32,702 nucleotides of DNA from a candidate division WOR-3 bacterium (GTDB lineage: Bacteria; Hydrothermota; Tepidihabitantia; Tepidihabitantales; CAIPLT01): NCBI GenBank assembly GCA_965649215.1, contig CBFGJZ010000018.1, positions 1 to 32,702 on the forward strand, in the 5' to 3' direction. Under the pieces are notes generated by a model. It had not been told where the DNA came from, made no database searches, and worked only from the letters and a program-made list of their open reading frames with translations. Below, piece after piece: positions 1-32,702 of the stretch (positions are counted from its first letter, which is position 1; each line of letters begins with the position of its first letter). Position numbers and translations under genes: made by a program.

Positions 1-225
1 GGTTTAAATAATTGGGCAAGCGGTGATCGTACGACCATTGGTGGCGGAGAGTCTAATCATGCAAATGGTGAATTTTCAACTATTGGTGGAGGATTATTAA
101 ATGAAATTACTAATAATTATTCAACTGTAAGTGGAGGAACTTATAATACTGCCAGTGGTGTTTCTTCAACAGTAGGTGGCGGTTATGCTAATTCGGCGAG
201 CGGTTATTATTCAATGGTTGCTGGT
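1..225 (+). repeat. Five tandem 45-nt (15-aa) coding repeats, consensus GxxNxAxGxxSTVGG
   Basis: GLNNWASGDRTTIGG / GESNHANGEFSTIGG / GLLNEITNNYSTVSG / GTYNTASGVSSTVGG / GYANSASGYYSMVAG. Confidence 0.85.
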
Positions 226-894
226 GGCCGTGAAGATACATCTGCTGCACATTATAGTTTTACTACTAATTATGCTTCAAAAGTTCCTTCTGCATATAGT
301 AGTTCTGCAGCATTTAATGGTCAAACTGCATCGGCTTCTTCACAACTTCGTTGTGGTGCTTTGGTTGGTAATAGTAAGTCATTTCAAATTGACCATCCGC
401 TTGACCCCAATGGCAAGTTCTTAAATCACTTCTCAGTAGAATCACCAAAACTGCTTGTTACTTATGATGGTGTCGCAGTTATTGGCAATGATGGAAGAAT
501 AGTTGTCAATCTACCTGATTATTTTTCGGCTTTAACCAAAGAGCCAAGAATTCAACTCACGGGTGTTGGTTCACCTGATATTGTATATGTTGCAGAAGAT
601 ATTTCTAATAATCAATTCGTCATTGGTGGTAAACCAGGTATGAAAGTCTATTGGCAAGTTACTGCAGAAAGAAAAGATGTTTCTGCTGTAATTACTAAAA
701 TCTTAATGCCGGTAGAACAGGAAAAGACGGGTGAATTACGCGGTGTTTCTGCAGATGATAACTATCTGATGACTACACTGGACCAATTACAAGAGATGGG
801 CTATGGTAATAAGTTTAATTTCCGAACCGAACGCGGTCGTCAAAGATATGATAATATGAAAAGAATGGAACGAGAAGCTGAAATAAGACACTAA
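1..894 (+). CDS. 5'-truncated repeat-containing fibre/adhesin-like protein (beta-roll repeats plus a C-terminal FxIDHPLDP...ESP domain)
   Basis: Frame 1 is open from base 1 (GLNNWASGDRTTIGGGESNHANGEFSTIGGG...) into the tracked ORF 214..894, so the ATG at 214 is internal. C-terminal motif KSFQIDHPLDPNGKFLNHFSVESP...LPDYF...WQVTAERKD. Confidence 0.75.
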   Translation, partial: GLNNWASGDRTTIGGGESNHANGEFSTIGGGLLNEITNNYSTVSGGTYNTASGVSSTVGGGYANSASGYYSMVAGGREDTSAAHYSFTTNYASKVPSAYSSSAAFNGQTASASSQLRCGALVGNSKSFQIDHPLDPNGKFLNHFSVESPKLLVTYDGVAVIGNDGRIVVNLPDYFSALTKEPRIQLTGVGSPDIVYVAEDISNNQFVIGGKPGMKVYWQVTAERKDVSAVITKILMPVEQEKTGELRGVSADDNYLMTTLDQLQEMGYGNKFNFRTERGRQRYDNMKRMEREAEIRH

Positions 895-915
895 TAATTT
901 TAACTCTATTTTATT

Positions 916-946
916 AGGGCTTGAGCACACACAAAACTCAAGCCCT
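916..946. terminator. Intrinsic terminator hairpin between convergent genes
   Basis: Perfect 10-bp inverted repeat AGGGCTTGAG (916-925) / CTCAAGCCCT (937-946) followed by CTTTATTTTT on the + strand. It lies between the stops of ORF 1..894 and mutS. Confidence 0.8.
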
Positions 947-948
947 CT

Positions 949-3522
949 TTATTTTTCTAATTCTTTTTTTATTTTATCTAATAAGTTTAATGCTTGAATT
1001 GGCGTTAATTGCTCAATTTTCAGATTACGAATTTGCTCTAATAAAGGGTGTGAAATGGGAGTAAAGATTGATATCTGTAAATCTTTTTGGGTACCTAATT
1101 TACTTATACTCGCTTCTTCTTGCCTTTCAAAATATTGTAATACATCATTTGCGCGTTCAATTACCTCATCTGGCAATCCTGCAAGTTTCGCTACTGCAAT
1201 GCCATAACTACGATCTGCTTTACCTGGAACAAGTTTTCGCAGAAATATAATACTGTCTTCACTCTCCTTTGCTAAAAAGTTTAAATTTTTTACCCGAGGC
1301 AAGTATTGAACAATATCAGTCAATTCGTGATAATGAGTTGCAAAGAGTGTTTTGGGTTTTATCTTTTCATTTTGATGTAAATATTCAACGACTGCCCAAG
1401 CAATTGCTAAACCATCATAAGTCGCTGTACCTCTACCGATTTCATCTAAAATTACTAAACTTTTTGGTGTTGCATTATTTAAGATGTTAGCTGTTTCTGA
1501 CATTTCAGCTAAAAAAGTTGACACACCACGCGATAAATCATCAGATGCACCAATACGAGTAAATATTTTATCAACTACACCAATTTTTGCAGATTGAGCG
1601 GGTACAAATGAACCAATTTGCGCCATAATAACAATTAAAGCAACTTGTCGCAAATAAGTAGATTTTCCCGCCATATTGGGACCGGTAATTAATAAAATTT
1701 GATTGTTTGTAAGATCTAAAAAGGTGTCGTTTGGTATAAACGGCTCGGGTGTTAATCTTTCAATCACAGGATGGCGACCAGCAATTATTTCAATTCGATC
1801 CGAATTATCGACTTCAGGCTTTATATAATTATTATTGATTGCAACTTGAGCTAAACTACAAAGTACATCAAGTTCGGCAATTATTTGTGAAACTGATAAT
1901 ATTTTAGGTACTTCATTGGCAACAGATTTTCGTAATTCAGTAAACAACTCATATTCCAATGTTTTTATTCGTTCTTCTGCATTTAAAACTTTATTTTCAT
2001 ATTCTTTTAGCTCAGGAGTAATAAATCTCTCAGTATTAACTAAAGTTTGTTTTCGAATATAGTGTTTAGGTACTAAATTGAGATATGATTTCGTTATTTC
2101 AATGTAATAACCAAAAACTGAATTATAATTAACACGTAAATTAGGAATACCTGTCTTTTGACGCTCTTGAATTTGTAATTGTAGAAGATATTCTTTGGCA
2201 TTATTTGCAATATTTCTTAATTCATCTAATTCTTTTAAAAAACCTATTTTTATTAAACCACCTTCTGTGATGCTTAACGGTTGTTCCTCGTTAAGTGTTT
2301 TTTCTATTTGCTCAATAAGATTATTAAAATCATCAAGATGCTCCAAACAATTATGTAATAAGACACTATTTGTTTGATACAGTTGTTGCTTAATTAAAGG
2401 AATTTTTTTTAGCCAGTTTTTTAAGGCAATAATATCACGGCCATTTCCGCGTTCGACTGCAATGCGGGATGCATTACGTTCTAAATCGCCAATCTCTGAT
2501 AGAATTGAAGTTAGTTCTTTTAATATATATGTTTTATTAATTAATTCATTAATTGCGTCTTGCCGTTCTTTAATTTTTGTAATGTCTATTAAAGGTGTTA
2601 AAACCCAACGTCGAATTAAACGAGCGCCAATGGGTGTTTGAGTTCGATTAAGAATTGAAAGTAAAGTAGCTTGCGGAGAATTATCTCGTATCCTTTCCGT
2701 TAGTTCCAAATTCTTTCTTGTCATGCGGTCAATAAGCAAATAATCTTTTTCTTCATAGATAGAAATTTTATTAATATGGGGCAAAGTATTTTTTTGAGTC
2801 TCTTCTAAATAATAAAGTATTGCTCCCGCAGCTTGAATGGCTAATGTTTTTTCACTAATGCCAAATCCATCTAAATTTAAAACTTTAAAATGACGTGTTA
2901 ATTTGTCATAGGCAAATTCATACGAAAAATAATATTCATCTATTGAAGTAATAGCGATCTTATTGCCATCTTTGAATTGAAATTGGCATTTTTGATTAGT
3001 GGGCACTATAATTTCTTTGGGATCAATTTTTTGAATAGTTTCATTAAGAGATTGATAATTTATCTGACTGACATTAAATTCAGCAGTAGACAAATCAGCA
3101 AAAGCAAGACCACATTCAGTGTTATTACTAATGATTGCTAATAGAAAATTATTTTTGTCATTTTCTAATAAAGTCGGTCGAATGACGGTCCCTGGTGTGA
3201 TGACTTCAATAACATCCCTTCTTATTAATTTATTAATACCTGGTTGTTCTAATTGTTCACAAATAGCAACTTTAAAACCAGCGTTTACTAATCGAGCAAT
3301 ATAATTATCAATGGATTTAACAGGTACCCCCGCTAACGGAACTTTTGTCGATTTACCATGGGTTCTTGAAGTTAAGGTTAATCCCAATACTTGAGAACCG
3401 ATTTTAGCATCGTCATAAAACATTTCATAAAAATCACCCATTCGAAATAAAAGAATGGTATCCTTATAGCGTTCTTTTACCTTATGATATTGTTGTAGTA
3501 ATGGTGTCAATCGTTCTAACAT
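949..3522 (-). CDS. mutS: DNA mismatch repair protein MutS
   Basis: GDFYEMF mismatch-recognition motif, Walker A GPNMAGKS, STF, DEIGRGT, ATHYHEL, SYGI, and a C-terminal beta-clamp-like QISIF; 857 aa. Confidence 0.98.
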   Translation of the reverse strand: MLERLTPLLQQYHKVKERYKDTILLFRMGDFYEMFYDDAKIGSQVLGLTLTSRTHGKSTKVPLAGVPVKSIDNYIARLVNAGFKVAICEQLEQPGINKLIRRDVIEVITPGTVIRPTLLENDKNNFLLAIISNNTECGLAFADLSTAEFNVSQINYQSLNETIQKIDPKEIIVPTNQKCQFQFKDGNKIAITSIDEYYFSYEFAYDKLTRHFKVLNLDGFGISEKTLAIQAAGAILYYLEETQKNTLPHINKISIYEEKDYLLIDRMTRKNLELTERIRDNSPQATLLSILNRTQTPIGARLIRRWVLTPLIDITKIKERQDAINELINKTYILKELTSILSEIGDLERNASRIAVERGNGRDIIALKNWLKKIPLIKQQLYQTNSVLLHNCLEHLDDFNNLIEQIEKTLNEEQPLSITEGGLIKIGFLKELDELRNIANNAKEYLLQLQIQERQKTGIPNLRVNYNSVFGYYIEITKSYLNLVPKHYIRKQTLVNTERFITPELKEYENKVLNAEERIKTLEYELFTELRKSVANEVPKILSVSQIIAELDVLCSLAQVAINNNYIKPEVDNSDRIEIIAGRHPVIERLTPEPFIPNDTFLDLTNNQILLITGPNMAGKSTYLRQVALIVIMAQIGSFVPAQSAKIGVVDKIFTRIGASDDLSRGVSTFLAEMSETANILNNATPKSLVILDEIGRGTATYDGLAIAWAVVEYLHQNEKIKPKTLFATHYHELTDIVQYLPRVKNLNFLAKESEDSIIFLRKLVPGKADRSYGIAVAKLAGLPDEVIERANDVLQYFERQEEASISKLGTQKDLQISIFTPISHPLLEQIRNLKIEQLTPIQALNLLDKIKKELEK

Positions 3523-3543
3523 TATCTTAATTGATTTATTATG

Positions 3544-4569
3544 TTATTTTAAATGTTCGCTTAAGGATTCTAAAATATATTGTGCGTTATTTATTTCTTT
3601 ATTTTTAAGATATAATTTAGCAAGTTCAACTTGAATTGCGATTTCCTTCTTTTGTTCTAATGGCGCTTTATTTAAAATATCAATTGCATTTTGGTAATCT
3701 TCCTTCTTTTCATAAATTTCAGCTAAACTAAGATATAGTCCAATATCATTAGGTACTTTTTTTAATAATTTTTCATAGAAATTGCTAACTTGTTCGTATT
3801 GGTTTAAGTCATAGTAAGCTTGTTCTAAATGCTTTCTTACTAAATGGTTTTTTTCAGGGTAATAATTCAAAAACTCATTGTAGATTTCGATGGCAAGTTT
3901 AATCTCCCCTTTTTGGTAATAATAATTCGCTAAGTTGGTTAAAGCATCAATATTTTGATTATCTAAAGCCAAAGCTTGTTTAAAATATTTTGCCGATGTT
4001 TCTATATTTCGATTTAAAAGTTCTTTTCCTAAGTTTGCATAGTACTGAGCGATCTGCTTTTTATCATTTTGAATTTTTGTCATTTTTTTAATAAGCTCTT
4101 CTGCATCATTAAATCGTTCGGTTTTGAGGTAAAGCGAAAATAACATTTCGTAATTAGAAATATTATTTTTGTCAAGATTTATTAATTCCTCAAACATTGT
4201 TATCGCTTTTTGAAGTCGATTAACTGAACTATAGTATTTACCTAAATGTTGATAAACTCGTTTTTCTTCTTGGGGTGTTAAATTATGTCGGACCGCTAAT
4301 CGCTCGTATATTTTAGCAACTCGATCAGTATCTCCTTTTCGGGTATATAAATCGGCAAGTCGTAAATACGCATCAATATTATTAGAATCGACTGTAACTG
4401 ACTGTTTTAATAATTCAATTGCTTTATCAGTTTGACCATCAATAATTGCGGCGAGACCTTCAGTGTATGAAATAGCAACAGTCTTTTTCTTTTTTAAATA
4501 GTCTCTAATAACTGGAAAAACTGCTATTAATAAAATTAACAATAAAATAATAATTAAAATCAGCATCAT
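3544..4569 (-). CDS. lapB: Membrane-anchored TPR protein, LapB (YciM)-like
   Basis: N-terminal TM helix, YxxGL...DKAI...L...AYLxLADLYxxKG pattern and multiple TPRs; overlaps the LapA-like gene by 4 nt. No C-terminal rubredoxin CxxC motifs. Confidence 0.65.
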   Translation of the reverse strand: MMLILIIILLLILLIAVFPVIRDYLKKKKTVAISYTEGLAAIIDGQTDKAIELLKQSVTVDSNNIDAYLRLADLYTRKGDTDRVAKIYERLAVRHNLTPQEEKRVYQHLGKYYSSVNRLQKAITMFEELINLDKNNISNYEMLFSLYLKTERFNDAEELIKKMTKIQNDKKQIAQYYANLGKELLNRNIETSAKYFKQALALDNQNIDALTNLANYYYQKGEIKLAIEIYNEFLNYYPEKNHLVRKHLEQAYYDLNQYEQVSNFYEKLLKKVPNDIGLYLSLAEIYEKKEDYQNAIDILNKAPLEQKKEIAIQVELAKLYLKNKEINNAQYILESLSEHLK

Positions 4570-4874
4570 TCCTCCTTTTGGATTTTATCATCAAATGGTA
4601 AATTACGTAAAGCCGTTAATTCACTAAGTAATGCTTCATTAGCTTTTTTCTGTTGATGCAATTCGTGGCGTAATTTAATTTCACTTACTAACCAAAAGAA
4701 ACCAGCAACTAATAAACCAAAGATAAAACTATAAATCATAATGATTGATAGTGGTATATCATTATATGTACGATAGAAGATTTTAACATTTGAAATTATT
4801 GTATTGTTTTGTGATGCCAAAAACAACAAGAGGATACCAATAATAAATACAATAATAACTCTGATCACAGTCAT
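4566..4874 (-). CDS. lapA: LapA family (DUF1049) membrane protein
   Basis: Two TM helices with the QN motif and PLS...FIFG pattern, then a coiled-coil tail; directly upstream of the LapB-like gene. Confidence 0.75.
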   Translation of the reverse strand: MTVIRVIIVFIIGILLLFLASQNNTIISNVKIFYRTYNDIPLSIIMIYSFIFGLLVAGFFWLVSEIKLRHELHQQKKANEALLSELTALRNLPFDDKIQKEE

Positions 4875-6175
4875 TCTGCCTCCTTATTATTAATAATTTC
4901 ACCAATTGGTGTCCAACCAACAACATCTTTTATCTGACAATAATAAATTTTGCCTAAATTTAATGTTTGTTTAATTATTACTATTTTATTATTTCTTGTT
5001 CGTCCAAAAGATTGATTGTGATTATTGGATTCAATAAGTATTTCAACTTTTTTGTTAAGAAATTCACGGCTTTTCTTTTCAGTTATTTTGTTTTGGAGCT
5101 CGATGAGTTGTAATAAACGTTCTTTACTTATTTTATCATCTACTTTTGGAAATATTTCTCGAGCTTTAGTATAAGGACGTTCGGAATATCTAAACATATA
5201 AGCAAAATCAAACTCAACTTGTTTAATAACATCAAGCGTATCCTGAAAATCGGTATCTGTCTCGGTTGGGAAACCTACTAAAACATCAGTCGTCAAGGAA
5301 ATTTGTGGTATGACTTTCCGAAGCATTGCAATTGTATTTAAATATGATTGTTTAGTATAACCACGATTCATCAATTTTAAGATACGATCAGATCCTGATT
5401 GAAATGGAAGATGTAATTGAAGACACAATTTATCTATTTCTGTAAAACCTTGAATATAACGTTCAGTCAAATCTTTGGGATGAGAAGTGATAAAACGCAG
5501 TCGCTGATAACCTTCGATTTCATTCACGATCTTTAATAAAGAGAGAAAATCTAAATCTTGATCATGCCAAGCAAGTACATTTTGTCCTATCAAGGTAATA
5601 TCTTGAATACCTTGTTGGATGAGAAATTCAACTTCCTTTAGAATTTGTTTTAAAGATTTGGAACGTTCTCGTCCTCGCACATAAGGAACAATGCAATAAC
5701 TACAAAAATTATTACAACCACGCATGATGGAAATAAAACCATTTACGTGATTTTGTGGATAAGATAAAATACCCTCGTAATTTTCATCTGAGAAAGAGGT
5801 CGCAAATTGAGCTGTATGAGTATTTTGATAATTCCTTATTAAGAGGGGTAATTTTCGATATTCATCAGGGCCAGCGACAATATCAACACTATGAGATTTT
5901 ATCAATTGTTCTTGTTGACTTTGAGCCATACAACCAAGAATTCCTAAAATTAAGTGAGGATTATTTTTTTTTAATCTTCGTAGAAAATGATATCTTCCAA
6001 GCGCACGCTTTTCAGCATGTTCTCGGACAGCACAAGTTATAAGAAAAATTATATCTGCATCATTTTCGTTATCAACGGGGATATATCCAGCATCCATCAT
6101 AATTGAATTAACTAATCCAGCTTCATACATATTCATCTGACATCCGTATGTTTTTAAATAAAATTTGTTATTCAT
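4871..6175 (-). CDS. miaB: tRNA-2-methylthio-N6-dimethylallyladenosine synthase MiaB
   Basis: UPF0004 cysteines (TYGCQMN, TCAVRE, GCMAQ), radical SAM CNNFCSYC, RGRERS, FxYSxRP and a C-terminal TRAM domain. Confidence 0.95.
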   Translation of the reverse strand: MNNKFYLKTYGCQMNMYEAGLVNSIMMDAGYIPVDNENDADIIFLITCAVREHAEKRALGRYHFLRRLKKNNPHLILGILGCMAQSQQEQLIKSHSVDIVAGPDEYRKLPLLIRNYQNTHTAQFATSFSDENYEGILSYPQNHVNGFISIMRGCNNFCSYCIVPYVRGRERSKSLKQILKEVEFLIQQGIQDITLIGQNVLAWHDQDLDFLSLLKIVNEIEGYQRLRFITSHPKDLTERYIQGFTEIDKLCLQLHLPFQSGSDRILKLMNRGYTKQSYLNTIAMLRKVIPQISLTTDVLVGFPTETDTDFQDTLDVIKQVEFDFAYMFRYSERPYTKAREIFPKVDDKISKERLLQLIELQNKITEKKSREFLNKKVEILIESNNHNQSFGRTRNNKIVIIKQTLNLGKIYYCQIKDVVGWTPIGEIINNKEAE

Positions 6176-6177
6176 AA

Positions 6178-7395
6178 TTAAAATTCTCGGGACAATAAAG
6201 TCAATTGGTTGTCACCGATTGTGCGTAATAAATTTCGAACCGACACTATTTTATTGTTTTTGAGATAAACTCTTGGTACTCTTGGAGAAATGCGACAGAT
6301 AATCTCATAAGGAATTGTGTTTGCCCAATTTGCCAAATCGTAAGCAGTGATAGTTTCTCCATTTACAGTGCCTATCAATGTTACTATATCGCCAATATTG
6401 ATACCATTAATATTCGTCACATCAATCATTACTAAATCCATACAAATGTTACCGACAACTTTTGCCCGATAGGGCTTTGCAGATTTATTATTTTTTACAT
6501 TCACAATTACTTCACAATTTTGCATTGCATATGGAAATCCATCACCATATCCCGCAGTTATTACAGCAATAAGCGAATCACGATTAGTAATATATTTTCG
6601 ATCATAACTTATCGATTGTCCTTGTCTTACAAATCGTAAATTTACAATGCGACTACGTAACGACATAATTGGTGTTAATTGGCAATTACGGCATTCATTC
6701 AACAAATATTTGGGAGGAATACCATAAACTGCTAAACCTGGTCGAATCATGTCAAAATCAGCATTTGGAAAATTTAAAAAGCCAGCTGAATTTGAACTAT
6801 GTCTTAGAAAATTGGTAATACCAATTTTATGAAGTTTATCACAAAGATTAGCAAATTTGCCGATTTGTTCTCGAGTAAACTCAACATCATTATCCGCTGC
6901 TGGAAAATGAGTAAAGATTCCATCAATAATTAATGATTTATAATTAGCAATTTCTTGAATTTGTTCTAACGCTCGATCATAGTCTAAACCTGTCCTCCCC
7001 ATGCCGGTATCTACTTCAATATGAACATGCATATCGGCATTCTTTTTCTTAGTACTTTCATAGAGATGACGCGCGAAATCAATTTCACTAATTGTTGGTA
7101 TTAAATTATATTCCCATAAAGCATTAATTTCAAAATACGGAATTGGGCTAAGAATAAGAATCGGAATTTTCACTCCACTATATCTTAATGCAATTCCTTC
7201 TTCTACTCCAGCAACACCTAAGATATCAACTTTCTTTTCTAATTCTAAAGCAATTTCTTTGGCACCATGTCCATAAGCATCTGCTTTTATCGCTAACATA
7301 ATTTTTTTATTTGGACCTAAAGTTTGTTTAATTGTATCAAGATTTCGATTTAATGCATCTAAATCAATCTCAGCCCAGATTCGACCTAAATCCAT
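6178..7395 (-). CDS. alr: Alanine racemase
   Basis: AIKADAYGHG PLP-lysine motif, DTGMGRTG, THF, NSAG, RPG, GYGDG, GNICMD, TIPYEI. Confidence 0.97.
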   Translation of the reverse strand: MDLGRIWAEIDLDALNRNLDTIKQTLGPNKKIMLAIKADAYGHGAKEIALELEKKVDILGVAGVEEGIALRYSGVKIPILILSPIPYFEINALWEYNLIPTISEIDFARHLYESTKKKNADMHVHIEVDTGMGRTGLDYDRALEQIQEIANYKSLIIDGIFTHFPAADNDVEFTREQIGKFANLCDKLHKIGITNFLRHSSNSAGFLNFPNADFDMIRPGLAVYGIPPKYLLNECRNCQLTPIMSLRSRIVNLRFVRQGQSISYDRKYITNRDSLIAVITAGYGDGFPYAMQNCEVIVNVKNNKSAKPYRAKVVGNICMDLVMIDVTNINGINIGDIVTLIGTVNGETITAYDLANWANTIPYEIICRISPRVPRVYLKNNKIVSVRNLLRTIGDNQLTLLSREF

Positions 7396-7401
7396 AATTT
7401 G

Positions 7402-7430
7402 ATACTAAATTAAATTTTTATAAAAGTCAA
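7402..7430 (-). promoter_or_regulatory. Sigma70-type promoter of the alr operon, probably leaderless
   Basis: Minus strand TTGACT-17 nt-TAGTAT, then only 6 nt (CAAATT) before the alr ATG; no Shine-Dalgarno. Confidence 0.55.
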
Positions 7431-7468
7431 CCTCTTAACAGGATAAATAATTGAATAAAAAATGTATC

Positions 7469-8215
7469 TTAATGAATGGTATGCAGTCCAAACATAACTA
7501 AAAAACCCAATAAAATCGAGAAAAATTGTAATATGGATGATGATAATTTTGTCTCGTGTTGGAGTTCTGGTATTAAGTCAGAACCAGCAATATAGATAAA
7601 CCCACCGGCGGTAATAGGTAAAAGATAAGAAGCATAATTAAAGATGTGTGAGCCGATGATAAGTGAAACAATTGTCCCTAAAATCGCAGTTAACGCGGAA
7701 AGAAAATTATAGAGCAATGCTTTGGAAATTGGTAGTTTTCCGTAGATTAAAATACCGAAATCACCAATTTCTTGCGGTATTTCATGTAAAATGACTGCAA
7801 GTGTTGTGGTCAATCCAATAGGAATACTTATTAAATAACTGGCGCCAATAATCAATCCATCAATAAAATTATGTACTGCATCACCAACAATATTCATTAC
7901 TACAATTGGGTGTGGATGTTCATCACAGGTAACTAAGTGGCAATGTCGCCACCGTAAAAATTTTTCTAAAGCAAAGAAAATGGCAATTCCGGTTAATACT
8001 AATAAGGGTGTCATAAAGTTTATACCAAATCTGTCAAACGATTCCGGAATTAAATGAAGAAAAGCACTGCCAAATAATCCGCCAACCGCAAAACTAACTA
8101 AAAAAAGTAATATTTTCCTTAATTGTTCAATTTTGATAATAACAAAAAAAATACCAATTAAAGATATCAAACTGACAATAATGACACTGATAATTGCCCA
8201 TAACCAATTTGTCAT
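7469..8215 (-). CDS. ZIP family divalent metal transporter (ZupT-like)
   Basis: Multiple TM helices, HLIPE, HNFIDG and HEIPQEIGDF signatures, His/Cys-rich loop WRHCHLVTCDEHPHP. Confidence 0.93.
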   Translation of the reverse strand: MTNWLWAIISVIIVSLISLIGIFFVIIKIEQLRKILLFLVSFAVGGLFGSAFLHLIPESFDRFGINFMTPLLVLTGIAIFFALEKFLRWRHCHLVTCDEHPHPIVVMNIVGDAVHNFIDGLIIGASYLISIPIGLTTTLAVILHEIPQEIGDFGILIYGKLPISKALLYNFLSALTAILGTIVSLIIGSHIFNYASYLLPITAGGFIYIAGSDLIPELQHETKLSSSILQFFSILLGFLVMFGLHTIH

Positions 8216-8217
8216 AA

Positions 8218-8724
8218 TTAAATAAATCTTTCAAATCTTTCTTGACTTGCTTTACAAATTGGGCAAATTAAAGGAGGCTGATTACGCGCACATAAATAAC
8301 CACATACTTTACAACGCCAGATTGGTAAGGAAAATTCTAAATTTTTACTTATTTGAGATGTCTTATCTTTTAATTCTTCAAATTGTAATTTTCTTCGTTC
8401 TGGGATGGGACTTATTTTTTTTAGTCCTTTTAAAATTTCTTTTGAAACATATAAACCACAATAACAAGTTCCAAATTCTATTAGATCTTGATCGCGATAA
8501 TCACATGGACAAATGATATCTAAATCATATTTTTTTTCCCCTTGCGCAATTCGACAAGGACATGCTTGATAACCATAGCGTCTTTCATTAATAAGGAGAC
8601 CTTTAATTAATTCTTTTGTAAATTCGATATCGGGATTTAAATAATAACCGCTGTTTTTCGCTGTATCGCAAAGTTCTTTATATAATTTTTCTATATCTTC
8701 ATTATTAATGATAATATCAGTCAT
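8218..8724 (-). CDS. Ferredoxin:thioredoxin reductase catalytic-subunit homolog with C-terminal rubredoxin domain (FDR-like)
   Basis: CPC...CPC...CYC FTR motifs, then WRCKVCG...CPIC. Confidence 0.9.
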   Translation of the reverse strand: MTDIIINNEDIEKLYKELCDTAKNSGYYLNPDIEFTKELIKGLLINERRYGYQACPCRIAQGEKKYDLDIICPCDYRDQDLIEFGTCYCGLYVSKEILKGLKKISPIPERRKLQFEELKDKTSQISKNLEFSLPIWRCKVCGYLCARNQPPLICPICKASQERFERFI

Positions 8725-8998
8725 GAATAAGTTTATCTAATTTTTCTTGGTCATATCCTAAGATACAATCTTTGTTATTTATTACGATAGTTGGGAAAGA
8801 TAAACGCTCATTCCATTTTTTTAATTCACGCAAGGTTTGTTCACGTTCTTCTCCGCTTAATAAATCTACATCCACATAATCATAGGCAATTTGATGATCA
8901 GAAAAGAATTTTTTAGTTTTTTTACACCAAACACAAGTGCTTAAAGCAAAAATAAATATTTTGCCTTTATCTTTACCTGGCACATGAATAATTGCCAT
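8717..8998 (-). CDS. Glutaredoxin-like protein (CVWC, methanoredoxin/NrdH-like)
   Basis: STCVWCKK active site and SFPTIV cis-Pro motif; overlaps the FTR gene by 8 nt. Confidence 0.9.
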   Translation of the reverse strand: MAIIHVPGKDKGKIFIFALSTCVWCKKTKKFFSDHQIAYDYVDVDLLSGEEREQTLRELKKWNERLSFPTIVINNKDCILGYDQEKLDKLIHD

Positions 8999-9012
8999 TA
9001 TTCAACTTAAAT

Positions 9013-9477
9013 TTATTCTTGTTCTAACATTACTAAGTCAACGGGTTTTGGGCCTTTAACCGAAAGAAAAGCTGCGTGTTCATCTCCGATATTAGCAAAA
9101 GAATGAGGTATATCCATTTTACCTTCAATAACATCTCCGGCGGTTGCGATAATCTCTTTATTACCAACTTTGAATTTGATTTTTCCCTTCAGTACAAAAA
9201 ATATTTCATCGGTTGTCGGATGTTTATGAAGTGGTACCCTTTTACCAACCGGTAAATTATATATGTAAGGTGCTAATGATGAGTAATCACCAAAAAATGG
9301 ATTAATTTCAACTTCACTACCATAACTGACTTTTTGAGCATAATGAATATGAATTTGCTCAAAATCTTGAGCTACTTCCACAAATTTATCCTTGTTAGCT
9401 CCACAATTTGGACATTTTTCAGGTGGTTCCATACCTTCATGGATATATCCACAAACACTACAACGCCATTTTTTCAT
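9013..9477 (-). CDS. Rubredoxin-cupin fusion protein
   Basis: N-terminal WRCSVCGY...CPNCG short rubredoxin; C-terminal cupin with HKHPTTDE...G...H metal motif; SD AGAGGAG upstream. Confidence 0.85.
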
Positions 9478-9494
9478 AAATATCTCCTCTCTAG

Positions 9495-9989
9495 TTATGG
9501 TCCTACATGCATTAATGGAAATTCAATATTAAAACCTTCAAATTTTTCTGCATTTTCTTTTTCAATTTCAATAAGACGGTAATGTCCCAATTCCATTTTT
9601 GCAATATACAGTAACATATTTTTAATTTGTGGTTTATTGTTATAACGCTCAGCAATTCCTAAATAAAAATCATGGGCATTTATTTCGGCGTTCATCGCAT
9701 CTTGTAAGATTTGACTGATCGGAATATTTTCAGTGGCTAAATTAATTTGTGGTAACGGAACTGGATTTTCTTTTGGTAACTTAATAGTCTTGTTTGGAAA
9801 ATCTTGTTCGTAAATTTTTTTAAATATTTGATAGTGTTTTGATTCTTCGTTAGCTAAGAAAATAAAACGTTCTTTTAAAAGATAATTATCAACTTTACTA
9901 GCTAATTTTGAATATATTGATTTACTTTCATCTTCAGCCTTTAAGGCCGTCAAAATTAAATCTTCTAACTTATAAATCTTTAAATCCAT
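9495..9989 (-). CDS. Ferritin-like/rubrerythrin-family diiron protein
   Basis: Two E...ExxH pairs (AEDES...EESKH; AEINA...MELGH); no rubredoxin domain. Confidence 0.85.
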
Positions 9990-10062
9990 AATATTCCTTT
10001 CTTTTTTAATTTCTATTATTAGACTTTATTTTATTTCGCAAGATGCTACTCTAAGTAGCAAA

Positions 10063-10209
10063 TTATGATTTTTTTCTTCGCATCATTTCACCGCAACAAA
10101 TAAAAAGAATATCACGATTAGGACATTCATCAGTTGTTTTCACTTGTAATTCAACACCACAATTTTTACAATATAAATTATAGGAATACTTAACTTTTTT
10201 GTGCTTCAT
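10063..10209 (-). CDS. Small (48 aa) desulforedoxin-like Cys-rich protein, absent from the ORF track
   Basis: Manual translation MKHKKVKYSYNLYCKNCGVELQVKTTDECPNRDILFICCGEMMRRKKS; strong SD AAGGAGG just upstream of the ATG; CxxCG...CCGxxM motif. Confidence 0.8.
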   Translation of the reverse strand: MKHKKVKYSYNLYCKNCGVELQVKTTDECPNRDILFICCGEMMRRKKS

Positions 10210-10284
10210 TTGCCCTCCTTAACTATTGAAAATAATTTATTAATAAATATGATCTTAATTTAATTATAAGTTGCATACTAACTA

Positions 10285-10314
10285 ATATTAAACAAATATT
10301 TTATAAAAAGTCAA
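10285..10314 (-). promoter_or_regulatory. Possible sigma70 promoter for the 10209-to-7469 gene run
   Basis: Minus strand TTGACT-18 nt-TAATAT in a very AT-rich intergenic region. Confidence 0.35.
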
Positions 10315-10398
10315 GGAAATCAATATTTTATTACACTTTGATTTATAATAAGTTACACAAAAATACTATAATTTTATATTTTTTAATATGAAGCATTA

Positions 10399-12813
10399 TT
10401 AATTTAAATTTATTCTTCGTAATTGTAATGAATTAGTAGTAACATTTAAAGAACTTAATGCCATGGCTATTTCTGCGATAAGTGGATGCATAAAGCCGAC
10501 GATAGCCATTGGTATCGCAATGATATTGTAGAAAAATGCCCAGAAGAGATTTTGTTTAATTTTTTGAAATGTTGCTTGTGAAATTTTAATAGCAGTTACA
10601 ATGTCAAGTAAATTACCAGAAATTAATATTACATCAGATGCTTCAATTGCAATATCAGTCCCACTACCAATTGCAATTCCAACATCAGCTTGAGTTAATG
10701 CTGGTGCATCATTAATACCATCTCCGACCATTGCTACTAAACCATAACTTTTTTGTAATTGTTTAATAATTTTTTGCTTATCTTGAGGTAAAACATTAGC
10801 AATAGTATGTTCAATTCCAATTTTTTGACTTATAGCTAAGGCTGTCTTTTCATCATCACCTGTTAGCATCACTAAATGTAACCCTCGCTGTTTTAACTTA
10901 TTTATTGCTAATTGAGAATCATCTTTTAATTTATCAGCAATAGCGAGTAAACCAACTAAATTATTATTAAATGCGATTAGAATCACTGTTTTTGCTTCAC
11001 TTTCTAATTTGTATATTTCACTTATCAATACTTGATAACTAACATTATTTTCGTCAAATAATAATTTGTTCCCACAAATAACTTTAACATTATCAACTAT
11101 ACCAATAATTCCTTTACCCGAGATTGACTGAAAATTGCTTGGTGCTTTTATGGAAATATTTTTATTTTTTGCAGTTGTGATAATTGCGTTAGCTAAAGGA
11201 TGTTCGGAACCGAATTCAAGGCTCGCAGCATATTGTAATAACTCTTTTTCTGATACACCATTAACTACTATTATATCTGTTACTTCTGTTTTTCCTTTAG
11301 TTAGTGTTCCGGTTTTATCAAAAATTATTGCTTTGACATCCTTTAAAGATTGAATTGCTTCACCTGAGCGAAAGAGAATGCCTCGCTCAGCTGCTATTCC
11401 AGAACCAACCATTAAGGCAGTTGGCGTTGCTAAACCTAAAGCACAAGGACACGCAATTACCAATACTGAAATACTGGCAAAAATTGCTAAAGAAATCGGT
11501 GATAAAGTTGGATTTAACCACGGTAAAAAATGACTAATCCATGTTAAACCACCTCTCAAATAAGGAGTTAGGAATAACCATCCGAAAAATGTAAGAATTG
11601 CGATTAAGATAATAATTGGGACAAAACGATTAGTAATTTTGTCGGCAAACTCTTGTATCGGAACTTTTGTACTTTGACATTCTTCAACTAATTTAATAAT
11701 CTGTGCTAAAAAAGTATCTTTTCCAACTTTTGTAGCTTTAATTTGTAATAAACCCTGTAAATTAATAGTAGCGCCAATCACAATATCTCCTTTTTGTTTG
11801 CGTACAGGGATAGGTTCACCAGTTATCATTGATTCATCAATATTCGATACACCACTTATAATCTCTCCATCAGTTGGTATTTTTTCACCTGGGTGGACCA
11901 ACATAATATCTCCAACTTTAAGTTGTTCGATTGGAATATTTTTTTTCTTACCATCAACAATAATTGTCACTGATTTCGCACCAAGTTCTATTAATCTTTT
12001 GATTGCTTGTGATGTTTTTCCTTTTGCTTTTGTTTCAATATAACGACCAGTCAGATGAAATGCCATAATCATACCTGCAATTCCAGCATAATTTTCTATC
12101 GGTACATTAATAATTCGTAAAAATCCTGTTATAAGCGCACTGATCGTACCTAATCCAATTAGGACATCCATCGATGCCGCTTTATTTCGAATTGAATTTA
12201 TGCCGGCTTTTATAGTATTAAAACCTGGAATAAAAACAGCTGCAACGCCAAAAATAAGCATTATAAGATCCATTTGTTGAATATGAATTTTTAATACCAT
12301 ATGCATAAACATGAGGACGATAAGGGGTGCTGTTAAAAACCATATTAACATTAATCTTACTTTAGCTTTTTGCCATTCTTGAGTCATCTTGTCAATGCCT
12401 TGAGAATGTTCTTCGCGGATTTCATATCCAACTTCTCTAATACGTCTTTTAATATCCTCAAGACTGGTAATTTTTTTGTCAAATCTAATAGTTGCTTTTT
12501 CTGATGCAAAATTTATATTTACACTCGCAACACCAGGTAAATTACCAACTGCCTTTTCAATTGTTCGGACACAACTTGCGCAAGTCATTCCAATAATTGA
12601 AATTGTGATAGTTTCGGTTTTTCCAATCTTTTTAGCTGACATATTAGCTGGGATAAAATAGTCTACTTTTTTAAGATATTTTTCTGGATCGGCTTTAAAC
12701 TTTTCCAAACATGATAAATTGCAAAAATGATATATTATGCCTTTATATTCAAGTTCACCTGCTTGTTCTTCTTTAGTTATTTCCATCCCGCAAACGGGAT
12801 CAATAAAAGTCAT
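10399..12813 (-). CDS. copA: Cu(I)-translocating P1B-1 ATPase with N-terminal YHS and HMA domains
   Basis: DPVCGM...FCNLSC (YHS), GMTCASC (HMA), TGE, CPCALG, DKTGT, SEHP, GDGIND, plus YN and MxxSS Cu(I) ligands. Confidence 0.93.
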
Positions 12814-12821
12814 ATAAAAAT

Positions 12822-12872
12822 AAAACCTCTTATCTTCATCTTATCATAGAAGATAGAAAGATAAGAGGTTTT
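12822..12872 (-). terminator. Long hairpin between dfx and copA: terminator/attenuator whose 3' arm contains the copA RBS
   Basis: Perfect 15-bp inverted repeat AAAACCTCTTATCTT (12822-12836) / AAGATAAGAGGTTTT (12858-12872) with extra inner pairing. On the minus strand it ends ...AAGAGGTTTTATTTTTAT-ATG(copA). Confidence 0.7.
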
Positions 12873-12904
12873 TAGTTATCTTAATTCTCTATAGTTATTG
12901 TAAT

Positions 12905-13279
12905 TTATGCTTTCCAAAGACCGTGGATATTACAATATTCGCGTGCAGTAATATTCTCTGCTTGAATACAAAATTCTGCTTCGGGTGCATCGTTTGGTTT
13001 TAAGAATTTCCGATAGGATTTACCATCCGCAATTATTTGTATCCATTCAATGTAATGTTTTTCTTCCATTGGATGGGGTACCGAGCCGATTTTTACTTTT
13101 ACGCCTGATGCTGTCTTTTCAATAACTGGGACGTGTTTTTCTTGCCCAACATCAGATGTTTTCTCAACTAATAATTCCATTTGAACGCCGCAACAGACTA
13201 ATGTTCCTTGACCAGTATGGAGCACTTCCACAATATTACCACATATTTTACATTTGTAAATTTGTGATAGATTAGTCAT
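12905..13279 (-). CDS. dfx: Desulfoferrodoxin (2Fe superoxide reductase)
   Basis: N-terminal CKICG...CCG desulforedoxin domain; EKHVP, HPM..H and CNIHG active-site motifs. Confidence 0.97.
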
Positions 13280-13294
13280 ATTATTTATCTTAAT

Positions 13295-13447
13295 TTATTT
13301 CTTTTTTGGTTTCATTACTTGTCCACAACAAGCAATTGCGCATTCTTCACATTCACAAGGATTTTTTATTGTTACTTCTAACCCACAAATGTCGCAAATG
13401 TATGAAACACCCCTTTTATGGGCTTTTTTTGTAGTTTTCTTTTTCAT
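13295..13447 (-). CDS. Small (50 aa) seven-Cys desulforedoxin/metallothionein-like protein, absent from the ORF track
   Basis: Manual translation MKKKTTKKAHKRGVSYICDICGLEVTIKNPCECEECAIACCGQVMKPKKK; SD AGAGGAG lies within the end of the upstream gene; start is 1 nt after the upstream stop. Confidence 0.85.
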   Translation of the reverse strand: MKKKTTKKAHKRGVSYICDICGLEVTIKNPCECEECAIACCGQVMKPKKK

Positions 13448-13448
13448 T

Positions 13449-13868
13449 TTATAGCTCCTCTAATAAACCCGTAAAGGTATCATGATGTTCTTCTTCATCA
13501 GCCAAGATACCTTCGAACATCTTTTTGGTTACTACATCACCTTGTTTTTCTGCTAATGAAATAATTTCCTTATACAATTTGATTGCTCCTTCTTCATCTT
13601 TAGTATCTGTCATAAGCATTTCTTTAAGACTTTTGCCAACAAAAATAGGTTCAGGTTTTGTAGTTGGAATTCCACCTAAATAAACTAATCGCTCGGCTAT
13701 CGCTTCAGCGTGTTTCATCTCCGTAATTCCAATTTTCTTAAGCTCATCCTTAACCGCAAATGCTTTAACACCTTTCCATTGTACATGTTGCCACATATAT
13801 TGAATTGCTACTTGTAATTCTCGTGCAATTGCTTTATTTAACATTTCCATCAGTTCTTTGCTTGCCAT
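13449..13868 (-). CDS. Short bacterioferritin-like protein
   Basis: E...QY...EMKHA...ERL..LGGxP...EEGA...EEEH ferroxidase pattern; 139 aa, lacking the C-terminal helix of classical Bfr. Confidence 0.85.
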   Translation of the reverse strand: MASKELMEMLNKAIARELQVAIQYMWQHVQWKGVKAFAVKDELKKIGITEMKHAEAIAERLVYLGGIPTTKPEPIFVGKSLKEMLMTDTKDEEGAIKLYKEIISLAEKQGDVVTKKMFEGILADEEEHHDTFTGLLEEL

Positions 13869-13898
13869 ATCGGCTCCTTTCTTTTGGTAATTTGTAAT

Positions 13899-13927
13899 AT
13901 TCTAACTTATAATTATTATCTTGTCAA
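13899..13927 (-). promoter_or_regulatory. Sigma70 promoter with a PerR/Fur-type box in the spacer
   Basis: Minus strand TTGACA-17 nt-TAGAAT; spacer holds TTATAATTATTATCT (13907-13921), 2 mismatches from the PerR consensus TTATAATNATTATAA. Confidence 0.65.
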
Positions 13928-13935
13928 TCATTAAT

Positions 13936-14607
13936 TTATCTTGATAGTTTTTTATGACATAACCACCAATCCAGACATTCAAATTCACCTGCTTTGGCTT
14001 TAGTTAATCGTTCCTGTGCGGTTTTAACATCTTTAGCAGGTGGAATAATCACATGGTCGTTCATAATTTCATTATTAGGCCAATTTGCGGGCATGGCAAC
14101 ACCATATTTATCTGATACCTGCATTGCTTCAACTGCGCGTAAAATTTCGTCTATATTTCGGCCGAGCTCTTGTGGATAATATAAAATAATTCTAATTTTA
14201 CCTTTGTCATCAACTACAAATACGGCTCGTACTGTATTTGTCCCTTTGCCAGGATGAATCAAACCAAGAGTTTCCGCGACTTTACCAGTATCCGCAATAA
14301 TAGGAAATTCAATTTCTATACCGAGTTTTTCTTTAATCCATTCTTCCCATTTTATATGAGAAAAAACCTGGTCAACACTTAAACCGATAAGTTCGCAGTT
14401 TAATGCTTTAAATTTATTATATCTTTTCTGAAACGCAACAAACTCAGTAGTACATACCGGAGTAAAATCGGCCGGATGGCTAAATAGAACGAACCACTTA
14501 CCCGCAAATGCTTTAGGCAATTCTATCTCACCATGGGTTGTTTGTACTTTCATTTCTGGGAAAGTATCTCCCAAAAGTGGCATACTTCTTTTTTCTATAT
14601 TGTCCAT
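13936..14607 (-). CDS. Peroxiredoxin (Prx6/TDXH type)
   Basis: [15 protein letters not shown] peroxidatic motif, [14 protein letters not shown] and C-terminal CLDWWLC. Confidence 0.95.
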
Positions 14608-14692
14608 AATCTCTCCTCTCTTAATGTTAATAATAACTTCATAATAATTAGACCTTATGATTTAGAGAAGGATGCGAGGTTATTATTTAAAA

Positions 14693-14707
14693 TTCAATCA
14701 GATTGAA
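14693..14707. promoter_or_regulatory. Perfect 7-1-7 palindrome upstream of the peroxiredoxin gene, possible operator
   Basis: TTCAATC-A-GATTGAA in the intergenic region. Confidence 0.35.
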
Positions 14708-14717
14708 GGGATAATTT

Positions 14718-15020
14718 TTATTTTTTCTTTTTAATCATCCTTTCCACTTCTTCAGCACCTTTTTGATAATGTTTTACTTCATCTGGTGCCAGTTCATATA
14801 AAAGTCTTAGGAATTCACCTGCGTGGACTCGTTCTTCATCGGCAATTTCAATCAGCACTTTTTGGGCTAATTTATTATCGATTGACTCAGCAAGTTGCAT
14901 ATAGAGTTGTATTGCTTCATATTCAGCTGCGACCATAAATCGAATTGCACGAATTAATTCCTCGTGCGTCAGTTTGCGGTCTTTTTTCAATCCTGTAAAT
15001 GGCGTTCCAAAATCTGGCAT
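14718..15020 (-). CDS. Half-ferritin, encapsulated-ferritin (Flp/EncFtn)-like protein
   Basis: 100 aa; RAIR...AEYEAIQLY.QLA...IADEERVHAGEF pattern; SD AAGGAG. Confidence 0.8.
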   Translation of the reverse strand: MPDFGTPFTGLKKDRKLTHEELIRAIRFMVAAEYEAIQLYMQLAESIDNKLAQKVLIEIADEERVHAGEFLRLLYELAPDEVKHYQKGAEEVERMIKKKK

Positions 15021-15058
15021 AATTACTCCTTTTTAAAAAATATCAATTAATAATACAT

Positions 15059-15847
15059 TTATTTTTTACCTCTTCTGATTAATGTGTTTTTTGTGCTAAT
15101 TGGTTTAATTTCTTTTTTATGAACATCGTATACCGAGATGATATTAAAACTGCAGAAATATTTTTTAATTTCATCGAGCTCTTTTCTTGACAAAGGTTTT
15201 ACTGGCGATTTTCGTAATGGAGTATTAATTTGAATTACATCGGGTTTAATATCCTCGGCTAATGCAGCTAATTTATCAGCATGTTTTATATTATCTTTAA
15301 TAAACATTATTTGTAAAGCCAATTTATGAGCATATCTTGAGCGAAATTTAATAAGTCCTGTAATAATTTCTTTAAAAGTAATTCCGTTCATTGGTTGATT
15401 AATATTTTCAAGACTTTCTTGGTCAAAAGCATCAAGTTTAGCAACAACCAAATCAACATTAGATAAATCTTTAATCACATCTTTTTGACCAAGCAGAGTA
15501 GAATTAGTAATAATTGCGATTTTTTCGGGGCGGATTGATTTAATTGCTTTAATTAAAGTTCCTAAATTTTTTGCTAAGGTTGGTTCTCCACGTCCTGAAA
15601 AGGTTATATAATCAATATTAAGTGATGGTAACCTTTTAATCTCATTAATCAAATCTGTTTCTTTAATATAAATCTTTCGTGTATTTGAAAAGATTGTAGT
15701 TTTACCTAATTGACAATATCGGCAATCAAAATTACAAATTTTATCTTTTTGAGAAATTGCATCAATTCCTAATGAAACACCTAAACGCCAAGAATAAACC
15801 GGTCCATATATATATCTATAATTTTCCATTTCAATATTTCCTTTCAC
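15059..15847 (-). CDS. Radical SAM Fe-S oxidoreductase (COG0731-like)
   Basis: YGPVxSxRLGxSLG, CNFDCRYC, FSGRGEPT, ITNS, KLDA. The true start may be the ATG at 15829. Confidence 0.85.
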   Translation of the reverse strand: MKGNIEMENYRYIYGPVYSWRLGVSLGIDAISQKDKICNFDCRYCQLGKTTIFSNTRKIYIKETDLINEIKRLPSLNIDYITFSGRGEPTLAKNLGTLIKAIKSIRPEKIAIITNSTLLGQKDVIKDLSNVDLVVAKLDAFDQESLENINQPMNGITFKEIITGLIKFRSRYAHKLALQIMFIKDNIKHADKLAALAEDIKPDVIQINTPLRKSPVKPLSRKELDEIKKYFCSFNIISVYDVHKKEIKPISTKNTLIRRGKK

Positions 15848-15891
15848 TCTTAAACAGCGATATAAAATTAAACATTATTACTAATATTGTA

Positions 15892-15919
15892 TTGACATCA
15901 GTCTTAAATGCAATACTAT
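15892..15919 (+). promoter_or_regulatory. Sigma70-type promoter for the photolyase gene (very short leader)
   Basis: TTGACA (15892-15897)-16 nt-TACTAT (15914-15919), 10 nt before the ATG; no SD. Confidence 0.4.
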
Positions 15920-15929
15920 CATTATAATA

Positions 15930-17294
15930 ATGAAATATCACTTTGCTGTACATATATTCCGTCGTGATTTACGACTATTTGATAATACTTCTCTGATTTT
16001 CGCACTTAAAAATTCTAAGCAAGTTATTCCTTGTTTTATTTTAGATCCTGACCAAATAGAAAATAATCCTTATCGTTCGGATCGTGCTTTACAATTTATG
16101 ATTGAGTCTTTATTTGATTTAAATCGCCAATTAAAAAATAAAAATGCTCAATTATATTTATTTTATGGAAAACCAGATCATATTGTAGAACAACTAATTA
16201 AAACCCGACCAATTGATTTGGTTTCGATCAATCGTGATTATACACCGTTTAGTATAAAACGAGATAATTCTATTGCGTCGGTATGTAGTAAATACAGAGT
16301 TACATTTTTAAGTCATCATGATTTATTATTACACGAACCAGAACAAATCTTAAAACATAATTCTCAACCATATACTATTTTTACACATTTCTTTAATAAA
16401 GCAAAACAAATTTCGGTTTCAAAACCAATAAATAATCCATATCAAAATTATTACAAGCAAAATATTAGTTTTGCGAAAAATTTTGAATTTTTAAGTCAAA
16501 TAATATCAAAACCAAGACACAATCTTTATTTCAAAGGTGGACGAAGTGAAGCATTAAAATTACTTGCCAATATCAAAAACTTAAAAAATTATCATTTTGA
16601 ACGAAATTTTCCCGCATTAGATAAAACATCTCATTTGTCCGCGCACAATAAATTTGGTACTGTTTCAATTCGAGAAGTATATCATACAATTTTAAGATAT
16701 TTTAATTCTAATCATGAAGTAATCAGAGAATTGTATTGGCGAGATTTCTTTTCCTATCTCCTCTATCATTTTCCGAACCTTTTAGAAAATGCCGCTAAAA
16801 GAAAATATGACCAAATTAAATGGAATTATGATAAAAATTTATTTAAGAAGTGGTGCGAAGGACAAACTGGATTTCCAATAGTTGATGCTGGTATGCGACA
16901 GTTAAATCAGATTGGTTATATACCTAATCGCATTCGTTTAATTACTGCTTCTTTTTTAGTAAAAGATTTATTTATTGATTGGCGATGGGGTGAAAAATAT
17001 TTCGCTCAAAAATTAGTAGATTATGATCCTGCAATAAATAATGGCAATTGGCAATGGGTTGCATCAGTTGGTTATGATGCTCAACCTTATTTTCGTATTT
17101 TCAATCCATGGCTGCAACAAAAGAAATATGACCCTGATTGTAAGTATATAAAAAAATGGTTAGCAGAATTACAAACTCTAACTCCCAAACAAATCCATCA
17201 TCTAGAAACACTAAAAGTAAAAAATTATCCACGCCCAATTATTAATCACGAAAAAGCAGTGCGTCGAGCGATTGAGCGATTTAAAAAAATTTGA
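15930..17294 (+). CDS. phr: Deoxyribodipyrimidine (CPD) photolyase
   Basis: FRRDLRLxDN, TSxLS...FG, ELYWRDF, WCEGxTGFPIVDAGMRQL, DWR, DYD...NNGNWQW, RIFNP; Trp electron-transfer triad present. Confidence 0.93.
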   Translation: MKYHFAVHIFRRDLRLFDNTSLIFALKNSKQVIPCFILDPDQIENNPYRSDRALQFMIESLFDLNRQLKNKNAQLYLFYGKPDHIVEQLIKTRPIDLVSINRDYTPFSIKRDNSIASVCSKYRVTFLSHHDLLLHEPEQILKHNSQPYTIFTHFFNKAKQISVSKPINNPYQNYYKQNISFAKNFEFLSQIISKPRHNLYFKGGRSEALKLLANIKNLKNYHFERNFPALDKTSHLSAHNKFGTVSIREVYHTILRYFNSNHEVIRELYWRDFFSYLLYHFPNLLENAAKRKYDQIKWNYDKNLFKKWCEGQTGFPIVDAGMRQLNQIGYIPNRIRLITASFLVKDLFIDWRWGEKYFAQKLVDYDPAINNGNWQWVASVGYDAQPYFRIFNPWLQQKKYDPDCKYIKKWLAELQTLTPKQIHHLETLKVKNYPRPIINHEKAVRRAIERFKKI

Positions 17295-17858
17295 CTATTT
17301 TATTTCGGAGTACTTATTATGATAAACAAATTTATCTAATGAGAATCTTGCTGGTCGTTCTTTTTCATCTTTTGCTTGTTTTTCAGTTAAGACGGGTTTA
17401 ATTGTTTCAGAATGTTTACCAACAATAATCAAAGTTATCACATTCATCTCATCAGGAATACCAAGCACTTCTTTTACTTTTTTCGGACTATAACCAGCGA
17501 TCGGATGAGCAACCAAACCAAGTTCAGTCGCTCTTAACATCAACAGACCAACCGCCATACCACAACCAAACAGATAATATTCTCTATCATGAATAATACA
17601 ATCAAACTCCTTTTTTGAAAACACTGCGATTATCAGTGAAGCATCATATGCCCATTCATTTCCTTTGGATAAGGTCTCCTTCATCTTTGCTAATATCTCT
17701 TTATCATAGACAAATACAAATCGCCAAGGCTGATTATTAAAACATGATGGTGCGAGTTGTGCTGACTTTGCCAAGTCTTCTATTAATTCTTTGGTAATTT
17801 CTACTGGGTCTAAGGAACGATATGCTCTACGCTTTTCAATCGCCTCTTTTACATTCAT
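17295..17858 (-). CDS. Nitroreductase family flavoprotein
   Basis: KRRAYR, APSCFNNQPWRF, A...GL..HP motifs; its stop directly abuts the phr stop. Confidence 0.93.
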   Translation of the reverse strand: MNVKEAIEKRRAYRSLDPVEITKELIEDLAKSAQLAPSCFNNQPWRFVFVYDKEILAKMKETLSKGNEWAYDASLIIAVFSKKEFDCIIHDREYYLFGCGMAVGLLMLRATELGLVAHPIAGYSPKKVKEVLGIPDEMNVITLIIVGKHSETIKPVLTEKQAKDEKERPARFSLDKFVYHNKYSEIK

Positions 17859-17882
17859 ACTTATTTGACTCGTGATATTAAA

Positions 17883-18605
17883 TTATGATTCAAATTTATT
17901 TTCTTTGTCTATTATATGTTTATCAACAATCACCACAATTTTATCTAAAATCTCTTTCTTCAGCCCTCGATTAACCCAATCTGCAATTTTCTTATCTAAA
18001 TTTATAATATTGACCTTTCTCTTATTTGTATTTATCTTTTGTAAATTCTGTTTTCTATAAAAACTGTAATATTGTCTTGCAAATGCTTTGTAAAATTGAT
18101 TATAAACTGGTGGTTCGCCCGAGTTACCAAGTAACAAAGTAACTTCTCTTTCAATATCTTCAATGTTGGCTCGGTATTTGCCGAATTCTGCTGACATCTT
18201 TTCTTTCTGTTCTTGTCTTATCGGCTTTATGTTTTGTTTCTTAGAAAACTTAGTATCAATACTGTGAGCATATTTTGCTACATCTCGGTTGACTTTCTTA
18301 AATAATTTACTGGTTGGCACCTGCGCCATAACTTTTTCATGTTGTTTAGTAAAATAAATTCCTGATAATTTTTCAAAGAATGCGGACCAGGATTGTTCAC
18401 AAACTGTGAGATAGTTAAGAACTAAGTCTAATGATAATTTCTTAAATTTTCCTTTTTCTAAATGTGATATTGATATTTTTCCTGATTTTGCAGAAAGACC
18501 AATTCTATTAGCAAGTTCAGATTGAGATAAATGCGACTTTCTACGATAACTTGTTAATAATGCACCAATTTCTTTTGCGAGCAATTGAGTAATTTTTGTC
18601 ATCAA
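17883..18605 (-). CDS. XRE/Cro HTH protein with a C-terminal domain resembling the SIRV2-type (Adnaviria) capsid fold
   Basis: N-terminal RRKSHLSQSELANRIG...ISHLEKG HTH; basic C-terminal half with F-x13-V-x3-L-x3-G-x8-YxxF...W..RGL...ILD.IV pattern. Likely start is ATG 18602 (SD GAGGA 6 nt upstream). HTH call is strong; the capsid-fold call is an inference. Confidence 0.75.
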   Translation of the reverse strand: MMTKITQLLAKEIGALLTSYRRKSHLSQSELANRIGLSAKSGKISISHLEKGKFKKLSLDLVLNYLTVCEQSWSAFFEKLSGIYFTKQHEKVMAQVPTSKLFKKVNRDVAKYAHSIDTKFSKKQNIKPIRQEQKEKMSAEFGKYRANIEDIEREVTLLLGNSGEPPVYNQFYKAFARQYYSFYRKQNLQKINTNKRKVNIINLDKKIADWVNRGLKKEILDKIVVIVDKHIIDKENKFES

Positions 18606-18614
18606 CGTTCCTCA

Positions 18615-18688
18615 TGTCATGCTGAACTCGATTCAGCATCGCGCTTTCCATTAACTCTTATAGACCCTGAATTAAATTTAGGGTGACA
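18615..18688. repeat. REP-like inverted doublet (YGTC-tagged palindromic repeat pair)
   Basis: TGTCATGCTGAACTCGATTCAGCATC (18615-18640) and an inverted related copy AGACCCTGAATTAAATTTAGGGTGACA (18662-18688). Each forms its own hairpin; termini are TGTCA...TGACA. Confidence 0.75.
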
Positions 18689-19074
18689 ATTTGCGTAAAT
18701 GTAACTGCTAACATGATAATAATTTATACTACTAATATAACAAAAAATCAAGCAAAATTTATCTCTAACCCTTCAATAACCAATAACTAACAACCAAAAA
18801 CTATTAAAGGTAGGGTACAATTATCCCTATGGGGCAGTTGGTCAGTTATGCAGTCATTTTTCATCTTAACTTGCTAATCTATTTTCCTACCTATTTTTCG
18901 TTCTCTTAAAACCTCTTTTTTAGTATCTCGATTGAAGCGGTAAACTGAAGCAATTTTGTGGTTTTTCTTCCAAGTACTCTTATCGTCATTCAAGAAGATA
19001 TTCTTTAAATCATTCACAAAATCAATCTTGTAATCAGTCACGACTTCACTATATTTGGATAAAAATAAAGTTTA

Positions 19075-19108
19075 TTTTGACTACAATTGTAGTCTGTTTT
19101 GACTACAA
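19075..19108. promoter_or_regulatory. Operator-like array of GACTACAA half-sites
   Basis: Perfect 16-bp palindrome GACTACAATTGTAGTC (19079-19094) and a third half-site at 19101-19108; TTTTGACTACAA is directly repeated at a 22-bp period. Confidence 0.55.
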
Positions 19109-19204
19109 GCCATTTGAGTTAAAACATCTTTTACTAAATTCTTATCTCATAAGCCAAAAATAAAAATAGGTTATAGTGATGGATAGTTGAAATAGAAGTT
19201 ACAT

Positions 19205-20317
19205 CTATATTTTCATCTCATACATTCGATATTTTTTATAGATACGACCACCGATTTCCATATCAAATTTATTGATTAAATCGTTATCTTCAAGATTCCA
19301 ACCCAATTCACACCATTTATAACCACGTTTGATAGCATTTACGACTGTTTCATAGAAAAGAAGCGTAATAATCCCACTTTGTCGAAATTCTCGTTTGACC
19401 CCACCAATCATTGCTCTTACCCCATCAATTTTTCTACGGTAGTAGAGAAATTTTAATATTCCGATCAAACCTAATTTGCCGTTCAACTTTTTTAATACTT
19501 GATTGATATCCGGCACAGTCACTGTAATACCAACCGGTTTACCATCAATTTCTGCAAAAACTACTAATTCGGGGTCGACAAATTGTTTGATTTTCTTAGC
19601 AGTCAAATCAATCTCTTTATCAGTCATCGGAACAAAACCCCAATTTTTTTCCCAAGCTGAATTATAAACATCTTTAATATATTGAAGATCCCGTTTAAAA
19701 TTTTTCATATCTAAAGTTCGAATGACCGCACGGGTCTTTTTACGAACGACTTCCGCCATACGCTGAATTCGTTCAGGAATCCCGTCTTTTGCTTCTTTAA
19801 GTAATGCGTACATATCTTTAGCTTTGATAAAACCATATTGTTCGGCTAAGGATAAATAATAAGGTGGTGTGTAAGGCATCATTACGGTTGGTGGTTTATC
19901 AAAACCTTCTAACAAAAAAGCACATTCGTCATTCTGACTTGGATTTACCGGCCCACGCATTACCTCCATATTTTTATTTAGTAACCATTCCTTTACTCTA
20001 TCCCATAAGATTTTAGCAATTTCAAAATCATCGATGCATTCAAAAAAACCAAAAAATCCAACTTTATCATTATGAAAACTATTATGATTATGATCTACGA
20101 TTGCGGCAACACGTCCAACGCATTGATTATTTTTACGTACAATAAATAATTCTCGTTCGGCATGTTCCCAAAAGGGATTTTTCTTGACATCTAAAATCTC
20201 TTTTACTTCCTGCTTAAGTGGCGGAATCCAATATTGATTACCTTTGTAAATTAACCATGGTAAATTAATAAAATCATTTAGATCTCGTTTGCTTTTTACA
20301 ACATCAATTTCTAACAT
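19205..20317 (-). CDS. GNAT-fold acyltransferase, YghO/bacterial ceramide synthase-like
   Basis: WIPPL, GRVAAI, GFFGFFEC, MRGPVNP..NDEC.FL..GFD.PP..MMPY.P.YY, W.KNWGFVPM, ELGW.LEDN family motifs. Confidence 0.7.
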   Translation of the reverse strand: MLEIDVVKSKRDLNDFINLPWLIYKGNQYWIPPLKQEVKEILDVKKNPFWEHAERELFIVRKNNQCVGRVAAIVDHNHNSFHNDKVGFFGFFECIDDFEIAKILWDRVKEWLLNKNMEVMRGPVNPSQNDECAFLLEGFDKPPTVMMPYTPPYYLSLAEQYGFIKAKDMYALLKEAKDGIPERIQRMAEVVRKKTRAVIRTLDMKNFKRDLQYIKDVYNSAWEKNWGFVPMTDKEIDLTAKKIKQFVDPELVVFAEIDGKPVGITVTVPDINQVLKKLNGKLGLIGILKFLYYRRKIDGVRAMIGGVKREFRQSGIITLLFYETVVNAIKRGYKWCELGWNLEDNDLINKFDMEIGGRIYKKYRMYEMKI

Positions 20318-20349
20318 GGTTGTTACTCCTTTTTACATCTTTATTGGTC

Positions 20350-20378
20350 AGTTTAATATTATTGTTTTTGATTGTCAA
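20350..20378 (-). promoter_or_regulatory. Sigma70 promoter for 19205..20317
   Basis: Minus strand TTGACA-17 nt-TAAACT followed by SD AAGGAG. Confidence 0.6.
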
Positions 20379-20409
20379 TATCTTATCTGAATACTTAATA
20401 ATGTTGTTG

Positions 20410-21645
20410 TTAAGTGTTTATATCGTGATGATGGTGGTCATAGTCAGTACCAGGACCCGCATCCTGTCTTTTACCGGTTTTTAGAAAATGAGCATATAGT
20501 GGAGAAAGATCTCTTAGTTTAGTTACAATTGGTGGTAAAACTTCAAGCAAATAATTAATATCATCACTTGTATTAAATTTTGATAAAGTCATTGTAATTG
20601 AACCTTGTCCAATCGCCGCATCAACACCAATAGCAGATAAGACATGTGACATTTTTAATTGCTTTGAAGTACAAGCAGAACCACTACTAACATAAATTCC
20701 TTTTTCATCTAATAATAATAGAATTCCTTCTCCTTCAATAAATTCAATGGAAAAATTTATATTGTTAGGTAATCGTTGGGTGGGATGACCATTTAAGTAA
20801 ATATATTCTATTAGTTTGGGTAGTTCCTTCATGATACGATCTCGTAATTTAATTATCTTGTTATTATTTTCAATCATTTCTTTTTTAGCTATTTCTGCCG
20901 CTTTACCCATACCAACAATTGCAGGCACATTTTCTAAACCAGCACGACGATTAAATTCTTGGATACCACCGTCAATTTGGGGAACGATTTTAACACCTTT
21001 TCTAATATAAAGAGCAGCTGCACCTTTCGGACCATAAAATTGAGAACCAGCCAAACTTAATAAATCAACGTCTAACTCTTTTACATCAACTGGAATTATA
21101 CCAACAGTGGCAATGGCATCGGTATGAAAAAGAATTTTATTTTCGTGTGCAATTTTAACTAATTCAGTTAAGTTTTGAATTGTACCAATTTCGGGATTAG
21201 CATGTTGGATAGAAATTAAGATGGTATCGTTACGGATTATGTTTTTTAAATCGGTTGGTGATACAACACCGTATTTATCAACGGGCAAATAACTAATCTC
21301 AAAACCATCTTTTTGTAATCTTTTTACTGCATTAAGTATTGAGATATGTTCAATAGCACTAATGATAATATGTTTCCCTTTTGTTTGATAAGCTTGAGCA
21401 ATACCTTTAATTGCAAGATTATTGGCTTCTGAACCGCATGATGTAAAAATTATTTCTTCGCTTTGAGCATTTATTAGTTGAGCTAATTGATTTCTAGCAT
21501 TTTCAATTGCTTGGTAGGATTTATATCCAAATGAATGAAGACTTTGGGGATTGCCATAAAAATCTTTAAGAAAAGGTAGCATAGCTTCATATACTCGAGC
21601 ATCTAGTTTCGTGCTCGAATGATTGTCTAAATAGACTTGCTGCAT
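20410..21645 (-). CDS. iscS: IscS/NifS-family cysteine desulfurase homolog lacking the PLP Schiff-base lysine
   Basis: YGNP.S.H, FTSCGSEANN, EH, SSGSACTS (catalytic Cys present), but SLAGSQFYGPKG replaces the canonical SxHKxYGPKG; His-rich tail. Confidence 0.85.
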   Translation of the reverse strand: MQQVYLDNHSSTKLDARVYEAMLPFLKDFYGNPQSLHSFGYKSYQAIENARNQLAQLINAQSEEIIFTSCGSEANNLAIKGIAQAYQTKGKHIIISAIEHISILNAVKRLQKDGFEISYLPVDKYGVVSPTDLKNIIRNDTILISIQHANPEIGTIQNLTELVKIAHENKILFHTDAIATVGIIPVDVKELDVDLLSLAGSQFYGPKGAAALYIRKGVKIVPQIDGGIQEFNRRAGLENVPAIVGMGKAAEIAKKEMIENNNKIIKLRDRIMKELPKLIEYIYLNGHPTQRLPNNINFSIEFIEGEGILLLLDEKGIYVSSGSACTSKQLKMSHVLSAIGVDAAIGQGSITMTLSKFNTSDDINYLLEVLPPIVTKLRDLSPLYAHFLKTGKRQDAGPGTDYDHHHHDINT

Positions 21646-21718
21646 CTATTTTTACTCACCTTTTATTGTAATTATAGGATTTCAATATTTTTTGTATTTT
21701 GTTTAACCTTCATTGCTA

Positions 21719-22900
21719 TTATAAAAGATTTAGTTTCTTGTGTTTTTCAAGGATCTTATCAGCAAGTATCTCTAATTTCTCAAAATCTGTTTGTTTGGGA
21801 TAACCTTTAGCAATGACAGGTTCTAAAAGTTCTACTTTGAGATTTGGTATCATCTCAATAATCTTTTCGCTCAATTTGCTTGCCCATCCATAAGAACCAA
21901 TAATTGATGCGAATTTTGTCTTGGGTCGTAATGCATTTGCTAAATAAGCAGCATAAACTGCTTGCGGATGTGGTCCGGTTAAAACCGTTGAAGTCCCGAT
22001 CACAATTGTGGCAGCATCTACCAATGCCATTGCTAATTCGCCAATATCAGTTCGGCTCAGATTAAATGGTAGCACAGTAATATTTCGTTTGATTAAAGCA
22101 TTAATAAAATAATCAATCATTGTTTGAACACTACCATGCATAGAAACATAAGGCAAAACGACTTCATTCTTGACATTATCTGATGTCCAGTCTTGATAAG
22201 CATTAATAATAAATTCGGGTTTATTATGGAGTGGGCCATGACTGGGTGCAATAATTTCTATCTGGTAATTCTTGATTCTTTCTAAATGGGTCTTGATATT
22301 CGTGCGAAATGGCATCATAATTTCGGCATAATATCGTTTTGCTGATTCATAATAACGTCTTTCATCACTGACAAATAAATCACTGGTTGCAAAATGTGAA
22401 CCTAAAAAATCGCAAGTAAAAAGAATCTTATCTTCTTTGAGATAAGTAAGGAAAGTTTCGGGCCAATGGACCCATGGTGCCATTATAAACTCAAGTGTCT
22501 TATCACCTAATGATAAAGTATCGTTGTCTTGAATAACAATAAATCGGTCATCGGGAATTAATAATAATTCTTTAAGTAAATCTTTGCATTTGGCATTAGT
22601 GACGACTTTTGCTTCAACAAAATGTTTGAGAATGGTCGGTATAACACCAGAATGGTCCTGTTCTCCATGATGGGCAATCACATAATCAATGGAGGAAATA
22701 CCAAGTTCTTTAAGATTATTTATTAATTCTTGTTCTTTAGTTGGGTCAACCGTATCAATCAAAACAGTCTTTTCTGAGCCTTTAATGACATAAGCATTAT
22801 AACTCGTACCATAGGGTAACGGAATCAACTCATCAAATAAACGACGATCAAAGTCAATGGCTCCAACAAAATAGATATTTGGTTTAATAACTCTATTCAT
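21719..22900 (-). CDS. fprA: Flavodiiron protein (class A FprA, O2/NO reductase)
   Basis: GTSYNAY, HxExDH (HGEQDH), HWPET, D..G.H, PSHG, and a C-terminal flavodoxin domain with GSYGW. Confidence 0.95.
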   Translation of the reverse strand: MNRVIKPNIYFVGAIDFDRRLFDELIPLPYGTSYNAYVIKGSEKTVLIDTVDPTKEQELINNLKELGISSIDYVIAHHGEQDHSGVIPTILKHFVEAKVVTNAKCKDLLKELLLIPDDRFIVIQDNDTLSLGDKTLEFIMAPWVHWPETFLTYLKEDKILFTCDFLGSHFATSDLFVSDERRYYESAKRYYAEIMMPFRTNIKTHLERIKNYQIEIIAPSHGPLHNKPEFIINAYQDWTSDNVKNEVVLPYVSMHGSVQTMIDYFINALIKRNITVLPFNLSRTDIGELAMALVDAATIVIGTSTVLTGPHPQAVYAAYLANALRPKTKFASIIGSYGWASKLSEKIIEMIPNLKVELLEPVIAKGYPKQTDFEKLEILADKILEKHKKLNLL

Positions 22901-22906
22901 ATTTAT

Positions 22907-24217
22907 TTATCTTTTTAAAATTTCAGCTAAATCTTTTTCTGGTTCTGAAATTAAGCGTAAATCGAACTTATCAACTAATATTTTAAGAATATCTTCGTTT
23001 ACCCAAGCTGGAAGAATTGGTCCGACATACATTTTCTTAATCCCTAACGATAATAAGCTCCAGAGAATCGCAACTGCTTTCTGTTCCATCCAAGTTAATA
23101 CTAAAGTTAATGGCAGATCATTAATTGGCATACGAAAAGCATCAGACAAGGCTTGAGCAATTTCAATCGCCACAATTGTATCATTACATTGACCGATATC
23201 AATTAATCTTGGGATGCCTTCAATCTCACCTAACTCTAAATCATTAATCCGATATTTACCACAAGCCAGGGTAAGCACAATCGTATCTTTAGGTAGGATT
23301 TCAACAAATTTCCGATAATATTCTCCCCTCTTACCGGGTGTATCGCAACCACCCACAACAAAGAAATGTTTTATTTTGCCACTCATCACTAAACTGGCAA
23401 TTTTCGGAGCTAAGGACATTATGACTGATTTAGAAAAACCCGTCGTCAAGATAACATCTCCTGCTTTTTCTTCTAAATCAGGCAGTGATTTGGCTTTGTC
23501 AATTAAAGGTGAAAAATCAAATCCTTGAATATGCTTAATTCCGCTGAGACCAGTAACTCCCATGGTGAAGATACGGTCTTTGTATTCATCGGTTGGAATT
23601 AAGACACAGTTTGATGTTGCCAAAATTGCACCTTTGAATTCAGCAAATAATTTTTTCTGATCATACCAGGCTTTTCCCAAATTACCGACTAAGTGTTGAT
23701 ACTTCTTTAATTCGGGATAGCCATGCGCTGGGAGCATTTCTGAATGGGTATAGACGTTAATACCTGTTCCTTCGGTTTGTTGTAAAAGTTCAGCTAATGC
23801 TTTAAGGCTATGACCCGTAACTAAAATTCCTTTGCCTTTTTTAGTGCCGGTTTGTACTTTTGTTGGTACTGGTTCGCCAAAACTTTTTATATGAATCTGT
23901 TTTAAAAGCGACATTGCTTTAATATTCATCTGGCCCGCTTTGAGTCCGAGTTCAAGGAATCGATTTGCATCAAAATTAACATTAGTGAGAGTTGAGAAGA
24001 AACCACTTTCTAAAAATGCGTCAATCTCAGAATCTGAGACACCTAATTCGCGAGCGTGATAGAGATAGGCACAGATGCCTTTGATTGCATATAATAGATT
24101 ATCTTGCAATCGAGCAATCGTTGGTTCTTTGCCACAAACGCCACGGATTGTACAACCACTTCCCTTTGCAGTTTGGGAACATTGATAGCAAAACATCTTT
24201 AATGCTTCATCTGCCAT
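22907..24217 (-). CDS. hcp: Hybrid cluster protein (hydroxylamine/NO reductase), short class III type
   Basis: MFCYQCSQT....C....[41 protein letters not shown]; 436 aa. Confidence 0.95.
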
Positions 24218-24247
24218 ATCAACTCCTTAATATTTTAATTAATTTTT

Positions 24248-24952
24248 CTAAACTTTCTTAAATTGTGATTTATCGGCACCGCAGACAGGACAAACCCAAT
24301 CATCAGGTAATGATTCAAATGGTGTTCCTGGTTTAATACCCGAGTCTGGGTCTCCTTGTGCAGGGTCATAAATATAATCACAAACTGTGCAACGATATTT
24401 TTCCATTTTTATCTCCTCTTTTTGTTTTTTTATTTCACCAACTTTTTCGGATGCAATATAAGTTGGTGCGGTTTTTGGCGATTTACCTTTTTTAATTAAA
24501 TGATAATAAGCATAAGTCATTGGTGAGTTATCACTGAGTAATTGCGCATCAATAATTTTACCGATGAACATGGTATGGGTACCACAATCAAGATTATTTA
24601 CCAATTCGCATTCTAAATATCCTAAAGTGAAATCAAGCACAATTGGCGCTTTGGTAATACCGATTTTATAATTGGTATCTTTAAATTTATCAATATTACG
24701 ACCCGACTTAAACCCAAATTTTCCAATAAAAGGCATATCTGCTTGTTCAGTTAAAATTGAGACCGTAAACACTTTACTTGCTGAAATGTATTCATGAGTC
24801 AGATTCTGTTTATTGATACAAACTGCAATCTGAGGTGGTTCGGCGGTAACTTGCATTACGGTATTCGCAATTTGGCCGTTTAATTTGTTATCTTTAATAG
24901 AACTAATAATAAACATTCCGTAACTAATTTTATGTAAGGTAGTTAAGTCCAT
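24248..24952 (-). CDS. hrb: High-molecular-weight rubredoxin (flavin reductase-rubredoxin fusion)
   Basis: ISYG...NGQIANTV.Q...FGFKSGR...GTHT flavin-reductase domain plus C-terminal CTVC...WVCPVC rubredoxin. Confidence 0.9.
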
Positions 24953-25006
24953 TTATGCTCCATTTCTTTTCTTCACTTTTAGACTTATGACAATACAATT
25001 TGATGC

Positions 25007-25801
25007 TTATTTTATGGTTATTGAAAATTGATGCGTCAAGCCAATTTGACCATAATCGTTTAACGCATAATCAAAAATAAACTGTTTTTGCTCATAGCCA
25101 ATTCCAAAAGCAAGATGTTTATTGTCATAACCAATGCGTAATGCCCAAGGATAGAATTGATATTCAAGACCCGCTCTGATATTAATCTCTTCTTGATAAT
25201 TTATGGCAAGATAAATCTGTAAGTTTTTAATTGCTTTTATTAAAACGCCACTATTAAAAGAAAAATCACTAAAATTATGGACACTCATCCCGATATTATA
25301 TAAGTCTGAATAGTAAATTGTACCAAAATTTAAAAGATATTTAGTTTCGTTAGTATCGGCAATAAATTGTTGGAATCCTTGAATACCAATACCAACTGAT
25401 AATGACTTCCAAAATTGTTTAGTAATATTAAACTGATATTGCCAAAGCCCAGCGGAAAAGTAATCTAATGGATGACCCATTTCATCAAATGCTTGCATCT
25501 GACCATAGGAAAAGTACGATATTCCACCACTGAATACAAAAAGGTTTTTGATTAGATAACTACCTAATAAAGAACCGGCTCGGGTATCTAAAAGCCATTC
25601 GGTTAGACCAAAACTTATTTTATTAGAGTTTGCGACAGCAGGATTATTACTTAAAGCGCTGATCTCACCAAGTGCACTTACTGTGGCATTGCCTAAACTA
25701 CTCGTTTTAGCAAAATAAGATAGATTATGGTTAATAGCATAGGATAAAGCACAACTAGTGATTAATAAAATAAGCACTTTGCTCGTCAATATCTTTTTCA
25801 T
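25007..25801 (-). CDS. PorV/PorQ-like (FadL superfamily) outer-membrane beta-barrel
   Basis: Signal peptide, SLGNA...A...NNPA motif, alternating beta-strands, ending DYA...GLTHQFS. Confidence 0.65.
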   Translation of the reverse strand: MKKILTSKVLILLITSCALSYAINHNLSYFAKTSSLGNATVSALGEISALSNNPAVANSNKISFGLTEWLLDTRAGSLLGSYLIKNLFVFSGGISYFSYGQMQAFDEMGHPLDYFSAGLWQYQFNITKQFWKSLSVGIGIQGFQQFIADTNETKYLLNFGTIYYSDLYNIGMSVHNFSDFSFNSGVLIKAIKNLQIYLAINYQEEINIRAGLEYQFYPWALRIGYDNKHLAFGIGYEQKQFIFDYALNDYGQIGLTHQFSITIK

Positions 25802-25811
25802 TATTTATATT

Positions 25812-27122
25812 TTATTTTAATAATGCGACTTTACCTTTATAAACTTTTGTGCCCTGTTCGGTTTTCACTTTAATCACGACCAAGTAAACACTATTTTCTA
25901 AACTTATCCCCTGTTGATTAGTACCATTCCAATGATGAATATCTGGATAAGTTAACTTTTGGTGAAAAACTTCTTTACCTTCAATTGTGTATATTTTCAT
26001 TTCTGATGAAACCACATTATCGGTTTGCGGATATCTAATTTGACTACTACTTCTAATGGGATTAGGCCAGGCTTCAATATTAGTAGAAGCAACATGATAA
26101 TTAACCCAGATTGGCGCAGTCCAGAAACGGTCACCGTCTTGTTGAATTCCTTTGATAAAATAATAGCCATTTGTGACATTATCAGTAAATGTCAAGTTGA
26201 GATAATTAGTATCGGTTATCACAGAATCAGTAATAACTCCATTTTTATATAAATATATCTTAGAAAACTTATTTAACGCTTGAACGATTAATTTAATGGT
26301 TAACGAGTTGTCTTGAGTATAATAAACACTACCCATTTTAGTATTGCCGATTGAAAAGTCCCATAAATAAATTCTGTCATTGGCTGGTTTGACTTCTACA
26401 GCATAAACTTGTTTATTGAGCATTGCCTGAAGAATTGCGGATTTTGTTAAAGAATCAGCGCAGATCGCAGTTAATGGAATTTGTCCTTGCGTTGTTGTGG
26501 CATTACCCCAACGGCGATTATGATTGTCTTGATTTGCAACTGGTGTAATATGCCAACCATTATTAAGCGCTTTAATATAAAGCTCTTCATAATAGGGAGT
26601 ATATGTTCCGCTACCATTGACAACTTCAAACATAGTTGCATACTGAGCGCCATTATGATTATAGGCTAAATTATTAAAATCATTGGTTCGGGGATGATTA
26701 AACTGGGCAATCACTTTATTGTCATAAATCCAGTTATAAAATATCTCTAACCCATTCACGGAATATGGGTAAAGTCTTTCAGCTTCAAACAATGAAAAAT
26801 GACCAAATGCCCCCAACGAACCGAATTCTTGACCTGCCAAGGCAACAAAACGACCATCTTCAGTAAATTGATTAGCAAGGTTGCGTGTATATTGATAACC
26901 ATTTTCAGTTAAATAATGGGTATGGTCAGTTATTGCTAAAATATCAATTTGGGCTGAATCCCGCGCATAACGATAAGCTTCTGTAACTGTACCTTGACCA
27001 TCAGAAAGTTCTGTATGAGAATGTAAATTTGCCCAGTAGATATGATAACCAAATCCCCAATTAACAAAGCAAATAGCAAATAGCAAATTAATTAAAAATA
27101 TTTTCTGTAATTTATCACTCAT
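25812..27122 (-). CDS. Secreted PHP-fold metallo-phosphoesterase (CehA/McbA-like) with C-terminal T9SS-A/FlgD-Ig-type domain
   Basis: Signal peptide; NLHSHT..SDG, ITDH, GQE, NHP, EV.NG, NQDNH; C-terminus WPNP...IYTIEG..V...WNG.N..G..L...VY. Confidence 0.8.
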   Translation of the reverse strand: MSDKLQKIFLINLLFAICFVNWGFGYHIYWANLHSHTELSDGQGTVTEAYRYARDSAQIDILAITDHTHYLTENGYQYTRNLANQFTEDGRFVALAGQEFGSLGAFGHFSLFEAERLYPYSVNGLEIFYNWIYDNKVIAQFNHPRTNDFNNLAYNHNGAQYATMFEVVNGSGTYTPYYEELYIKALNNGWHITPVANQDNHNRRWGNATTTQGQIPLTAICADSLTKSAILQAMLNKQVYAVEVKPANDRIYLWDFSIGNTKMGSVYYTQDNSLTIKLIVQALNKFSKIYLYKNGVITDSVITDTNYLNLTFTDNVTNGYYFIKGIQQDGDRFWTAPIWVNYHVASTNIEAWPNPIRSSSQIRYPQTDNVVSSEMKIYTIEGKEVFHQKLTYPDIHHWNGTNQQGISLENSVYLVVIKVKTEQGTKVYKGKVALLK

Positions 27123-28636
27123 TGTCTTTTCGCAATAATCCGGCCTTCAATTTTATAATCAATGGGTGAATGTTTCTGAATATATTGGGCTAAAGCATCA
27201 CGAATTAAGAAATAAGTATCTTCAACATCCTTACCATCTTTAAAGATACCATACGCACCACCACCAGCAGCCAAGAAATTATTGGTAGCGACAGTATATT
27301 CTTTATCAAAATCAATTGGTTTGTCATTAATTTCAACTGAGATTAATTTTTTATTTGGTGGGGCTTTGGGGTCATAAACCATCTTTAATCCGGAAACTTG
27401 AAAGATGGCATGATAACCAATTACCGATACTTCTAACATCTGCCAGACTTGAGCACCGGTCATTGTCATGGTGACAATCGTATTGCCAAAATTCTCAACT
27501 TTATACAAATCTCGATAGGTAATATTACCTGCTGGCAGGTTCGCACGAATTCCCCCAGAATTTGTTACTGCGATATCTGTTTTGGTATATTCACGCATCG
27601 CATCAGTAATAAGATTGCCAATTGGTGATTCTTCAAAACCAGCTCGCGTTAATTCGCGTTTACAAACTCCTAATACGTTATCAAATCCTTGTTCAACAGT
27701 TGCCTGCCAGTGTTTTAGTTGTTCAAGATATTGTTGGTCTAAACTAATCTCTTCGCCAAATAGATTAATTAATTCACCTTCATAATCACGAATTCGTTTC
27801 GTCTCTTTATCAATCTTCAGTTTAAGCAAGCCAACCGCAGTTAATTTTGAATAAGCTTGTGAGATAATTGTATGATAGCGGGGCATCTCTTTTGGTGGTT
27901 GCACACCCGTGTGGCTATGGCCACCGATAATAACATCAATACCAGGCACTGAATCAGCCAACCGTTGGTCATGACTAAAGCCCGCATGGGTTAAAGCAAT
28001 AATAATGTCCACATTATGTTTTTTTAACTCTTTAATACTATTTGCCGCACCGGTATAATGCTTTAAGACTGATAGACCTGCCATGTGTTCAGGACTGACC
28101 ATACCGCTCAGATAATGGGTAGTGATACCAAATAACCCAATTTTTAAGCCATCTCTTTCTAAAATTAGATAGGGTGTAAAATATTCAGGTATTGAATCAG
28201 TACCGCTTTTAACAAGATTAGCACATAAAACCGGTGCATTTAACATTCTGATTAATGATTTAAGGGTATCTAAGCCAAAGGTAAAATCATGGTTACCAAT
28301 TGTTGCGGCGTCAACTTTGATATGATTTAAAAATTCAATTACTGCTTTGCCATACGAAAAATCACCAATCGGACTACCTGAGAACCAATCGCCAATATCA
28401 AATACCAAGACAGGTATATTTTTCTGAGCGGCTTCAGCTCTAATTTCGTTGATAATCGTAATTGCCGCAGGCGCATTCCCAATTGGTGGGGGAAAATCGG
28501 GATTCATCCAGAAAGCATCACTTGGAGTTAACGCACCATGAATATCATTAACATGAACAAGCCAAACTTCATCAGGTATTGCATAACCAAAACCAATAAA
28601 TAAAACAGATAATAAAATTAGACTAAATCTTTTCAC
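27119..28636 (-). CDS. Periplasmic 5'-nucleotidase / metallophosphatase (UshA-like)
   Basis: Signal peptide; NDIHG, DIGD, GNHDF, TH, GGHSH calcineurin-like motifs; C-terminal NSGGIRA domain; GTG start overlaps the upstream TGA. Confidence 0.92.
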   Translation of the reverse strand: MKRFSLILLSVLFIGFGYAIPDEVWLVHVNDIHGALTPSDAFWMNPDFPPPIGNAPAAITIINEIRAEAAQKNIPVLVFDIGDWFSGSPIGDFSYGKAVIEFLNHIKVDAATIGNHDFTFGLDTLKSLIRMLNAPVLCANLVKSGTDSIPEYFTPYLILERDGLKIGLFGITTHYLSGMVSPEHMAGLSVLKHYTGAANSIKELKKHNVDIIIALTHAGFSHDQRLADSVPGIDVIIGGHSHTGVQPPKEMPRYHTIISQAYSKLTAVGLLKLKIDKETKRIRDYEGELINLFGEEISLDQQYLEQLKHWQATVEQGFDNVLGVCKRELTRAGFEESPIGNLITDAMREYTKTDIAVTNSGGIRANLPAGNITYRDLYKVENFGNTIVTMTMTGAQVWQMLEVSVIGYHAIFQVSGLKMVYDPKAPPNKKLISVEINDKPIDFDKEYTVATNNFLAAGGGAYGIFKDGKDVEDTYFLIRDALAQYIQKHSPIDYKIEGRIIAKRQ

Positions 28637-29817
28637 AATATCCTATCAATTGGTAATCTCAGACCACCAATAACCATTGCAGTATTTTGATATATTTTCA
28701 TCGTATTGTCATTAGCCGAAGTTAAATTTTCTGCGTAAATAATTCGTCGACCGATTTCAGCACCGATATCAACTTGAATAATTCCAATCTCAAAACCCCA
28801 ACCTACTGAAACTGCCCCCAAATGCACAATCGGTTCAATAAATGATGGTTGGAGCCGAAAGCCGTATCGCAACGCAACCGATGTTAGTAAAATATGTTCA
28901 ATACCAAAGCCAACTTCCCAACTGCTTTGATAAGTGCTATCTAAAGTCTTCCAATTTGAGTATTGGGTTTGGACACCCAGTTTTGTTGGTATTTCACCAC
29001 TGGCTAAATAAGCCACATTCAATTTATAAATTGCAGGATATTTAACGGTAATATCCGGATTAATGAACTTATTAACTTTTATCGGACTTTGATACCCAAG
29101 ATTAATCAAGAGGCGCTCAAATGGCTTATAACTAAAGTCCAATGTTAAACCAAGCCCATTAAGATTACCAATACTATCCGCATTTACCACATTACTGTTA
29201 AGCATTGAATCATGATAATGGTATGTGCGTTTGCCATCATAATAATTAAGACCAATACTAACTCCAATCATATCCTTAAATTGTTTACCAACCATTATTG
29301 CAGTTTCACATAATTGTCCTAAAACTTTTAACTCTGTTTCACCAATTTTCGTATAAAAATCGTCCCGAAATTCCTGATAGTAATAGTAATTATAACTAAT
29401 AATCGGTTTTCTGCTGACACTGATATTTAACAAATCAAAAGGCATTAGAAAATAAAAATTAGCGAGATTACCTCGGGCTAATGTATTATCACTGATTGCC
29501 ACTTCACCAATGGTGTTATCAAACTGGTCATAGACTTGGACGGTTCTTCTTTCGGATAAAATATCAACATAATACGCAGCAGTTAAATCGGGTTTTGCTT
29601 TTGCTTTAGTAAGTGGGTTTGCCCAAGATACAATAGGTTTAAAAAGTTCTACACCCGCCGTACTAAGAGAGTACGCATCAGAAAAATTTAATCGCCGACC
29701 ATAATACCAATCAATCGGCATTGTGCCTAACCCAAAAGAGAGCGAAGTGAGAAAAAAACATATAGGCAAAAAAAACCATAATATCTTTTTTATCACAAAT
29801 AAAATATTAATCTTCAT
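28633..29817 (-). CDS. Putative outer-membrane beta-barrel protein (FadL/OmpP1-like)
   Basis: Signal-like N-terminus, amphipathic strands rich in Gly and aromatics, ...GFGIE...ALRYGF...VGWGF pattern. Confidence 0.55.
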   Translation of the reverse strand: MKINILFVIKKILWFFLPICFFLTSLSFGLGTMPIDWYYGRRLNFSDAYSLSTAGVELFKPIVSWANPLTKAKAKPDLTAAYYVDILSERRTVQVYDQFDNTIGEVAISDNTLARGNLANFYFLMPFDLLNISVSRKPIISYNYYYYQEFRDDFYTKIGETELKVLGQLCETAIMVGKQFKDMIGVSIGLNYYDGKRTYHYHDSMLNSNVVNADSIGNLNGLGLTLDFSYKPFERLLINLGYQSPIKVNKFINPDITVKYPAIYKLNVAYLASGEIPTKLGVQTQYSNWKTLDSTYQSSWEVGFGIEHILLTSVALRYGFRLQPSFIEPIVHLGAVSVGWGFEIGIIQVDIGAEIGRRIIYAENLTSANDNTMKIYQNTAMVIGGLRLPIDRIL

Positions 29818-29839
29818 TAATTATTCCTCCCCAATTTTA

Positions 29840-32260
29840 TTACCATAAAACATCCAATTGTATGCCAACATTAAAAATATCATTATGCACAACAAAATCC
29901 CGCATTGTGAGACTTTGACCATTGGCAAAGTGTAAGCCTTCAGTGGTTAAAATACCAGAATGTGGAATTTCGGTATGTTTGCCCTTAAATTTAAGTCTTA
30001 ATAATAAGAACTTTGACGGTCGTTGGGTCATCACAAAATAGTATTTTAAACCTCGTCCATCTAAAAAGTCAATGCCCACATCTTCAAAAATCCATTGGCT
30101 TAAACCATCACATTTCCAAACTGCGATGCCAGTCTCTAATCCAATTGCATTAGAAAAATTATGTTCATAACTGACTGCTAAAAAATCACCCCAGATTGTC
30201 TTTTCATTATTATATGCCATTGATGGAGTTAAGCCTACTACTCCTCTTCTTAATTCGCAGGATAAAAAGTTACGCTCGGCGAGACTTGCTAAAATCCGAA
30301 AACTGGTCTCAGAAGTTTGAGAAACTGTGGCTTGAACATCTTTTGGCAGATGTTTATATTGTAGTTTCTGTTTAATCCGAAATCGCAAGGGAAAGACGGG
30401 TCGATATTCAACTTCACCTTGAAACCGAAAATTAACAAGATTATAAGCAAGATTACGCCAGACATCTAAATAGGCACGGGTAAATGTAATTTGTCTTGAT
30501 ATTTGATAACGCGTCTCTAAATAAATGCCTTGTTCAGCTTTAGGCATGGGAAATGATTGTAAGACACTAAAAGTTGGGTCAATCAAACGATAACTCTTTT
30601 CAAAGGGAGTATCTTCAAACCGATATTGTTCACAAAATCCCCGATTATACGGATTATCATAACTCACATCAAAATGGCGAATTAAGCCTAAAACATATAA
30701 GTATTCATATTGAACACGCGATTGTAATAAAAAAGCTTTGCCACCATCTTTTTGCCAGGCATATTCACCTTCCCATGACATATTTTCAATTGCTGTGCGA
30801 AAATCAAATGAATACAGATCTCGACTTTTGCCTGAAGTTAATTGTAAAACATTAGCATCATCAAATTGGGTCGCATCTTTGGGTAGGTCAATCCATTTCA
30901 CCAAAGGTGCAAAACTTTTGTCATAACGGCATTGTAAAGTATTAAACGCTAATACACTACCTTCGGGAATAAAACCAATATTTGACAGTTCCAGTCTGAC
31001 ACTACCGCCATAATTTGTTTCTAACAATGTTTTATAATTAGTCGGCAAACGGGGTATTGAAAAGAAATAATAATAGATCGTGCGGTCAGGATTTACAATT
31101 GCATCGCGATCGATTTTAGAATAAAAACCGATTAATTTTACACGATTTTGGATAATCTCGGTTGCCAATCCCCGAAATCCGAATTGCCAATTGCCTGTTA
31201 AATCACCATACAGACCTTGACTGCGTGTATAAGTTCGCGACATTAATTCTTGGGAATTGTCTAAAAGTAATCCTTGTCCTAAAACAACCCGATAATCACC
31301 TAAAAATAATTTTTTAAACGGACTAATATTATTAACTTGCAGATAACCTTGCCACACTTCGGTTAAGTTAGTTGGATTAAAATCATTTTGCCAACGCAGA
31401 CCGATGATTAAATTTTCACCAATCCGACTGCGCAACCGTTGTGAAAATTGGCTGCGTCTTTTTAACTTCATTAAATACTCTTTGGTTATATCTAATCTTT
31501 TATAATAATGCTCAATATCAGCATCAGAAAAGCCCAATTCATAAAACCGATTGCGATACTGTAAATAATCATATCCCTGATTGACTGCAGCAAGTAAGAC
31601 TTCGGGATCAGAAATATCATCATAATCATAACCATATTCCCAATTCAACCGATAATTACCTGAAAACTTAATTGGTGAAGGGTCAGTATAACTGATAAAA
31701 TTACGCATATTACGAAAACCGTAATTAGAAAGACCGTTAATATCGCGCAGGTCCCGATAACCTTTAATCTCTCGTCCCATTTTTAAGTGTTTGATAACTG
31801 CAATCGCATCAATTAACGAAACATTTTGTAAAATATACAAATCGTCAACTGTCACTTTATTAATATTTTTTGGCGTTACCAGCATATCCTGCCAATCTTC
31901 AACTGCGGCTTTGGTCACTCCTTCTTCAACTGCTAATGACTTCTGAATCCGATAATAATTCAAAAACTCTTCACCTAAGCTTTCGGGTGGTGAAATCTTA
32001 ATCATTGGCTTAATCTCTTCAAATTGCTTGGCGTCAATGGCTTTAATTTTTCGTAAATCGTAGATACTGCGAAACGCCCCATAATATAAGAGATAGTCAT
32101 AAATCTCAATGCTCGCTTGTTTGGATATAGGCAACTGTTGAATTTCTGAAAAACTGGCGTTGTTAATATCTAATTGCTCTTGCTGGGAATAACCATTTAA
32201 AAGACTACAAATTGCCACAACACTATAAAAGAAAACCCCAAAATAGCGGTTCCAACTCAT
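29840..32260 (-). CDS. Large outer-membrane beta-barrel with two ComEA-type helix-hairpin-helix domains
   Basis: Signal peptide; LDINNAS..EI..LP...GAFRSIYDL..I and NINKVT..DL..L...DL..INGL HhH repeats; C-terminal beta-signal ...GIQLDVLW. Confidence 0.75.
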   Translation of the reverse strand: MSWNRYFGVFFYSVVAICSLLNGYSQQEQLDINNASFSEIQQLPISKQASIEIYDYLLYYGAFRSIYDLRKIKAIDAKQFEEIKPMIKISPPESLGEEFLNYYRIQKSLAVEEGVTKAAVEDWQDMLVTPKNINKVTVDDLYILQNVSLIDAIAVIKHLKMGREIKGYRDLRDINGLSNYGFRNMRNFISYTDPSPIKFSGNYRLNWEYGYDYDDISDPEVLLAAVNQGYDYLQYRNRFYELGFSDADIEHYYKRLDITKEYLMKLKRRSQFSQRLRSRIGENLIIGLRWQNDFNPTNLTEVWQGYLQVNNISPFKKLFLGDYRVVLGQGLLLDNSQELMSRTYTRSQGLYGDLTGNWQFGFRGLATEIIQNRVKLIGFYSKIDRDAIVNPDRTIYYYFFSIPRLPTNYKTLLETNYGGSVRLELSNIGFIPEGSVLAFNTLQCRYDKSFAPLVKWIDLPKDATQFDDANVLQLTSGKSRDLYSFDFRTAIENMSWEGEYAWQKDGGKAFLLQSRVQYEYLYVLGLIRHFDVSYDNPYNRGFCEQYRFEDTPFEKSYRLIDPTFSVLQSFPMPKAEQGIYLETRYQISRQITFTRAYLDVWRNLAYNLVNFRFQGEVEYRPVFPLRFRIKQKLQYKHLPKDVQATVSQTSETSFRILASLAERNFLSCELRRGVVGLTPSMAYNNEKTIWGDFLAVSYEHNFSNAIGLETGIAVWKCDGLSQWIFEDVGIDFLDGRGLKYYFVMTQRPSKFLLLRLKFKGKHTEIPHSGILTTEGLHFANGQSLTMRDFVVHNDIFNVGIQLDVLW

Positions 32261-32266
32261 TATCTT

Positions 32267-32701
32267 TTATTTAACAACAAAATCACACCTGCGATTTTTC
32301 CAATACTCATTCGTATCATTTGTCACCAGTCGTTCTTCACCATAACTTATGGTCTTTAATCTTAATTTATTAATACCTAATTTAACTAAATAATTTTGAG
32401 CCGAAGTGGCTCTGCGCCAACCCAATGCCAAATTATATTCGGCAGTGCCAATCGGGTCACAATGGCCTTCAATAACAACATTTACAGATGGATTCTCTTT
32501 TAGTATGGCTGCGTTTTTCTTTAAGACTTCAGCATCTTGGGGGCGAATCTCAGATTTATCAAAGTCAAAATAGATTGATGCTAATTTTATCTTTTCGCTT
32601 AATGGTTTAGATGTGGTGTCTATTTTTGCTACTTTTGTTACTTCAACAGTAACTGGCTTAATTGGCTTGGCTTTCTCTTTTCTTTCTAAATTAACGACAA
32701 T
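32267..32701 (-). CDS. OmpA/Pal-family peptidoglycan-binding protein (5'-truncated, absent from the ORF track)
   Basis: Manual translation ...IYFDFDKSEIR...IEGHCDPIGTAEYNLALGWRRA...ISYGEE...NRRCDFVVK-stop; frame open to the window edge. Confidence 0.92.
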   Translation of the reverse strand: MVVNLERKEKAKPIKPVTVEVTKVAKIDTTSKPLSEKIKLASIYFDFDKSEIRPQDAEVLKKNAAILKENPSVNVVIEGHCDPIGTAEYNLALGWRRATSAQNYLVKLGINKLRLKTISYGEERLVTNDTNEYWKNRRCDFVVK

Positions 32702-32702
32702 A

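Follow-up and report, generated by a model that had tools for sequence, protein, structure and literature searches.

We find that the gene at positions 20410-21645 of a 32,702-nucleotide stretch of contig DNA (the whole stretch analysed, hereafter the window) encodes a real, conserved and misannotated protein, an IscS-like member of a clade routinely labelled 'cysteine desulfurase' in which the PLP Schiff-base lysine is missing. Judging from its residues, this lysine-less IscS has almost certainly lost desulfurase activity, and it is quite probably a non-catalytic partner of the scaffold protein IscU. The source genome (G000) comprises 1.64 Mb and is 95% complete; its phylum is likely WOR-3, going by the labels of the closest named homologues (candidate division WOR-3).

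The open reading frame runs from 21645 to 20410 on the minus strand, is intact over 411 amino acids and lies opposite a plus strand rich in stops. Its product matches Pfam Aminotran_5, the class V aminotransferase fold, and among NCBIfam models those for NifS/IscS score best, all below cut-off (TIGR03402 (FeS_nifS), 505 versus 530.75; TIGR02006, 408 versus 643; NF002806, 295 versus 304). An AlphaFold2 monomer model built from a 56-sequence alignment has a pLDDT of 90.7, with low confidence in the Cys loop (residues 324-330) and the tail (397-411), and Foldseek places it close to NFS1, E. coli IscS and A. fulgidus IscS (TM 0.88-0.93), with an rmsd of 1.2-1.3 Å to the last of these. The gene and the residues on which the argument turns are as follows.

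20410..21645, minus strand: lysine-less IscS-like gene with the type I cysteine desulfurase fold (open reading frame, Pfam Aminotran_5, NCBIfam FeS_nifS, AlphaFold2 and Foldseek)
21346..21348, minus strand: His100, the PLP-stacking His of EH, retained (120/120 best homologues)
21109..21120, minus strand: Asp176, retained (120/120 best homologues), and Ala179 replacing the PLP-contacting Gln (Gln in 7/120 best homologues and 124/128 lysine-bearing representatives)
21040..21045, minus strand: Ser201-Gln202 replacing the His-Lys that holds the PLP Schiff-base lysine (His 0/120, Lys 0/120 best homologues)
20935..20937, minus strand: Leu237 replacing the Thr of GTEN, specific to this copy and a few others (Thr in 115/120 best homologues)
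20671..20688, minus strand: SSGSAC mobile loop with Cys325 (Cys in 120/120 best homologues; 324-330 of low model confidence)
20593..20595, minus strand: Thr351 replacing the Arg that binds the substrate carboxylate (Arg in 0/120 best homologues versus 127/128 lysine-bearing representatives)
20422..20481, minus strand: C-terminal tail KTGxRxxAGPGTDY, then a His/acid-rich end, clade-specific (113/120 best homologues versus 0/150 distant representatives)

These counts derive from a protein search in which 7998 candidates were scored and the best 120 used (64-75% identity to the window protein), and from a wider comparison with 150 more distant cluster representatives, 128 of them lysine-bearing. 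A preliminary description of this DNA had read the codon CAA at 21040-21042 as a Gln within GSQFYGPKG without giving a strand; the reading is correct, and the residue is Gln202 on the minus strand. The other pocket changes that it listed (DNHSST at residue 7, HTDAIAT at 174), the intact SSGSAC (320-325) and the DHHHHD tail (403) are likewise where it placed them, while the losses of the substrate-binding Arg (Thr351), of the His before the Lys (Ser201) and of the GTEN Thr (Leu237) had escaped it. It had also asked whether a Lys-to-Gln change defines a clade: Lys is lost throughout a supported clade, but the residue that replaces it varies, column 202 of the best 120 homologues holding Gln in 82, Thr in 26, Glu in four, Ser in three, Ala in two and Ile, Leu or Asn in one each. 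The 128 lysine-bearing representatives, by comparison, have the Arg in 127, the Gln in 124 and the pre-Lys His in 112.

Desulfurases have an active site of conserved Lys, Arg, His and Cys, with the Arg binding the substrate carboxylate (excerpts of PMC8918507), and E. coli IscS loses activity in the variants K206A and Q183E (excerpts of PMC9978102). Because the active-site Lys, Arg, Gln and His are gone clade-wide and these E. coli mutants are inactive, we strongly infer the loss of desulfurase activity stated at the outset. What the protein shares with an active desulfurase is the stacking His, the pyridine-nitrogen Asp and the loop Cys; the Schiff-base Lys, the Arg and a family-level score are missing. 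The earlier proposal of a non-catalytic IscS like that of A. fulgidus agrees with these clade-wide losses around an invariant loop Cys, and in the PDB the C-terminal domain matches A. fulgidus IscS2 best. Asn150 is present in 119 of the 120 best homologues, Gln34, Gln147 and Pro151 are further conserved pocket-region residues new to the clade, and this copy has Ala199. Cys70 (21436-21438), beside the former phosphate-binding turn, occurs in 109/120 best homologues versus 13/128 lysine-bearing representatives, and column 179 is Cys in 44/120; an extra thiol close to the emptied pocket might be relevant. Against the clade consensus this copy differs at 11 of 186 conserved columns, Thr237Leu included (median 5; as many in 8 of the 120 homologues), which may reflect relaxed selection.

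In trees built with the diagnostic columns removed, the tailed proteins come out as a single clade (33 of 213 rows, FastTree support 0.996; 8 of 46 rows, SH-aLRT 96), itself part of a broader group of bacterial lysine-less proteins (SH-aLRT 97) that includes a single lysine-bearing row. Five further lysine-less rows, L002 from Bathyarchaeia and four that group with it, stand apart from the bacterial group in the free trees. These hinted at two independent Lys losses, in bacteria and in archaea, which the AU test did not uphold: a tree constrained to unite the bacterial and archaeal lysine-less groups, which also took in two lysine-bearing rows placed within or next to the bacterial group and left out the A. 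fulgidus sequence, absent from all IscS trees, was better by 21 log-likelihood units (p-AU 0.81). These sequences are compatible with a common origin of the bacterial and archaeal lysine-less IscS. Several distant representatives (P0142, P0148, P0164, P0167, P0190, P0200 and P0207) appear by eye to be IscS fusions with IscU-like, TusA-like or Rrf2-like domains.

We then considered the company that the clade keeps. A DNA pattern for the tail matched at least 120 metagenomic stretches, and the flanks of 80 were examined with locus profiles built from the same loci, families being named by Pfam; the loci are not independent samples. Among the matches listed, none of the tailed genes covering column 202 has Lys there. 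The next gene is iscU in 51 of 72 listed loci with at least 600 bases downstream, and 42 listed loci with at least 2 kb downstream contain iscU in 30, a double-zinc-ribbon gene in 25, tusA in 22, fprA and a rubrerythrin-type gene in 17 each, dsrE in 16, fur in nine and hcp in two. The preliminary remark that no iscU is adjacent is thus true of this genome and its kin (none lies within the 32,702 nucleotides), but not of the clade at large. An extra contig scan with unconserved words returned nearly all distant relatives (39-53% identity), which served as controls.

The IscUs that accompany lysine-less IscS are of a distinct type. When 128 distinct IscUs from the examined loci were placed in a tree, all 58 encoded after a lysine-less IscS fell into one clade (FastTree 0.993) and none of the 50 encoded after a lysine-bearing IscS did, with the caveat that these controls are lopsided (39/50 belong to proteobacterial ISC systems and just 2 are from this phylum) and that kin share labels. 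The same division is seen for the signature HCSNLGxxAL (58/58 versus 0/50), and in the genome G187 the two IscU types coexist, each adjoining its matching IscS type. The clade also takes in 20 IscUs with no IscS upstream in the available DNA, that of the source genome among them. A zinc ribbon is adjacent or fused in 66/78 records of this IscU type versus 0/70 others, some loci being counted twice and the profile having been derived from the first of these sets. In relatives the ribbon is either a separate gene of 54-75 amino acids or fused to IscU.

The source genome has a single IscU (one NifU_N match), encoded at 28305-28868 of another contig, C4; it carries a fused C-terminal double zinc ribbon and retains the GNPVCGD, FGCG and HC motifs. 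The surrounding segment (C4:27274-28868; L232:470-2064) consists of two ferritin-like (rubrerythrin-domain) genes followed by this sole iscU-double zinc ribbon gene. Among 25 hand-picked relatives, IscU gives a single match in 23, a lysine-less iscS stands directly before iscU-zinc ribbon in eight, and in four others iscU-zinc ribbon stands alone. In all seven same-family and all six family-f7 genomes iscS is missing from the operon, which reads ferritin-like, ferritin-like, iscU, zinc ribbon, and 12 of these 13 have a close tailed-clade match elsewhere in the genome. Because the iscU operon is without iscS and a tailed copy lies elsewhere, the simplest reading is that the window protein serves the IscU of C4, and the two probably pair in trans. 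One genome, G165, has this IscU type and hrb-hcp-fprA with no lysine-less IscS found; its contig ends 90 bases past fprA, and no iscS start occurs in those 90 bases. A complex prediction of the lysine-less IscS dimer with the IscU core, in which the zinc ribbon was the scored partner, scored 0.00 and is evidence neither way.

Upstream of the gene, as the preliminary description had said, lie Hrb, hcp and FprA-type flavodiiron genes.

21719..22900, minus strand: fprA-type flavodiiron protein, 73 bp upstream of the lysine-less IscS gene, listed as a neighbour (profile matches; 17/42 listed tail-clade loci)
22907..24217, minus strand: hcp, short 436-amino-acid hybrid cluster protein, a neighbour in this lineage only (TIGR01703 above cut-off)
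24248..24952, minus strand: flavin reductase-rubredoxin fusion, Hrb-like (Pfam Flavin_Reduct and Rubredoxin)

The order hrb-hcp-fprA followed by the lysine-less iscS is kept in G141, where dsrE-tusA comes next, and in G181. Among 13 relatives with a close clade match, hcp was found in three (G141, G181 and G195, in the last on the same short contig), while in G110 and G117 the gene is followed by dsrE-tusA and hcp was not found. Promoter and terminator scans were at chance level (29 calls versus 30.7 expected and 5 versus 3.6, respectively), with no terminator called between fprA and the lysine-less iscS on the minus strand; gene spacing is what suggests their co-transcription. The link with hcp is one of local synteny in an O2/NO-stress block, not a clade-wide function. 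In relatives, the short form of Hcp encoded here matches TIGR01703 positions 1-34 and 122-522, and the full-length form occurs in family f2.

Taken together, an IscS fold that keeps Cys325, the loss of the residues of desulfuration and clade genes that usually come immediately ahead of an iscU of the separate type found in this genome argue for a pseudo-desulfurase that would be the dedicated partner of the sole scaffold, the IscU-double-zinc-ribbon protein of C4. Such a protein would dimerise and bind IscU the way IscS does, and its Cys325 would swing into the site on IscU, there to serve transiently as a fourth ligand or as a landing site for sulfur. An old operon of ferritin-like, iscS, iscU and zinc-ribbon genes would in this family stand without its iscS, the tailed copy having split off into the O2/NO-stress operon, so that the two products would act in trans. 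The [2Fe-2S] cluster would then be built on IscU from inorganic sulfide, not cysteine; for sulfide as the sulfur source we see roughly even chances. Two incomplete assemblies, G061 (96% complete) and G139 (94%), have a lysine-less gene as the only IscS-type gene found, their other Aminotran_5 matches having no Cys loop as judged from sequence, and neither SufBD nor TusA was found in them. This absence of a normal desulfurase hints at sulfide. Most relatives retain a normal IscS, and the source genome has one on contig C19 that is 49% identical to the window protein, has His-Lys, Arg and Cys intact and lies among unrelated genes. This enzyme could feed IscU and so counts against the partner reading, as may the 11 departures of this copy if selection has relaxed.

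Against sulfide in particular, the frequent nearby tusA and dsrE suit better a persulfide relay, in which the lysine-less IscS, still a partner of IscU, would take sulfane sulfur on Cys325 from a normal desulfurase, directly or via TusA/DsrE, and pass it to IscU. The sulfur could be cysteine-derived or come from polysulfide or thiosulfate via carriers. Besides the neighbour counts (tusA in 22 and dsrE in 16 of the 42 listed loci), this route agrees with dsrE-tusA directly after the lysine-less gene in G110, G117 and G141, with the normal IscS of the source genome and with five loci in which lysine-bearing and lysine-less genes occur together with iscU (L090, L100, L117, L149 and L158). We nonetheless regard it as rather unlikely: TusA, DsrE_2 and SufBD were not found in the source genome, itself an incomplete assembly, TusA was found in just 18/42 relatives and in 0/4 family-f3 genomes, and a relay starting from a normal desulfurase would find none among the genes recovered from G061 and G139.

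Stress and iron genes predominate among the neighbours of the clade (fprA in 17, rubrerythrin-type genes in 17 and fur in nine of the 42 listed loci), and hrb-hcp-fprA adjoin the gene here, as would suit a cap or regulator that binds IscU under O2/NO stress, shields or stalls the nascent cluster and competes with active IscS, having no role in sulfur entry. The invariant loop Cys speaks against this, as do G061 and G139, where no competitor was found, and we think it unlikely. Slightly more doubtful still is residual or new chemistry, with a B6 vitamer (PMP or PLP) bound non-covalently, or another ligand, in the remodelled pocket. His100 and Asp176 (each 120/120), Asn150 (119) and Thr237 (115) are conserved in the best 120 homologues, the conserved residues Cys70 (109/120), Gln34, Gln147 and Pro151 are new, and the A. 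fulgidus IscS holds PMP (excerpts of PMC8918507). Lys and the substrate Arg are both missing, however, column 202 accepts many different residues (Q, T, V, E, S and others), as a catalytic position would not, and this copy has in addition lost Thr237 and has Ala199.

A dedicated role in maturing or repairing Hcp, which the preliminary description had put forward, finds some footing in the co-directional, tightly spaced genes of the block, in the conservation of their order in G141 and G181 and in the shared short contig of G195; with hcp in only 3/13 close relatives and 2/42 listed metagenomic loci, and present in 17/19 family-f2 genomes whose lysine-less iscS yet adjoins iscU in the loci seen, we consider this role very improbable and do not retain the claim. 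That the gene is a sequencing error or a decaying pseudogene is hardly credible: its departures from consensus are somewhat above the usual (11 versus a median of 5), but the frame is intact at 411 amino acids with tail and Cys retained, Lys is missing in 120/120 best homologues and the same Gln is common to 82 of them, so that a single sequencing error is rejected, as the preliminary description had argued, and one public contig piece (153 nt, depth 2.8), possibly from the source sample itself and distinct from raw reads, crosses the Gln202 codon without a difference.

The lysine-less IscS as an inactive IscU partner has close parallels among known systems. A. fulgidus IscS2 (PDB 4EB5, 4EB7 and 4HVK; D199K variant 4R5F) has the type I fold at 47-49% identity, and in both proteins the PLP Lys and the substrate Arg are replaced (the equivalent of Thr351 is not Arg in 4EB5 either) and the loop Cys is kept. 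The window protein differs in having Gln rather than Asp at the Lys position, in being bacterial, in its length (411 versus 382 amino acids) and AGPGTDY/His-rich tail, and in its setting, with iscU non-adjacent, an IscU on C4 bearing a double zinc ribbon and a normal IscS in the same genome. The primary papers on the inactive A. fulgidus IscS are reportedly Marinoni 2012, Yamanaka 2013 and Pagnier 2015. According to excerpts of PMC8918507, that IscS (Asp199) is inactive and supplies a Cys ligand to the IscU cluster, with sulfide proposed as the sulfur source; excerpts of PMC7585200 and PMC13066941 also treat it. M. acetivorans IscS1 (MA0808), paired with IscU1, likewise has no catalytic Lys and coexists with active IscS paralogues (excerpts of PMC7585200); it is archaeal, is compared here from its description rather than its sequence, and forms inclusion bodies, for which reason it is uncharacterised biochemically in that source. 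The MIS system (MisS-MisU), like IscS and NifS, shares with the present case a desulfurase-like protein and an IscU-like scaffold, the SSGSAC loop and the fold (excerpts of PMC13066941), whereas the window protein has no Lys, Arg, Gln or pre-Lys His and scores below the NifS and IscS NCBIfam cut-offs.

Over its whole length the window protein matches best, among PDB entries, those of a 406-amino-acid 'cysteine desulfurase' (E 8e-127 to 5e-125), 9WEP, 9WER, 9WEW, 9WF8, 9WFB, 9WFE and 9WFY. All are versions of a single protein, changed step by step at pocket positions that also deviate in the window protein (the Gln of HxDAxQ, the Arg and the residue before HxN), and the five entries with the Lys region displayed carry Lys, unlike the window protein. 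The series looks like an engineering study of a related protein, which we take, as a guess, to be a lysine-less IscS2 of Aquifex.

The basic kind of protein is therefore already published, and the locus adds detail to it rather than a new kind: what is new here is a bacterial clade marked by its tail, the IscU-zinc ribbon type that goes with it and the separation of the two genes. In the main texts of open-access articles we found nothing on this tailed clade, on its type of IscU, on IscS-IscU-DsrE-TusA cassettes, on IscU-zinc ribbon fusions or on an Aquifex paralogue. The A. fulgidus oddity has, then, a counterpart in bacteria that is large, tightly conserved and equipped with an IscU type and a zinc-ribbon module of its own. 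The mechanism and sulfur source of lysine-less IscS are named as an open question in excerpts of a 2022 review (PMC8918507), and a small set of proteins (the lysine-less IscS and IscU-zinc ribbon, with or without normal IscS, TusA and DsrE) would allow the question whether anaerobes make IscU clusters straight from sulfide to be put to the test. With one IscU per genome in 23/25 relatives and SufBD found in 3/42, we tentatively entertain the possibility that lysine-less IscS, its co-evolved IscU type and the double zinc ribbon together make up a separate Fe-S assembly machine of anaerobic bacteria that does without cysteine, the main scaffold system of the class and, in some genomes (G061 and G139, as assembled), the sole one, with the tail and zinc ribbon bringing iron or electrons. 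If so, with iscU in an iron-storage operon and the lysine-less iscS in one for O2/NO stress, the cell would be able to tune cluster building or repair by means of a dead enzyme.

Some observations on other genes may be added. Tandem IscS matches occur in four same-family genomes (L233-L236; G117:C17, G141:C32, G110:C50 and G091:C55), and in G110 and G091 both copies are lysine-bearing and lie beside lspA, where the source genome has only one. Directly downstream of the lysine-less iscS in the window, a 370-amino-acid gene (19205-20317) matches nothing in Pfam or NCBIfam at the cut-offs applied and is not a recurring neighbour of the tailed clade; by eye, we take its product to resemble N-acetyltransferase (GNAT/YghO-like) proteins. 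A second same-strand block of redox, iron and metal genes spans 8218-15020, with labels that are part profile-based and part sequence reading: a ferredoxin:thioredoxin reductase-like/rubredoxin fusion, a glutaredoxin, a rubredoxin-cupin fusion, a ferritin-like protein, a heavy-metal P-type ATPase, desulfoferrodoxin-like and bacterioferritin-like proteins, a peroxiredoxin and an EncB-family encapsulin cargo-like protein (14718-15020, above the NCBIfam cut-off). On the plus strand at 15930-17294 lies a gene that reads as DNA photolyase-like from its sequence, an odd companion to anaerobe-type stress genes.
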